In this document: positions 1 through 64,000 of the stretch, piece by piece
How the letters are laid out: each line of letters opens with the position of its first letter
Numbering within the stretch: position 1 is the stretch's first letter
Source of the DNA: Alphaproteobacteria bacterium
GTDB lineage: Bacteria; Pseudomonadota; Alphaproteobacteria; UBA7887
DNA length: 64,000 nucleotides
Assembly: GCA_965216755.1 (NCBI GenBank)
Contig: CBDCGL010000011.1
Coordinates: forward strand, 4,160,001-4,224,000
Direction of reading: 5' to 3'
The notes under the pieces: model-generated
Seen by the model: the letters and a program-made list of their open reading frames with translations, nothing else
The model's database searches: none
Told to the model about the DNA's origin: nothing
Position numbers and translations under genes: made by a program

Positions 1-219
1 CCATGCTCTTAGCCGTGCCGCTGCGAGAGGTGCGTTGCGTAATTCGCTTTAGCATACGGGCCAAGTTAACCAGTATCGCGTGATCGTATAACCGGGCAAA
101 TTCGGTTGGCGTGGACAAGCGCACGGCGTTCGCTGCGATGATACACGTGTCGGGTATGAGCCCTAGGGCCGCATCGCGAACGATCGATTTCGTGCAAATC
201 AGGAAAGGATACCCATCTG

Positions 220-1083
220 ATGGCCATCGACCCGCAGAAGATCATGGATTGGCCGTTCAAAGCGGTTGAACAGTCCTATACGGCCAAGGACACGATCCTC
301 TATGCCTTGGGCGTTGGGTTGGGTGCCGACCCTTTGGATGAGAGTCAGCTCGACTTCGTCTTCGAAGAGGCGGAGTTCAAGGCCCTACCCACGATGGCGG
401 CGGTTCTGGCCGGACCCGGTTTTTGGGCCCGCGATCCGAACAGTGGTCTCGATTGGATCAAGATCCTGCACGGTGAACAGGGTCTGCGCATCCACAGACC
501 GTTGCCGGTTGCAGCGACCGTCGTTGCGACGACCAAGGTGACGGGCCTGATCGACAAGGGTGCCGAGAAGGGCGCGTTGATTTATCTCGAGCGGACTTTG
601 GCGGACAAAACGACAGGCGTGGCGTTGGCGACTCTCACATCGACCAGCTTCGCGCGTGGTGATGGCGGCTTCGACGGGCCGACCGGCCCGGTGAAACCGG
701 TGCATTCAATTCCGGATCGAGACGCGGACGAGGTTTGCGATCTTTCGACGATTCCCCAAGCCGCTCTGATCTATCGCCTTTCCGGCGACCCTAACCCACT
801 CCACGTCAGCCCCAAAGTGGCGCGGGCCGCCAACTTCAAGGCACCGATCCTGCACGGTTTGTGCACCTTGGGTATTGCTGGCCACGCAATCCTGCGGACC
901 ATGTGCAACTATGATGTCAATCAATTCAAGTCGTTGGACTTGAGGTTTTCAGCCCCGGTCTATCCGGGCGAAACGATCCGGACCCAAATGTGGCGAGACG
1001 GCGCGATCGTGTCGTTCCGTTCGTTGGCGGTCGAACGCGATGTGGTCGTGCTTAACAACGGTCGGGCAGAGGTTGTGCAATGA
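220..1083 (+). CDS. MaoC-family double hot-dog (R)-enoyl-CoA hydratase/dehydratase
   Basis: Hydratase-2 motif [11 protein letters not shown], plus ILHGLCT and LHGEQ. Confidence 0.9.
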
Positions 1084-2231
1084 CGAATCAGTCGAGAACA
1101 GGTCCGTTAGCGGGCGTGCGTGTCGTGGAATTTTCCGGGCTCGGACCGGGGCCATTCTGCGCCATGATGCTCTCAGACATGGGTGCCGAAGTTCTTCGCA
1201 TCGACCGCAAAGGCACGACGATGCGGCGCGAGCCGAAGTATGAAGTGATGAACCGTGGACGGCGGTCCGTCGCCCTGGATCTAAAGTCCCCAGCGGGCGC
1301 AGAGGCCGCCCTGGGCCTGATTGAAAAGGCCGACGCGTTGATCGAAGGGTTCCGACCCGGTGTGATGGAACGGCTGGGTCTTGGCCCCGATGTGGCGCAC
1401 CGGCGGAACGCCAAACTGGTTTATGGCCGTATGACAGGCTGGGGCCAAGATGGCCCGCTAAAGGATGCTGCGGGGCACGACATTAACTATATCGCGCTGG
1501 CCGGCGCCCTTCACGCGATTGGAACAAGAGCCGGCGGGCCGGTGCCGCCGCTCAATCTGGTCGGCGATTTTGGCGGCGGTGGCATGTTCCTCGCCTTTGG
1601 CCTGGTTTGCGGGATCCTGGAAGCGCGATCCTCCGGGAAGGGGCAGGTTGTCGACGCGGCCATGACCGACGGGACCGCCGCGCTGATGGCGATTATCCAC
1701 GGGCTGCGCGCTTGGGATTTCTGGAAGGACGAGCGCGAGAGCAATTGGCTTGACGGTGCTGCGCCGTATTACGGGGCTTACCAGTGCGCCGACGGCAATT
1801 GGATTTGTATCGGCTCGCTCGAACCGCAGTTTTATGCCTTGTTGCGGGAGAAAACCGGTGTGGCCGCCGATCCGGGGTTCGATGATCAGATGCAGCGTAG
1901 CGCGTGGCCTACGCAGAAAGCTCGATTGGCCGAGATTTTCCGATCCAAGACGCGCGCCGAATGGTGCGAGATCATGGAAGGTTCGGATGTGTGTTTCGCG
2001 CCTGTCTTGTCGCTACCCGAGGCCTGGGCACATCCACACAACAAGGCGCGCGGCACTTTTGTTGAAATCGACGGCGTGCCGCAGCCGGCGCCGGCGCCAC
2101 GGTTTTCACGTACGCCACCTGGGATTCCGACTGCGCCGGTTGACCCCGGTCACGACAATCATCAGGCGCTGGCCGATTGGGGCTTCTCTGCTGATGAGAT
2201 TGAGGCACTGAACCAAGCCGGCGCCTTGTAG
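1080..2231 (+). CDS. CaiB/BaiF family III CoA-transferase, alpha-methylacyl-CoA racemase-like
   Basis: [25 protein letters not shown] and NLVGDFGGG motifs; ATGA overlap with the upstream gene. Confidence 0.9.
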
Positions 2232-2277
2232 GTCCACGTCACATCGCTGAAAGATCCAAATAAGGGAGGCATGATCG

Positions 2278-2685
2278 GTGAGCCGAGATCGCGTGATACC
2301 CAAGCCGACGCCGGAAACCCAACATTACTGGGATGGCGCCCGCGTCGGCGAACTGCGCCTGCAGCGATGCGAAGCCTGCGATCATACCTATTTCCCGCCG
2401 CGGCCATTTTGTCCGGATTGCGGATCGCGCAAAGTGAAGGTGGTCAAGGCATCCGGTCGCGCGAAGTTGCTGAGCTATGTCATCAACCATTTGCCGTCGC
2501 CCGGTTTTGACGACGGCCCGTTTGCGATTGCGGTGGTCGAACTGGAGGAGGGGCCGCATATGATGTCGAACATCCTCGAATGCGACCAGACTCCTGAGGC
2601 CCTGCGCCTGGACATGCTGTTGGAAGTGACGTTCGAGTGGCTTTCCGACGACATCGCCTTGCCGCAATTCCGGCCGGCAAAATAG
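2278..2685 (+). CDS. DUF35 Zn-ribbon/OB-fold protein
   Basis: CxxC...PPRPFCPDC zinc ribbon, VELEEGP; directly upstream of a thiolase-like gene; GGGAGG upstream. Confidence 0.9.
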   Translation: MSRDRVIPKPTPETQHYWDGARVGELRLQRCEACDHTYFPPRPFCPDCGSRKVKVVKASGRAKLLSYVINHLPSPGFDDGPFAIAVVELEEGPHMMSNILECDQTPEALRLDMLLEVTFEWLSDDIALPQFRPAK

Positions 2686-2703
2686 CGGCCAGGGGCGACA
2701 GAC

Positions 2704-3846
2704 ATGAAACCGAAATCCGTTGCCATTGTCGGCGCCGCCGAGACCACGGAAATGGGCAAGATACCCGATGTTTCGCAGATCCAGCTGCACGCGGACGCGG
2801 CGTTGAACGCCTTGGCCGATGCCGGATTGACGAACAAAGACATCGACGGTGTCGCGACCGCCGGACACAATCCCACGGAAGTCGCGCACTATTTGGGGAT
2901 CACGCCGACATGGGTCGATGGGACATCGGTCGGTGGCTGTTCCTTTATGATCCATGTCCGCCACGCCGCAGCGGCCATTGATGCTGGGCTGTGCAGCACC
3001 GTGTTGAACACCCATGGGGAAAGCGGCCGCCATTGGGTCGGCCGTTCCGGCGCGTCGGTTTTTCCGTCTCAGTTTCAAATGCAATTTGAGCAACCCTACG
3101 GCGTCACACGCCCGCCGACCATGTTCACGATTCCCGTGCTCCGCTATATGAAAACCTATGGCGTTACAGAGGAACAGTTGGCCTATGTCGCGGTTGTCCA
3201 ACGCGAGTGGGCTGCGCATCACCCACGCGCCACATTTCGCGAACCGATAACCACGGCCGATGTTCTCGGCTCGAAAATGATCTGTTATCCGTTTCGCCTG
3301 CTCATGTGCTGCTTGGTCACCGATGGCGGCGGCGCGTTGATCTTGACCCGAGCGGACCGCGCCAACGATTTTCCGACCAAGCCGGTCTATGTTCTGGGAA
3401 CCGGTGAAAGCGTGGAGACGCCCTTGGTTAGTCAAATGAAGGATCTGACCAGTTCCGCCGCGTTTCGCGTTTCCGGCAAAAAGGCGTTCGAGGAAGCGGG
3501 TATCGGCCACGCCGACGTGGATCACCTGATGGTCTATGACGCATTTGCGCACCTGCCACTTTACGGCCTTGAGGACTTGGGATTTGTCAGCAAAGGCGAG
3601 GCGGCGGATTTCATTGCCGAACGACATACCGCCCCAGGTGGTAAATTGCCGCTGAACACCAACGGTGGTGGGCTCAGCTATATGCATTCCGGAATGTACG
3701 GCATGTACGCGCTTCAAGAAGGGATGCGTCAGATGCGCGGCACGTCGCCGGCGCAAATTGCCGGTGCCGAAGTTTCCGTAGTGCATGGCGTTGGCGGCAT
3801 GTTTGCCGCCAGCGGCACGGTCATTTTGAGCAACGTCGCACCGTGA
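2704..3846 (+). CDS. SCP-x/Ltp-type thiolase-family protein
   Basis: VGGCS, CCLVTDGGGA, YDAF and NTNGGGLSYMH motifs. Confidence 0.9.
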   Translation: MKPKSVAIVGAAETTEMGKIPDVSQIQLHADAALNALADAGLTNKDIDGVATAGHNPTEVAHYLGITPTWVDGTSVGGCSFMIHVRHAAAAIDAGLCSTVLNTHGESGRHWVGRSGASVFPSQFQMQFEQPYGVTRPPTMFTIPVLRYMKTYGVTEEQLAYVAVVQREWAAHHPRATFREPITTADVLGSKMICYPFRLLMCCLVTDGGGALILTRADRANDFPTKPVYVLGTGESVETPLVSQMKDLTSSAAFRVSGKKAFEEAGIGHADVDHLMVYDAFAHLPLYGLEDLGFVSKGEAADFIAERHTAPGGKLPLNTNGGGLSYMHSGMYGMYALQEGMRQMRGTSPAQIAGAEVSVVHGVGGMFAASGTVILSNVAP

Positions 3847-3903
3847 TTCCTGAGCCTGTTTGACAGGGTCGCGGCTCCGCGGTCGCGGCGCGGTGCCGTG
3901 GTC

Positions 3904-5148
3904 TCAAGAGCCGGATCGCGACAAACGATCCATGCGGTCGCGTAAAGGTGGGTGGGCCAAAAGCAACGCCGCATACAGTGGGTCGGGTGTTAGGCTGGTT
4001 AGATTATTGCGATGCAGTTTCACCAGGGCACGCGACAGCGTGGCGCCTGTTCCGAGGCCTGAGGCAAACGCGTCGGCGTCGTATTCGAATGCCCGTCGGA
4101 TATGGGCGTCTATCGGTCTGGTGATTTGCTTGCCGGCAATGTATAGCGCGACAATCGCGATCAGCATCGCATGCGCGCTCGGTGGGCTCAGCGCCAATCC
4201 GGACAAGAACCAGGGATTTATGGAAAGTAACATAACGAATAGTAATAAAATGAGTCGTGCCGCCGCCGTGATCGCGAAATAGGTGATGACATGACGATGG
4301 CGGAGATGGCCAAGTTCATGTGCGACCACGGCTTCCACCTCTGACGCCGTCAATAGTGTCGTCAAGGTATCATTGAGAACAATCTGGCGGTGTGTGCCAA
4401 TGCCCTGGACCCGTGCATTGGCGTGAAGCGAGCGCCCGGACGTCTCGGCGACCAGAACCGTGTCGACGGGGAGTCCGGCGCGTTTGGCGAGATCAAACAG
4501 ACGGCCCGACAATGTCGAATCCATCGGTGTGTAACGCGAGTCGAGCCACGGCGAAATCGCGATCGGATGCAGCCACAACAAAGCAAGGTCACAGATCGTC
4601 CACGCACCCCAAAGCATGATCCACCAATGCGGCCCGCTGGCGTTGATGATCGCTATCGCGACCGCCGCCCCGCACAGATTCAGTGTTCCGCGCACCGTCG
4701 CGCGTTTCAGACGGTCGGCGGCAAATGAGCCCAGGGTCATTCGGTTGAGGCCGAAAGCTTGGCCAATGCCAAATGTTTCCCACATGTGAAGCGGCAGGCG
4801 GAGGAGATAGGTCGCCACCATCATGGTACCGATCACGGCCAATCCCTTGACCAGCGGCGTCAGCGCCAATTCCGACCACGCACCGTCGACCGCGCGAAAG
4901 CCACCGCCCACGGTCCACGCGAGCAGCAAACACGTGTCCAAGACAGCGGTCGCGTGCGTGAGGTGTTGGCGCGCCAGCGTGTATTGTGCGCCCCGTTGGT
5001 GTGCCGTGAGCTGGATGTTTTCACGGAGGATTGCCGGGAGGCGTGCGTGATTGGCGCGCACATGGGCGCTGTTGCGCGCGCCCAACCAGGTGAACGCGCC
5101 ATAGCTGAGGCAAACAATGCCGACGAAGAGGATCCCGAAATTGTTCAT
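3904..5148 (-). CDS. M48 (Ste24/CaaX-like) membrane zinc metallopeptidase
   Basis: HELGH zinc motif, AFEYDAD, HPPLRDR, multiple TM segments. Confidence 0.88.
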   Translation of the reverse strand: MNNFGILFVGIVCLSYGAFTWLGARNSAHVRANHARLPAILRENIQLTAHQRGAQYTLARQHLTHATAVLDTCLLLAWTVGGGFRAVDGAWSELALTPLVKGLAVIGTMMVATYLLRLPLHMWETFGIGQAFGLNRMTLGSFAADRLKRATVRGTLNLCGAAVAIAIINASGPHWWIMLWGAWTICDLALLWLHPIAISPWLDSRYTPMDSTLSGRLFDLAKRAGLPVDTVLVAETSGRSLHANARVQGIGTHRQIVLNDTLTTLLTASEVEAVVAHELGHLRHRHVITYFAITAAARLILLLFVMLLSINPWFLSGLALSPPSAHAMLIAIVALYIAGKQITRPIDAHIRRAFEYDADAFASGLGTGATLSRALVKLHRNNLTSLTPDPLYAALLLAHPPLRDRMDRLSRSGS

Positions 5149-5433
5149 CGTCGCAGCGGCGTCCTTCGGCGACTGAGACAGCGCGAATCCGCCCCAGTCT
5201 ATATCCGTTCTAATTATAAGGGCTTTGAATATTGGTCATTGATTGCATCTGCTACAGCAAATTAGTAACAAACGAAACTAGTTCGCAGAGCTTGAGGACC
5301 GGATTTGCCCGGGCGGGATGGCGTCAACCGCTGTGTCCAGATGGGTCGTTCACACTCATGACGGCACTCGCCACCTCAAGCTCAAGCCGAGCACGGTCCC
5401 GCACCTTATCGCGGGAGATAGAGGAGATAAGCC

Positions 5434-5508
5434 ATGAAATGGGTTGATCCTGCCTATTGTGATTTGCGGTTGGGCTTTGAAGTCACCGCATATGTCTACG
5501 TTCGTTAG
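5434..5508 (+). CDS. pqqA: PQQ precursor peptide PqqA (MKWVDPAYCDLRLGFEVTAYVYVR)
   Basis: Translated by hand; below the ORF-track cutoff. RBS GAGGAG at 5421-5426, conserved W-x-x-P...GFE-x-x-x-Y motif, immediately upstream of pqqD/pqqE. Confidence 0.95.
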   Translation: MKWVDPAYCDLRLGFEVTAYVYVR

Positions 5509-5511
5509 TAG

Positions 5512-5550
5512 GCAAATTAGGGGGGACGTGTCATGCGTCCCCCCGTTTGC
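5512..5550 (+). terminator. Stem-loop after pqqA (partial terminator or mRNA stabiliser)
   Basis: GGGGGGACG (5520-5528) pairs with CGTCCCCCC (5536-5544); outer GCAAA/TTTGC. Confidence 0.7.
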
Positions 5551-5586
5551 TTAACGTGGTGCATGATGGTGATGAAGGCGGCGCGC

Positions 5587-5871
5587 ATGGCTGATCCTGA
5601 CAAGCTGACACGGCTCGATCACATCGAGATTGATCCCATGTATCTGTTTCGATGGGAAGAATCGCAACAAGCACACGTGCTGCTTTATCCCGAAGGTATC
5701 GTCAAACTCAATCAAACCGCCGGGGAGATCCTGAAGCGCTGTACCGGCCAGAAGTCGGTTGGTGAAATCATCGACGAGTTGGAAGAGGTATTCGTCGATG
5801 GCGATGTTGCCTCTGGCGTACTGAAGTTCTTGGAGGCGTCCAATGCCAAAGGCTGGATCAGACGCAAGTGA
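5587..5871 (+). CDS. pqqD: PqqD peptide chaperone (RiPP recognition element)
   Basis: FRWEESQQAHVLLYPEGIVKLNQTAGEIL, typical of PqqD; start moved to the ATG at 5587. Confidence 0.92.
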   Translation: MADPDKLTRLDHIEIDPMYLFRWEESQQAHVLLYPEGIVKLNQTAGEILKRCTGQKSVGEIIDELEEVFVDGDVASGVLKFLEASNAKGWIRRK

Positions 5872-7000
5872 AGTTGGTCTCGACGGGCTCGGTAAACCGC
5901 TTTGGTTATGCCTTGAGCTGACCTATCGGTGCCCGCTGAAATGCCCGTGGTGCAACAACCCGGTCGATTTTGACGAGTACCGCGACGAACTTGACACCGA
6001 TGAGTGGAAGCGCGTGTTGCGCGAAGGGCGGGCATTGGGGTCGCTGCAACTGGGCTTTACCGGCGGTGAACCCGCCATGCGCGATGATCTGGAGGAACTG
6101 GTCGCGGAAGCGGAGTCTCTAGGGTATTACACCAATCTCATCACTTCGGGTATCGGGCTCAGCGCCGAACGGCTACAGGACCTGAAGAACTGCGGCCTGC
6201 ATCAAATCCAACTCAGTCTGCAATCGTCGCGGCGGGATATCACCGACGCCTTGGTCGGCGCGCGCGCCTTTGACAAGAAAATAGAGATCGCCGAGGCGAT
6301 CAAGGCGGCGGGGTTCCCGATGGTCCTCAACGTTCCGGTATGCCGCCAGAATATTGGCGACACCGCGGACATTTTGACGTTGGCCGAGCGCATCGGCGTC
6401 GACTATCTCGAATTTGCCAATATTCAGTATTACAACTGGGCGCTGCTCAATCGGAGTGAACTGTTGCCGAACCGCGCGGAACTGGAATCGGCGGAAGCTG
6501 CCGTGAACGAAGCCCGCGATCGGCTTGGAGATCGGATGACGATCTACTTCGTTATCCCCGACTACTATGATGGCCGCCCAAAGGCGTGCATGAACGGGTG
6601 GGGCAGCATTCATTTGACGATTGCACCGGACGGCACCGCCCTGCCATGCCAAGAAGCACGGGTCATTCCGGGCATGAATTACCCGTCGGTTCGCGACCAG
6701 GGCTTGGCTGAGATTTGGCACGATTCTTTGGCATTCAACAGATTTCGCGGCGACGCGTGGATGACCGAACCATGTCGCGGATGCAATGAAAAGGCCAAGG
6801 ATTTTGGCGGTTGTCGGTGCCAGGCATTCCTGTTAACGGGCGACCCGGCGAACACCGATCCGGCGTGCGCCAAGTCGCCGCAACATGACTTGATCGAGGC
6901 TGCCATTGCCGATGCCGCGAAGCCACGACCGTTTCGCCTGCCGTTGGTCCGGCGCCATGCGAGCGCGGTGACCACGGCATTTGCTGGCAATGCAGTATGA
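5843..7000 (+). CDS. pqqE: PqqE radical SAM/SPASM peptide cyclase
   Basis: ELTYRCPLKCPWC, FTGGEP, KACMNGWG, PCRGC...DFGGCRCQA...DPAC. Confidence 0.93.
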   Translation: MPKAGSDASEVGLDGLGKPLWLCLELTYRCPLKCPWCNNPVDFDEYRDELDTDEWKRVLREGRALGSLQLGFTGGEPAMRDDLEELVAEAESLGYYTNLITSGIGLSAERLQDLKNCGLHQIQLSLQSSRRDITDALVGARAFDKKIEIAEAIKAAGFPMVLNVPVCRQNIGDTADILTLAERIGVDYLEFANIQYYNWALLNRSELLPNRAELESAEAAVNEARDRLGDRMTIYFVIPDYYDGRPKACMNGWGSIHLTIAPDGTALPCQEARVIPGMNYPSVRDQGLAEIWHDSLAFNRFRGDAWMTEPCRGCNEKAKDFGGCRCQAFLLTGDPANTDPACAKSPQHDLIEAAIADAAKPRPFRLPLVRRHASAVTTAFAGNAV

Positions 7001-7104
7001 AGACGCCCCTGGACACGCCCGCTGGCACGATCATCTCCGGCGTCGCCTTAACTGTGATTCTAATCATGCTGGTGCGGCTGATCGTGCAAGTCACGGGTGG
7101 ATGA
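6997..7104 (+). CDS. 35-aa single-TM micro-protein (MKTPLDTPAGTIISGVALTVILIMLVRLIVQVTGG)
   Basis: Translated by hand; ATGA coupling to the pqqE stop; one hydrophobic helix. Confidence 0.6.
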   Translation: MKTPLDTPAGTIISGVALTVILIMLVRLIVQVTGG

Positions 7105-7142
7105 GGTATCGCTGATTCCAGGCTCAAAAGGATGACGTAGGC

Positions 7143-7652
7143 GTGGAAACGGCCATCATTGACTCCGTTTTGCGTTGGATACATTTCCTCGCAGGGATTA
7201 TCTGGATTGGCCACAACTACGCCGGCATGGTGTTAGTGCCGCGATTTCGCCCCTACGATCCGGCTCAAGACGCGGCCGAAGTGTTGACATCGTCTTACAT
7301 GGGGCGGCAATCACGTGAACACGCCGTTTTTCGCTACAGCGCCATCGTCACTTGGGGCGCAGGGGTCGCGCTGCTGTGGCAACAAGAGCGACTGGTCGAC
7401 GCGCTCATGCTCAGGGCTTATGACGCGCCCATCGGCGTTGGCACTTGGATCGGAACGATTATGTTGCTCAATCTGTGGCTAGTGATGTGGCCACATCAAA
7501 AGAAGGTGCTCGGGTTTGTGCCGGCGCCGGTCGAAGAACGCGTTCGTTGCTCGCGTGTGACTTTTCTCTCCGCACGAATAAACAGTATGCTATCGATTCC
7601 CTTGTTGTTTTTGATGGCAGCCAGCGCACACGCGCCGAATTTGTTTAGCTGA
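7143..7652 (+). CDS. Urate hydroxylase PuuD N-terminal-like membrane protein (no cytochrome c domain)
   Basis: LRWIHFLAGIIWIG, IMLLNLWLVMWPHQKKVLG, SARINSMLSIP; no CxxCH. Confidence 0.72.
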   Translation: METAIIDSVLRWIHFLAGIIWIGHNYAGMVLVPRFRPYDPAQDAAEVLTSSYMGRQSREHAVFRYSAIVTWGAGVALLWQQERLVDALMLRAYDAPIGVGTWIGTIMLLNLWLVMWPHQKKVLGFVPAPVEERVRCSRVTFLSARINSMLSIPLLFLMAASAHAPNLFS

Positions 7653-7657
7653 CAGCG

Positions 7658-8824
7658 ATGATGGAAGATGCAAAGACGCGGCTGACACAACGAAACTGCG
7701 CCCACGATATGTCCGCGTCAATGGGTCCAAAGCGGCCACACGGCGTGTCGTCAGTCTATAACTTCGCGGCTGGCCCGACGATGATGCCGCATCAGGTGCT
7801 GGCGCGGGCACGCGACGAACTACTGAATTGGCACGGCACCGGTATGTCGGTTTGGGAATTGCCGTTCACCGGAGCGCCGTTTCGCCACCTGGCGGCCGTG
7901 GCACGGCAGCGCCTTCGTGAACTTCTCGATGTGCCTGAGAATTATCGCATTCTGTTTATGCATGGTGGTGCGTCGGCACAATTTTCGTTGGTGCCATTGA
8001 ACTTGGCGCGCGACGCACCGGTCGACTATGTCGAAACCGGTCATTGGGCGCGGAAGGCGATTCGTGAAGGCCGACGTTATGCCCATGTCAACGTTGTCGC
8101 GAGCAACGCTGGCCAAGGGTTCACGTGCATGCCTGCGCCTGAGACTTGGCAACTGACAAAGGGTGCGGCTTATTGCCACGTCACCACCAACGAAACGGCA
8201 AATGGCCTCCAGTTTCATCACACGCTTGATGCCGGCAGCACGCCCCTGGTGGCTGATGCGACGTCCGATTTCTTGGCGCGACCACTCGATGTTGGGAAAT
8301 TCGGGCTTGTCTACGCCGGGGCGCAAAAGAATATCGGCCCCGCCGGGCTGACCATTGTCATCGTCCATCGCGACCTGCTTGGAGCGGCACGTGCCGAAAC
8401 ACCGACAGTGCTCAATTATCAAGTTCAGGCCGACAGCGATTGTATGGTCAATACGCCGTTGACATACGCGATATATTTGGCGGGACTGGTGTTTGCGTGG
8501 CTGGCTGAGCAAGGCGGTGTAACGGCGATGGCGACGATCAATCGTCGGAAGAGTGCGCGCCTCTATGCGGCTATCGACAGCACGGCTTTCTACCAGTGCC
8601 CCAATGCCCCGGCGGACCGATCGCACATGAATGTTTGCTTCGGGCTGGCCGACCAACAGCTGGAAGGCCGGTTTTTGGCCGAAGCCGAGACAGAGGGGTT
8701 GTGCAATCTAAAGGGCCATACCGCGGTCGGTGGTATCCGCGCCAGCCTCTACAACGCGATGCCGGAAGCGGGCGTCAAGGCGCTGATGGATTTTATGGTC
8801 GAGTTCGAACGCCGGTACGGTTGA
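7658..8824 (+). CDS. serC: Phosphoserine aminotransferase (E. coli-type, PLP class V)
   Basis: YNFAAGP, GGASAQF, YAGAQKNIGPAG (PLP Lys), NTP, KGHTAVGGIRASLYNA; true start may lie slightly downstream. Confidence 0.88.
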   Translation: MMEDAKTRLTQRNCAHDMSASMGPKRPHGVSSVYNFAAGPTMMPHQVLARARDELLNWHGTGMSVWELPFTGAPFRHLAAVARQRLRELLDVPENYRILFMHGGASAQFSLVPLNLARDAPVDYVETGHWARKAIREGRRYAHVNVVASNAGQGFTCMPAPETWQLTKGAAYCHVTTNETANGLQFHHTLDAGSTPLVADATSDFLARPLDVGKFGLVYAGAQKNIGPAGLTIVIVHRDLLGAARAETPTVLNYQVQADSDCMVNTPLTYAIYLAGLVFAWLAEQGGVTAMATINRRKSARLYAAIDSTAFYQCPNAPADRSHMNVCFGLADQQLEGRFLAEAETEGLCNLKGHTAVGGIRASLYNAMPEAGVKALMDFMVEFERRYG

Positions 8825-8941
8825 CGGCCGCGGCCTGATATCTACGGCCCGCCTCCGCCTCATTAGCTACAACGAATTTAGGGAATTGTAATCTTCTCGA
8901 TGTATGCCGGTTCCTGGCCCTAAAAGCATCAGGAGCTGGCT

Positions 8942-9877
8942 GTGATTACTGAACGTATTGACCACATCACCCGCATTCCCCAGGACTATAAGTCAGCTTG
9001 TCCGCCGTGCCCCAAAAGCGTCAAGATCGAGCTAACAGCTCGTTGTGACTTCAAGTGTTTCTTTTGTGCCACCGGCGCCAAACTGCGAAAAACCGGCGAT
9101 ATGGATTGGGACTTGCTGCGCCGATTGCTGACGGAAATGCGTGACGCCGGCGTCGAAGAGATCGGCTTGTTCTACCTCGGTGAGTCGTTTCTCTACAGCA
9201 AGCTTCCCGACGCGATCGCTTACGCGCGCAAGCTTGGCTACCCATACATCTTCCTGACGACCAACGGCAGGCTCGCAAAACCCGAGCGGGTCCGCGCCTG
9301 TATGGCGGCCGGCCTCGACAGCCTCAAATTTTCGTTTAATTGGGCGGACCAGGCCCAATGCAAAGACATCACCCGGGTCGACGCCTTCGAGACCGTTGTT
9401 GCCAACATCAAAGCTGCGCGAGAGGTCCGCGACGACGTTGAAAAGGCGAGCGGCCATCGCTGCGGTCTGTACGCCTCGTCGATCCAATATGACGGCGCGC
9501 AACAAGAGCGCATGGCGCGGGCCGTGCAAGAGATCGAGCCTTACGTCGATGAACATTATTGGTTGCCGCTCTACGGCCAAGCTGGATTGACGGCGGGCGC
9601 CAACGGCACGACTCCCGTGGCCGGCAATGTCGGTCGGGTCGGTGCCTTGCGTGATCCGCTGCCGTGTTGGGCGGTGTTCACCGAAGGTCACATCACCTTT
9701 GACGGCCATTTGTCAGCATGTTGTTTCGACCATGATGGGCGGTTCAACATGGGCGATCTCAACACCATGTCTTTTATGGAGGCGTGGCATAGCGGAACAT
9801 TCCAAGCGCTCCGAGAGGCCAATTTGGCGCAGGATGTCACCGGCACGCCATGCGAGCAGTGCATCGCCTACGGCTAA
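8942..9877 (+). CDS. Radical SAM protein with SPASM/Twitch-type C-terminal domain, function unknown
   Basis: CDFKCFFC; LPCW...DGHLSACCFD...PCEQC; RBS AGGAG before the GTG start. Confidence 0.88.
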   Translation: MITERIDHITRIPQDYKSACPPCPKSVKIELTARCDFKCFFCATGAKLRKTGDMDWDLLRRLLTEMRDAGVEEIGLFYLGESFLYSKLPDAIAYARKLGYPYIFLTTNGRLAKPERVRACMAAGLDSLKFSFNWADQAQCKDITRVDAFETVVANIKAAREVRDDVEKASGHRCGLYASSIQYDGAQQERMARAVQEIEPYVDEHYWLPLYGQAGLTAGANGTTPVAGNVGRVGALRDPLPCWAVFTEGHITFDGHLSACCFDHDGRFNMGDLNTMSFMEAWHSGTFQALREANLAQDVTGTPCEQCIAYG

Positions 9878-10070
9878 TCACCGTATAGCGTAAGACGCGC
9901 ACTATAAAGCGCGCTAAACCACATGTTGTGTCGCCGCACGGCGACGCGTACTCTTTCGCCCGCAGTTGAACTGTCGGCGCTGCGCCAAGGTGCCGCATCC
10001 GGCGGGTGGGCCGGGCCACCGCAGGCATGTGCGCATGCTGTCGTTGCCAGCGTTGTCTACGCGCGGAGCA

Positions 10071-10592
10071 ATGGTCATGACGGCACCGGAAAAGTATTCC
10101 AAAGGTGTGCGGTTTTTGCATTGGCTGATGGCAGCCGTCCTGGTTGGTTCGGTCTATACCGGCTGGCAGTTGGAAGAGCCGGGCAACCGGGTGACGTCGC
10201 TTCATTTCGGGCTCGGGATTTCGATCGCGTTGCTCATCCTATTGCGTATTTGGGCGCGCCTCGGTTCGACCGTACCGCCGTTCCCTGATGGGCTCGCGGC
10301 ATGGGAGGCGCGGGTGGCGCACGCCGCACATATGGCCCTCTATGGCACCTTGGTGATGATGCCTGCGCTTGGTTTTTTGGCAGCGACCACGCGTGCGGAG
10401 GGCGCCACCCTTTGGGGGCTACCGTTGCCGTCCGTACTGGGGCGCGATAAGGTGCTCCACGAGGCCATCGCTGGGGCCCATGGCTTGGTTGCCAACATTT
10501 TGATTTTGGTCACGCTGCTGCATATTGCCGGTGCCCTAAAGCATCGCCTGTTTGATAAACCGGAGAACAACGTGCTGCCGCGGATTCTTTAA
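10071..10592 (+). CDS. Cytochrome b561 (YceJ/CybB-like)
   Basis: LHWLMA, LHFGLG, AHMALY, LLHIAGALKH haem-ligand histidines. Confidence 0.88.
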   Translation: MVMTAPEKYSKGVRFLHWLMAAVLVGSVYTGWQLEEPGNRVTSLHFGLGISIALLILLRIWARLGSTVPPFPDGLAAWEARVAHAAHMALYGTLVMMPALGFLAATTRAEGATLWGLPLPSVLGRDKVLHEAIAGAHGLVANILILVTLLHIAGALKHRLFDKPENNVLPRIL

Positions 10593-10688
10593 ACCCCATG
10601 GCCGTGTCGCGGATGACAAAGTCCGCGATGACGATGGTGTTTGCGCCTTAACCGTCCTTGGGCGGAAAGACAATAATTGGTATACGAT

Positions 10689-12506
10689 TTATAACTCTTC
10701 GACGATAAATCGATAGATGCTGTCTTGGCCGTTGATCCGTTGTTCGATCTCGGCGTCGGTGTGGGCAGCGGCCGCATGCATCAACGCCGTGTGGCGGCGC
10801 CAATCAAGGATGTTCATGTCGGTCGGCAGGGGTGGCGAAATGACGCGATCATGCGGACCGGGCCGCGCGCCGGCTTGGCGGCTCATCATCATGCTGCGTA
10901 CGATCACGTTGGCCAAGTTGGGTGCGCGAGGTAAGGCCGCAAAAGGTGAGCACATGGCGCGCGCGATGTGCCAACGTCCAGGTAAGCTGTCATAAGTAAC
11001 CTGCGGTCTGTTCAATTTCGGGATAGGCAGGTCGACGACAATGTTGGGACCCGTTTTGAGGCGATGCATGGTCGCGAGCGGGACGTTGTCTGCCAAACTG
11101 CCGTCAACAAGCACGTCGCCTTCGTCGGTCAGAAAGGGAGGCAGAAGCGCTGGAATTGAGCCGGTCGCACGAACCGCTTGCCACACCAATCCGTGCCGAT
11201 GACAACGTTCCTGGCCGGTGGCGAGGTCGGTCGACAGAGCGAAGAATGGGATGGCAAGGTCTTCGATACAGGTGTTGCCATAGTGGGCATTGAGAGCGCG
11301 GTCGAAATAGGTGTGATCAAGGAGGCTGTATCTAGGGATCGTGACATGCTGCAATGCGCCGCGTGTGATGAAAATATCGTGCGTGCGCGCGTCGATTTCT
11401 TGGGGCGTCATCTGAGCAGCGAACGCCGCCGCCATGGCGCCGCCACCACTGGTTCCACCATAGAAGTCAAACCGGATGTCACGGTCATAGAAAGCCTTAT
11501 AGACGCCGATGTGCGCGGCGCAAAATGCACCGCCGCCGCCGGCCACAAAACCCGCCGCTCTACCCGTCAGAAAACGTGCGAGGCGGGTGTAGTCATCCGT
11601 CGCGTCAAGGCCGACATGATGGTGCATGACGACTGCGCGCTGCTTCAGCCAATCCGATGTCCCCGGATATAGCGGCGCTGCTTGATCATGAACCAGGACT
11701 AGTCGTGTGCGTTCGCGGCCGTGCAACGCCAGCGCCATTTGCTCCAATTCGGTCAACACAATTTGCGACCCGACACGGGCCACCAGCAGCAGCTCATCGG
11801 CCTGACGGATGTATTTCTGTGTCCACGCTGGCGAATTTGGGTCCGTCCAGAACACAAGGTGGTCAGTGTCTCGGCCTAAAGCCTCTAGCCAAAGTGCCGC
11901 GTCGAGGGAGTCCGGCGAAAGGCCGCGGCTGAATTCGCGGTCCGGCGTATTGATATCAATATCGCGTAGCGTGCCGTGCCGTCGCAACGCCTTGACGAGT
12001 CGGTTCTTGAAGGTATCGGGAATGGGGCCGCTGCCGGCTTGCACAATGGCGAGCGTGTGCGAGGGCGCGAACGATGCTTCTTGTCCCAGCCGGTCCGAGG
12101 TCTTGACCAGTCGCTCGGACAAGAAACGTATGATGGCGTCTTTAATGTCCGGCACGTCGTGCGCGACTTGCTCAAAATCGTCGCGCGTCAGGGCCAACAC
12201 CACACTGTCGCGTTTGGCCGTGACTTGGGCGCTGCGCGGTGTGCCTGAGAAAAAGCCGATTTCGCCGATGGGTTGGCCGCGGCCAATCTCGATCCCCATC
12301 GGTGCGTCACTGTCGAAGCTCACGTCAAACAGACCGCTGGCGACCAAATACAGCGTCTCGGCGCTTTCGCCCTTCTGAATTAAAATATCGCCGCGCGCAA
12401 TGCGGCGCGTTTGCAAACGCGCGGCGAGCCGGTCGCGGATGTCCGCGGTGAGACGATCAAAGGCCTCGATGGCGGATAGTGGATCAGGCGTTGGCATAGG
12501 GACCAC
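10689..12506 (-). CDS. cNMP-binding domain plus patatin-like phospholipase (NTE-like)
   Basis: IGEIGF...PRSA cNMP box; GGGGAF, GTSGG, DGS. Confidence 0.88.
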   Translation of the reverse strand: MVPMPTPDPLSAIEAFDRLTADIRDRLAARLQTRRIARGDILIQKGESAETLYLVASGLFDVSFDSDAPMGIEIGRGQPIGEIGFFSGTPRSAQVTAKRDSVVLALTRDDFEQVAHDVPDIKDAIIRFLSERLVKTSDRLGQEASFAPSHTLAIVQAGSGPIPDTFKNRLVKALRRHGTLRDIDINTPDREFSRGLSPDSLDAALWLEALGRDTDHLVFWTDPNSPAWTQKYIRQADELLLVARVGSQIVLTELEQMALALHGRERTRLVLVHDQAAPLYPGTSDWLKQRAVVMHHHVGLDATDDYTRLARFLTGRAAGFVAGGGGAFCAAHIGVYKAFYDRDIRFDFYGGTSGGGAMAAAFAAQMTPQEIDARTHDIFITRGALQHVTIPRYSLLDHTYFDRALNAHYGNTCIEDLAIPFFALSTDLATGQERCHRHGLVWQAVRATGSIPALLPPFLTDEGDVLVDGSLADNVPLATMHRLKTGPNIVVDLPIPKLNRPQVTYDSLPGRWHIARAMCSPFAALPRAPNLANVIVRSMMMSRQAGARPGPHDRVISPPLPTDMNILDWRRHTALMHAAAAHTDAEIEQRINGQDSIYRFIVEEL

Positions 12507-12669
12507 ACTTCAAAGCCGGGAAAACTGGCCGTAAGCTATCGTGACTCTGGCCGGTTTGTCTTGGCAGTCCGGCGTGTGCATGCTGCGACCGAAGAGGTAC
12601 GGCATGCCAATGGCGTCAAAACGAAACGCGTGCCGCATAACCGATGCACGGCGACGGATGGAACAGGAC

Positions 12670-13479
12670 ATGGATATCGAGCAGCTTTATCGCGTTGACG
12701 GCGCGCGCAAGGTGCGTTTGGCGGACATTGATCCGCGCCAAAAAACGGGATTTGACAGCCGTAAGGACGCCGAACGGCAAACGGCCGAGGATATCGAAGC
12801 CATCGACAGCCTACAGGATCGTCTCTACGCGGAAAGCGATCAGGCCTTGTTGGTCGTGCTGCAAGCGATGGATGCCGGCGGCAAGGACGGCACCGTGCGC
12901 CGCATTTTTGGCCCGGTCGATCCGCTTGGTGTCCACACGGTCAATTTTCGCCGGCCGACAACGCTGGAGCTGTCACACGATTTCCTGTGGCGTGTGCACC
13001 AAAAGGTGCCAGCCCATGGTGAAATCGGGTTGTTTAATCGCTCGCACTATGAAGACGTTCTGGTCGTACGTGTGCGCGAATTGGCGCCGCCCGCGGTTGT
13101 CGAAAAGCGCTATGCGCACATCAATGCCTTTGAGCAGCTGTTGGCCGACAACAAAGTCACGATTGTCAAGATATTCCTGCATATATCCAAAGAAGAACAG
13201 CGCGAGCGTTTGCAGGAACGGGTCGACATGCCGCACAAGCGTTGGAAATTCAATGCCGGCGATTTGGAGGAACGAAAATTCTGGGACGCTTATATGGAGG
13301 CCTATGAAATCGCCGTCAATCGCTGTGCGGCGCCCCATGCGCCATGGTATGTCGTGCCCGCCGATCGCAACTGGTATCGCAACGCCGTTGTCGCGCGTAT
13401 TATTCGCACGGCACTGGAGCGCATGGATCCGCGATATCCGGAGCCTGATTTCGATCCCACGTCGATTCGCGTGGAGTGA
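12670..13479 (+). CDS. ppk2: Polyphosphate kinase 2 family, probably class III
   Basis: LQAMDAGGKDG, FNRSHYEDV, KRWKF, PWYVVPAD. Confidence 0.9.
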   Translation: MDIEQLYRVDGARKVRLADIDPRQKTGFDSRKDAERQTAEDIEAIDSLQDRLYAESDQALLVVLQAMDAGGKDGTVRRIFGPVDPLGVHTVNFRRPTTLELSHDFLWRVHQKVPAHGEIGLFNRSHYEDVLVVRVRELAPPAVVEKRYAHINAFEQLLADNKVTIVKIFLHISKEEQRERLQERVDMPHKRWKFNAGDLEERKFWDAYMEAYEIAVNRCAAPHAPWYVVPADRNWYRNAVVARIIRTALERMDPRYPEPDFDPTSIRVE

Positions 13480-13533
13480 GGAAATGGATCAGGACTGGTC
13501 GGCGCGTGCCGGAGTCAGTCGTACCCGGTTGGT

Positions 13534-14640
13534 TTAGGCAGTGGCGTCGTTGGAACCGGTAATGGCGCGGGTCACCGCCGGCAGCACCTGGGTTGCCATA
13601 AGCTCCATAGAGCGTCGCATCTTGGCTTTGTCGGTCCAATCGTGGGCGGTCATGACCAGGTGGCCAAAGGGGCCGACGTCATCGCGAAACGCCAGCAATT
13701 GTTCGGTGACTGATTTGGGGCTGCCGCGTATCACCAAACGGTCGACCAATTCGCCATGGCTGAGCGCGTGCGGGTCATCGCCGGGGTTGGTGACAAATGC
13801 CGCCTTCATCTCGGCGCGTTCGAAGATCGTGAAAAGGTATTTGTAGTAGTAATCGAACGTCCCGCCTGGTTGCTTGACGAACGCTTCGGCGTCGTCGTTG
13901 GTGTCGGCAACAAATATGCTTCGCGCCACCCGCCATCGTGCCGGGTCCGGATGCTTGTTCTGTTTGTCGCATTCGTCCAGATAAGTCTCCCAATGCGACT
14001 TGACTGACCAGTTTGCGATGAAGTTTGCTGAAATCGGCTCAAAGTCGCGCACAGCCGCCAGGCGCATCATGCCCGAATAGGGACTCATCGCCGAGACCGC
14101 GATCGGTGGATGGGGTTTTTGATACGGTTTGACCATGTGCCCCAGGCCAATGTCGTCGTGAACCCAATCCTTGATTTTGGTCGACCAATATTTGCCTTTG
14201 ATGTCGTAAGGCGGGTCGGACTGCCAGATCTTCAGGATCATATCGATGGACTCGACCATCATCTCGCCGCGATCATTGTCCATCACACCGAACAGTTCAA
14301 AATCCGGCGGCAGGCCACCTGGTCCGATGCCCATGACGAAGCGACCTTGGGCCAGATGGTCGAACATCGCCGCGTGCCCCGCGATCAATGCCGGATGGTA
14401 TTGCGACATGCAGATCACGCCGGTCGCCAGTTTGATTTGCCGGGTGCGCGCGATCAGGTTGGCCATGAACATCAGCGGCGACGTAATCGGCTCGACAGCG
14501 GAGCAGTGGTGCTCGCCGACCCAGGCCTCAGCAAAACCCAGCTTGTCGGCAAACTCGATGGCCTCAATATCTTCTGCCAAAGAGGTGTGATAGTCCTTGT
14601 CCTTATGATGAATGGGCATCATGAAATAGGACAGCTCCAT
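13534..14640 (-). CDS. Luciferase-like (LLM) flavin-dependent monooxygenase
   Basis: AWVGEHH, IKLATGV, GIGPGG, PYQKPHPPI; start reset to MELSYF. Confidence 0.88.
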   Translation of the reverse strand: MELSYFMMPIHHKDKDYHTSLAEDIEAIEFADKLGFAEAWVGEHHCSAVEPITSPLMFMANLIARTRQIKLATGVICMSQYHPALIAGHAAMFDHLAQGRFVMGIGPGGLPPDFELFGVMDNDRGEMMVESIDMILKIWQSDPPYDIKGKYWSTKIKDWVHDDIGLGHMVKPYQKPHPPIAVSAMSPYSGMMRLAAVRDFEPISANFIANWSVKSHWETYLDECDKQNKHPDPARWRVARSIFVADTNDDAEAFVKQPGGTFDYYYKYLFTIFERAEMKAAFVTNPGDDPHALSHGELVDRLVIRGSPKSVTEQLLAFRDDVGPFGHLVMTAHDWTDKAKMRRSMELMATQVLPAVTRAITGSNDATA

Positions 14641-14873
14641 CGCGCCACTCCCGAGCCTGGTATGAGTTGATTGGCAAAGCGTAGCGCGTACGGCCCTTTG
14701 GCAAAAGCTGAATGCGCAAATTGTTGTGACCCAGAGATCTCCGTTGATGCCCCCTTGGACGGGCAACGTAGGTAACGGGTGAATTCTTTTGGCGAATGGA
14801 ACAAAATACGCGGCTGTCGCGGGGCACGGCGCAATTGGCGCCGAGTCGAATGAAAGAGCAAAAAATAGGGACA

Positions 14874-16127
14874 ATGGAGATGAACTCGCGAGAATTGGTT
14901 TTTGGAATGGTGTTGGCCGGATTTGCGGCGCACGCGGCAATGGCCGCAGACGAAGTTGAAGTGCTGCATTGGTGGACATCGGGCGGTGAGGCCGCGGCTC
15001 TGAACGTTTTGAAAGAAGACCTGGAGTCAAAGGGCGTCACTTGGCAGGATATGCCGGTCGCCGGTGGCGGCGGTGAGCAGGCGATGACGGTTTTGCGCGC
15101 GCGGGTCACCGCAGGCAATCCGCCAACAGCCGTGCAGATGCTTGGGTTTGATATTTTGGATTGGGCGGATCAGGGCGCTCTCGCCGACCTGAACGACGTT
15201 GCTGCGAATGAAGATTGGGGCGCTGTCGTGCCCGGCGCTTTGCAAGGCTTCTCAAAGTTCGACGGTCAGTGGATCGCGGCGCCGGTTAACGTTCACTCGA
15301 CCAACTGGGTGTGGGCGAACAAGAAAATCTTCGATGAGCTTGGTTTGTCGGTACCGACCAATTGGGACGAGTTGGTCGCCGCACTGGATGCGATCCAGGG
15401 CGCTGGCTATACGGCTTTGGCCCATGGTGGCCAAGCATGGCAAGACGCGACGATCTTTGATGCTGTCTTGATGGCAACGGGCGGGCCAGAATTCTACCAG
15501 CAAGCGGCAATTGAATTGGATCCCGCGGCGTTGGGTTCGGACACGATGAAAACTGTGTTTGACCGGATGGCTGTTTTGCGCAGTTATGTCGACGATAATT
15601 TCTCAGGCCGTGATTGGAATCTGGCGACCGCGATGGTGATCGAGGGCCAAGCCGGCATGCAAATGATGGGCGATTGGGCCAAGGGCGAATTTCTGAATGC
15701 CGGTCAGACGCCGGATCAGGATTTCTTGTGCTTCCGCTTTCCGGGCACCCAAGGCACGGTGACGTTCAATTCCGATCAGTTCGCCATGTTTGCGGTCGGC
15801 TCGGATCGCCAAGCGGCGCAAGTTGAACTTGCGAGCGCGATCATGAGCCCGAGCTTCCAATCCGCGTTTAACGTCGTCAAAGGGTCGGTTCCGGCGCGTA
15901 CCGACGTGTCCGACGAAGCCTTTGAAGCCTGCGGAAAAAAGGGCATGAAGGACCTTGCGGAAGCCAGTGCCAACGGCACATTGTTTGGATCGTTGGCCCA
16001 CGGTCACGCGGCGCCCGCGGCGGTTAAGAACGCCTTCTATGACGTCGTGACGGCCCATTTCAACGGCGAATTCGATTCGTCCGAAGCGGTCGAGGAACTG
16101 GTTCTCGCGATTGAGTCCGCCCAATAG
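14874..16127 (+). CDS. Sugar (glucose/mannose-type) ABC transporter substrate-binding protein
   Basis: Signal peptide, [29 protein letters not shown]. Confidence 0.9.
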
Positions 16128-16143
16128 GGCATGGGCATTGAAA

Positions 16144-16207
16144 GGCTTGGTAGCAAGCCGCGGCGGCGCGATGCATTCGGGTGCGCGTCGGATGTTCGCG
16201 TCGCCGC
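16144..16207 (+). other. Intercistronic stem-loops after the binding-protein gene
   Basis: GGCTTG/CAAGCC hairpin (16144-16159) and imperfect GCGGCGGCGCGA...TCGCGTCGCCGC (16160-16207). Confidence 0.45.
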
Positions 16208-16239
16208 ACGCGGATTGATTTGGCCGGTGGGCGACTGAA

Positions 16240-17166
16240 ATGAGCCCATCCGCCATGGCTGAGACACCGGCCCCCGGGGTAAATGTTGGGCGTGCTTGGT
16301 TGCAGGCGGCGCTGCCGCGCCTGGTTTTGGCGCCCAGTTTCGCGCTGGTGGTCATTTTCGTTTATGGCTTTATCGCTTTCACCGGGATCTTGTCGTTTAC
16401 CGATTCCAAAATCCTGCCGAGCTTCGACTGGGTCGGGCTTGCCAACTATGTCAAGCTTTGGAAGCTCCGACATTGGTCGACCGCGCTCCAGAACTTGGCC
16501 ATTTTTGGTGGGTTGTACATCGGTATTTGCACCGTAATCGGCCTTGGTCTGGCGATCTTGCTGGACCAGAAGATCCGCGGTGAAGGGGTGCTGCGCCCCA
16601 TCTATCTGTATCCGATGGCGTTGTCGTTCATCGTGACCGGCACCGCGTGGAAGTGGTTTTTGGATCCCGGCATCGGACTGGAGAACACCGTGCGGGGTTG
16701 GGGCTGGGAAAGCTTCGACTTCGATTGGATCAAGGACCGCACAATGGCGATCTATTGCATTGTCATTGCGGCGGTTTGGCAAACTTCGGGCTTCGTCATG
16801 GCCATGTTTCTGGCCGGTCTGCGTGGTATCGATAATGAAATCATCAAAGCCGCGCAGATCGACGGTGCCAGCAGCTTCAAGCTCTATCGCCGCATTATCA
16901 TTCCCATGCTGCGGCCAGCCTTTCTATCGGCATTTGTGATCTTGGCCCATATGGCGATCAAGTCCTACGATTTGGTCATTGCGCTGACCAATGGCGGCCC
17001 CGGGCGGGCGACCGAAATGCCGGCGACATTCATGTACTCCTATACATTCACCCGCAATCAAATGGGCGTCGGTGCCAGCTCAGCGGTAATTATGCTGATG
17101 ATGGTTGCCGCGATCATCGTCCCCTATTTGTACGCGGAGTTGCGTGGCGGTGACCGTGAGCGCTGA
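16240..17166 (+). CDS. Sugar ABC transporter permease
   Basis: TM helices, EAA-like loop KAAQIDGA. Confidence 0.9.
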   Translation: MSPSAMAETPAPGVNVGRAWLQAALPRLVLAPSFALVVIFVYGFIAFTGILSFTDSKILPSFDWVGLANYVKLWKLRHWSTALQNLAIFGGLYIGICTVIGLGLAILLDQKIRGEGVLRPIYLYPMALSFIVTGTAWKWFLDPGIGLENTVRGWGWESFDFDWIKDRTMAIYCIVIAAVWQTSGFVMAMFLAGLRGIDNEIIKAAQIDGASSFKLYRRIIIPMLRPAFLSAFVILAHMAIKSYDLVIALTNGGPGRATEMPATFMYSYTFTRNQMGVGASSAVIMLMMVAAIIVPYLYAELRGGDRER

Positions 17167-18037
17167 GGCGCAGCAAACGGCCATTCGCACCGCACGTCTG
17201 ACGCGCGCCGTGATCTATGCGGTCCTGCTGGTATTGCTCGTCTTTTACCTGCTGCCGCTTTTTGTGATGGTGGTCAATTCAGTCAAACCGCTCGACGAGA
17301 TTCGCGGCGGTTCGATGCTGGCGTTGCCGGTTGTGTTCACCGTCGAGCCTTGGCTGAACGCATGGCACACGGCGCAAATCGGCGTCGCACCGACGGGCCT
17401 TAAGCCGTATTTTTGGAATTCGATCAAGATGGTCGTGCCCGCAGTCGCAATTTCAACGCTCCTCGGCGCGCTCAACGGCTATGTGCTGACCAAGTGGCGG
17501 TTTCGCGGCGACACGCTGTTGTTCGGTTTGATGCTGTTTGCCTGCTTTATACCGTTTCAGATCGTCTTGATTCCGATGGCGCGGATTTTGGGCATGATTG
17601 GCTTGGCGGGCACCACTTGGGGCCTGGTGCTTGTTCACGTGGTCTATGGCTTGGGCTTCACAACGCTGTTTTTCCGTAACTATTACGCGGCATTTCCAAC
17701 AGAGCTGGTGCGCGCGGCGCAAATCGATGGTGCGCGGTTTTTTCAGATTTTTTGGCGCATATTGCTGCCCAGTTCGGGGCCGATCATTGTGGTCACAGTG
17801 ATCTGGCAATTCACCAATGTGTGGAACGACTTTCTGTTTGGCGCGTCGTTCGCCGATTTCGACTCTATGCCGATGACGGCAGCGCTCAACAATCTGGTCA
17901 GTTCGTCGACCGGCGTGAAGGAATACAATGTCCATTTCGCCGGTGCGATCTTGGCGGCACTGCCGACTTTGATTGTGTATATCGTTTCCGGCCGCTATTT
18001 CGTGCGTGGCCTGATGGCCGGCGCCGTAAAGGGATGA
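17156..18037 (+). CDS. Sugar ABC transporter permease
   Basis: RAAQIDGA, WNDFL; GTG start overlapping the previous gene. Confidence 0.9.
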   Translation: MSAEAQQTAIRTARLTRAVIYAVLLVLLVFYLLPLFVMVVNSVKPLDEIRGGSMLALPVVFTVEPWLNAWHTAQIGVAPTGLKPYFWNSIKMVVPAVAISTLLGALNGYVLTKWRFRGDTLLFGLMLFACFIPFQIVLIPMARILGMIGLAGTTWGLVLVHVVYGLGFTTLFFRNYYAAFPTELVRAAQIDGARFFQIFWRILLPSSGPIIVVTVIWQFTNVWNDFLFGASFADFDSMPMTAALNNLVSSSTGVKEYNVHFAGAILAALPTLIVYIVSGRYFVRGLMAGAVKG

Positions 18038-18041
18038 CCAC

Positions 18042-19157
18042 ATGCCGTTTCTTGAGATCGATAATCTGGACAAACAATTTGGGTCGGTCGCGGTTCTCAA
18101 AGACATCAATATCGCGGTCGAAGAAGGGGCTTTTTTGGTATTGGTGGGCCCGTCGGGTTGCGGCAAGTCGACCTTGTTGAACACCATCGCCGGACTGGAA
18201 GCGGTCAGCGCAGGCGAAGTTCGTATCGCCGGCCGACGAGTCAACGAACTGCACCCGTCGGAGCGCGATATCGCGATGGTTTTCCAATCCTATGCCCTTT
18301 ATCCGAACATGACCGTGGCGCAGAACATTGCTTTCGGCATGGAAATGCGCGGTGTGCCGAAAGCTGAGCGGACGGTTGCGATTCAAAAAGTCGCGCGCCT
18401 GCTGCAGATTGAGCCGTTGCTCAATCGTCGGCCCAGCCAATTGTCGGGTGGCCAACGTCAGCGCGTTGCCATGGGGCGTGCGTTGGTTCGCGAACCATTG
18501 GTCTTTTTGTTCGACGAACCCTTGTCGAATCTTGATGCCAAGCTACGGGTTGATATGCGTACGGAAATCAAGCGGCTGCATCAAAACATGGCGACGACGA
18601 TCGTCTATGTCACGCACGACCAGATTGAGGCCATGACGTTGGCAACTCAAATTGCTGTTCTCAAAGATGGCAAAGTGCAACAGCTTGGGACGCCCGCCGA
18701 GATCTACAATGATCCTGCAAACATTTTCGTCGCTGATTTCATGGGATCGCCGGCCATGAATCTGATACCGGCACGCGTCGAAATTCGGGGCGATCAAGCG
18801 ATTTTGGCCATGGAGCGTGAAGGTGATGGGCCGTTGGCTTTGTCGATGGGGGCCGAAAAGGATGGATTGCATCAGATCAACGGGCGGGAAATTATCTTCG
18901 GCATACGGCCGGAAGCCATTACCGATCCAGACGGCGCGGATCGCAATAGCCAACATGTCGCACAGGCCGATTGCCTTGTCGATGTCGTTGAGCCCGCCGG
19001 ATCCGACACCTTCATCGTGACGCGACTGGGCGGTAAGGAAGTCATTGCGCGCATGCGCGCCGACAGTGCCGTTGTGGCGGGGGATCGCGCACCGCTGGCA
19101 TTCAATCTAGACAAGGCCGTATTCTTTGATCGCGATACCGAGCGACGCATTGCCTGA
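18042..19157 (+). CDS. Sugar ABC transporter ATP-binding protein (MalK-like)
   Basis: GPSGCGKS, LSGGQ, FLFDEP, VTHDQ. Confidence 0.93.
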   Translation: MPFLEIDNLDKQFGSVAVLKDINIAVEEGAFLVLVGPSGCGKSTLLNTIAGLEAVSAGEVRIAGRRVNELHPSERDIAMVFQSYALYPNMTVAQNIAFGMEMRGVPKAERTVAIQKVARLLQIEPLLNRRPSQLSGGQRQRVAMGRALVREPLVFLFDEPLSNLDAKLRVDMRTEIKRLHQNMATTIVYVTHDQIEAMTLATQIAVLKDGKVQQLGTPAEIYNDPANIFVADFMGSPAMNLIPARVEIRGDQAILAMEREGDGPLALSMGAEKDGLHQINGREIIFGIRPEAITDPDGADRNSQHVAQADCLVDVVEPAGSDTFIVTRLGGKEVIARMRADSAVVAGDRAPLAFNLDKAVFFDRDTERRIA

Positions 19158-19195
19158 TTGTGCACTGTCTATGGACGGTAGCGCCAGCGACGCGC

Positions 19196-20647
19196 CTATT
19201 CGGCCATGACCAGTGCCTTGCTATCTTCCGTGGCCGCGGCGGTTGCGTCAGCGGGTAAAGATACGGGGAGCCGCGCGCGGAAGGTGCTGCCTTGACCAAG
19301 GGCGCTGGTCAAATCCATCTCACCGTCCATCAATTTGATGATCTCTTGGCAAATAGCCAGCCCGAGCCCTGAGCCGCCATGTCGACGGCTGATGGACGCG
19401 TCTGCTTGGGTGAAAGCTTGAAATAGAGATTCCTGAACGTCGGGTGCAATGCCCTCGCCGGTATCGCGTACTTCGCAGAAAAGTGCCGGTTGCTTTCCGT
19501 GCAGTGCGCCATAGGAGATGCGCAGTTCGACCTCTCCCACGTCGGTGAATTTGATGGCATTTCCCACCAAATTATTGAGCACCTGGCGGATTCTCGTCGG
19601 GTCGCCATTTACGATAGCCGGCACATCGGGCGCGACTTCAGCAGACAGCCGCACCTTCTTTTCTTGCGCAAGCGGTTCAAACATGCGCAGCACCCGATTC
19701 ACGATATCATCGACGCTGAAATCAATTCTTTCCAGTTGCATCAACCCCGCGGACAAACGTGAAAAATCGAGAATATCGTTGATCACACCCAAAAGGTCGT
19801 GGGATGCGTCTTTCATGTTTACGCAGTAGCTTTTTTGCGTTGGATCCAGGTCCGTGTTGGCGAGCAATTCGTTCATGCCAATGATGCTGTTCATGGGCGA
19901 GCGCATCTCGTGGGTCATTGTTGCGAGAAATCGCTCTTTAGCTTTGACCGCGTCATTTGCGTTCTCGAGCGCGTCGCGTAGCTGCATCGCCAAATCTTCG
20001 GAAGAAATGCGATAGGCAATCGACCGCTTAAGCGCGACATGGAACTCATTTGATGCATTGATCAGGAATCCCAAATACGCCAGCACCAAGACCCCGAGTA
20101 CGATCGCCATCTCTTGACCGCTGGACAGCATGGTCACGGCCAATGGCCCCAACATTGTAATGCCGAACCAAATCGACGATGCCAGAAAGCCGGTGAATAG
20201 CACCAGGGCGCCGGCCGCGACCCCGTTACATGTCATGACGAGAAACGCCTGATGTTCGGGCCCGACGTGATGAAAACAGGTCGCCGCCAACAGCGCGGTC
20301 GGAAGTGCTTGGCAGATTGCGGCGACCAGGTGGAATCGTCGCCACTTCGCGGCACCCTGGTCCGCCGGCGAGGCGCCACGAAACGCATGAACAAGTAACA
20401 AGGGCACGCCGCTGACCAACAGATATGCGACCGCCCACGAGACCAAAGTCTCCAGCGGCACCTCGTGCCAGAGTACGTACAAGACGGCGCTGATAATCAG
20501 CGGCACGGCCAGAACGCCGGTGGCGTTCTGGCGAAAAACGATGTCGGCGAGCGTGCCATTGATGCGCCGGTCATCAACGAGCCTCATGCTCTCTGGCAGT
20601 CCTTCCGCCGATTTCGTCTGTCGCATTGGGGCCTCGCGCGGCGACAT
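19196..20647 (-). CDS. Membrane sensor histidine kinase, no receiver domain
   Basis: THEMRSPM H-box, NLVGNAIKFT, DTGEGI, GSGLGL; about 6 N-terminal TM helices. Confidence 0.9.
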   Translation of the reverse strand: MSPREAPMRQTKSAEGLPESMRLVDDRRINGTLADIVFRQNATGVLAVPLIISAVLYVLWHEVPLETLVSWAVAYLLVSGVPLLLVHAFRGASPADQGAAKWRRFHLVAAICQALPTALLAATCFHHVGPEHQAFLVMTCNGVAAGALVLFTGFLASSIWFGITMLGPLAVTMLSSGQEMAIVLGVLVLAYLGFLINASNEFHVALKRSIAYRISSEDLAMQLRDALENANDAVKAKERFLATMTHEMRSPMNSIIGMNELLANTDLDPTQKSYCVNMKDASHDLLGVINDILDFSRLSAGLMQLERIDFSVDDIVNRVLRMFEPLAQEKKVRLSAEVAPDVPAIVNGDPTRIRQVLNNLVGNAIKFTDVGEVELRISYGALHGKQPALFCEVRDTGEGIAPDVQESLFQAFTQADASISRRHGGSGLGLAICQEIIKLMDGEMDLTSALGQGSTFRARLPVSLPADATAAATEDSKALVMAE

Positions 20648-20709
20648 CTCTTATGTTTTTTAGTTTGGGCCGAAGGCCAATTACCTGATCGTGTTTAGCA
20701 TCCGGCCGG

Positions 20710-20724
20710 TTAATAGGGCGTTAG
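20710..20724. promoter_or_regulatory. CtrA-like box (TTAA-N7-TTAG)
   Basis: TTAA TAGGGCG TTAG, one mismatch to TTAA-N7-TTAA, about 60 bp upstream of the kinase start. Confidence 0.4.
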
Positions 20725-20834
20725 GGCCAAAGTTATTGGGTTGTTATGATTGGTATCTGTCGTATTCGTGCGAATACGATAGATCGTTTGAATACGCCGC
20801 GCCGGTTGCGCGTATCAGCTCAATCGCTCCAAAT

Positions 20835-20873
20835 CTGAACCTCGGATGAACGCCCTGTTCAGCGCTGATTCAG
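20835..20873. promoter_or_regulatory. Repeated operator-like array TGAAC-N6-TGAAC...TTCAG-N6-TTCAG
   Basis: TGAAC at 20836 and 20847; TTCAG at 20858 and 20869 (11-bp period). Confidence 0.5.
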
Positions 20874-20915
20874 CTTGTCCGTGGCCAACTTGGCCATTGG
20901 TCAAGGAGAACGGCT

Positions 20916-21254
20916 ATGAAGGGAGCAGTCCGCCTGGCTTTCGGCATCGTCATGACGGTGCTGACGATCACCGCCGTGGCGCAGCCCGCGTCCGCCCACG
21001 ATTGGCACAGCGGCCTGGCATTGAAGTGGTATACGCCAGGGCTGGGACTTTGGTTGTATCAACCGCCATGGCCCCGCCATGGCTACGGGCCGCCAGCGAC
21101 CTACTACGACCCGCCGCGGCGGTGGCATGCGCCACCCCGCCCCCACCATCGCTTCAAGCGGTGGCCCGGGCCCTCACCACGCTGGCATCGTCGTCACTTT
21201 CGGCCTTGGCATAAGCCATGGCCCCACCGCTGGCGCCGCTTTCGCCACTATTAG
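20916..21254 (+). CDS. Small secreted Pro/Trp/His/Arg-rich protein
   Basis: RBS AAGGAG, signal peptide ending ASA, low-complexity mature region. Confidence 0.7.
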   Translation: MKGAVRLAFGIVMTVLTITAVAQPASAHDWHSGLALKWYTPGLGLWLYQPPWPRHGYGPPATYYDPPRRWHAPPRPHHRFKRWPGPSPRWHRRHFRPWHKPWPHRWRRFRHY

Positions 21255-21260
21255 CCGGCG

Positions 21261-22028
21261 TTAGTGATCCTCAAGAAGTGATCCAAATCCGACAATTTTG
21301 TCGGCGATGCCAAGTTCGCGCAGGCGGTGCCAATAGGTCGCGGCATTGATCGCGATCACCGGTTTGGCCAACCATTTCTCGGCCTCCGCCGCAAGGCGCA
21401 TCGCCGAAAGGTTGGTGCCGACTTGAACCAGGGCATCGACGTCATCTGAGTCTATGTTCCGCATGGTCTCGCGCAAGTCATCCTCGGAAACTTCGGCGAT
21501 GGCCACGGGGCTTGGACAGCGCAGGCCGATGAGGCGAACCACATTGAATCCACAATCGGAAAAGAAACGAGTCACTTGCGCATCGGCGATCGGTTGGTAC
21601 GGCGAAATCACGGCGATACGCGTCGCCCCATAGAGTCGGAGCGCGGCGGCGGCCGCAAATGAACCGGCCGTGACCGGCACGCCGGCGTGGTCGGCAAGCT
21701 CTTGTCGCCGCTTTGCTGACGCGTCAAGTCCGCCCCAAAACATGTGGGACGACATGCCCATCATCAGATAGTCGGGTGCGCAGGTGAGGCACCGGTCGAC
21801 AGCACCCAGAAGCTCTCGGCCAATGGTATCCATCAGTGCTTTGAAATCATCGTCGTTTCGAATCGGCATGTTCGCGACCATGATGCGGCCGAAATGGTTG
21901 GCCACACCACGTGGCCGCATGTCGTCGAAGTCCGGTTGAACTACCGTATTGGTTGACGGCGCGACGACCGCGATTTTGGCCCGCCAACCCAGCGCATCGG
22001 CGCTGCGTGCAACAGCTTCGGGGTTCAT
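21261..22028 (-). CDS. Asp/Glu racemase superfamily (maleate isomerase/arylmalonate decarboxylase-like)
   Basis: VAPSTNTVVQ, IAVISPY, KPVIAINAA. Confidence 0.8.
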   Translation of the reverse strand: MNPEAVARSADALGWRAKIAVVAPSTNTVVQPDFDDMRPRGVANHFGRIMVANMPIRNDDDFKALMDTIGRELLGAVDRCLTCAPDYLMMGMSSHMFWGGLDASAKRRQELADHAGVPVTAGSFAAAAALRLYGATRIAVISPYQPIADAQVTRFFSDCGFNVVRLIGLRCPSPVAIAEVSEDDLRETMRNIDSDDVDALVQVGTNLSAMRLAAEAEKWLAKPVIAINAATYWHRLRELGIADKIVGFGSLLEDH

Positions 22029-22149
22029 CGCGGTGTCCTTTCCGGTCGTGGCGGCAGGCCTTGGGTGGCGACGGATAAAGCGATAGTCTGGGCATCGTGC
22101 ATATGCCGACAACGATCCTATCGGATCCAGCCGAGGACGGGTTTTTGAA

Positions 22150-22560
22150 ATGGACGACGCGTATCCCGACATTGTCGAATCGTTACGGGCTTATTTTGAT
22201 GGGTTTTACTACAGCGACGTGGCGCAACTGAAAACCATCTTTCATCCGGCTTGCCACCTTTACACGGCGACCGACGGGCCGTTGCAGGATGATGACATGG
22301 ACGCGGTCTATGCCCGCGTCGCCGGGCGTACGGCGCCGGCTGCAAATCGCCAGAAACGGTTGGACCGGATCTTGTCAGTCGATCATTCGGGTCCGGAATC
22401 GGCACTCGCGAAAGTACAGATCGCCATCGGCGAGAAGCTGTTCACCGACTATTTGACGATGTTGAAGATCGGTGGTCGTTGGCAAATCATATCAAAGACC
22501 TACACCTATGTGCCGATTGCGGTCGAGGTCGAAGACGCGGGCAGTGTCGCCGCCGAATAG
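22150..22560 (+). CDS. NTF2-like (putative lumazine-binding) protein
   Basis: YFDGFY, FHP, FTDYLTMLKIGGRWQIISK. Confidence 0.8.
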   Translation: MDDAYPDIVESLRAYFDGFYYSDVAQLKTIFHPACHLYTATDGPLQDDDMDAVYARVAGRTAPAANRQKRLDRILSVDHSGPESALAKVQIAIGEKLFTDYLTMLKIGGRWQIISKTYTYVPIAVEVEDAGSVAAE

Positions 22561-22567
22561 GCCGATT

Positions 22568-23056
22568 TTAGTCGTGTTCGTCCGGCGTTAGCCGATAGCG
22601 AAAATCGCAATGGTCGGCGCCGGACATGATGGTTTGTGTTCGGGTCAGCTTAATGCGGGGATTGTAGCCTGTACAAAAGGCGCCATCGCGGCCGCAGGAT
22701 AGAATGGCGCCGATATCTTCGAGGCCCATGTCACGATACATCTCGGCGTAGCGGCACCGCGTCACGTTAAAGGCGAAGTGCTCGTCGTCTTGTTCGAGGA
22801 TGTCGATGTTAAGTGCATCATCGGCCTGCCATTGGGGCAAAAGGGCGGCAAAGCCCGCCAGATCGTTGGCGACCGTTTGTCGTGCCGCATGCGCGCGGCC
22901 ATGATCGACCGCATTGCGGACGATCGCCCTTTGCAAAATGGCCTGAGCCTGTTCGGGTCCCAATGCGGCGGACATTTCCTCGTAGATCGGCCGAATAACA
23001 TTGGCCTCGATACGGCGCCGCGACAGGATCGGAAGGTCGTCAATGCTGTGGGTCAT
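22568..23056 (-). CDS. L-2-amino-thiazoline-4-carboxylate hydrolase-like protein
   Basis: FNVTRCRYAE, LSCGRD, RTQTIMSGADHCDFRY. Confidence 0.82.
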   Translation of the reverse strand: MTHSIDDLPILSRRRIEANVIRPIYEEMSAALGPEQAQAILQRAIVRNAVDHGRAHAARQTVANDLAGFAALLPQWQADDALNIDILEQDDEHFAFNVTRCRYAEMYRDMGLEDIGAILSCGRDGAFCTGYNPRIKLTRTQTIMSGADHCDFRYRLTPDEHD

Positions 23057-23130
23057 GGCAAACTAGATTTGGATTTAGCCCGATGTTCGCACGCCAGAGT
23101 ATGATCGATCGTAGCCAATAGGACCACGCC

Positions 23131-23892
23131 ATGGATCTTGGACTCAACGGCAAACGCGCGATCGTGACAGGTGGATCGCGGGGCATCGGCCGCGCGATCG
23201 CCGAAACATTGGCGCGCGAAGGCTGCGCGGTCGGCCTTTGTGCACGCGGCGCGGACGGCGTCGAAGACGCCGTCCGTGCATGTGAAGCCCTTGGCCAGCA
23301 TGCCCTTGGCGCTGCCGTGAATGTCGCCGATGGTGCGGCGCTGCAAGGCTGGATCGCAGAAACCGCGGAGAGTCTGGGCGGTCTTGACGTACTCGTCTGC
23401 AATGCCAGCGCCTTGGCCACCGCACAAACCGATGCCGCGTGGCAAAAGGGTTTCGCGACCGACATTATGGGCACCGTGCACGCGGTCGAGGCGGCGCTGC
23501 CTTTTCTGAAGCGCGGCGATGGCGGCGCCATCGTCGCGATCGCCAGCACGGCCGCGTTGGAAATCTATTCCGGCTCGCGCCCGTATAGCGCGGTGAAAGC
23601 GGCACTGATCAACTATGTCGCCGGTCTGAGCGCGACGCTTGGGCAAGATCATATTCGTGCCAATAGCGTTTGCCCCGGCGCGACCTATTTCCCGGGCGGC
23701 GTCTGGGCGCGGGCCGAGACCGAGAACCCGGACGCGTACCAGGCGTTGGTCGGTCGCGCTGCCCTTGGCCGAATGGCCGGGCCGGAAGAAATCGCGCGGG
23801 CCGCCGTATTTTTGGCCAGTCCCGCCGCGAGTTTCATCACCGGCGCGAACTTGGTGGTCGACGGCGGTCTGACCCATCGTGTGCAATATTGA
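23131..23892 (+). CDS. Short-chain dehydrogenase/reductase
   Basis: TGGSRGIG, YSAVK. Confidence 0.9.
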   Translation: MDLGLNGKRAIVTGGSRGIGRAIAETLAREGCAVGLCARGADGVEDAVRACEALGQHALGAAVNVADGAALQGWIAETAESLGGLDVLVCNASALATAQTDAAWQKGFATDIMGTVHAVEAALPFLKRGDGGAIVAIASTAALEIYSGSRPYSAVKAALINYVAGLSATLGQDHIRANSVCPGATYFPGGVWARAETENPDAYQALVGRAALGRMAGPEEIARAAVFLASPAASFITGANLVVDGGLTHRVQY

Positions 23893-24013
23893 GGGCTTGG
23901 CCAAGCGATCGGTCGCGCGTGACAGCATTGCCGAAGCGACCGAAACGGTGTACCCGCTAGAACCGTCGGCGCCGTCGGGTCGGCGAAGTAGAACGCGCAA
24001 CGGAGCAATCTTT

Positions 24014-24259
24014 ATGGCAGATGACACAAAAAATGACGACGGTCGTGAACGGATTACAGTTCTGGCCAAGGAATTTACGCCTGCTGCAATGGAGTACCAT
24101 CGCCGGCGCATGGGCAATCAAGGCTATTCATTGGCGGCGCCGATTACAGCCCACAAGGTTTTTGTTATTGAAGGGCCGGGCGAGCCGACCCCGTTGCTTG
24201 GCGGCGAAGAGTATTTCGCTGCAACTTTTATTCGCAAATCGCCGGACGATGAAGATTGA
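24014..24259 (+). CDS. Small hypothetical protein
   Basis: GGAG RBS before the ATG at 24014; plausible 81-aa composition. Confidence 0.55.
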   Translation: MADDTKNDDGRERITVLAKEFTPAAMEYHRRRMGNQGYSLAAPITAHKVFVIEGPGEPTPLLGGEEYFAATFIRKSPDDED

Positions 24260-24345
24260 AACGTGTGATTCAGCCGAATTGCCTCCGGCAGACCGTTGAC
24301 GGCGCAGGAATGTGGTCCGCAGCGGTCGTGAGCGTGTGAATTGCG

Positions 24346-25608
24346 ATGGACGGCGCGCAGCCACCAACCGGTTCTGCTGACAAACCGACTCTGCGGCGCA
24401 GCCTGTCTTTGCCGCTGCTCGTCCTGTTTGGACTGGGCACGACCATCGGAGCCGGTATTTATGTGTTGCTGGGCGAGGTCGTCGGGCGCGCTGGGGTCTT
24501 CGCCGCGGTAGCGTTTTTGGTTGCATCGGTACTCGCCGGAATCAGCGGTTTCAGTTTCGCGGAGCTGTCAGCGCGTTTTCCGCGCAGTGCGGGCGAAGCG
24601 CTCTACGTGCGTCATGGCCTAAATTCGCGGACATTGGCATTGGTGGTTGGGCTGATGGTGGTCTTTGCCGGCTCGGTGTCGTCGGCGGCCATCGTCCACG
24701 GGTTTGCCGGTTATGCGCGTGAGGTGGTCGACCTTCCCCGCGACCCCATCGTTGTCGCGGCTATAATCGCGCTGGGCGCCGTGACCGTGTGGGGTATACG
24801 AGAGTCTGTTTCTTTGGCGGCGATCCTGACGGCATTCGAAATCGCCGGATTGGTGCTGGTGATTGGCGCCGGCGCGTGGGCGGTGAGTACTCACGGGCCG
24901 GTTGTCCAGACCGAGACATTCAGCTCCTTAGGCGCGGCGGGGCTGGGCATTGGCAGTGCCGCCGTTTTGGCGTTTTACGCGTTTATTGGGTTCGAGGATC
25001 TGGTCAACGTTGCCGAAGAGGTTCGCGACGTGGAACACGCCATGCCACGGGCCATCCTCTGGACGCTGGCGGCGACCCTGGTCCTGTATGTCGCTGTCGC
25101 GTTGGTGGCTGTCGCGGTGGCGCCGATCGATGGATTGCGCGCCAGTGAGGCCCCGCTTGCCTACGTATTTGTCATGGCCAGCGGGCGTTCCGGCGCGGTG
25201 ATCGTTGCGATCGGGCTGTTTGCGGTGGTCAATGGGGCGCTGATCCAAATGATCATGGCGTCGCGTGTGCTTTATGGGCTGTCGGCTTTGGGTTGGTTAC
25301 CGGGGCCGTTCGGTCGGATTTACCCGCGCACCCGTACGCCTGTCGTTGCGACAGTGTTTGTTGTCGGCGTTATGACAGTGCTCGCGCTGTGGTTGCCGCT
25401 GGTACGGTTGGCTGAATTGACGTCGATCGCGACGTTGATAATTTTCACGCTCGTCAATCTGGCACTTTGGCGACTCAAGCGCCAGGCTGTGCCGGCGGAC
25501 GCCGCAACCGCCCGGCCGCGCTTCACGGTGCCGATTTGGGTGCCGGTTCTGGGCAGCATTGTCAGCGCGGGATTCGTCGTATACGGGGTTTGGGCTTACC
25601 TGTTGTAA
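24346..25608 (+). CDS. APC-family amino acid permease
   Basis: GTTIGAGIY, FYAFIGFE, multiple TM helices. Confidence 0.9.
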   Translation: MDGAQPPTGSADKPTLRRSLSLPLLVLFGLGTTIGAGIYVLLGEVVGRAGVFAAVAFLVASVLAGISGFSFAELSARFPRSAGEALYVRHGLNSRTLALVVGLMVVFAGSVSSAAIVHGFAGYAREVVDLPRDPIVVAAIIALGAVTVWGIRESVSLAAILTAFEIAGLVLVIGAGAWAVSTHGPVVQTETFSSLGAAGLGIGSAAVLAFYAFIGFEDLVNVAEEVRDVEHAMPRAILWTLAATLVLYVAVALVAVAVAPIDGLRASEAPLAYVFVMASGRSGAVIVAIGLFAVVNGALIQMIMASRVLYGLSALGWLPGPFGRIYPRTRTPVVATVFVVGVMTVLALWLPLVRLAELTSIATLIIFTLVNLALWRLKRQAVPADAATARPRFTVPIWVPVLGSIVSAGFVVYGVWAYLL

Positions 25609-26353
25609 GGCAGAAACCGTTGCCAGTGCCATTCCGCTTGCCGGTTCGCGCAATCCGGGTTCGCATTTCGCCAGTCACCTGCCCGCCACGGACGGCAAGC
25701 CGAACATGGCGCGGCAAGCGCTCAGCGGCCCGCGAAAACGCCCGCCGTGCCATATCGCCAACGGTCAAAACCGTTTTGATGTCGGCACGCTGACGAAACA
25801 TCTGGTCGCGCGCCGGCCTGGGCGGACGCGAGTCTATGTCGCAGCGCACGAGTGCCCGGCGCCGGTTGGTGCGCCGAAATCGTACGCCGCTAGGACGCGG
25901 TACCTGGGGCGACCCAGCACGCGTATGATTGTAGGAGCCGGGCGGCAAGCACAACCAGTGCTCCATACGATCTGGCATTTCGTTAGTCTGGTTTCAGTAT
26001 GCATGCGGTGCAAGGGGGGCATCGCGCGGCGACGGAACGTTGACCCAGCGGCTGCTACCCCTGAATGGCAATTGGCGAGAATTTTCGAAAAATACCTATA
26101 ATATTGATGGAGCGGTAACTAGATACTGTATAACATAGACATGATCGTTATAACATTTCTAAATTGGCTTGGTGGGCGCGCCAATTGAGTCCAAAACGGT
26201 GCCGTGACAATTTTGGGGCGACCACGATTTGCAGTGGCAAAGGGCCTGTCCACGCGTGAACAATGCTGGCGATGAAGATTCGGGGCGTCGCTCGCTCGAT
26301 TGCCGAGAATAGCTCGATCGCCGAGAAAAGAAGGTCAGGAAAGCTTTACACCT

Positions 26354-27136
26354 ATGTATGTTCACCCGCTCGGTTGGGACGCAGCGCCCGCCCGGGAAGC
26401 GTATGATCGACAGCAATCTCTGGTGCCGGGATTGTTGCCAGAATATTTTGTTGCCCGGGCCGACACGGAAGACCTGTTGCGGCAATGTTTCGCGCTCCGA
26501 TATCAGGTCTATTGTATTGAGAACCAGTTTGAGGATCCGACCGTAAACGTTGCTGGGTTGGAATCCGATATTTATGACGAGCAAGCGGTTCACGCGCTGG
26601 TTATTCATGTCAAGACTGGCATTCCAGTCGCGACCATAAGGCTTATCCTGCCGGTTGCTGCGGATAATCGGACATTGCCCTTTTTTGACGTGTGCGATCA
26701 CCTGCGATTTGAAGATTTTTGTATCGCGGCGGGCGAACTCGGAGAGATGTCGCGGTTCGCAATCGGCAAGGCTGCGCGACGATTGTCCATGCCGGCCTCA
26801 AACGAGCAAGAGCGGGTCGCGCTGGATCCGTTGGGGCGTCTGCGGACGGATGGTCGAATTGCGCCGACCGTCGGGTTGGCGAGCGCGGTCGTTCGGCTTT
26901 GCGTGGAGAACAATGTTCATTACGTTTGCGGTTTGAGCAGTCGCGGTGTTCTCCGGCGCATGGGAGCCCTGGGGATCAAGTTTGACACCATTGGGCCGGA
27001 GGTCGATCATCATGGTTTGCGGTATCCGACCATGACGAATGTGGCCAAGCTCTTGGATGAGACCGCGCGCCTACAACCGGACGTTTGGCGCCTTATGTCG
27101 TGCGATGGCACGTTACGGAATGTCTTGCATCGGTAA
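26354..27136 (+). CDS. GNAT-fold N-acyl amino acid synthase (FeeM-like; PEP-CTERM/exosortase-associated acyltransferase family)
   Basis: LRYQVYCIE, LESDIYD, ATIRLI, EMSRFAI, IGPEVDHHGLRYP. Confidence 0.8.
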   Translation: MYVHPLGWDAAPAREAYDRQQSLVPGLLPEYFVARADTEDLLRQCFALRYQVYCIENQFEDPTVNVAGLESDIYDEQAVHALVIHVKTGIPVATIRLILPVAADNRTLPFFDVCDHLRFEDFCIAAGELGEMSRFAIGKAARRLSMPASNEQERVALDPLGRLRTDGRIAPTVGLASAVVRLCVENNVHYVCGLSSRGVLRRMGALGIKFDTIGPEVDHHGLRYPTMTNVAKLLDETARLQPDVWRLMSCDGTLRNVLHR

Positions 27137-27255
27137 GACATCACGGCTGTGACTCTGGCAATGTTTCGTGTGAGAAGCTTTTCGGTAAGTCTGTACTGTA
27201 AAACGCAGGTTTGTCAGTTGGTAACTTCGCCAGTCGAAACCACTGTGGAAATCCA

Positions 27256-28905
27256 GTGAGTGATCCCATCCCTGCTGCCGCCTTGCCGGAAAGTCCACGG
27301 TTTGTCGACTTGGCTCGTGCCATCGCGCATTGGCGGCGCCGTTTGGGTGACGACGCGGTTCTCGTTGAATCGGCCTGCCGTCCGTATGAGGCCAATTGCA
27401 TAGGCTTGCGGCGCTCGATACCCGTTGTTCTGCGGCCGCGTGATGAAACGCAAGTTCGCGACGTTGTCCGAATTGCCAAGCAATGCAAGGTTTCGATTTA
27501 CCCGATCAGCACCGGAAAGAATTGGGGCTATGGGGCGGCCTTGCCGACGGCCGAGCGCTCGGTCGTGGTCGATTTGTCGCGGATGCGCCGGATAAAGGCG
27601 ATGGAGCCCGAGCTTGGTTTGGTGACTGTTCAACCCGGAGTGACGCAAGGCGACTTGCGGCAATATTTGGATAGGCACAACTTGCCGTTTATGGTTCCCG
27701 TGACCGGTGCGGGGCCGTCCTGCAGCTTGGTTGGGAATGCGCTTGAGCGCGGCTATGGGATTACACCGCACACCGATCATTTTCTGGCGGTTCGGTCATT
27801 GCGTGCGGTCTTACCCGATGGCCGCGTGTACCAGTCGGCACTGACCGAAGCGGGCGGTGCCCTGGTTGATGGCGCCCACAAGTGGGGTGTTGGACCTTAT
27901 CTCGACGGATTGTACAGCCAGGGCGGTTTTGGTGTGGTCACGGAGATGACCATTGCATTGGCATCGGTTCCCGAACGTGTCGATGTGTTCACGATGGCGA
28001 TAGAGAACGACGATGACTTGGGCGAGATTGTCGATGCCGTTCGCGACTTGCTGCAAAGGTCGGGCGGCGCCATCGGTGGCATCAACCTGATGAACCGTTT
28101 AAGGCTCCTGTCGATGCTTCAGCCCTATCCCTGGCAACATGTGCCGCCTGGGGGCGTCATCTCAGACAGGTTGGCCGAACGCCTTGGCCGCGAAGCGCGG
28201 TTGCCCGCTTGGATGGGGCTTGGGGCTATTTACGGCGATCACGAGGTGGTTGCGGGGCTTCGCCAAGCAATGCGGCGGCGGTTCCGCGGGCTCTCGAAAG
28301 ACGTCAGGTTTGTTTCCCGGCGCAGCCTCCAATTGACCCGATGGATTGGCGGCCGCGTTCCAGGTAGGTTCGGGCGGATCCTGCGCCAACGCTTTCTCAT
28401 GGCGTCGGAAATTTTGGGCATTGCGTCCGGCGTCCCGAGTGAAACACCACTTCGGCTTGCATACTGGAAATCGGCGACGCCGATTCCAACCATGGGATCG
28501 TTGGATCCCGCGCGAGACGGATGTGGCATTGTTTGGTTTGCGCCACTGGTGCCGATGCGGTCGCGGGACGTCCGCAAGTACGTCGCGTTGGTCGGCGATG
28601 TGTGTCGGGGCTACGGGGTCGAGCCGCTAATTACCCTGACAACTGTTTCGAACCAGTGTTTCGACAGTACGATTCCGATTTTGTTTCAAGGCGACGATGG
28701 GGGCGAAACAGCGCGCCGCTGCTATGAAGACTTGTTTTCAGCATGTCAAAAGCACGGATATCTGCCCTATCGGATGAATGCGGGCTCGATGCCCTTATAT
28801 ACCGGCAATCGAGAGTCGACATATTGGCATACGGTACAAGAGCTTAAAGCCGCTCTTGATCCGGAGGGCATCTTCTCGCCCGGACGATACGCGCCGACTT
28901 TTTAG
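27256..28905 (+). CDS. VAO/p-cresol methylhydroxylase-family FAD oxidoreductase
   Basis: PISTGKNWGYG, VQPGVT, SLVGNALERGYG, GVGPYLDGLYSQGGFGVVT, LDPEGIFSPG. Confidence 0.88.
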   Translation: MSDPIPAAALPESPRFVDLARAIAHWRRRLGDDAVLVESACRPYEANCIGLRRSIPVVLRPRDETQVRDVVRIAKQCKVSIYPISTGKNWGYGAALPTAERSVVVDLSRMRRIKAMEPELGLVTVQPGVTQGDLRQYLDRHNLPFMVPVTGAGPSCSLVGNALERGYGITPHTDHFLAVRSLRAVLPDGRVYQSALTEAGGALVDGAHKWGVGPYLDGLYSQGGFGVVTEMTIALASVPERVDVFTMAIENDDDLGEIVDAVRDLLQRSGGAIGGINLMNRLRLLSMLQPYPWQHVPPGGVISDRLAERLGREARLPAWMGLGAIYGDHEVVAGLRQAMRRRFRGLSKDVRFVSRRSLQLTRWIGGRVPGRFGRILRQRFLMASEILGIASGVPSETPLRLAYWKSATPIPTMGSLDPARDGCGIVWFAPLVPMRSRDVRKYVALVGDVCRGYGVEPLITLTTVSNQCFDSTIPILFQGDDGGETARRCYEDLFSACQKHGYLPYRMNAGSMPLYTGNRESTYWHTVQELKAALDPEGIFSPGRYAPTF

Positions 28906-29302
28906 CCGACACTTGGCGGATGCGGTCTGTACATAGACCACATCGCGCCTGTGTTGGTCGTCCACACTTCGTCGCATTTATCCAAAATTCGAATGACTTG
29001 CGCGCCGTCATATTTTTCGCCGGCACGAACGGCCTTTAGCTCTTATTCACCACTTTTCTCTAGCTTTCTGCGATAGCCGCATAGCCGCGGATGCGGCTGT
29101 GAGGTGCACCACTTTTGGTGCGCCATTGTGAGTCGGGCTGCCAATGACGGACATATTCATCGTGGGGCGATCAAAACGCCAAGGCCAATAGCCTGCTGAA
29201 GCGGAACCCGCCCATTCCGTTTGAGCACGGGCGATTGATCAAGCCGGGCCATGGGGTGCTGAGGCTGGTGCAATTCTTGACAAATTCCCGATCGCGAATG
29301 GC

Positions 29303-31801
29303 GTGTTACTGGGGTTGATGATGCGTTTGCCCGCGGTGGCGAAAATCTTCGAGAGGCAAGGCAAACGGCGCGCGGGCGCGGACGGCTCGGGGTTTGACAG
29401 CGAGATCCGACAAGCGCTGACCCAGCGGCTGTTCAGCGACGTTGCCGGCAATTTCTTCGCCAATTTCCTGAGCGCTGGCGTTATCGCGGCTGTTTTCTGG
29501 AAAACGACCCCGAGTCATTCCCTGGTCGCGTGGTTTGCCTTGTCCCAGGTCATTAATGCCACGGGTGCCCTTGTCGTGATCGCCTTTCACCGTCGGCAAC
29601 ATCTGCTCGAATTGCGGCAATGGGTCGATGTGTTCTCGGTCTATGTCGCGCTTGACGCGATTATGTGGGGTCTCTCAGCATTCATCTTCATAAATGTCGA
29701 TGACCCCATTCGTGCATCTTTTCTGATTATAAATCTGCTCGCAAATGTGGCCGGTGCAACGACCTCGTTTGTTACATTTCGGCAAATGTTCATTATTTTC
29801 AATACTATTGCTGTATTGATGGTAGGTATAACATTATTGTTTTCTGGGAATCTAATATTTGTTGTCTTGGCCCCGCTATCGTTAGTTTATTGGTTTATTA
29901 TGTTTAATCTTGGGACAAGATTTAATAAGAACATTATTACAAGTCTCCGACTTCAATTCGAACTGCAGGAAAGCGAAGCGGAACTCAAGCAAAGCAGGGA
30001 TTTCCTGGAAGAGCGTGTCCAGGAACGTACCCACCAACTGAGCGATCTGAACCAGGAACTCTCGAAACGCGAGGCGCTCTATCGCGCCGTGGTTGAGGTT
30101 CAAAGCGAGCTTCTGTTTCGCTTCACGCCAGCCGGCAACCTGACCTTCGCCAATGAGGCGTTTTGTCGCTTTTTCGGTATTCCGGCGGCAGCGATTGCCG
30201 AATCCAGCCTCGGTCCCGACGGCACGGCCGGTGTTCTGGCAGCCAATACCGCATCACAGCTGAGGGAAATGGCCCAAAACCTAACGCAAGCGACGCCGGC
30301 GGCGACCACCGAATCCCACGGTCCGAGCGCTGATGGCCGCACGCGTTGGTTGTTGTGGACGCTCAAGGGGCTGTTTAACGACAACGGCACGGCGGTCGAG
30401 TGCCAAGGCGTCGCGATCGACATCACCGAACGCAAGGAAGCCGAACGCCACATCGCCTTCATTGCTCATCACGACGCGCTGACCGGCCTGCCCAATCGTC
30501 ACCTGTTCCGCGAGCGTCTTGAACAAGCGACCGGTGCAGACAGCCACGGCCAGGCCGCCGTTGTCATGCTCGATCTGGACGGTTTCAAGGAGATCAACGA
30601 CTCGCTCGGACACGTCAATGGCGACGTCTTGCTGTGCCAGGCCGCCAGCCGCATTCAAAACTATTGCGGCACCGATGCGACGGTGTCGCGACTTGGCGGC
30701 GACGAATTCGGCGTGATCATGCGCAACGTTGAATCCGACGATGCTGTAGCTATCATTGTTGAGCGTATTATTCAACAACTAGAGATGCCGATCGAGATCG
30801 AAGGACATTGGGTCCGCGTTGGCGCCAGCGCCGGCATCGCCATGTATCCCGGTGACGCGACGCTGCCCGACCAACTGATCAAGAATGCTGATTTGTCTTT
30901 GAATCGGGCAAAAGAACGGGGCCGGGCCACATACGTTTTCTACTCCAGCGATTTGGCCATGGAAGCCGAGCGCCGCATCCGCATCATTACAGGCTTGCGC
31001 CACGCGCTGGAAAGTGACGCGCTCGACCTAGCCTTTCAACCGAAGATACGGATCGAAGATGGTAAGGTCGTCGGCAGCGAAGCGCTGGTCCGCTGGACAG
31101 ACAAAATCGAAGGGCCGATTTCGCCTGCCGAGTTCATTCCGATCGCGGAGACCGCCGGGCTCAGCGTTCCGATTGGCGATTGGGTTGTGCGCAATGTGTG
31201 TCGGCAACTGGCCGCGTGGCGCGACGCGGGCCATCCTTTGTTGCCAGTCTCCGTAAATCTCTCGGCCGTTCAGTTTTCGGACCAAAAATTACTTAGTAAA
31301 GTAAATGATGCGCTTTCGGATTATCAGGTCGCGCCACACATCATCGAATTCGAAATCACCGAAACCGCGCTAATGACCGATATGGCGCAGGCGTTGGAAA
31401 CCATGGAGGCTTTGGTCGGCATCGGGTTCAAATTGTCGATCGATGACTTTGGCGTTGGATATTCTTCATTTGGCTATCTGCGTTCCATGCCGGTGTCGGT
31501 CATCAAGATCGATCGAACGTTCGTCAGCGATGTGGTGCAGAACGAGGAAAGCCACGCCATTTTGCGCGCGATGATCGATTTGGGCCACAGTCTGGGCTTG
31601 CGCGTCTTGACAGAAGGCGTTGAGACGCTTGAGCAATACGTGGTTTTGGAAGCCATCGGCTGCGACATGGTGCAAGGATATTTCACCGGACGGCCGGCGC
31701 CGGCCGAACAGTTTATGGCAGCGACGGAGGCACGTGGTTTCAGCGAGCCGGGTCACACCATGGCGGTTGCGTCGACCACCAAATTGTTGATGCACAGCTA
31801 A
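29303..31801 (+). CDS. Membrane-bound PAS-GGDEF-EAL c-di-GMP enzyme
   Basis: About 6 TM helices, PAS (NEAFCRFFG...DITERK), HDALTGLPN, RLGGDEF, EALVRW, DDFGVGYSS. Confidence 0.93.
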   Translation: MLLGLMMRLPAVAKIFERQGKRRAGADGSGFDSEIRQALTQRLFSDVAGNFFANFLSAGVIAAVFWKTTPSHSLVAWFALSQVINATGALVVIAFHRRQHLLELRQWVDVFSVYVALDAIMWGLSAFIFINVDDPIRASFLIINLLANVAGATTSFVTFRQMFIIFNTIAVLMVGITLLFSGNLIFVVLAPLSLVYWFIMFNLGTRFNKNIITSLRLQFELQESEAELKQSRDFLEERVQERTHQLSDLNQELSKREALYRAVVEVQSELLFRFTPAGNLTFANEAFCRFFGIPAAAIAESSLGPDGTAGVLAANTASQLREMAQNLTQATPAATTESHGPSADGRTRWLLWTLKGLFNDNGTAVECQGVAIDITERKEAERHIAFIAHHDALTGLPNRHLFRERLEQATGADSHGQAAVVMLDLDGFKEINDSLGHVNGDVLLCQAASRIQNYCGTDATVSRLGGDEFGVIMRNVESDDAVAIIVERIIQQLEMPIEIEGHWVRVGASAGIAMYPGDATLPDQLIKNADLSLNRAKERGRATYVFYSSDLAMEAERRIRIITGLRHALESDALDLAFQPKIRIEDGKVVGSEALVRWTDKIEGPISPAEFIPIAETAGLSVPIGDWVVRNVCRQLAAWRDAGHPLLPVSVNLSAVQFSDQKLLSKVNDALSDYQVAPHIIEFEITETALMTDMAQALETMEALVGIGFKLSIDDFGVGYSSFGYLRSMPVSVIKIDRTFVSDVVQNEESHAILRAMIDLGHSLGLRVLTEGVETLEQYVVLEAIGCDMVQGYFTGRPAPAEQFMAATEARGFSEPGHTMAVASTTKLLMHS

Positions 31802-31812
31802 TTATGTCTCAC

Positions 31813-33048
31813 CTAGGCTGGCTCGCCGACAGTGTCCTCGACGCGGCAGTTCGGTTCGGGTGCGATCTGGCCCAATCGCTCGACAATCTCTAAACCATCG
31901 ACACCACCCCGGGCGGCCACCACGTTCATGGTCACATGTTGGGAGGCTGAGTCGATCGTTGCCGGTCCCGTTGGCGTGTCAAATGTCAGGCCGCGCAGCC
32001 CCGCGATCGTTGGCTCTGGCGCGGCATCGCCGATCCGTCGCCAGGCCGCACGCAGGGCCATCACCGCATTGTAGTGGGTCATCGCCAAGTAGCCGATCGG
32101 CGTGTCCGCGCCGAACAACCGCCGCACGCGCTGGACGAAACCGGGAACACCCTTTTCTGGGTCCGTGACGGCAAACGGCGTTGTGGTGTGGATCCGCTCA
32201 GCCTGCGCCGGTGTCAGGCGCGCATTCAAGGTCTCGTTATATCCGATCCAACCGATCTGCAGCCGCTCAAGCAGCGCCATTTCGTCGGCCTGGCGGACAA
32301 ACTCGCACCCATGGCGGCGCATCACGCAGAACAGCACGACCTCGGCGCCGACTTTGTCAATCCATTTCAGGATCGGGGTGAAGTCGCGCTCGCCAACGTT
32401 GGTTTGGGCTTGGCCCAACACTTCGATATCACGCTCGGCCATGGGAAACCGGATCTGGCGAAACATCGAGGTTTGCCAACTGGGATACGACCCGACCATG
32501 AAATAGCGCTTACCGGCGCCGCCGTCGTCCAGAAACTTTACCAGGCTATGACCATCGTGATTGACGGTCGGGCCGACGGAAAACAGGGTCGGGTGGCAAA
32601 ACCGGCCCTCATGGTTGGAGGCATTGACCAGCGGTACTTTGCGGCGGCCCAAATAACGCGCCGCATAGCGTCGGCCGGCCGAGACCCAGGGGCCGACAAA
32701 CGCCGCGACACCCTGGTTGTCGATCATGTCATGGCAGACTTTTGGCAAAACCGCCGGGCTGGTGGCGGAGTCGCCATAAATCACCTGCAACTCGCGGCCT
32801 AGGGCACCGCCGGCCCCATTGATCTCGGCAATCGCGGTTTCGATGCCCATGCGCATCTGCGCGGCATAGGCCTCCGCGTCGCCGGTCAGAGGCAGCAGGG
32901 CACCGATCCGGAGTGGTCCCGGTAGCGCCAAAGCCGGTGCCGCAATGCCAGAGACGCATGCCGCGCCGAGCCCCCGCAGAACCGCGCGCCGATTATGGCC
33001 GATTGTCGCGGCTCCGCTTCGCAGATATCGCCCGTCATGCCTGCCCAT
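31813..33048 (-). CDS. AmiC/UrtA-like amide or branched-chain amino acid binding protein, Tat-exported
   Basis: NRRAVL twin-arginine signal, IGALLPLTG, EINGAGGALGR. Confidence 0.8.
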   Translation of the reverse strand: MGRHDGRYLRSGAATIGHNRRAVLRGLGAACVSGIAAPALALPGPLRIGALLPLTGDAEAYAAQMRMGIETAIAEINGAGGALGRELQVIYGDSATSPAVLPKVCHDMIDNQGVAAFVGPWVSAGRRYAARYLGRRKVPLVNASNHEGRFCHPTLFSVGPTVNHDGHSLVKFLDDGGAGKRYFMVGSYPSWQTSMFRQIRFPMAERDIEVLGQAQTNVGERDFTPILKWIDKVGAEVVLFCVMRRHGCEFVRQADEMALLERLQIGWIGYNETLNARLTPAQAERIHTTTPFAVTDPEKGVPGFVQRVRRLFGADTPIGYLAMTHYNAVMALRAAWRRIGDAAPEPTIAGLRGLTFDTPTGPATIDSASQHVTMNVVAARGGVDGLEIVERLGQIAPEPNCRVEDTVGEPA

Positions 33049-33206
33049 GGTCGCCCCATCGATCGCATATGTTTTCCGCCCGCCAGTCTGCCGGATGCCG
33101 TGCGGGGTGAGCAAGCCGATTGCGCCTCAATTCTTTATTCATCTGGCGCTGGCAGCCTAACTGCGGGACCGCACGCAGCGGTCGCGAGCGAAACACGGAA
33201 TGCGCC

Positions 33207-34310
33207 ATGGCCAAAGTGCTCACCGACAGCCTTCAAGACCGAATTGCGGATCGGTCGCGCCGCCACATGCGGATCAGCATGCGCGACCATGGTTGGGTCG
33301 TCGCCTATGCCAGCATTTATGTTTTGATCGTCTACGCCTTGGTCTGGGGCAAAGGTCACCAGGTGCCGATCATGTCGTTGGACTATGCCGGCATGGCCTT
33401 GGTCCCCGTGGTTTTCGCGGTTGCCGCCCTGGCGCTGGGGCATGTCGTCCATCACGTGGCCCATGTCCGGCCGTTCCAGCTTGGCGCGGTTTGGCGCGCG
33501 GTGCGCGACGATGAGCGGTTGACATTGGAGCGGGCCATTTATTGCGCCGTTCCTTTGGTCGTTATCCCTTTTTTTAATAAAGCCTATTCGACCTTCAAGA
33601 CCTTGCTTGGCCAATTCCAGCCATACGATTGGGATCCGCAACTGGCGGCATGGGATCAGTGGCTGCATTTCGGCGTGCACCCGTGGGAATTGCTGCAGCC
33701 GTTGCTTGGTTCGCCGCTGATCACGTCGGCCATCAGCTATCTCTATAATTTCTGGTTTGGGCTGATGTTTCTGATCGTCTACTGGTTCGTTTTCTCATTG
33801 CAGAACCGCGTCCTGCGGATGCGCTATTTGCTCAGCTTTGTGCTGACCTGGTCGCTCTTGGGTAGCCTGGCGGCAGTTTTCTTCGCGTCCGGCGGGCCCG
33901 TCTACTACGGTCATTTTGTCGGCCCCCCCGATCCCTTTGCGCCTTTGATGAGCTATTTGCTCGACGCCGGAGAGGCCTACCGCAATTGGTCTCTAGAAGC
34001 GCAAAACTATCTGTGGCTAATCCACAAGCACGAACTGCTCGATTTCGGCGGGGGTATATCGGCCATGCCCAGCTTGCATGTTGCCGTCGCCGCGTTGCAG
34101 GCGCTCGCCGCCCGTCATGTCAGCCGCCGCATGTGCGCGATCTTGACCATTTATCTGCTCGTGATCATGGTCGGCTCCGTGCATCTGGGTTGGCACTATG
34201 CCATCGATGGTTATGTTTCCTTGATTGCCGTTTTTGTGATCTGGAAGCTGTCCGGACTGGTGATGCGTTGGCATCCGCTGTCCCGGGCCGACAACACATC
34301 CCCCTTATGA
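33207..34310 (+). CDS. PAP2-superfamily (Aur1/IPC synthase-like) membrane protein
   Basis: SGGP, ISAMPSLHVA, SVHLGWHYAIDG. Confidence 0.85.
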   Translation: MAKVLTDSLQDRIADRSRRHMRISMRDHGWVVAYASIYVLIVYALVWGKGHQVPIMSLDYAGMALVPVVFAVAALALGHVVHHVAHVRPFQLGAVWRAVRDDERLTLERAIYCAVPLVVIPFFNKAYSTFKTLLGQFQPYDWDPQLAAWDQWLHFGVHPWELLQPLLGSPLITSAISYLYNFWFGLMFLIVYWFVFSLQNRVLRMRYLLSFVLTWSLLGSLAAVFFASGGPVYYGHFVGPPDPFAPLMSYLLDAGEAYRNWSLEAQNYLWLIHKHELLDFGGGISAMPSLHVAVAALQALAARHVSRRMCAILTIYLLVIMVGSVHLGWHYAIDGYVSLIAVFVIWKLSGLVMRWHPLSRADNTSPL

Positions 34311-34372
34311 CTTAAGAAAGCGGCCAAACAGCCCTAATATGGGGGCTCCCGCAATCGGCGCAGGGGGCCGTC

Positions 34373-36844
34373 ATGCCAGCAGCACAGACACCGCGACCCG
34401 AGCAGTTTGAGCAGCTTGGGGCGTTCTACCTTGGGCGGCCGTATGATCTTGGGACCGGACAGGTCGCCGGCGGTCCGCTCTTATATGACTCTAAGGATCT
34501 GACAACACACGCCGTGTGTGTTGGCATGACCGGCAGCGGCAAAACCGGCCTCTGCGTCTCGTTGCTCGAGGAAGCTGCCCTCGATGGAATTCCGACCCTC
34601 GCCATCGACCCGAAAGGTGATCTCGGCAATCTCTTACTGACCTTTCCAAAGTTGACCGCCCAAGATTTCGCGCCGTGGATCGATCCCGACGAAGCCGTGC
34701 GCAAGGGCATGACCGTGGCCGAGCGCGCGGCCGCCGTCGCCGCGCTTTGGAAAAAAGGTCTGGCCGCCTGGGGCCAAGACGGCGCGCGGATTGGGAAATT
34801 GCGCGACGCAGCTGATTTCGCCATCTATACGCCCGGCAGTGATGCCGGCATTCCGGTTTCGGTCTTGCGTTCGTTTGCCGCACCGCCGGTTGCCGTGCGC
34901 GACGACGGTGATGTGTTTCGCGAACGGGTCGGGGCGACGGTCGCCGGCCTCCTGGCCATGCTCGGTATTGACGCCGATCCTGTGCAAAGCCGCGAACATG
35001 TGCTGTTGGCGAACATCCTTGATCACGCCTGGCACGCGGGCCGTGATCTGACCATCGAATCGCTGATTCGGGATGTACAGGCGCCGCCGTTCGACAAAGT
35101 GGGGATGTTGGATCTTGAAACGGTTTACCCGTCGAAAGATCGCATGGGTCTGGTCATGGCCATCAACAATCTATTGGCGTCGCCCGGTTTCAGCGCTTGG
35201 CGCGATGGCGTGCCGCTGGACATGCAAAGCCTATTGTGGACGCAAGACGGGCGCCCCCGCATTGCAATCATATCGATTGCGCATCTGAATGATGCTGAGC
35301 GCATGTTTATCGTCACCATGCTTCTCAACGAAATGGTGTCGTGGATGCGCAGCCAAAGTGGCACCACCAGTCTGCGGGCGCTGCTGTACATGGATGAGGT
35401 GTTCGGCTATATGCCGCCAACGGCGAACCCGCCGTCGAAAACACCCATGTTGACGCTCATGAAACAGGCCCGAGCCTACGGTGTCGGCGTTGTCCTGGCG
35501 ACACAGAACCCGGTTGATTTGGACTACAAAGGCTTGTCAAACGCGGGCACTTGGTTCCTTGGGCGTTTGCAAACCGAACGCGATAAGTTGCGCGTTCTCG
35601 ACGGGCTGGAAGGCGCGTCGGCCGCGTCCGGTGCGACGTTCGATCGCGCGCGGGTGGAGACGATTTTGTCAGGATTGGCCAGCCGTGTTTTCTTGATGAA
35701 CAACGTCCATGAAGACGCGCCGATCCTTTTTCACACGCGCTGGGCAATGTCCTATTTGCGCGGACCGCTGATCCGCGATCAGATCAAAGCGCTGATGGCG
35801 GGCCGGGCTAAAGCATCAGCACATCCAACGACCGTCGCCGAACCCGAACCGGCGGGTCGGCAAGACCGCGGCAGTGGCACGTTGCCTATCGTTCCCTCCG
35901 TGGCCGCCGAACGTTTTGCCGCGGCTGATTTGGCCGCGCCGGCCGATGCGAATTTATTGTATCGCCCGGCGCTTTTGGGCTTTGCCGATGTGCACTATGT
36001 CAATGCACGGGCGAAGGTCGATACATGGCGCAAGGTGGTGCGCCTTGCCCATTTGCGTGGGGCGGCGCACAATGTTTGGGGCGATGCGCTTTCCGTTGCG
36101 CCCGATGCCCTGCGTCTCGAAGAGGCGCCGCGCGACGGTGCGCGATTTGCGACATTGCCGGCACGTGCCGGTCGCGAGAAAGTGTATCCGTCGTGGCAGA
36201 ATGCGCTGCGTCTGGCCATTTATCGCGACTGCGCATTGACTTCATGGAACTGCAAGGTGTTGAAATTAACTTCAACGCCAGACGAGAACGAGCGCGCATT
36301 CCGCGTTCGCGTCCGTGACGCGGCCCACGAAACGCGTGACTTGGCGATCGAAAAGTTGCGCAACAAATACGCGCCGAAACTGGCGCGGCTTGAGGAACGC
36401 ATCCGCAAAGCCGAGGCGCGGATCGCCCGCGAAGCATCGCAATACTCGCAGCAGAAGGTCCAAACCGCGATTTCGATCGGAGCCACTGTTTTGGGCGCCT
36501 TGTTTGGCCGCAAACTGGGCAGTGCGTCGACGGTGGGCCGGGCGACAACCGCGGCACGCGGGGCCAGCCGGGCGGCGCGCGAACGCCGCGACGTTGCACG
36601 CGCGCGCGAAGATCGCGATGCGCTGGAGCGGCAACTCGCCGACTTGTCTGATCGTTTCGACGAAGACGCACGCGCGCTACGCGAGAAATTTGACCCCGAC
36701 AACCTCGATATTCGGGAGCGAGCCGTGCGACCACGTAAAGCGGACATCACGATTGAGGCGCTGCATTTGGTGTGGTTGCCATGGTGGGTCGACGATGCCG
36801 GCGTCGCGCAACCGGCCTATGATTTGGGTGAGGTCGCGTCATGA
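34373..36844 (+). CDS. HerA/FtsK-superfamily (DUF87-type) P-loop ATPase with C-terminal coiled coil
   Basis: GMTGSGKT, IDPKGD, YMDE, ARAYG, LATQNP. Confidence 0.85.
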   Translation: MPAAQTPRPEQFEQLGAFYLGRPYDLGTGQVAGGPLLYDSKDLTTHAVCVGMTGSGKTGLCVSLLEEAALDGIPTLAIDPKGDLGNLLLTFPKLTAQDFAPWIDPDEAVRKGMTVAERAAAVAALWKKGLAAWGQDGARIGKLRDAADFAIYTPGSDAGIPVSVLRSFAAPPVAVRDDGDVFRERVGATVAGLLAMLGIDADPVQSREHVLLANILDHAWHAGRDLTIESLIRDVQAPPFDKVGMLDLETVYPSKDRMGLVMAINNLLASPGFSAWRDGVPLDMQSLLWTQDGRPRIAIISIAHLNDAERMFIVTMLLNEMVSWMRSQSGTTSLRALLYMDEVFGYMPPTANPPSKTPMLTLMKQARAYGVGVVLATQNPVDLDYKGLSNAGTWFLGRLQTERDKLRVLDGLEGASAASGATFDRARVETILSGLASRVFLMNNVHEDAPILFHTRWAMSYLRGPLIRDQIKALMAGRAKASAHPTTVAEPEPAGRQDRGSGTLPIVPSVAAERFAAADLAAPADANLLYRPALLGFADVHYVNARAKVDTWRKVVRLAHLRGAAHNVWGDALSVAPDALRLEEAPRDGARFATLPARAGREKVYPSWQNALRLAIYRDCALTSWNCKVLKLTSTPDENERAFRVRVRDAAHETRDLAIEKLRNKYAPKLARLEERIRKAEARIAREASQYSQQKVQTAISIGATVLGALFGRKLGSASTVGRATTAARGASRAARERRDVARAREDRDALERQLADLSDRFDEDARALREKFDPDNLDIRERAVRPRKADITIEALHLVWLPWWVDDAGVAQPAYDLGEVAS

Positions 36845-37542
36845 CGGCGCGTGATCCGGGCGCGACGCCCGTCAAAATGACCTATTTTTCTGATGTCTTG
36901 TGTATTTGGGCGTATTGCGCCGAGGCCCGCGTCGCGGAAGTGAAGGCACAATTCGGCGACAACGTTGCCATTGACTATCGGTTTTGCGAGATCTTCGCTG
37001 ACACCGCCACGCGCGTCGGCCAAGGCTGGGAGGCGCGTGGCGGATATGACGCATTTGGCGCCCATGTGCATGAAGTGGCGGCCAAATTTGGCCATGTGAC
37101 CGTCCATCCGGAGCTGTGGATCAAGGTGCGGCCGGCATCGTCGGCCAGTGCCCATATGTTTCTGAAGGCGATCGGTTTATGGCAGGCGACGAAGGCGCCT
37201 GCTCCTACACCCGGGGTGTTGGAGCAGGCTGCGTGGGCCGTGCGGCTTGCTTTCTTCCGCGATGGGCGCGATATCGCGACCCGCACCACGCAAAACGCTA
37301 TCGCAGACGAGCTCGAATTGCCCGTTGATGCAATCAATGTGTTTATCGACAACGGCGGGGCGATGGCGGCCTTGTGGCATGACCATCAAGCCGCCGAGCA
37401 CTTTCGAATCGAAGGCAGCCCGACATTCTTGCTCAATGACGGCCGCCAAAAGCTCTATGGCAACGTTGGTTATCGTGTCATCGAAGCCAATTTGCGTGAA
37501 CTGCTCAGCGCGCCCGACGCGGCGCAGGCGAGTTGGTGTTGA
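36841..37542 (+). CDS. DsbA/FrnE-like thioredoxin-fold protein
   Basis: FSDVLCIWA (CxxA), IEGSPTF, C-terminal SWC; ATGA coupling to the ATPase. Confidence 0.8.
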   Translation: MTARDPGATPVKMTYFSDVLCIWAYCAEARVAEVKAQFGDNVAIDYRFCEIFADTATRVGQGWEARGGYDAFGAHVHEVAAKFGHVTVHPELWIKVRPASSASAHMFLKAIGLWQATKAPAPTPGVLEQAAWAVRLAFFRDGRDIATRTTQNAIADELELPVDAINVFIDNGGAMAALWHDHQAAEHFRIEGSPTFLLNDGRQKLYGNVGYRVIEANLRELLSAPDAAQASWC

Positions 37543-37561
37543 AGACCAGCTGGGCGAGCGC

Positions 37562-38038
37562 CTACGCGTCGGCGAGCGCGATGACGAAACGAGGCAGGCG
37601 GCGGCCGGGAATGGACGCCGATGGCGACTCGCCGGCGCGCACGCAGCCCATGCGCGCGTAAAACCCGGCCGCGTTGGGATCCGAATCGATCGTCAGTTGT
37701 TTGACGCCGGCGCGGTGGGCCTGGTTTGTCAAATGCCGGAAAAGGGCGGCCCCGACGCCCCGGCCAATTTGACTCGGTTCCACAAACAGGGCGGCAACCT
37801 CGGCCATATCCGGCGCGGTCAGGTCCAGGCTGTAGTAGCCTATGGGGCGGCCGTCCCGCTCGGCTACGAAAACGGTTTCTGTCGCCAGGCGGGCGGGCGT
37901 GATCGTCAATTCCGCGCGGGATCTTGCCATGAAGTCGGCGTCATAGCCCCAATGGGCCTTTGATGCCAAACCGAGGGTCGTCAGAGGCCCGGCGTCGGCC
38001 GTGGTCGCCCGGCGTATGGTGAATTGCGCTAGAGTCAT
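37562..38038 (-). CDS. GNAT N-acetyltransferase
   Basis: SKAHWGY, LFVEP...GRGVG, SDPNAAGFY. Confidence 0.85.
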   Translation of the reverse strand: MTLAQFTIRRATTADAGPLTTLGLASKAHWGYDADFMARSRAELTITPARLATETVFVAERDGRPIGYYSLDLTAPDMAEVAALFVEPSQIGRGVGAALFRHLTNQAHRAGVKQLTIDSDPNAAGFYARMGCVRAGESPSASIPGRRLPRFVIALADA

Positions 38039-38063
38039 GTGGTTTGGCCCAAGGATATCGCCG

Positions 38064-39185
38064 ATGGGATGCCCGCTCAAATTGTCCGGCCTTGTACTGT
38101 TGACGTTGCTTTTATCGCCGGTTGCCGCGCGCGCGGATTCACCGACGCCGCCGGATGTCCGGCTCCCCGCCGGCCATGTCAGCTTGATCGCCGTGGGGCC
38201 CCCGGAAGAAATCGCCGGTTCGTTTGCCCGCCTGTTTCACTACCGATTGTACCTGCCGGCCGACTACCACGCCGCGGCGCCAGCGCGCTATCCGGTGATG
38301 TTCATCGCCTCGCCAAGTGGCCATGCGTCCATGGGCGCCATGGCGGCGCGTTTGCGGCGTGACCGCTGGGTGGTCGTTATGTTGGTCGAGTCGCGCAACG
38401 GTTCGAACGATTGGATGCCCAATTTCCTGGCCGCCCATGATGACGTGATGGGCCGTGTGCGCGTTCATCCTGACATGAAGTTCTGTACCGGATTGTCCGG
38501 CGGCGCGCGCGTATGCAGCGTCTATCCCGGAATGCGCAGCGGGTTTCGCGGCCTGGTCCTACAGGCTGCGGGCTTGTGGAGCCCGCGCATTTTTGCCGAT
38601 GGCGCCAACCGGGATTTGGTCATCTACGGCACGTTCGGTGCCTTCGATTTCAATCTCAAATTTGCCCGCCAAGTGCGGCGCGCGATCCCGCCCGGTGCGC
38701 GCGGGCTGGCCGAGGTCTGGGATGGCGGCCACGCTTGGGCGCCGCCCGAAGTATTTGATCGCGCCATGGATTGGGTCGAAGACGCTGTCTTTTTGCGCGG
38801 CGGTCTGCGCGCCGACCATCGTGATCTGGACCGCTGGTACCTCGACAATCGGCTGGCCGCTTTCGAACGCCTTGCCAACGACCCGACCCTGGCGGTGGCG
38901 ACCATGGCCGACCGGTTGCTCCGGTTTGCCGCCCATCGCCGTCTTGACTTGGATCCATCTATCGCCGGCATGTTGAGGTCGGCGGCCGATCGTCGGACCG
39001 CGGCTGATCGCGCGGCGCAATCATATTATCGGCTCTTGATAGGAGAGCAGGGGCTGCGTGGAAATGGGTTACCGGTGATCGCCGATCAATATCAGGCCCT
39101 GAGTGACCGGTTTCCAAAGACCGATTTTGGTCGGCGCGCCGGCCAGCGGGCGCGGGCCCTTGCCTTTGAAACGGGTCGTCGATGA
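38064..39185 (+). CDS. Secreted alpha/beta hydrolase-like protein
   Basis: Signal peptide, GLSGG nucleophile elbow, GGH. Confidence 0.65.
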   Translation: MGCPLKLSGLVLLTLLLSPVAARADSPTPPDVRLPAGHVSLIAVGPPEEIAGSFARLFHYRLYLPADYHAAAPARYPVMFIASPSGHASMGAMAARLRRDRWVVVMLVESRNGSNDWMPNFLAAHDDVMGRVRVHPDMKFCTGLSGGARVCSVYPGMRSGFRGLVLQAAGLWSPRIFADGANRDLVIYGTFGAFDFNLKFARQVRRAIPPGARGLAEVWDGGHAWAPPEVFDRAMDWVEDAVFLRGGLRADHRDLDRWYLDNRLAAFERLANDPTLAVATMADRLLRFAAHRRLDLDPSIAGMLRSAADRRTAADRAAQSYYRLLIGEQGLRGNGLPVIADQYQALSDRFPKTDFGRRAGQRARALAFETGRR

Positions 39186-39346
39186 TCGAATAGCCGTGGA
39201 CCCGACCTGTCGATTGGCATTGGCGCGACGATCGGTCATAATTGCGTCGAGCCCGTGGGGACTTCTGGACGCGGACAAGAGGCCTGGCGCGTTAACGAAC
39301 GTGCGCCGCGCTTGTGGCGGTGCAGGTAGATGCCGGAGTCCGCGGA

Positions 39347-39934
39347 ATGAGAACTCAGATCATATGCGATATTGCAGCCTTTGCTGGCGCCTGGACGAAG
39401 GCGCTGCGCGTTGGCCGTCGTGGCCATGTGGCCGTCATGCTGGTGACAACTCTAACGATTGGCGGCTGTCAGATTCAGATGGGCGTCTATGCCGGCTTGA
39501 CAGAGAGCGATCGGTTGATCATGGCTGACGCGACGCAGCAGGCCTTAGATAACAATCGGACTGGCGAAAGCACCAACTGGTCCAATGACGAAACCGGCCA
39601 TTTGGGCACGATCACACCAACCGCGACGCGCAAGTCCTCGGCCGGTGAGGATTGCCGTGGCTATCAAGAAACTTTCACGATCGACGGTGAGACCCAACGT
39701 GGCGATGGCATTGCTTGCCGCACGGCCAACGGGGTCTGGGAAACCATTGATCTGCGCTATGCCCGCCGCGGCGACCATTACGATCCATATGGTTATCCGT
39801 ACTACTGGTACCCTCCTTACGACTATTGGCCGCCGGATATATTTTATCGGCATCATTTATGGTTTGGTCACCACCGTCGCTATCATAACAGGCACGGTGC
39901 GACATTCGGCTTCCATTTTGGCCATTATTTCTAG
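39347..39934 (+). CDS. RT0821/Lpp0805 (17-kDa antigen-like) lipoprotein with Tyr/His-rich tail
   Basis: IGGC lipobox-like, WSNDETG, CRGY...ACRTANGVW; start uncertain. Confidence 0.72.
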   Translation: MRTQIICDIAAFAGAWTKALRVGRRGHVAVMLVTTLTIGGCQIQMGVYAGLTESDRLIMADATQQALDNNRTGESTNWSNDETGHLGTITPTATRKSSAGEDCRGYQETFTIDGETQRGDGIACRTANGVWETIDLRYARRGDHYDPYGYPYYWYPPYDYWPPDIFYRHHLWFGHHRRYHNRHGATFGFHFGHYF

Positions 39935-40176
39935 GGGTTAGCGGAGACACGGGCGTTGAGATTGTGCGTTATGCACAAAGTAAGGGAGCTAAAAAAGGTC
40001 TGCCACTTGCGGCAAATTTTCTTGTCACCTGGATCAATGAGGAGTCGACTCACTCAAATCGGTGTCATAAAATGGATATCAATGATCGCTGATCGGGCTT
40101 TCGCCCAATAAGGTCTGGCTGGTGGTCTATTGGTTCTAGGACGCTCGTTTTTTCGGAGTGTGCGTCTCCTATCGAC

Positions 40177-40214
40177 AAAGCCGCCTGGGTGTGAGTGCCC
40201 AGGCGGCGTTTTTC
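40177..40214 (+). terminator. Rho-independent terminator
   Basis: GCCGCCTGGG/CCCAGGCGGC 10-bp stem followed by GTTTTT. Confidence 0.7.
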
Positions 40215-40411
40215 GTTGGGCAAGTGGTCCATGCTGGCTTGCTTGCGTGGCGGCGACGCATTGGTCAAGATCACAGATATAGCTGTTCGCGCTATCCTGC
40301 CGCCGCCCGCTCGAATGACGGACGCTGGTACCGGCACCTATGGCGCTGATCAGCAAAAATTGGGGCTCTCGACAATTCGGCCCGATGAATCATGGGGAGG
40401 ACGCACGCGCC

Positions 40412-42379
40412 ATGGAAGCCACGACCGCGCTGCACGAAAAACTCTATCGCACAATGGTGCAAATTCGCGCCTTTGAGGACCGTACGACCAAATTGTTCAA
40501 TGACGGTTTCGTCAAAGGCACGGCCCACAGTTATATGGGCGAGGAAGCGGTGGCGGCCGGCGCGTGCGCCGCATTGCGTGAGGACGATTATATCGCCAGC
40601 TATCACCGCGGCCATGGCCATTGCATCGCCAAGGGCGCCGATCTCAATCTGATGATGGCGGAACTCATGGGCCGCGACACCGGCTATTGCCGGGGTCTTG
40701 GTGGCTCGATGCACATCGCCGACCTTAAGCTCAATATTCTCGGCGCCAATGGCATCGTCGGCGCCGGTATGCCGCTGGCGACGGGCGCCGGATTGGCGGC
40801 GCGCATTCGCGACTCGGACCAGGTGTCGATCGCCTTTTTCGGCGATGGCGCCAGCAGCCAAGGGGTTTTCCACGAATCGCTGAACTTGGCCAAGGTCTGG
40901 AAACTGCCGGTTATTTTTATTTGTGAAAACAACCAATACGGCTTGTCGACCGCGTTCAAGAATATATCCGCGGTGGATCGGGTCTCGACGCGGTCGACCG
41001 CCTACGACGTGCCGGGAACGACCGTTGATGGCAATGATGTATTGGCCGTGCACGAAGCTGTCAGCGCTGCCGTGGTGCGGGCCCGTTCGGGTGAGGGGCC
41101 GAGTTTGATCGAAGCGCTGACCTATCGCTGGGGCCAACACAGCATGCGCGCAAACCTGCCCGATCCGCGTGCGGACAAGGAAATCGAGCAATGGATGGCC
41201 CGTGATCCGATCCCGCGCTTCGAGGATGTGCTCGAAGAGCGCAAGATCTTAAGCCGCGCGCGCATGGATGAGATCAAGGCCGAGGCAGAAGTCGCTATGG
41301 ACTCGGCCGTTGCGTTTGGTGAGAAAAGCCCGGAGCCGACGGTCGCGATGATGGAACAGGCCGTGTACGCGCCCCATGTGCTGCACAATGCACCGCCGGC
41401 CGAAGGCCGCAGCTTGAGCTTTCCCGACGCCCTGAATGAAGCCATGCGCCAGGAGATGGCGCGCGACGAGAGTGTCTTTTTGATGGGCGAGGATGTGGGA
41501 AAAACCGGCGGTATCTTCACCGTGTCGAAGGGCTTGCTCGACGAATTCGGGCCCGAGCGCGTGCGCGACACACCGATTGCCGAGGCGACCTTCTCGGGCG
41601 CCGGCGTGGGCGCCGCGATCGCCGGCATGCGCCCGGTCGTCGAAGTCCAGATCTTCGACTTCGTCAGCCTGATGATGGACATGATCGTCAACCAGGCGGC
41701 CAAGTTCCGCTACATGCTGGGCGGTAAGCCGACCGTGCCATTGGTCATCCGCGGCCCGCAAGGTGGCGGCATACGCCTTGCCGCGCAGCATTCGCAAAGC
41801 CTGGAAGCCTGGTTTACCCATGTGCCGGGCTTGGTGGTGGTGGCACCATCGACGCCCTACGACGCCAAGGGCTTGCTGACCGCCGCAATCCGTGACGACA
41901 ACCCGGTGATTTTCTTGGAGCACAAGCTGCTCTATCTCGGCCAAACCGGCCCGGTCCCGGAAGATCCCTACGCGATTCCGCTGGGCAAGGCTGACGTCAA
42001 ACAAGAGGGCACCGACGTCACCATTGTTGCGACCCAAATGATGGTGCATCGTGCCTTGGCGGCCGCCAACGATCTGGCCCGCGCCGGGATCAGCGCGGAG
42101 GTGATCGATCCGCGTACTTTGGTACCCCTGGATCTTGACACCATCGTGGCCTCGGTGCGCAAGACCAATCGGGTCGTGATTGCGCATGAGGCGGTTAAAC
42201 GCGGCGGCTATGGCGCGGAGATCTCGGCGCAGATCACCGAGAACGCCTTTGATTATTTGGACGCGCCGATTGTCCGGGTTGGCGCCCGTGCTGTGCCGAT
42301 GCCTTACAATGACGAGCTGGAACGGTCGGTGATCCCAACCCAGCAGGACATTGTCGACGCCGCCAAGGGCTTGTTCTAG
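40412..42379 (+). CDS. Fused alpha/beta E1 component of a 2-oxoacid/acetoin dehydrogenase (ThDP)
   Basis: YHRGHGH, GDGA...ENN, DTPIAE, AAQHSQ; RBS GGGGAGG. Confidence 0.92.
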   Translation: MEATTALHEKLYRTMVQIRAFEDRTTKLFNDGFVKGTAHSYMGEEAVAAGACAALREDDYIASYHRGHGHCIAKGADLNLMMAELMGRDTGYCRGLGGSMHIADLKLNILGANGIVGAGMPLATGAGLAARIRDSDQVSIAFFGDGASSQGVFHESLNLAKVWKLPVIFICENNQYGLSTAFKNISAVDRVSTRSTAYDVPGTTVDGNDVLAVHEAVSAAVVRARSGEGPSLIEALTYRWGQHSMRANLPDPRADKEIEQWMARDPIPRFEDVLEERKILSRARMDEIKAEAEVAMDSAVAFGEKSPEPTVAMMEQAVYAPHVLHNAPPAEGRSLSFPDALNEAMRQEMARDESVFLMGEDVGKTGGIFTVSKGLLDEFGPERVRDTPIAEATFSGAGVGAAIAGMRPVVEVQIFDFVSLMMDMIVNQAAKFRYMLGGKPTVPLVIRGPQGGGIRLAAQHSQSLEAWFTHVPGLVVVAPSTPYDAKGLLTAAIRDDNPVIFLEHKLLYLGQTGPVPEDPYAIPLGKADVKQEGTDVTIVATQMMVHRALAAANDLARAGISAEVIDPRTLVPLDLDTIVASVRKTNRVVIAHEAVKRGGYGAEISAQITENAFDYLDAPIVRVGARAVPMPYNDELERSVIPTQQDIVDAAKGLF

Positions 42380-43221
42380 TTCGCTGCGGTTTCATCTAGC
42401 GCGGCGTCGAGGCCGCGCAAATAGCCGATCGCGCGTGCCGCGCGCGCGGCGCCGTCCGGCTCGTAAATAAACGGCTCGACCGCGATGACGCCGTCGTAGC
42501 CATTGCGCCGCAGTGCGCTCAATATGGCGGCGAAATCGTCGCAACCCTGTCCGGGCGCTTTTTTGTTGGTGTCGTTGACTTGGATGTGGCGAATGTGGCC
42601 GGTTGGCAACCAACGATCGATCACTGTCGGCAGCGGGTCGGTTTCGGCGATACCGCTGGAACAGGTGTCGATCATGGTTGCCATAGCCGGGCTGTCGACC
42701 GCCTCGACCATGGCGACGGCATCAGCGATTGTGTTGATAAAGTTGGTTTCGCGTGACGCCAATGCCTCAATGCAATAGGTGATGCCGGCTTGCGCCGCAC
42801 TGTCGGCGATCGCCGCGAATGTATCTCGTGCGCGCGCCCAATAGGCCTGCGGGTCGCCGTCGGATGGGACATGACGTGCCGGCGGCGAGCCATGAACCAT
42901 GATTTTGGCCCCTAGGTCGGCGCTCAATCCGATTAGCCTTTGCAGGACCGCGATGGTTCGCGCGCGCAAATCATCGTCGGTGCTATGGATCGACAGGCCC
43001 GGAGGCGTTACCAACAGCCAGTGCAAACTGACAATCTCAAGACCCACGTCCGAGGCCGCCCGGCGGATCGTCGCACGTTCACTGGCGGGCATCAGGTGCG
43101 GCGTCTCGCCCAATGTGAAGGGGGCCAACTCGATTGCGTCATAGCCGACCGCCGCCGCAAACGCGCACTGGTCGGCGAACGGCAGATCGCGGATCACTTC
43201 GTTGCAAAGCGCGTATTTCAT
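42376..43221 (-). CDS. Sugar phosphate isomerase/epimerase (xylose isomerase-like TIM barrel)
   Basis: CIEAL, HIQVND, VEPF; start reset to MKYALCNE. Confidence 0.85.
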   Translation of the reverse strand: MKYALCNEVIRDLPFADQCAFAAAVGYDAIELAPFTLGETPHLMPASERATIRRAASDVGLEIVSLHWLLVTPPGLSIHSTDDDLRARTIAVLQRLIGLSADLGAKIMVHGSPPARHVPSDGDPQAYWARARDTFAAIADSAAQAGITYCIEALASRETNFINTIADAVAMVEAVDSPAMATMIDTCSSGIAETDPLPTVIDRWLPTGHIRHIQVNDTNKKAPGQGCDDFAAILSALRRNGYDGVIAVEPFIYEPDGAARAARAIGYLRGLDAALDETAAN

Positions 43222-44741
43222 CAGTTCGAATCCCGGGTGCGGCGCAACGGTATCAGCCAGCGGCCGATGTTGCGGCGCAGTGCTGGGAAACTGAGCAAGA
43301 TGGTCAACAACGTGACGGTTGCCAAGACCGCACAGATGGGTCGGGTGAGAAAGGGCGTGATGTCGCCGTCGGTCAGGACCAGGCCGCGGCGCAAGCTTTT
43401 GTCCAGGATTTCGCCCAGCACAATGCCCAGCACAAGGGGCGCCATGGGATAGTTCATTTGGCGTAATGCAAAGCCGAGCAAGCCGAAGCCCAGCATGACC
43501 CAAATGTCGAAGATACGGCTGGCGATGGCGAACGACCCAATCGTGCATAGCACGAAAATGACCGACATCAGGTGGGCCCGCGACACTTGCAGGACCATCA
43601 ACAGCAGGCGCGTCAAGATTAGCCCGTAGAACAGGATCGCCAAACTGGCGAGAAAGATCATAGCCACCACTTCGTACACGAATGTGGGCGATTCGATCAT
43701 GATCAACGGGCCGGGCCGCACCCCGTGAATGAACATGGCGGCCAGCAACACCGCCGCGGGCGCCGAGCCCGGCACGGCCAGGGTCAGTACCGGAATGATC
43801 GCGCCCGGCACGGCGGCGCTGTTGCCGGTTTCCGCGGCCATCAAACCATCCACGGAACCGCTGCCGAATTGGTCGCGTTCCTTGCTGGTGCGCCGCGCCG
43901 CCGCGTAGGACGCCCAGGCGCCCATGTCCTCCCCGACGCCGGGGATCAGGCCCATCATGGTGCCGATCACGCCGGACCGCAGGATCGTCCAACGATAGTG
44001 CAGCACTTCGCCGAGACGGGGCAGAACGGAATCCATCTTGCCGCGCACCGTTTCATAGGCGCGGCTTTGCATGACCACGAGGATTTCAGCAAAGCCAAAC
44101 GCGCCCACCAGGGCGGGCAGCAGACCGAAACCACCCGCCAGATCCGTGACCCCGAAACTAAAACGTTCATAGGCATGAATGCCTTCCATGCCCACGGTTG
44201 CCAGAAGCAGACCCAAGAAACCCGCCAACCACCCCTTGAGAGGATCTCCAAGCGCGGTCAAGTGGCCGGAAATCACAATGCCGAACAGCGCCAGCCAAAA
44301 GAATTCGTAAGCGCCGAAGGCGAGCGCGAAGTCGGCCAAGATCGGCGCCAACACCGCCAGAAATACCATGCCGATCAGCGTGCCGATGACGGATCCTGAG
44401 GTCGCGATACCCATTGCGCGCCCGGCGCGCCCACTGCGCGCCAGCGGGAAACCATCCAATGTTGCGGCGGCGCTCGCGGGCGTGCCCGGGATGTTGAGCA
44501 AAATCGCGCTGCGGCTGCCGCCATAGATGGCACCGACATACATGCAGATCAGGATCAGAATCGCATCGCCGGCTTCCATGCGGAAGGTCAGCGTGGTCAT
44601 CAGCGCGACGCCAAGCGTCGCGGTCAAGCCGGGCATCATGCCGACGGTAATGCCCAGCAAAGTTGCCCACAGCACGCTGAACAGCGGCGACCAATGCATA
44701 AGGGCCGCCAGCGCCGCGATCAATTGTCCCAGCCCTTCCAT
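43221..44741 (-). CDS. tctA: Tripartite tricarboxylate transporter large permease
   Basis: PGLTAT, YGGSRSAILLNIPGTP, LAVPGS. Confidence 0.92.
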   Translation of the reverse strand: MEGLGQLIAALAALMHWSPLFSVLWATLLGITVGMMPGLTATLGVALMTTLTFRMEAGDAILILICMYVGAIYGGSRSAILLNIPGTPASAAATLDGFPLARSGRAGRAMGIATSGSVIGTLIGMVFLAVLAPILADFALAFGAYEFFWLALFGIVISGHLTALGDPLKGWLAGFLGLLLATVGMEGIHAYERFSFGVTDLAGGFGLLPALVGAFGFAEILVVMQSRAYETVRGKMDSVLPRLGEVLHYRWTILRSGVIGTMMGLIPGVGEDMGAWASYAAARRTSKERDQFGSGSVDGLMAAETGNSAAVPGAIIPVLTLAVPGSAPAAVLLAAMFIHGVRPGPLIMIESPTFVYEVVAMIFLASLAILFYGLILTRLLLMVLQVSRAHLMSVIFVLCTIGSFAIASRIFDIWVMLGFGLLGFALRQMNYPMAPLVLGIVLGEILDKSLRRGLVLTDGDITPFLTRPICAVLATVTLLTILLSFPALRRNIGRWLIPLRRTRDSN

Positions 44742-44747
44742 GGCAGG

Positions 44748-45248
44748 CTAGGGCAATCGAACCAGAAACACGTAGCGAAAGACCAGCGTGACGATGACGG
44801 CGACGATGACGGCCTGGACCAGGGCGGTCGTCGTGAGTCGAGTCAAATCGCGGCGCGAGGCGCCGCGCCGATACGCGAAAACGACGATGAAGGCAAAGAC
44901 GAACAGGCCGGTTGCCAACCAAAACGGCAGCGTTCCGACCAGCCCGGCCGCGTAGCCGATGGTCAGGCCGAGCGTGATAAGCACCCGCTGCGCGGCCGGC
45001 GTGCGGACCAATGTACCGGTCCCGGCCCAGGGATTGCCAATGCGCCAACCGCCGCGCCGTGCAGCGCGTAGGGTGAGCAGCAATCCCAACGCCAGAATCA
45101 TGACGCCAAGCAGGCCCGGCACGATCCCCGGCACCGTGTAGGGATTGACGGACAGATGCGCGAAGCGCGGCATGCGCAAGGATTCGAATAGCGCAAACAG
45201 GCCGAGCCCGAAAAACAGGAGGCCGGTGACGAAATCCGCGCGGGCCAT
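44748..45248 (-). CDS. tctB: Tripartite tricarboxylate transporter small subunit
   Basis: 4 TM helices, PGIVP, C-terminal FLVRLP. Confidence 0.85.
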   Translation of the reverse strand: MARADFVTGLLFFGLGLFALFESLRMPRFAHLSVNPYTVPGIVPGLLGVMILALGLLLTLRAARRGGWRIGNPWAGTGTLVRTPAAQRVLITLGLTIGYAAGLVGTLPFWLATGLFVFAFIVVFAYRRGASRRDLTRLTTTALVQAVIVAVIVTLVFRYVFLVRLP

Positions 45249-45251
45249 GCT

Positions 45252-46259
45252 TTAAGGCTTCGGTATGCCCGCGTCCTCGGGCGACATCACAGTGCGGCCG
45301 GCAGCATGCAACATCCAGGCGTCGGCTTGTACAGTCGGATAGACTTCATCGTGGGCCTTTTCACCATAGAACGGCGCAAACACCGTGCCCCGTTGCTTGG
45401 CATATGCCTGCAGCGCCGCTGAATTGGCGATCTTGTCCTGCCAGATCGTATCGAACGTGGCGATGACGTCCGGTGGGATATCGTGCGGCACGAAGATGCC
45501 GAAATGGGTCAAGGTGTTGGGAATTTCACCGACCCAGTCGCTGACTGGTGGCAAGGTTCCCAGGCCCTCCATCGCGACCGGCTCGTTGGCGGCAACGGCC
45601 AATATGCGCAGGCGGCCGGCGCGCGCCATTTCGATCTGTTCGGTCGAAAGTTGGGTCGTGACCTCAGTTTCCCCTGCCACCGTGGCGATTACGGCAGGAT
45701 TGCCGCCATCATAGCTGACGTGGCGATATTGCAGGTCAGCGGCTTGGGCGATGGCTTCCATGGTGGAATGGCCGGAAGATCCCACGCCCGCGGTGGCGAC
45801 CGAGATCTCGCCGGGCCGTGCGCGCATGGCGTCGACCAAGTCGGCCATGGTCTGGTAGGGCGTGTCGGGATTGACACCGACCAAGCTTGGCGTGACCACA
45901 TCCAGGTAAAGGAGCCAATCTTCAATGTTCGTATCGAACAGCCCGGTCAGCTTATAGGTGCCGAGCATTTTGGCGCCGCCCGCGGTCCAGGTGTAACCGT
46001 CATGGGGCGCCTGCCAGGTGTTCTTTTTGCCGATCGAACCGGACGCACCGGGCTGATTGACCACGACAATTTTCTGACCGAGGGCGGTTTCAAGCTCGCC
46101 CGCCAGGACGCGGGTCACCTGGTCGGTCGAGCCGCCGGCGGCCCAGGGCACGATTATCGTGATTGGTTTGGTCGGCTGCCATGGCAGATCATCGGCCAAA
46201 GCGGCACCGCCGAGGATGACGACCGCCAACGCGGCGCAAACAACTTTGAATCCGTGCAT
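45252..46259 (-). CDS. tctC: Tripartite tricarboxylate transporter binding protein (Bug)
   Basis: IVPWAAGGSTD, NQPGASG, YDGG. Confidence 0.9.
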   Translation of the reverse strand: MHGFKVVCAALAVVILGGAALADDLPWQPTKPITIIVPWAAGGSTDQVTRVLAGELETALGQKIVVVNQPGASGSIGKKNTWQAPHDGYTWTAGGAKMLGTYKLTGLFDTNIEDWLLYLDVVTPSLVGVNPDTPYQTMADLVDAMRARPGEISVATAGVGSSGHSTMEAIAQAADLQYRHVSYDGGNPAVIATVAGETEVTTQLSTEQIEMARAGRLRILAVAANEPVAMEGLGTLPPVSDWVGEIPNTLTHFGIFVPHDIPPDVIATFDTIWQDKIANSAALQAYAKQRGTVFAPFYGEKAHDEVYPTVQADAWMLHAAGRTVMSPEDAGIPKP

Positions 46260-46395
46260 AGCCGATTCTCCCTCTAATTCACACGCGCCCGTCAATGCGA
46301 AGCATGCCGAGCGCGACGCCGTGCCGTCAAGCGGCTAGCCGACCGCGCTTGGTCGCGCATATCATGGCAATGAGAAAACAAAGGAGGGCTCGGCC

Positions 46396-47412
46396 GTGAC
46401 GTCGAACATGCCGAGAATTCAGACGACGGTGGTCGGATCCTACCCGCTGCCCGATTGGTTGGCGGCTAATCCAACCGAGCAAGCCTTGGACGATGCCGCG
46501 CGCGTCGTCATCCACACCCAAGAACATGCCGGTATCGATCTGGTTTGTGACGGCGAACTATATCGGTTCGATGTCAACCACCCGGCTACCAACGGCATGA
46601 TCGAATATTTCTTGCGGCCTATGGCCGGGGTGCGGACGGCGATTCGGTTCGACGAAGCGGTCGCGTATCGGGCGCGCAGCGACATGGCGTTTCGCAGCCG
46701 CCCGCCTGGCGTCGTTGACGGGCCGATTGAGGCCGGCACGCTCGATTTGCCGGCGGCCTGTGCCCGGGCGCGCGCCCTTGCCCAAGCCCCATTGAAGTTC
46801 ACGCTGACCGGGCCGCATATGCTGGCGAAGACGTTGGTGGACAACTACTACAACGACCGTGACGCGTTGGTCGACGCCATCGCCGATGTGTTGGCCGCCC
46901 AAGTGGCTCAGTGCGATGCCGACGTCATCCAGGTCGACGAAGCCAATCTGCCGGGCCACCCGACGGAATGGCCGATGGCGTCGCGGGCGATCAACAAGGT
47001 GCTCGATGCCATCCCGAGCGTGTCAGCGGTGCATTTGTGCTTTGGCAACTATGGGGGGCAGACAATACAAGACGGTACCTGGGGGCCGTTGCTCGACTAT
47101 CTAAACAGTCTGCATACTGACCACATCGTTATGGAAAATGCGCGTCGGCCGGCTGAAGAATTGGCTGTTTTTCGGGACCTCAAACCAGAAATTGGCATGG
47201 GGCTTGGCGTGATCGATATCAAACAGACCGAGATCGAAAGCGCCGACGACGTGGCCCGCGCGATCGAGCGCGCCGATACTGTGATTGGCGCCGGACGGGT
47301 GCGCTATATCCACCCGGATTGTGGCTTTTGGATGCTCAAACGCCCAATCGCCGACGCCAAAATCAGAGCGCTCGTCAAGGGCCGCGACGTGTATGAAGGA
47401 CGACACGCATGA
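46396..47412 (+). CDS. Single-domain cobalamin-independent methionine synthase II family protein
   Basis: VGSYP, DGE, HLCFGNY, HPDCG zinc ligands. Confidence 0.85.
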   Translation: MTSNMPRIQTTVVGSYPLPDWLAANPTEQALDDAARVVIHTQEHAGIDLVCDGELYRFDVNHPATNGMIEYFLRPMAGVRTAIRFDEAVAYRARSDMAFRSRPPGVVDGPIEAGTLDLPAACARARALAQAPLKFTLTGPHMLAKTLVDNYYNDRDALVDAIADVLAAQVAQCDADVIQVDEANLPGHPTEWPMASRAINKVLDAIPSVSAVHLCFGNYGGQTIQDGTWGPLLDYLNSLHTDHIVMENARRPAEELAVFRDLKPEIGMGLGVIDIKQTEIESADDVARAIERADTVIGAGRVRYIHPDCGFWMLKRPIADAKIRALVKGRDVYEGRHA

Positions 47413-47568
47413 AACTGAAACGCGTCGAATGTATCGCCATCGTCGCCGCCTGTTGGTCACTTACGGGGCGGAGATGTCGCTGGCCATGACCAGCTTTGGT
47501 GGGTGTATAGACCGTGCCTTCACACCCACGGGTCACCCGCGGACGCGCTCCGTGGGGCAGAAAGTGCG

Positions 47569-48393
47569 CTAAACCAGCGCGGCGAAGCGTTCCTTGGCAA
47601 TGCGGACAACCTCTTCGGGATCGCGCTGCCACCAGTTGTTCTGAGAGAAGATCTCCACTTCGATCGGTCCGTCATAACCGGCCGCGTCGATCCAAGACCG
47701 AATGCGCGCGATATCGATGACGCCGTCACCCATCATGCCGCGATCCAACAAGAAATCGGTCGTCGGCACCAGCCAGTCGCAAACGTGAAAACCGAGAATG
47801 CGGTCTTTGCCGGCGCGGGCGATCTGGCGTTCCAAGGTGGGATCCCACCAGACGTGATAAACATCGACCGCGACGCCCACGCCATCGCCCAACGCGTCGC
47901 AAAGGTCCAAGGCGTGCGACAGCGTGTTGATACAGGTGCGGTCGGCGGCATACATCGGATGCAGCGGCTCGATGGCCAGTGGCACGCCGGACGCGCGGGC
48001 ATGGGGCAGGATCGCCGCCAGTCCGTCGGCGATCATGGCGTGGGCACCGGGTAGATCCTTGGAGCCCTTGGGCAAGCCGCCGCCCAAAATCACCAAACAC
48101 CGCGCGCCGATTGTGGCGGCCTCATCAATTGCACGCTTATTGTCATCAATCACGGCTTGGCGTCCCGCCGCGTCGGCAGCCGGGAACATGCCGCCCCGGC
48201 AGACGCTTGAGGCCGAAAGGCCGGCATCGCGAATGCGCATCCCCGCTTGGTCAACGCCGCACGCGGCCAGCTGATCGCGCCATGGTGCGACCCATCGAAT
48301 GCCCGCGGTGGCACAACCGTCGATAGCCGCCGGGGCATCCCACTTCATACGTGTGGTGGCAAAATTCCATGACAGCCGCGTGCTGTTGGCCAT
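47569..48393 (-). CDS. Sugar phosphate isomerase/epimerase (TIM barrel)
   Basis: IEPLHP, DVYHVWWD, FHVCDW, EVEIF. Confidence 0.88.
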   Translation of the reverse strand: MANSTRLSWNFATTRMKWDAPAAIDGCATAGIRWVAPWRDQLAACGVDQAGMRIRDAGLSASSVCRGGMFPAADAAGRQAVIDDNKRAIDEAATIGARCLVILGGGLPKGSKDLPGAHAMIADGLAAILPHARASGVPLAIEPLHPMYAADRTCINTLSHALDLCDALGDGVGVAVDVYHVWWDPTLERQIARAGKDRILGFHVCDWLVPTTDFLLDRGMMGDGVIDIARIRSWIDAAGYDGPIEVEIFSQNNWWQRDPEEVVRIAKERFAALV

Positions 48394-48396
48394 CGT

Positions 48397-49818
48397 TCAA
48401 ACCTCTTCCGATAACATCGGTCGCAAGCTCGACCAATCCGGCAACGCTGCGGTTGCGAATCCGGGACATGCGAGCGAGCCGATCGCCAATTCGCCGTGGC
48501 GAATGTTTATGCGCACTGGTCCATCCTGCTGATGATAGAGGTCGCCGTGCGCGGCCAAAAATTGCTGTTGTTCGTGTTCCGGCGCGGCGCCCATTCCGTT
48601 CGCATAGTGATGACCATTGCGCTCGACATGACGGCAACCGATCATCGCCGCCAAGGCCAAATCCTGCTGTACGCAAATACCGGCTTGGGTCGACAAATCC
48701 TCGGCCGACATGAAATAGGTGTCGCGGCCGGACTCGCTATTCCAATGGGCGCAACGGGCGCGGTTCAAGAACGATTTGTAGAGACCCTTACAGCCCTTCG
48801 ACGACACGCCGTGATAGCCGAGCGCGCGGGCGCGAGGAAATATATCCAAGGATTCATCGGACTCGTCAATAATCACCGGCTTGCCGATAGTGAGATCGGA
48901 AATATCAATTTCCAACGCGACATTGCGGGAAACCGGTTGCTCAACAAATAGAATCGAATCGTACAAACGGCGCAACGCCGGCGTGGCGCGCATCACAGCC
49001 ATCAATTCTTCAATGCCAGACAGATCATTATATTGCTCATTACCGTCGAGTGTTGAGTGATACGTCTCCCCGCTTTGGTCCAACACCTCGGCGATTTGTG
49101 TCAGCCGTTCGACGTCTGCTTTAAAATCACCGCCAACCTTGATCTTGAAAAATCTCTGGCCGTATGCGCTGACCACCTGATCCAGGGTTTCCGGCAAGCC
49201 ATCATTGACTGACGACTCGCTGGCCGACAATGGGTCGACAAGGCCGACCGTGTGTCGGGGAATTATGGTCGCCGGCGGGTGTATCGTTCCAAGCAGGCCA
49301 TCAATATCGAATCCAGCCAAATCCGTGCTCAGCGCGCCGACCGACAGCCCAGCGATGTTGGCGGCCATGCCCTCAAAAACAGACACATCGGCGAGACGAC
49401 ACACCGCGTCCAGGATGGCCCTGTCAAGGACCGCCGGGCCATAGCAAGACACCAACGGGTTCAAACCACGCGCCGCACCGGCTGCGATCTGGTCGCGATA
49501 GCAAGCTTGATAAAGGCCAAAGGGCGTCTGCCAACCGGCGCTTTGATAGGCGTCGGTCGCCAGCCGCAGTGCGGTGCGCAACTGGCGTTCGTTGTCGGCG
49601 TCGGTCAGGGCCGGGTTTTTGTCGAACCATTTCGGCACCAGCAACTCGGCGGCCACGCCGCTTGATTCGCGGTTCTGTTCATCGCGTACCCGAACGCGCA
49701 CAAACGCCTGCTTCGCTTCGGTGAGAATGATCACGCCAAATCGAAACGGAATCCTCAGCCGCACGTCGCGTTCGGCAAAGGCGACGTCGTCGACCGTGAT
49801 GCGCGGCGCGGCGCTCAA
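48397..49818 (-). CDS. Enolase superfamily (mandelate racemase-like) protein
   Basis: KIK, DGNE, EQP, DES. Confidence 0.8.
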   Translation of the reverse strand: MSAAPRITVDDVAFAERDVRLRIPFRFGVIILTEAKQAFVRVRVRDEQNRESSGVAAELLVPKWFDKNPALTDADNERQLRTALRLATDAYQSAGWQTPFGLYQACYRDQIAAGAARGLNPLVSCYGPAVLDRAILDAVCRLADVSVFEGMAANIAGLSVGALSTDLAGFDIDGLLGTIHPPATIIPRHTVGLVDPLSASESSVNDGLPETLDQVVSAYGQRFFKIKVGGDFKADVERLTQIAEVLDQSGETYHSTLDGNEQYNDLSGIEELMAVMRATPALRRLYDSILFVEQPVSRNVALEIDISDLTIGKPVIIDESDESLDIFPRARALGYHGVSSKGCKGLYKSFLNRARCAHWNSESGRDTYFMSAEDLSTQAGICVQQDLALAAMIGCRHVERNGHHYANGMGAAPEHEQQQFLAAHGDLYHQQDGPVRINIRHGELAIGSLACPGFATAALPDWSSLRPMLSEEV

Positions 49819-49821
49819 AGC

Positions 49822-50988
49822 TTATTGCGCCACGCCGTGGACGGCGAGCATCGATTTCATGCGATCGCTCGCCAGTTCTGGATCGCGCAAGAGATTTGCG
49901 GCATCGGCCAGACGAAACAACTCGGCCAGGTGCAGCAGCGACCGGGCACTTTGTTGACCCCCGACCATGACGAAATGATCTTGATGGCCGTTGAGCCAAG
50001 CCATGAAGACAACGCCCGTTTTGTAGAAACGCGTCGGCGCTTTGAATATGTGGCGCGACAGGGGTACGGTCGGCGCCAGCAACGCGTGAAAACTGCCACG
50101 TTCATTATTCGCAAGCGCATCGAGTGCGGCGGACGCCGCCGGCGCGATGGGATCAAAGATTCCCAGCAAGGCATCGCTATAGCCAACCGTATCGCCATCA
50201 ATCAGCTCGGCATAATTGAAATCATCGCCCGTATACATGCGAACACCTTCGGGCAGTCGGCGACGCATGGCGATTTCTTTGTCTTTGTCCAGCAGCGAAA
50301 CCTTGATGCCGTCGACTTTGTCGGCGTGGGCCCCGATCACATCCAGGCAAACGTTCATGGCGTCCATGTGATCGGCGTGGCCCCAATAGCCTTCAAGAGC
50401 GGGGTCGAACATTTCGCCCAACCAATGGATAATAACGGGTCTTGCGACTTGGCCCAAGATCCGGTCATAGACCTGGACATAGTCATCGGGCCCTTGAGCA
50501 CAGGCGGCCAATGCACGGCTTGCCATCAAAATGATATCGCCGCCCAGCGATTCGATGAACGCGACTTGTTCCTCGTATGCCGCCACAACCGCGTCGAGCG
50601 TCAGGTCGCCGTTTGGCTGGACATGGTCGGTTCCGGCGCCCGAAGCAATGCGCGCGCCAGGGACGGTCTTGGCCGCTTCAAGACTCCGCCGGATCAGCTC
50701 ACGGCTGGTTTGCCAATCGAGCCCCATGCCGCGCTGGGCCGTATCCATGGCTTCCGCCACGCCTAAACCCAAATCCCAGAGCTGGTGGCGATAGGCGATC
50801 GTCGTGTCCCAATCCAATGCGGGTTCAAGCCATGGATCGACGTCGGCGCGTGAATCCGCGACCACATGCGCCGCCGAATACGCCACGCGGTTAAAAGGAC
50901 GGTTGGAGCGGACCGGAAAGGCGCGCGGCTGGCGCAAGGTGAACGGCGCCAAATCGCCATTTTCAGTCGGCAGATTAATCGTTGTCAT
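49822..50988 (-). CDS. DUF993 family (DHDPS-like) protein
   Basis: AEAMDTAQRGMG, IIHWLG, GIKVSLL, YTGDDFNY. Confidence 0.85.
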   Translation of the reverse strand: MTTINLPTENGDLAPFTLRQPRAFPVRSNRPFNRVAYSAAHVVADSRADVDPWLEPALDWDTTIAYRHQLWDLGLGVAEAMDTAQRGMGLDWQTSRELIRRSLEAAKTVPGARIASGAGTDHVQPNGDLTLDAVVAAYEEQVAFIESLGGDIILMASRALAACAQGPDDYVQVYDRILGQVARPVIIHWLGEMFDPALEGYWGHADHMDAMNVCLDVIGAHADKVDGIKVSLLDKDKEIAMRRRLPEGVRMYTGDDFNYAELIDGDTVGYSDALLGIFDPIAPAASAALDALANNERGSFHALLAPTVPLSRHIFKAPTRFYKTGVVFMAWLNGHQDHFVMVGGQQSARSLLHLAELFRLADAANLLRDPELASDRMKSMLAVHGVAQ

Positions 50989-50997
50989 CGGTTATCC

Positions 50998-52149
50998 CTA
51001 TCTCTCCAGTTCGGGCAAATCGATCCAGCGCCGCTCGCGCCAACTTTGCAAGGCGGCCTCCGCCAACTGCACGCCCTTGGCACCGGCGCGTAAATCCCAG
51101 GGAAACGGCGTGTCATCACACACATGGCGCAAGAACTGTGCCCATTGCGCCTTGAACGCGTTATCGTCATCGAGCGTATCCGGCACAACCTGCCAGCCGG
51201 CAAAGTGGTCAATTGTCGATGGCACGTCCGGGTTCCAAACCGGCTTGGGCGTGGTCGCGCGTGGCTGAACACGACAGTCGCGTAAGCCTGCAACGGCCGT
51301 CCCATGTGTCCCGTCGACTTGGATCGTCAGCAAATCGTCGCGGCGCACGCGTACTGCCCAGGAACAGTTGAAATGGGCGATCACGCCGTCGGCAAGTTGA
51401 AACGTCATATAGGCGGCGTCATCGGCGGTGGTGTGATAGGGCACGCCATTTTCGTCCCACCGTTCGGCGATGTGGGTCGCGCCCAAACAACTCACCGCTT
51501 CGACAGGGCCAATCGTGTTGTCGAGCACATAGCGCCAATGGGGCGCCATATCCAAAATGATGCCGCCGCCATCTTCGGCCCGATAATTCCACGACGGCCG
51601 TTGGGCTGGCTGTAAATCGCCCTCAAACACCCAGTAGCCGAATTCACCGCGCACCGACAGGATTTGGCCAAGCAAACCGGAATCGCGAACCAGCTTCAAT
51701 TTTCGTAAGCCCGGCAACCACAGTTTATCTTGCACGACACCATGTTTGACGCCCGCGTCGTGCGCGGCGCGATAAACGTCGAGCGCATCGGCAAGAGTGG
51801 CCGCAACCGGCTTCTCGCAGTAGATGTGCTTGCCGGCGGCGATCGCCCGGCGCAGCAGCTCGGCGCGCATGAGAGTCGCCGCGGCGTCGAAAAAGACGCC
51901 GAAATCGGGTTCGCTCAGCGCGGCGTCCAAATCGGTCGTCCAGCGCCTGATGTTGTGGGCCTTGGCGAGTGCCGCCAGCTTGGTTTCGTTACGCCCCACC
52001 AGCAGGGGGTCGGGAATGACCCGCGAACCGTCGGCAAGCGGTACGCCGCCGCTATCCCGAAGGGCCAGGATTGAACGCACCAAATGCTGATTCATGCCCA
52101 TGCGCCCGGTCACGCCGTGCATGATGATGCCGAGTTTCTTGGCGGTCAT
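50998..52149 (-). CDS. Gfo/Idh/MocA oxidoreductase
   Basis: GVTGRMG, CEKP, GGIILD. Confidence 0.9.
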   Translation of the reverse strand: MTAKKLGIIMHGVTGRMGMNQHLVRSILALRDSGGVPLADGSRVIPDPLLVGRNETKLAALAKAHNIRRWTTDLDAALSEPDFGVFFDAAATLMRAELLRRAIAAGKHIYCEKPVAATLADALDVYRAAHDAGVKHGVVQDKLWLPGLRKLKLVRDSGLLGQILSVRGEFGYWVFEGDLQPAQRPSWNYRAEDGGGIILDMAPHWRYVLDNTIGPVEAVSCLGATHIAERWDENGVPYHTTADDAAYMTFQLADGVIAHFNCSWAVRVRRDDLLTIQVDGTHGTAVAGLRDCRVQPRATTPKPVWNPDVPSTIDHFAGWQVVPDTLDDDNAFKAQWAQFLRHVCDDTPFPWDLRAGAKGVQLAEAALQSWRERRWIDLPELER

Positions 52150-52175
52150 GGTGTCTCCCTAAAGCGCGCTGCGTA

Positions 52176-53237
52176 TTAGTTTAGCCAACGACCCAAGTTG
52201 TCGGCGACAAAGGCGTCGTCGTTCAGGTCGGGATAAGCCCCGCAGACCCGAGTGATTTCCTCGCCCTGACCTGGACTGAGTGTTTCATCAGGGTCCAAGC
52301 ACCAAATGCCATCCAACAGCCCTTGTCGGCGCAGTATCTCATGGCATCCTGCGATACAGCCGCGAAAATTGTTGCGGACATCGAAAATCGCGCCGTTGGC
52401 ATCGGTCCAGCGGCTGTCCAGAGCGAGCAGGTCGCCATCGATCCGACCCGTGTCAACGGCGCCGTGCAGGCGTTCCAGCAGTGCGACGGCGCTGTGGGTC
52501 CAGACACCCCACTGGCCAAGCAGGCCACCGCGTATGCGGACACTGACGGGCCGCTGATTCCGCATCGTGACAAACGGCGTCAGCAAGTCCAGTACAATAT
52601 GGTCGTCATTGCCGGTATAGAGACTGATGCGATCCTCGGCGCCCGCCTCGATGACCCCGCGCACGACATCGACTGTCCGATAGCGATTGAATGGCGCGAT
52701 CTTGATGGCAATCACATTGTCAATAGAGGCGAAGCGACGCCAAAACGAAACCGCCAATACAACGCCGCCCACCGCCGGCTGCAAATAGAAACCCACCAAC
52801 GGCATTGCCGCCGCAAGGCGCGCGCAATGATCGATCATGTCATCCTCGCTTGCGCCATGGAACGCTGCCATGCTGACCATGCCGGCATGGTAGCCGTGTG
52901 CACGCGCGATCTCGGCTTCGGCCAGCGCCTGCGCGGTGCGTCCAGCCAAACCGGCGATCATCAGCAGCGGGCGATCGGTCCACGCCGTCGCGGTTTCAGC
53001 AGCGTGGCGCAAGACCGTCTCGTAGAGACCGGCTTCCCGGATCGCGAACTGTGTGGCGTGCACGCCGACCGCCAAGCCACCGGCGCCGGCATCCAAGTAA
53101 TAGCGTGTCAGCGCCCGTTGCCGCCTTTCATCCAATTTGCGGTCAGCCGTCAGTGCCAAGGGATGCGCGGGAATGACCGTGCCGGCACGCAGCAGCACGC
53201 GCACCGACGCTGGGATGTTATCTATATTGAGTGGCAT
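52176..53237 (-). CDS. Dihydrodipicolinate synthase-family lyase
   Basis: GVHATQF, FYLQ, AIKIAPF (Schiff-base Lys), YTGNDD. Confidence 0.85.
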   Translation of the reverse strand: MPLNIDNIPASVRVLLRAGTVIPAHPLALTADRKLDERRQRALTRYYLDAGAGGLAVGVHATQFAIREAGLYETVLRHAAETATAWTDRPLLMIAGLAGRTAQALAEAEIARAHGYHAGMVSMAAFHGASEDDMIDHCARLAAAMPLVGFYLQPAVGGVVLAVSFWRRFASIDNVIAIKIAPFNRYRTVDVVRGVIEAGAEDRISLYTGNDDHIVLDLLTPFVTMRNQRPVSVRIRGGLLGQWGVWTHSAVALLERLHGAVDTGRIDGDLLALDSRWTDANGAIFDVRNNFRGCIAGCHEILRRQGLLDGIWCLDPDETLSPGQGEEITRVCGAYPDLNDDAFVADNLGRWLN

Positions 53238-53325
53238 GGATCATCGATATTACGAAGTAACTGATTGGTTACTTTAGTGTGCGTGTATCGTGTCGTCAAG
53301 CTTAGCTCCAGCGATATCGAATCAA

Positions 53326-54216
53326 CTAGCCAAATTCTGGTCCGGCGACGGCAAAGGTCAATTCGGGCCGACCGGGAACCAAATCGGAATTGGTCATGCG
53401 CGCGAACTGTCGCACTGGCTCGAAACCCGCGCCGGCCAAATCGGTGTGCAACACGGTTTGTTGATCGCAAACATCGATGACAACCGAGCCATCGCACCGG
53501 GCCGCAGCCTCTCTCATAAGCGCTTGAGCGACCGGTGCCGACTCGGCGATCAGCGGTCCGATGTGCATGGCCCGGCGACCGTCGCGCGCGCAGGCCAACG
53601 CGACCACTTTTCCGTCGCGCGTGGCGACCATGGCTTGGGCAGGGCGGCGCCGACAGAAATCCGCGATGACGCGCCGGCGCGGTGCACCAAAGGCCAAGCC
53701 GTCGACAGCCACGGCTTGAGCCAAATGACTTTCCGACATCGGCGCCACGATTTCCGCCATGCCGGTCGGCAAAGGCGCGAAGTCCAACGCCTCGCTGTTT
53801 GCGCGCATACGAGTGAACGTCCACATCTCGCGAAACCCAAGCGGCCGATAGGTTGGTTGTCCCAGAGACGTCGCGTCCAGCACCGCTTTGCGGCGCCAGC
53901 GCGTCAAGCATTCGAGGCACTGTAAGACAAGCCGTGTTGCAATGCCGCGCCGGCGCCAACGGGCGCTCACCAGCACCATGCTGATCCATGCAAAATCGCT
54001 ACCGTAGGGCACCACCAGGGCGCTGGCGATTGCTGTACCGTCGGTTGCGAAAATGCCGAATCCGCCGCCAAGCCCCAGCATCAGACGCCAATCTGATACG
54101 GTCTGGTTCCAGCCGGCTTCGTCGGACAGTGCGATCAGACTGGCGGCGTCGGCGCCTGAGAGAGGCCGGTGAACAAAAGAGGCCGGCAGATCAGAATCGG
54201 CCGTCACGCGACTCAT
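53326..54216 (-). CDS. GNAT acetyltransferase (YitH-like two-domain)
   Basis: GWNQT, WISMVLV...RRRGIA, LDAT, IGPL; start at 54216 or the GTG at 54207. Confidence 0.8.
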   Translation of the reverse strand: MSRVTADSDLPASFVHRPLSGADAASLIALSDEAGWNQTVSDWRLMLGLGGGFGIFATDGTAIASALVVPYGSDFAWISMVLVSARWRRRGIATRLVLQCLECLTRWRRKAVLDATSLGQPTYRPLGFREMWTFTRMRANSEALDFAPLPTGMAEIVAPMSESHLAQAVAVDGLAFGAPRRRVIADFCRRRPAQAMVATRDGKVVALACARDGRRAMHIGPLIAESAPVAQALMREAAARCDGSVVIDVCDQQTVLHTDLAGAGFEPVRQFARMTNSDLVPGRPELTFAVAGPEFG

Positions 54217-55228
54217 ACGCCGTCGGCTTGCCATAGCTGGGTCGGTCATGGGTGACCCAGTCGGCGGTCCATTCAATCAGACGCGCGGTGGCAACAATCG
54301 GATTGCCGAACATGCGCGCCGCGCGATCGCCGTTCATCACCCAGGCGCTGTCGGCTTCGGCATAGGCAAAAATCGGTGCGTTGCCGATTAGGGCGCCGAA
54401 AGCTTGGGCCAGGGCGCGGATACTGACGATTTCAGGAGACGTGATATTGAGCGGCGCGGTCGGCTGCGTGCAGTGGTTCAATGCCCGTAAGATCTGGCTG
54501 CTCGCATCGCCTTGCCAGATGATCGATACATGGCCGGTGGTCAAGTCGATAGGTTGCCGATCGCGCACTTTGCACGCGATTTCGTGGAACACGCCATACC
54601 GCATGTCGATGGCGTAGGCCAAACGAATGAGCCGACCGGCATTGCCGTAGCGCGCCGAGGCATGTTGGAACATGCGTTCGCGGCCAAGGCAGCCATTGGC
54701 ATATTCGCCGGGCGGTGCCGGCACAAGATCTTCGGTTGCGCCGCCGCCGGCCACCGGAGAAAACGGATAAACGCAGAGCGTTGAAAACGCGACGACCCGC
54801 GACCCGCGAAATATTTCCGCCACCATTGCCGGCACAAGCACATTCATGGCCCAGCTGAACGGCTCGTCACCGGTGGTCCCAAACTTGCGGCCCGCCATGA
54901 AAATGACGTTGGCAAGGCGCGGTAAGGCGGCGAGCTGATCTTGGTCCAGCAAATCGCAGGCGATCGTCTCAATGTTCCACGATTCCAACCGCGAGCGCAG
55001 CTGCGGATCCGTGAAGCGCGCGACGCCAACAACCCGCTTGTCGGGTGCGGCGCGCTTGGCCAGACGCGCCAGTGTCGGGCCGACCTTGCCGGCGACGCCG
55101 AGAATAAGCAGATCGCCATCCAACGTCGCCAGGTCGTCGATCAAGGCCTGGCTCGGCCGCGACAGCAACTCTTCCAGCGCATCGACGCTTTCGATTCGGT
55201 CCGGTAGCGTTTCGGCAGAAAGCAACAT
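54191..55228 (-). CDS. NAD-dependent epimerase/dehydratase (atypical extended SDR)
   Basis: GVAGKVG, MAGRKFG, YAIDMRYGV. Confidence 0.85.
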   Translation of the reverse strand: MLLSAETLPDRIESVDALEELLSRPSQALIDDLATLDGDLLILGVAGKVGPTLARLAKRAAPDKRVVGVARFTDPQLRSRLESWNIETIACDLLDQDQLAALPRLANVIFMAGRKFGTTGDEPFSWAMNVLVPAMVAEIFRGSRVVAFSTLCVYPFSPVAGGGATEDLVPAPPGEYANGCLGRERMFQHASARYGNAGRLIRLAYAIDMRYGVFHEIACKVRDRQPIDLTTGHVSIIWQGDASSQILRALNHCTQPTAPLNITSPEIVSIRALAQAFGALIGNAPIFAYAEADSAWVMNGDRAARMFGNPIVATARLIEWTADWVTHDRPSYGKPTAYESRDGRF

Positions 55229-55230
55229 GG

Positions 55231-56262
55231 TCAAAACACGCCGTCGCGCACGGCGAAATGTGTTGGTTTGTCGATGGTCGCGCCGCCGCGCGCGATCCAA
55301 TCGGCGGTCCAATCGATCATGCGCCGCAGCGGCACGGATGGATAGCCGAATAACCGCGCGGCTTGGCTGGTGTTTACCAACCATGCATCGGTGGCTTCGC
55401 GGCCGCTCAAGACCGGCTCTTTGTCAAAGGCCGCGCCAAATACATGCGCCAGCCAACGCACCGACACCGTTTCCGGGCCGCTGATGTTCAGCGGCGCGAT
55501 CGGCGTTGTGCAGTGACCGAGCGCGCGCAAGGCTTGGCTCGCCGCATCGCCTTGCCAGATGACATTGACATGGCCCGTGGTGAGGTCCACCGGTCGACCT
55601 TCGAAGACCGCCTTGGCCACGTCGTGCAGCACGCCATACCGCATGTCGATGGCGTAGTTCAAACGCAGCAACCGCCCCGACGTTCCATGGCGTGCCGAGT
55701 GAAATTGGAAGAGTCGCTCGCGGGCGACGCACGACCATCCATAGTCGCCGGGTGGCGGTTCGAGTGCTGTGGCTTCGGTCGCACCGCCACTCCCAACATC
55801 AACATACGGATAAACGCAACCGGTTGAAAAGGCGACGATGCGCGATTCGCGGAATGCGTTGGCGACCATTGCGGCAACCCGCGCGTTTGTCGCCCATGTT
55901 TCGCCAGGGCCTTGAGCCGAACCGAATTTCCGCCCCGCCATGAAGATGACGTTTGCCACTTTCGGCAGCGATCGCAATTGTTCGCCATCGGCAAGATCGC
56001 ACACGATAGTCTCGATTCCGGACTCCTCCAGGGCGCTCCGGGTTCGTCCGTCCGTGAACCGGGCAACGCCCAACACATGCTTGCGCGGCGCCGCCTGCTT
56101 TGCCAATTGCGCCAATGTCGGTCCGATTTTGCCGCCGACGCCGAGGATCAGAATGTCGCCGTCGATCGCGTCTAGCTCGGCGGTCAAGGTCGACGATGGC
56201 CGGGACAGAACCCGATCCAGTTCCACTTCGGATTTCAGTGTGTCGGGCAGGGCATCTGTCAT
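55231..56262 (-). CDS. NAD-dependent epimerase/dehydratase, tandem paralog
   Basis: GVGGKIG, MAGRKFG, NYAIDMRYGV. Confidence 0.85.
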   Translation of the reverse strand: MTDALPDTLKSEVELDRVLSRPSSTLTAELDAIDGDILILGVGGKIGPTLAQLAKQAAPRKHVLGVARFTDGRTRSALEESGIETIVCDLADGEQLRSLPKVANVIFMAGRKFGSAQGPGETWATNARVAAMVANAFRESRIVAFSTGCVYPYVDVGSGGATEATALEPPPGDYGWSCVARERLFQFHSARHGTSGRLLRLNYAIDMRYGVLHDVAKAVFEGRPVDLTTGHVNVIWQGDAASQALRALGHCTTPIAPLNISGPETVSVRWLAHVFGAAFDKEPVLSGREATDAWLVNTSQAARLFGYPSVPLRRMIDWTADWIARGGATIDKPTHFAVRDGVF

Positions 56263-56633
56263 CGTCGGGTGTCTGCGCGTTATGTGGCTGTTCTGGTCGA
56301 CATAACACCATAAGCGATCGTGTGCATGACGATTTTTGAAATCCCGGCGCAGCTTCAGGTGGAGAACCGCGCGCACTGACCAGCCGCGCCGTGTCATGCC
56401 TTCTTATTCTGGCGCCGATTGGCTGATATGGACCATTGACATGGTTGGGCCACGCTTACAAACTTGCCATATCCTGCCGCGTCAGTGGGATATGGGAAGT
56501 CACGTGTACTGGTGCGGCGGCGGTGCAAATGCGATCTTGTTGTCGCTGTCTTGGCGTTAAAGAAGCAATGTCGGTCGTTCGGCTGAGATGGTTTTTGGGT
56601 CGCGTAAGTGAGGCTTGTTAGGGAGGATAATTT

Positions 56634-58448
56634 ATGATTGGGCGTAAGACACGGGGCATCGCCTACGGTCTCGCAGGCGCGAGCTTGCTGACCTTGGCCA
56701 TGGCTCTGCCCGCGACCGCACAAACGGTCACGACAGACGACGCTTTGTTGAATGCCGATGCGAACCCGGCGAACTGGGTGACCGTCGCGCAGAATTACAA
56801 ATCGCATCGTTATTCGGCTCTCGATGAAATCAACAAGGATAACGTTGGTGACTTGAAACTGGCCTATGCGCTGTCACTTGGTGGATCCGACGGCGGCGGT
56901 TTCTGGCAATATGGCAATATCGAAGGCACGCCGCTGGTCGAAGACGGCATTATGTATATGCCCAACGGCTGGAGCGAGCTGTTCAAGATCGACTTGCGTA
57001 AAGCCGGTCAAGGCCCGGACATGGTCGAATGGATCTTTGATCCGGCGGTCGATAAGGACTGGGCGGGCAACGTGACCTGCTGCGCGATCAACAATCGCGG
57101 TGTCGGCTTATATCAAGACGGCGTCATCATCAGCACTCTGGATGGCCGGATGATCCGCGTTTCCAAGGACACCGGTGAGGCTGTTTGGGAAACGCAATTG
57201 GCAGATCCGGCGATTGCCGAAACCGTCACGGTCGCCCCGCTGATCGTCAAGAATATGGGCATTACTGGTGTTTCGGGCGCTGAATACGGCATTCGTGGTT
57301 GGATCGCCGCCGTTGATTTGGACTCCGGCAAAGAAAAGTGGCGCCGTTACACGGTACCTGGGCCGGGCGAAGCTGGCTTTGACACCTGGAAAGACGACTA
57401 CGACGCCTGGATGACCGGCGGTGGTTCATCCTGGCAGACCGGTTCGTACGATCCAGATCTCAATTTGGTCTATTGGGGCGTCGGCAATCCGGGCCCCGAC
57501 TGGGACAATGACTATCGTCCCGGCGATAACCTCTACACCAGCGGCATGATTGCGGTTAACGCCGACACCGGTGAGATCGAGTTCCACTTCCAGTACACGC
57601 CCAACGATCCGTATGACTATGACGGCATCAATGAGCAGGTTCTGGTTGACGCGGTTGTTGGCGGTGAAGAGCGTAAAGCGATCATCCACGCCGACCGTAA
57701 TGGCTTCTTCTATGCCATCGATCGCAGTGACGGCAAATTTATCTACGGTCTGCCGTTCGTGAAAGAGGTCAACTGGACCCGTGGTCTGGACAAGGTCACC
57801 GGCTTGCCGCTCGACTATGACGCCAGCCGCGACGTTCAGGTTTACATCGCCGAACGGACGCCGAATCGGACCAACAAGTCGGCCACGTTCTGCCCGAACC
57901 TGATGGGTGGCAAGAACTGGATGCCGATTTCCTACAGTCCGAAGACCAACATGGCCTATGTGCCGACCATTGAAAGTTGCATCACGGTCAATAACGAGGA
58001 AGAAGTTCCGGGTCCGGACGGCTCCTACGTGTTGCGTGAGTGGTTCTCGGGCGGCATGCCGGATGTGACCACTGCCCAAGGTTCCGATGGCAGTGATCTG
58101 GCCGGTAGCCTGACCGCGATCGATATCGCCAATGGCCGTATCGTGCGCAAAGTCGACACCCGTTATCCGCTGATGGCCGGCGTTCTGTCGACCGGTGGTG
58201 GTTTGGTGTTTGTCGCACAGCACGAAGGCAAATTCTGCGCCTTTGACGACGAGTCACTCGATGAACTGTGGTGCTTCCACACCAATACGCTGATGGACGC
58301 GCCGACCATGAGCTTCGGCGTTGACGGCAAGCAATATATCGCCGTTGCGTCCGGCGGCTGGGGCACCGTTCCGACTTACTTTGCCCCGTCGGTTCCGGGT
58401 CTTGAGAAGGTCAAGCCTGGCAACATCCTGTGGGTATTCGCGCTCTAA
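56634..58448 (+). CDS. Periplasmic PQQ-dependent dehydrogenase, methanol/ethanol family, probably lanthanide-binding
   Basis: Signal peptide, vicinal CC (TCCAINNRG), SGAEYG, GNPGP, DPYDYDG, GGKNW; RBS GGGAGGA. Confidence 0.92.
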   Translation: MIGRKTRGIAYGLAGASLLTLAMALPATAQTVTTDDALLNADANPANWVTVAQNYKSHRYSALDEINKDNVGDLKLAYALSLGGSDGGGFWQYGNIEGTPLVEDGIMYMPNGWSELFKIDLRKAGQGPDMVEWIFDPAVDKDWAGNVTCCAINNRGVGLYQDGVIISTLDGRMIRVSKDTGEAVWETQLADPAIAETVTVAPLIVKNMGITGVSGAEYGIRGWIAAVDLDSGKEKWRRYTVPGPGEAGFDTWKDDYDAWMTGGGSSWQTGSYDPDLNLVYWGVGNPGPDWDNDYRPGDNLYTSGMIAVNADTGEIEFHFQYTPNDPYDYDGINEQVLVDAVVGGEERKAIIHADRNGFFYAIDRSDGKFIYGLPFVKEVNWTRGLDKVTGLPLDYDASRDVQVYIAERTPNRTNKSATFCPNLMGGKNWMPISYSPKTNMAYVPTIESCITVNNEEEVPGPDGSYVLREWFSGGMPDVTTAQGSDGSDLAGSLTAIDIANGRIVRKVDTRYPLMAGVLSTGGGLVFVAQHEGKFCAFDDESLDELWCFHTNTLMDAPTMSFGVDGKQYIAVASGGWGTVPTYFAPSVPGLEKVKPGNILWVFAL

Positions 58449-58504
58449 GGAACGGACTTGACTCGCGGCGTCGCGCGAAAGCGGCGTAGCGGGTCACGAC
58501 GGTC

Positions 58505-58549
58505 AACAAAAAGGGGCGGTCTCAATCGGGGCCGCCCTACTTTTTTGTT
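58505..58549. terminator. Likely bidirectional rho-independent terminator
   Basis: AACAAAAA-GGGGCGGTCTC...GGGGCCGCCC-TTTTTTGTT between convergent genes. Confidence 0.75.
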
Positions 58550-58559
58550 CGTTGTCCGG

Positions 58560-58653
58560 AGTTATGGTGACGGTTTACTAAATGTACTATTTGTTGTGTG
58601 TTTGTGCGACATGGCGCAACATATGGTGTATTTAGTAAACTGTCACCGTAATT
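58560..58653. repeat. Long imperfect inverted repeat (REPIN/MITE-like hairpin)
   Basis: TTATGGTGACGGTTTACTAAAT (from 58562) versus ATTTAGTAAACTGTCACCGTAA (to 58651); pairing continues inward. Confidence 0.75.
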
Positions 58654-58663
58654 GGAAACGGCC

Positions 58664-59326
58664 CTAACTGCTGTCGGCCTTTCGCCACACCTCGAAGCGC
58701 GTCGCGCTGACCATTTCGGGGCCATCTTCACCAAACGTGCGATAGAAATTTGTCCACAGTTCGACGGTGCGATTGCCCAGATCCTTGCGGCAATGGTCGT
58801 TCATGTAGACGCCGCCGATCGGTTGCGCCTCGCCCGATGGCGGCTCGGTTTCGCATGTCCAACCGCCTTGTCCAAATCGAAACTTGACGATGCGGCCCAG
58901 CTGCCGGGCGCGGCGCTTGTGATACTCCCGCTCGCCTGGATCGGTCACCGCGCGCAGAGCCTCGACGACGCCACCATCAGTAAACAGCAAAGACAAGATA
59001 ATCGGATGGCCTGCGACCGCCGTTCCTTCGAGGTCTTCGTATACGACCTCCGAGTCATCATACTGGAACGCCACTTCGTGAAGCCCGTGTTGGTCTTTGG
59101 GGCAGGCGGCGAAATCCGCCCATCCGGCGATCGGTTCGCCGGGCGCGCTGCCATTGTTGCCACAGGCGAAATTCAGATATCCTTCTTTAGGTAGCTCCGC
59201 AACTGTTAGTCCAGTTGTAAACATGCGAATATCGCCCTGTGCCGGGGCTTCGCCGATGTCCGCGGTGGTCGCCATCAGCGCCGCTGCACAGGCTATCCCG
59301 GCGCGTCTGCCCCATATTTTCGCCAT
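58664..59326 (-). CDS. Secreted Cys-containing hypothetical protein
   Basis: Signal-like N-terminus, four Cys in the mature part, RBS AGGAG. Confidence 0.7.
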   Translation of the reverse strand: MAKIWGRRAGIACAAALMATTADIGEAPAQGDIRMFTTGLTVAELPKEGYLNFACGNNGSAPGEPIAGWADFAACPKDQHGLHEVAFQYDDSEVVYEDLEGTAVAGHPIILSLLFTDGGVVEALRAVTDPGEREYHKRRARQLGRIVKFRFGQGGWTCETEPPSGEAQPIGGVYMNDHCRKDLGNRTVELWTNFYRTFGEDGPEMVSATRFEVWRKADSS

Positions 59327-59389
59327 GCCTGCTTCTCCTGTCGATGGCTCTATTTCTTTTTGGTTTGTGCCGGCTCCGAAATCTTGGCG

Positions 59390-59734
59390 TTATTCTTTGC
59401 TCAGACTGAGTATGTAGCCGACGACATTATCGAGATCCGTCCCTTTCAATTCAAAGGACTCGTCCGGCCAGTGCGGCACCGCCAACGCCGCTTTCAAGGG
59501 TTCCAAAGCTTGCAAAGCCGGGTCCCCAGCAATCATCACGAGAGAAAGGGCCGGCGTTGCTGTGTCGCTTGCCGCAGTTTGTCTAGCCGGTTTGATGCCC
59601 GGGGCTTCGTGGCAGGAAATACAGCGTTCCGCCACCAAACCCTTGGCGGCGTCGATATCGGCCGACATGAACGCCATGACGCTCGACGTGCACAACATAA
59701 GGCAGCCCCATCCGCCAATCAACACCCGCGGCAT
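59390..59734 (-). CDS. Small c-type cytochrome
   Basis: CISCH after a signal-like sequence; RBS AGGAGG. Confidence 0.75.
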   Translation of the reverse strand: MPRVLIGGWGCLMLCTSSVMAFMSADIDAAKGLVAERCISCHEAPGIKPARQTAASDTATPALSLVMIAGDPALQALEPLKAALAVPHWPDESFELKGTDLDNVVGYILSLSKE

Positions 59735-59843
59735 GTCGGCCTCCTGTTGGTTTTCTTGACGCGGCATCGACCATCGCCACGACACCGCTGGACATGGGCG
59801 CGACTGGCCGTGGAAACAAGGGCCGTGGCGCACTGTTCCGCCA

Positions 59844-60368
59844 TCAGTTTTCGGGCTCGGGCGTCCACGAATCAGCCCGTTGTTCTGCTTTGGCGATTTC
59901 CTCCGCAGTTAGAAACTCACGCAATACCTCTAGATGTCCTTCCGCGCCGGTTCGACCCTGCCGGCTGGCAATCAAGAACCATTTGTAGGATTCGACAAAG
60001 TCCTGTTTGACGCCAAACCCCTCATCCAGCATGAAGCCAAGATTTGTCATCGCCTCTGCAAAGCCCTGTTCGGCGGCGCGCCGATACCATTTGACAGCTT
60101 CGACGTGACTCGCGGGAACCCCGCGGCCCTTGCGGTACATGAACCCGATGTTGTTTTGCGCTTGCGGATCGCCGGCCTTCGCCAGCGGCAGCCAAGCGTT
60201 GAAAGCCGTTTCATAGTCGCGCTTGGCGTAGGCTTCGTTGCCGGCCTCGAATTCGCCGGCTGCCCAGGTCGGCGTGCTAAGCAGCACGATTCCGATCGCC
60301 ACGTTTATTGCTGGCCCGGCAATCCAATGGACAAGCTTCATGGTCAGAATGATCATCCTTCCTCTCAC
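59844..60368 (-). CDS. Sel1-like repeat periplasmic protein
   Basis: AQNNIGFMYRKGRGV, AMTNLGFMLDEGFGV. Confidence 0.88.
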   Translation of the reverse strand: MRGRMIILTMKLVHWIAGPAINVAIGIVLLSTPTWAAGEFEAGNEAYAKRDYETAFNAWLPLAKAGDPQAQNNIGFMYRKGRGVPASHVEAVKWYRRAAEQGFAEAMTNLGFMLDEGFGVKQDFVESYKWFLIASRQGRTGAEGHLEVLREFLTAEEIAKAEQRADSWTPEPEN

Positions 60369-60371
60369 GAC

Positions 60372-60929
60372 TCAGTGGCCGCCACCGCCGCCACCACCAC
60401 CAGCGGATTCAAGGTCGCGGCACATGCGGGATTTGCCAAAGAAGATCGCACAATCGCTTTGTAACAGCGCGTTATCCCGACCCTCGAAATGATCGATAAT
60501 AAACGAGGCGACGTTGGAAATCTGCCGGGCCGATAATAGGTTCCGAGACTTCCCAGGCATATCATCCGCGCCTAAATCTTCCTTGGTGAGGCCTTCGTAG
60601 CATTCGTAAGCTTCGTACGCTTCCTTGCGATGGTATGGCATGCCGGTCGCGGGCCGGCCGCAGGCGATGACCTCAATCAGTTGCTTTTTTGTCAGGAAAT
60701 TTTCGCGGAAGTTGATTGGTGTGCCGCCGTATCCGGGGCCACCCATACCGTGCCATTTGTGGCATACAATGCATCCCGACTTTTTGTATACCGATGCGCC
60801 TGGATGTCCCGCTTGCGGTTGCGCAAATGCCAAATGACTCAATCCGACCGACAATGTTACAAATGCTGCGACGCTCAGGGATAGTAAATGCCAAGTTGGC
60901 CGCGTTCTTGGCCACTTTCCATTATTCAC
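60372..60929 (-). CDS. c-type cytochrome with extra Cys residues and a Gly7-His tail
   Basis: CIVCH, GMP, C-terminal GGGGGGGH; RBS GGAGGGAG. Confidence 0.82.
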   Translation of the reverse strand: MNNGKWPRTRPTWHLLSLSVAAFVTLSVGLSHLAFAQPQAGHPGASVYKKSGCIVCHKWHGMGGPGYGGTPINFRENFLTKKQLIEVIACGRPATGMPYHRKEAYEAYECYEGLTKEDLGADDMPGKSRNLLSARQISNVASFIIDHFEGRDNALLQSDCAIFFGKSRMCRDLESAGGGGGGGGH

Positions 60930-61150
60930 GTTTCTTCTCCCTCCAAGCTCTTTTTATTATCTTAAGCCCTGATAGAGCCCACGACCTGTGCCGAAACGTC
61001 ATACCACAGGTCGTGACGCAGCCGAAATAAGGCCCCATTACGTCTAACCCCCGCGCGTTCGCGTCCAGGGTCGGATTCTGGCTGCAATATTACTGGTGGC
61101 ACCGCGGTTCGCAAGATTCAAGGCCTTCGGCAACGATGCTGCCGGCCCAA

Positions 61151-62491
61151 TCAATCGCACGTGGCGCCGGCCATACCGTCCGAAATCCACGCGACACTGT
61201 CTGTGCCGTCGGGCGGGTTCACGCAGGCGGCCGGGTAGCGAATGACATCTACAATGGTTGGTGCGCCGGTTTCAGGATTGCGCATGAACGTGCCATAGGC
61301 CGTGCTTGTGATCGCCTGATGGCCACCGCCGATGGCCATATCGACTGTCGTACCCAAGCCCTCGAAAGTGAGATACTCAAAGGCATCAATAACCGCGTCT
61401 GTGGTCGGCAGGCTGTCGCCGCCTGCGGCCTTTTCATAGGCCGCCTTAAGGCCAAGCAACGCTTGCGCCATCTGATAGGCTGGATAGGTCGGCGGTGTGC
61501 CATATGCCGCATCAAAGCCCTCACGGAACCATTGGTTCAGCGGTGTGTCGTCGGCAAAGACGCCATAGGGGCCGCGGCCGCCGATCACCACACCTTCGGG
61601 CATGCGGTCACCGAGCAAATACATCATCGTCTCGCCCGTGCTCAGCACCAAAGTGGCGGTATCGTGCAACCCGCGAGCGCCGGCTTGGTTGATGAACGCC
61701 TCCAGGTCGCCGCCCCAAAGACTGGTATGGATGGCCTCAGCACCACTGATCAGCAGTGCCGAGATCTCTGCATTGTATTGCCCGGCAAACAGTTTCGGCC
61801 ATTGTTCGGTGGCGACCTCCATGCCGGGATTAAGGGCGTCCATGGTCAGCGCGTAATCGCGCCAGGAATCCTGGCCCCAGGCGTAGTTTTGATTGATACC
61901 GGCATGGCGTTTGATGTCCGGTGCGCGGTCAAGCACATAGCGCGCCGCCGCGATGCCATCCATGGCCGCGTGTGCCGCTGTGCGAAAGACATAGCGATAG
62001 TCGCGCTCTTCGAAGATGCGCGGCGTCCCACAATCGAAAAACACGGTGAGCGTCTTCAGTTCCTCGGCGATGGGCGCGACGCCCAGGCAGCTGCCACTGG
62101 AGATATAGCCGACCACGGCATCGACACCGCGCCGCTGGACGAGGTTGCGAAACTCGGTCACCTGTTTGGTCGTCCCGCCGGCTTCGTCAATCAGGATCAT
62201 CTCAAGGTTGGCCCCCTTGATCCCCGGCGTGTCATACGGCGCCGGCACGGTGCCCACATTGAGTGCCTCGACGATCATGCTAGCGGCATTCGCCGCCGGC
62301 ACACCAAACGGGCCTGCCGCAGGGCCTGAAAGAAAGGTAACGACCCCGATTTTCAGGGTTTCGGCGCGTACGGCAGGCGCAAGCGCGGACACCAGGGTCA
62401 GAAGCGCCAATACCAACGCAGCATGTGTGAATTTGCCGATGCGTGGGAAGACCACGCTGGGCTTTCTATGTGGGGAATTCAACGCTTTCAT
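61151..62491 (-). CDS. Branched-chain amino acid (LivJ/PBP6)-family substrate-binding protein
   Basis: KIGVVTFLSG, GYISS, NYAWGQD; start reset to MKALN. Confidence 0.85.
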   Translation of the reverse strand: MKALNSPHRKPSVVFPRIGKFTHAALVLALLTLVSALAPAVRAETLKIGVVTFLSGPAAGPFGVPAANAASMIVEALNVGTVPAPYDTPGIKGANLEMILIDEAGGTTKQVTEFRNLVQRRGVDAVVGYISSGSCLGVAPIAEELKTLTVFFDCGTPRIFEERDYRYVFRTAAHAAMDGIAAARYVLDRAPDIKRHAGINQNYAWGQDSWRDYALTMDALNPGMEVATEQWPKLFAGQYNAEISALLISGAEAIHTSLWGGDLEAFINQAGARGLHDTATLVLSTGETMMYLLGDRMPEGVVIGGRGPYGVFADDTPLNQWFREGFDAAYGTPPTYPAYQMAQALLGLKAAYEKAAGGDSLPTTDAVIDAFEYLTFEGLGTTVDMAIGGGHQAITSTAYGTFMRNPETGAPTIVDVIRYPAACVNPPDGTDSVAWISDGMAGATCD

Positions 62492-62498
62492 CCCGCCC

Positions 62499-63089
62499 TC
62501 AACTTTCTGGCGGCGGGTCTTTTGGCGCCAGAATCGGATCGGGCCGATCGAAAAACGTGTATTTGGACTGTGGTGCATGTTCACCCGGCTTTCTCGGCCG
62601 TCGCTCGCTAACTCCGATTTGTCGCGCGCCCTCGACGACCCGGACCTTGGCTTCCTCTACCTCGCGATGAGTCTCGCGGGAATAAGGCAGCCGGTATGCG
62701 CGCGGTTCTTGATCGGGCTGCAACCGCGTGTCGACGGCACCGGGCGTGTAGACGTCGCTTTCCTCGACCGGCCCACCCGGCAATTCCATAACCCACAGAA
62801 TGATCGCGCCCGAGGTCTGCGCGGCTTCGTTCGGTTCGTTGATGACGGCATAAACCAACTCAAAACGATCAGGCAGGCCGGCGTTGGTCGGCCAGCCGCT
62901 GATCTGGCGGATAGATGCAAACTCGACGAAAAAAAAGCCGATCGTGAGCACGATCGCGGCCGCTTTGATCCACCAGCGGAGCCGCGCCCAAATCAAGATC
63001 GCAAGCAGAATGACCGCCAATAAGACGTAGGCGGCGACCAGTTCCAGCTCGCCCAGGGCATATGGCTGTAGGCGGTCGAAAAAACTCAC
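62499..63089 (-). CDS. Hypothetical membrane protein (2 TM plus GWP/EP/EPRAYRLPY domain)
   Basis: Two hydrophobic helices; tightly packed operon. Confidence 0.7.
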   Translation of the reverse strand: MSFFDRLQPYALGELELVAAYVLLAVILLAILIWARLRWWIKAAAIVLTIGFFFVEFASIRQISGWPTNAGLPDRFELVYAVINEPNEAAQTSGAIILWVMELPGGPVEESDVYTPGAVDTRLQPDQEPRAYRLPYSRETHREVEEAKVRVVEGARQIGVSERRPRKPGEHAPQSKYTFFDRPDPILAPKDPPPES

Positions 63090-63091
63090 GG

Positions 63092-63718
63092 CTACGTATT
63101 CCCGTAAAGATCTTTGGGCAGGGTGTTGATGTTGGTCAGGTCGCCGGTCGGCGTCAGGGTGAAACGGACGGCCGTGATCTCGTCACCCTGACCGCGGAGC
63201 TCCACTGTTTCGTAAAAGACCACTTTGACGATCGGGTTGACTTTTTCCACTTTGACCGTGACGGGAATCGGCGGATTGCGGACACTGCTGTTCTCCAGGT
63301 CCCCGGGGTCGTAGGCATACATGTGTACGTTGACGACAAATTCACCCGGAACGATGCCGCGGATTGTCGCAACCTCTTGATTGAGCGGATTGAGCACTGT
63401 GGCGCCGTTGACGGTAATCACATCACGCGTGGTGCCCGTATCATCACGATCCAAATGCATCAGCCCGGCTTCTTTCGCGGCGTACCAAATCAAATTGCCG
63501 CCGGGATCCTGTATCCAGGTGTCAACATCCGACGGATTGCCGTCCGGCCAGGTCACGGTGATCAGAACCTCGGCCTTGGTTTCAATCGTCCCGGTCTTGG
63601 CAATCGGGTTCATGAAGATCAGAGCAACAGCAAACATAAACACGAAGCCGATGAGCGCATTGAATAGCAGATCGGTGAACGCGTCCGCGTTTTCGCGCCG
63701 GTGCTCTCTACGCCGCAT
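63092..63718 (-). CDS. Single-TM protein with MotB/ExbD-like Asp helix
   Basis: AFTDLLFNAL TM segment, DVDTW, LDRDDTG, NQE. Confidence 0.7.
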   Translation of the reverse strand: MRRREHRRENADAFTDLLFNALIGFVFMFAVALIFMNPIAKTGTIETKAEVLITVTWPDGNPSDVDTWIQDPGGNLIWYAAKEAGLMHLDRDDTGTTRDVITVNGATVLNPLNQEVATIRGIVPGEFVVNVHMYAYDPGDLENSSVRNPPIPVTVKVEKVNPIVKVVFYETVELRGQGDEITAVRFTLTPTGDLTNINTLPKDLYGNT

Positions 63719-64000
63719 GGCGTGTCTCGGTCGAATCTGTCTGCTCGAGCGCCGGTACCACATAGACCTCGGTGATCTCGGTGGTCATAGAGATCACCTC
63801 ATCCGTGCTGCCTTCAAGAAAAAAGTACTGTAATTTCAATAGCATTCCGCCGATCAGACCGCACAAGGTCGTGTACAGCGCGACGGCCATGCCCGACGAC
63901 ATGGACGACAACACTTGGCGCATCGACGCCACGTCAATGGCCTCGACCGCGGCCAGCGGGCCGAGCATCAAGATGAACCCTACCACTGTGCCGAGCAGGC
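63708..64000 (-). CDS. MotA/TolQ/ExbB proton channel family protein (5' end outside window)
   Basis: LLGTVVGFI...GMAVALYTTLCG. Confidence 0.82.
   Translation of the reverse strand, partial: LLGTVVGFILMLGPLAAVEAIDVASMRQVLSSMSSGMAVALYTTLCGLIGGMLLKLQYFFLEGSTDEVISMTTEITEVYVVPALEQTDSTETRHAA

Follow-up and report, generated by a model that had tools for sequence, protein, structure and literature searches.

A second, conserved pqqADE cassette with a Ste24-type protease in an alphaproteobacterium: a candidate PqqB/C-independent route to PQQ

The alphaproteobacterial genome studied here encodes, besides a canonical pqq operon, a second pqqA-pqqD-pqqE cassette that is part of a strongly conserved unit, and we consider the chances about even that this unit is a PqqB/C-independent PQQ route, separate from the canonical operon. 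PQQ synthesis is stated to require O2 in PMC11102522 and in PMC12423496. The core of the cassette is already in print as a proposed anaerobic PQQ route: in section 2.9 of PMC12423496, Li et al. 2025 describe a Hyphomicrobium cluster that is co-regulated with denitrification genes and propose pqqAED-puuD-serC-pyrD for oxygen-free PQQ synthesis, a proposal that is termed speculation there. This cassette stands as the chief candidate for the O2-independent PQQ route that is missing, and the subtype described below narrows the test: the PyrD-like gene is seen not to be universal, a specific protease is suggested for the poorly defined cleavage step, the SerC-like pocket is changed, and the micro-ORF likely goes with the membrane protein. 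The reading, if true, would imply O2-independent quinone-cofactor chemistry and a route for anaerobic PQQ production.

Results

Organization of the locus

The window is the whole 64,000-nucleotide stretch that was analysed, and the features of interest within it are the following.

3904..5148, minus strand: Ste24-type M48 protease, divergent from the pqq genes (PF16491 and PF01435 matches)
5434..5508, plus strand: pqqA* precursor, 24 aa, E16-x3-Y20 (TIGR02107 30.6, cut-off 20)
5520..5544, plus strand: terminator/attenuator-like hairpin 3' of pqqA*, 11-pair stem and T-rich tail (putative function)
5587..5871, plus strand: pqqD peptide chaperone (RRE) (TIGR03859 88.9, cut-off 46)
5843..7000, plus strand: pqqE, a radical SAM/SPASM enzyme for crosslinking that belongs to the second-cassette clade (TIGR02109 488, cut-off 381)
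6997..7104, plus strand: hydrophobic micro-ORF, 35 aa, membrane peptide with a single helix, predicted to pair with the DUF989 protein
7143..7652, plus strand: short DUF989/Urate_ox_N (PuuD-like) membrane protein, candidate membrane oxidase (PF06181)
7658..8824, plus strand: SerC-fold PLP enzyme with a remodelled substrate pocket (residue comparison)
8942..9877, plus strand: second radical SAM (SPASM/Twitch) enzyme (family search)
9927..9948, plus strand: terminator-like hairpin separating cytochrome b561 from the second radical SAM gene
10071..10592, plus strand: cytochrome b561 (PF01292), ATG start probably at 10071

All open reading frames listed at this locus in the first-pass annotation were recovered. 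The gap between pqqA* and pqqD measures exactly the 78 bp given there and holds the terminator-like hairpin at 5520-5544, and neither pqqB nor pqqC occurs within the 64-kb window. An Rfam search of the locus returned no credible match, and a sigma-70 promoter scan gave matches at chance level only. Recent transfer of the cassette into this genome was rejected, as its GC and GC3 match those of the genome.

A canonical PQQ operon in the same genome

A genome-wide profile search for pqqB and pqqC, proposed in the first-pass annotation, located a complete canonical pqqABCDE operon at C11:2,119,840-2,123,117, 2 Mb from the cassette, which holds the only pqqB and pqqC copies of the genome; a third pqqA, of the alpha type, lies at 2,790,300. 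Like the canonical pqqABCDE(F/G) system, the window locus has an E-x3-Y PqqA, a PqqD and a PqqE over their cut-offs, and a hairpin after pqqA, but it differs in having no pqqB, pqqC or M16 (PqqF/G) protease, and its PqqE is 45% identical to the canonical PqqE of the genome. Because pqqC is found elsewhere in all 11 of the 11 cassette genomes tested, the cassette is an addition to the canonical set. Genes for pqqBC lie nearby in 4/80 loci. The first-pass annotation had named two findings that would together refute its interpretation, and only one of them was made: pqqBC does exist elsewhere, whereas flanking genes are linked to the cassette in relatives, namely the micro-ORF, PuuD-like and SerC-like genes and, in the alphaproteobacterial subtype, M48.

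Conservation of the cassette and its subtypes

The six-gene core (pqqA-pqqD-pqqE-micro-ORF-PuuD-like-SerC-like) is strongly conserved, with the PuuD-like gene in 70/70 and the SerC-like gene in 60/60 of the loci with room for them, and the micro-ORF in 69/74. These three genes track this PqqE clade in nearly all cases. Among the related loci compared, pqqB or pqqC never lies between pqqA* and pqqD. A quick tree places the cassette PqqEs on a branch separate from the canonical PqqEs (SH-aLRT 94/99) and does not resolve the M48-type PqqEs as one clade.

The window locus is a distinct alphaproteobacterial subtype of this cassette. The PyrD-like gene, which 57 of the 58 other loci carry, is absent here: the PyrD-like profile has no match at the locus, and its only strong match in the genome is the canonical PyrD, with substrate loops intact. 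As described in PMC12423496, the pqqAED-puuD-serC-pyrD cluster of Hyphomicrobium denitrificans (Hden_0548-0553) shares with our locus a second pqqA/D/E with four-helix PuuD-like and SerC-like genes directly downstream, is likewise extra to canonical pqqABCDE, and resides in a host with denitrification genes. In contrast to that cluster, the window locus carries a Ste24-type M48 protease in place of a PyrD-like gene, lacks an FNR box (a feature observed in related loci in this analysis and not taken from the paper) and has, in its own family only, a second radical SAM gene downstream; the M48 protease, the micro-ORF and the altered SerC pocket find no mention in section 2.9 of that paper.

The Ste24-type M48 protease

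Among 401 genomes, the M48 gene adjoins all eight of the eight clade-PqqE cassettes, in four families and in two different positions, downstream of the cassette in some carriers and divergent upstream in others. A Ste24-type M48 occurs in 12 of the 401 genomes, comprising 8/8 with a clade PqqE versus 4 of the other 393. A Fisher test that ignores kinship was given no weight. M48 is linked to the cassette within the alphaproteobacterial subtype. The protein carries an HExxH motif, a third zinc ligand Glu and an N-terminal membrane domain, and H277-E278-x-x-H281, E355, N244 and H399 are invariant in 10 cassette copies. It matches ZMPSTE24/Ste24p structures and shares the PF16491+PF01435 architecture and zinc ligands of the Ste24/ZMPSTE24 CAAX proteases, from which it differs in being bacterial, in being tied to a peptide-cofactor cassette and in having a predicted substrate only; its identity is at most 40% to any homologue among the matches listed. 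From these features, we predict that it is a PqqA*-processing protease and a subtype-specific cassette member, which would release the crosslinked product from its precursor in the alphaproteobacterial subtype.

The gene may have hitch-hiked from a queG locus. Two genomes (G240 and G097) have queG-M48 without a cassette, while two others (G344 and G089) have queG-cassette-M48. In the tree, the M48s found next to cassettes are interspersed with three that have no cassette, and a single clade of cassette M48s that excludes these three copies is neither established nor rejected (p-AU 0.137). In another subgroup, that of PyrD-type cassettes, a proline-iminopeptidase-like gene is found in 10/80 loci and inside the cassette in three, and peptidases have therefore been recruited repeatedly.

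The SerC-like PLP enzyme

The SerC-like protein passes the NCBIfam SerC cut-offs and shares with SerC/PSAT the fold, the PLP lysine and the carboxylate-binding arginine; K224, D200 and W130 are kept in 67/67 sequences and R361 in 66/67. It lacks equivalents of His44, Arg45 and Arg336 (human numbering), whose roles in the phosphate site of phosphoserine aminotransferase are described in PMC10031235. In the pocket, S-H-R is changed to P-F-T (with F in 67/67) and H-R to H-x, such that F70, T71 and T355 stand where the phosphate-binding His, Arg and Arg are expected. As three of the four phosphate anchors are lost, the enzyme likely uses another substrate. The initial SerC label thus stands for the fold, but judging from these residues phosphoserine aminotransferase activity is improbable; a housekeeping serC_2 is encoded elsewhere in the genome.

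The DUF989 membrane protein and the micro-ORF

The first-pass label "PuuD-like" is correct as to the DUF989 family, but the protein is a short form without cytochrome c. It comprises 169 aa with four long helices and no CXXCH, and its four-helix model has a pLDDT of 88.9. Ten residues (H14, H24, E59, H60, R64, M107, R133, R138, R145 and M158) are invariant in 71 sequences, and these invariant residues are cassette-specific. PuuD, a urate oxidase described by Doniselli et al. 2015 (PMC4562309), shares the DUF989/Urate_ox_N membrane domain, but consists of an eight-helix DUF989 fused to cytochrome c, whereas the window protein has four helices, no cytochrome c and no purine-degradation context. 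PuuD provides a precedent for replacing a cofactor-free oxidase by a membrane enzyme whose electrons go to a cytochrome, and short DUF989 forms are reported there from other gene contexts with no assigned function. A fold search with the model gave generic four-helix bundles only: the match of the model to cytochrome b561 (Z 9.9, rmsd 3.4, 143 aligned) is on par with unrelated four-helix bundles, and haem binding is neither shown nor excluded.

In G009, the micro-ORF and the DUF989 protein are joined in one fusion. A complex model of the two scores 0.72 versus 0.00 for the best control, the mark for this score being reached by 116 of 157 solved pairs and 2 of 215 mismatched pairs. The model runs agree in 100% of contacts, with a partner pLDDT of at least 84. 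The modelled complex suggests that the micro-ORF likely belongs with the DUF989 membrane protein. Pairs of a micro-ORF and a short DUF989 protein are also seen outside a PQQ context, both in this genome and in most of its family.

The second radical SAM enzyme and cytochrome b561

Both the second radical SAM enzyme and cytochrome b561, which the first-pass annotation had listed next on the same strand, fall outside the conserved unit. A tailoring role for the former is doubtful, given that the gene is missing from all 52 cassette loci from metagenomes that have room for it. As a core tailoring enzyme it was rejected, being also absent from G009 and present without a cassette PqqE in G004 and G006. 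Of 80 loci of its family, three adjoin a cassette and 29 a Crp/Fnr regulator, with some near nar/mog genes; the enzyme is linked to the cassette only within the window genome's own family and otherwise forms an independent family. NCBIfam, PHROGs and ESM Atlas yielded no named function for it. Cytochrome b561 is a bystander, found at none of 160 related loci.

Oxygen, regulation and host respiration

Denitrifiers use PQQ enzymes for anoxic growth on methanol. Genes for NarG, NapA and two nitrite reductases of the cd1 type are present in the genome (nirK was not found in it), together with eight PQQ dehydrogenases over the family cut-off, and PQQ is therefore of use to this bacterium even without O2. 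In other clade members, an FNR-type box (≤1 mismatch) lies upstream of pqqA* in 31/64 loci, against an expectation of 0.6 for the 70 shuffled regions taken together, and 12 of the 34 loci that span at least 15 kb contain ubiU/ubiV. Unlike these PyrD-type relatives, none of 10 M48-type loci has such a box; the best site upstream of the window pqqA* has four mismatches, while the genome's own two nirS-type genes have 1-mismatch FNR-type boxes. No U32/UbiUV genes were found in this genome. In published transcriptomes, mean pqqE TPM of the related Methylophaga cassettes under oxic, oxic plus nitrate and anoxic conditions is 998, 232 and 93 in JAM1, and 298, 135 and 242 in GP59. Expression of the related cassette is thus mixed, with no anoxia specificity.

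Discussion

PqqE is established to crosslink Glu to Tyr in PqqA. In the route that we propose, PqqD would present PqqA* to PqqE, which would join Glu16 to Tyr20 of the observed motif, and the M48 protease, whose active site and linkage are observed, would trim the crosslinked peptide as its presumed substrate. The SerC-fold enzyme, with its changed pocket, would then bind the freed Glu-Tyr unit through the alpha-carboxylate and amino group and might drive imine formation or ring closure. Finally, the micro-ORF and short DUF989 protein would carry out oxidations that pass electrons to the respiratory chain rather than to O2, by analogy with the replacement of cofactor-free uricase by PuuD. As the FMN-barrel PyrD-like gene is missing, the PyrD step would be dispensable or performed by another enzyme. 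The weakest link of the proposed route is the insertion of the two quinone oxygens. Because the core and the M48 linkage are conserved, an O2-independent route and peptide cutting by M48 both remain likely.

A rather unlikely alternative, raised in the first-pass annotation, is that the cassette is an auxiliary module that supplies, trims or salvages the crosslinked Glu-Tyr precursor, which canonical PqqB and PqqC would complete whenever some O2 is available, so that more PQQ is made for many quinoproteins. The occurrence of pqqC in every cassette genome tested and of pqqBC near four loci would fit such a module, as would the high oxic transcript of the JAM1 cassette, the lack of an FNR box at the window locus and the eight PQQ dehydrogenases. 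It leaves unexplained, however, why a remodelled PLP enzyme and a DUF989 protein with cassette-specific invariants are kept in every locus with room, and why the other subtype has FNR boxes and ubiUV neighbours. Slightly less probable again is a non-PQQ product, either another quinone cofactor derived from Glu-Tyr or a small molecule, with the PLP enzyme removing or swapping an amino group and the membrane protein oxidising what results. PQQ chemistry has no obvious place for an aminotransferase. The PqqA* C-terminus, moreover, has the same 11 residues in 64/67 related peptides, unlike the genome's canonical PqqAs; the PqqEs make up a clade of their own; this genome also encodes divergent quinoproteins that score under the family cut-off; and some relatives carry an additional divergent second PqqE or second radical SAM enzyme. 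Against this, the E-x3-Y motif, PqqD and PqqE all fall within the PQQ families by their cut-offs, the cassettes of G009 and G039 have PQQ dehydrogenase genes no more than about 5 kb away, and we found no dedicated client enzyme conserved beside the cassette.

That the M48-type cassette is what remains of a PyrD-type cassette in decay, with M48 a passenger from the queG locus, appears very improbable. Signs of decay do exist: in G039 a PyrD-like gene survives in broken form and an extra pqqD is frameshifted, in G344 an extra pqqA has degenerated, the M48s of the window and of g3 sit on long branches, and the FNR box is lost. The core ORFs, however, are all intact and retain their catalytic residues throughout the four families, and M48 stayed attached through its move from a downstream to a divergent upstream position.

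Returning to the PqqB/C-independent route, we count against it the lack of FNR boxes in M48-type loci and of ubiUV, the Methylophaga expression, the absent PyrD-like gene, the possible hitch-hiking of M48, the micro-ORF/DUF989 pair in a non-PQQ context and the fact that plain transamination would strip a nitrogen that is retained in PQQ. A bolder version, which we regard as doubtful, is a seven-gene minimal pathway to PQQ or a sister quinone cofactor without O2, PqqB, PqqC or a flavin enzyme, in which the Ste24-type protease would be a dedicated maturase for crosslinked PqqA*, a re-purposed SerC would close the ring, and a two-piece DUF989 oxidase would drain electrons into the respiratory chain. 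Such a pathway, if true, would give bacterial Ste24 homologues and short DUF989 proteins their first functions.

As to the wider distribution of the cassette, SerC-like matches in G099 and G240 have no cassette genes in the surrounding 14-15 kb, and a phylum-wide sample, with three of eight matches inspected, yielded one more PyrD-type cassette (G451).

Organization of the window cassette

Every ORF listed in the first-pass annotation is found in the window, and pqqA, pqqD and pqqE each lie above their family cut-offs, starting with the precursor gene (pqqA*):

5434-5508, + strand, pqqA, encoding a 24-residue peptide with Glu16-x3-Tyr20

The order pqqA-pqqD-pqqE is as annotated, with a pqqA-pqqD spacing of exactly 78 bp that holds an 11-pair hairpin and with pqqE overlapping pqqD; likewise, neither pqqB nor pqqC is found in the 64 kb. 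Downstream of pqqE follow a 35-aa hydrophobic ORF (the micro-ORF), a 169-aa Urate_ox_N (DUF989, PuuD-like) protein, a SerC-like enzyme, a second radical SAM/SPASM protein and cytochrome b561, the last separated from the upstream genes by a terminator-like hairpin, and a Ste24-type M48 protease gene is divergent relative to pqqA. The window also carries a PQQ-dependent alcohol-dehydrogenase-family gene (56634-58448; TIGR03075), one of eight above cut-off in the genome (G000). A third pqqA, of the alpha type, stands alone at G000:C11:2790300, far from either pqq locus.

A conserved core and its subtypes

Linkage was counted in the best 80 of 164 metagenome loci with relatives of the window PqqE (63-73% identity). 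Among these best 80, a PuuD-like gene lies downstream of PqqE in 70/70 loci with room, a SerC-like gene is present in 60/60 with room, pqqA* lies at most 600 bp upstream in 59/75, and pqqB/C lie between pqqA* and pqqD in none. The micro-ORF is detected in 69 of 74 loci, and the C-terminal 11 residues of PqqA* are the same in 64 of 67 peptides. In a quick tree (60 rows, covering part of the loci), the cassette PqqEs separate from canonical alpha and gamma/beta PqqEs. Given the conserved gene order, PqqA* C-terminus and separate PqqE branch, the core is a real six-gene unit.

The 6 PyrD-like copies inspected, out of 20 aligned, lack the substrate and catalytic-serine loops of dihydroorotate dehydrogenase. 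The gene after serC is PyrD-like in 57/58 fetched metagenome loci with at least 900 bp past serC, and the single locus without it (L127) is the one carrying M48. Outside G000, PyrD-like presence was judged within fetched loci. The window core is the same cluster as pqqAED-puuD-serC-pyrD, which Li et al. 2025 (PMC12423496) describe as co-regulated with denitrification genes and speculate to make PQQ without O2. A PyrD-like gene, part of that cluster, is missing from the window, and the sole strong match in the window's genome is canonical PyrD. The core is thus already in print as a hypothesis, and the window is a different subtype of it. Among the papers listed, PMC11102522 included, we found no published test of the cluster and no link of PqqA to Ste24/M48; subscription journals and bioRxiv supplements, outside this search, could hold either.

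Across 401 genomes sampled evenly from the class, 12 encode a Ste24-type M48, and these include every one of the 8 with a cassette-type (clade) PqqE; in those 8, M48 is always next to the cassette. These M48-carrying cassettes come from four families, and related genomes among them are not independent counts. M48 sits downstream of serC in the same orientation in G344, G089, G339 and G235, follows a broken PyrD-like remnant after serC in G039, and is divergent upstream in G000, G002, G009, G016 (not part of the sample) and L127. No zinc ligand of M48 varies among 10 cassette copies, and the window protein has at most 40% identity to any homologue among the matches listed. Cassette M48s share one branch (support 99/95; tree of 33 rows, including 20 of 119 homologues) with an unplaced homologue and three alphaproteobacterial M48s that lie outside any cassette. 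Because of this shared branch, and because queG-M48 occurs without a cassette in G240 and G097 and as queG-cassette-M48 in G344 and G089, M48 may be a resident gene captured once and later kept through rearrangement. A proline-iminopeptidase-like gene in or beside 10/80 PyrD-type loci, within the cassette in three, fits repeated recruitment of peptidases. The hydrolase lies between pqqD and pqqE at L187:8823-9875, L191:3696-4748 and L193:321-1295.

Co-conservation of the flanking genes holds for the SerC-like gene in every locus with room, for M48 within its subtype, and, beyond one family, not for the second radical SAM gene. Many proteins are 70-80% identical to the product of the latter; of 80 genome loci encoding such relatives, only 3 lie beside a cassette, in an arrangement matching that of family genomes included above, and 29 lie beside a Crp/Fnr regulator. 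The gene follows serC in G000, G002, G013 and G016, was not found in G009, and is present in G004 and G006, both without clade PqqE. From its adjacency in one family, it could be a local stand-in for the lost PyrD-like step. The family of this protein (window 8942-9877) is widespread; viral sequences make up 91% of one look-alike cluster in the ESM Atlas. Cytochrome b561 is in 0/160 related loci examined.

Predicted functions of the core proteins

Among 67 cassette sequences of the SerC-like protein, all retain the PLP lysine K224, D200 and W130, and 66 retain R361, which binds the carboxylate. The S-H-R motif of this protein has become P-F-T (F in 67/67), and only 7/67 still have the arginine in the second H-R pair; according to PMC10031235, these altered residues are the phosphate anchors of PSAT. 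With these anchors lost and a housekeeping serC_2 present in 5/5 genomes tested, the enzyme likely uses PLP to act on an unphosphorylated amino acid.

Modelling gives the DUF989 protein four long helices (pLDDT 88.9). In a fold search, this model matches cytochrome b561 no better than unrelated four-helix bundles. Cassette copies have invariant His, Met and Arg residues, and H24, Y26, R58-E59-H60 and R133/R138 differ in the single generic short paralogue compared, which suggests a candidate cassette-specific polar pocket. According to PMC4562309, which assigns no role to short DUF989 forms, full-length PuuD apparently oxidizes urate via cytochrome c, not by H2O2 formation. A complex model favours predicted binding of the micro-ORF to the DUF989 protein (score 0.72 versus 0.00 for the best control; contacts agreeing 100%; partner pLDDT at least 84; the mark for such models is reached by 116/157 solved and 2/215 mismatched pairs). 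In G009, the two are fused in frame (207 aa; L038:10776-11399, - strand). A second micro-ORF and short DUF989 pair lies outside any pqq context at L225 (G000:C11:3710575-3711226), and similar pairs are matched in most genomes of the family.

Association with low oxygen

Boxes matching the FNR-type consensus (at most 1 mismatch) occur in 31/70 upstream regions of the clade versus 0.6 in shuffles, and ubiU/V are neighbours in 12/34 long loci. Together, these sequence features strongly link the clade as a whole to low oxygen. The window's genome encodes NarG, NapA and two cd1-type nitrite reductases (G000:C11:4726642-4728480 and 2290046-2291953), with no match to nirK or U32/UbiUV; U32/UbiUV genes are reported to be required for denitrification in Pseudomonas aeruginosa. 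Of 10 cassette genomes belonging to the window's subtype or family, 7 carry cytochrome d1-domain genes and one more carries nirK. Counting against the low-oxygen reading, 0/10 M48-type loci have an FNR-type box (at most 1 mismatch), which the window genome's nirS-type genes do have, and the Methylophaga cassette is not anoxia-specific. Mean TPM under oxic, oxic plus nitrate and anoxic conditions, calculated here from data of PMC11526790, are 998/232/93 (M. nitratireducenticrescens JAM1) and 298/135/242 (GP59) for serC-linked pqqE, versus 203/170/99 and 187/287/100 for canonical pqqE; in these data, the GP59 cassette rises relative to the canonical operon under anoxia.

A possible route and its alternatives

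From gene content, motifs and linkage, we give roughly even chances to the cassette being a PqqB/C-independent route to PQQ. PqqD/E would install the crosslink in PqqA*, after which M48 would trim the peptide, and PLP-assisted imine or ring formation and membrane-coupled oxidation might follow. The genome-wide check for pqqB/pqqC proposed in the first-pass annotation finds a complete alpha-type pqqABCDE operon ~2 Mb from the cassette in the same genome (99.8% complete), yet the linkage of cassette genes is conserved in relatives. The cassette PqqE is 45% identical to the canonical one. An auxiliary supply module feeding the canonical PqqBC is a possible reading, though we hold it distinctly less probable. 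That the cassette yields a different cofactor seems slightly less probable again, and a decaying remnant very improbable.

Variant cassettes in relatives

A tandem second PqqE lies between pqqE and the DUF989 gene in cassettes of genus g3; it is strongly diverged (50% identity, long branch) and retains CxxxCxxC:

L036:10726-11781, - strand, second PqqE
L038:11405-12478, - strand, second PqqE
L037:1730-2785, + strand, second PqqE

The G039 cassette (L041:6200-12100) shares a contig with a PQQ dehydrogenase and canonical pqqABCDE. Besides the broken remnant of the PyrD-like gene, it contains an additional, frameshifted pqqD, and its two micro-ORF copies are separated by an inserted acyl-CoA dehydrogenase. 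In G344, a degenerate extra pqqA with the crosslinking Tyr replaced (L226:2270-2341) lies upstream of the intact pqqA.
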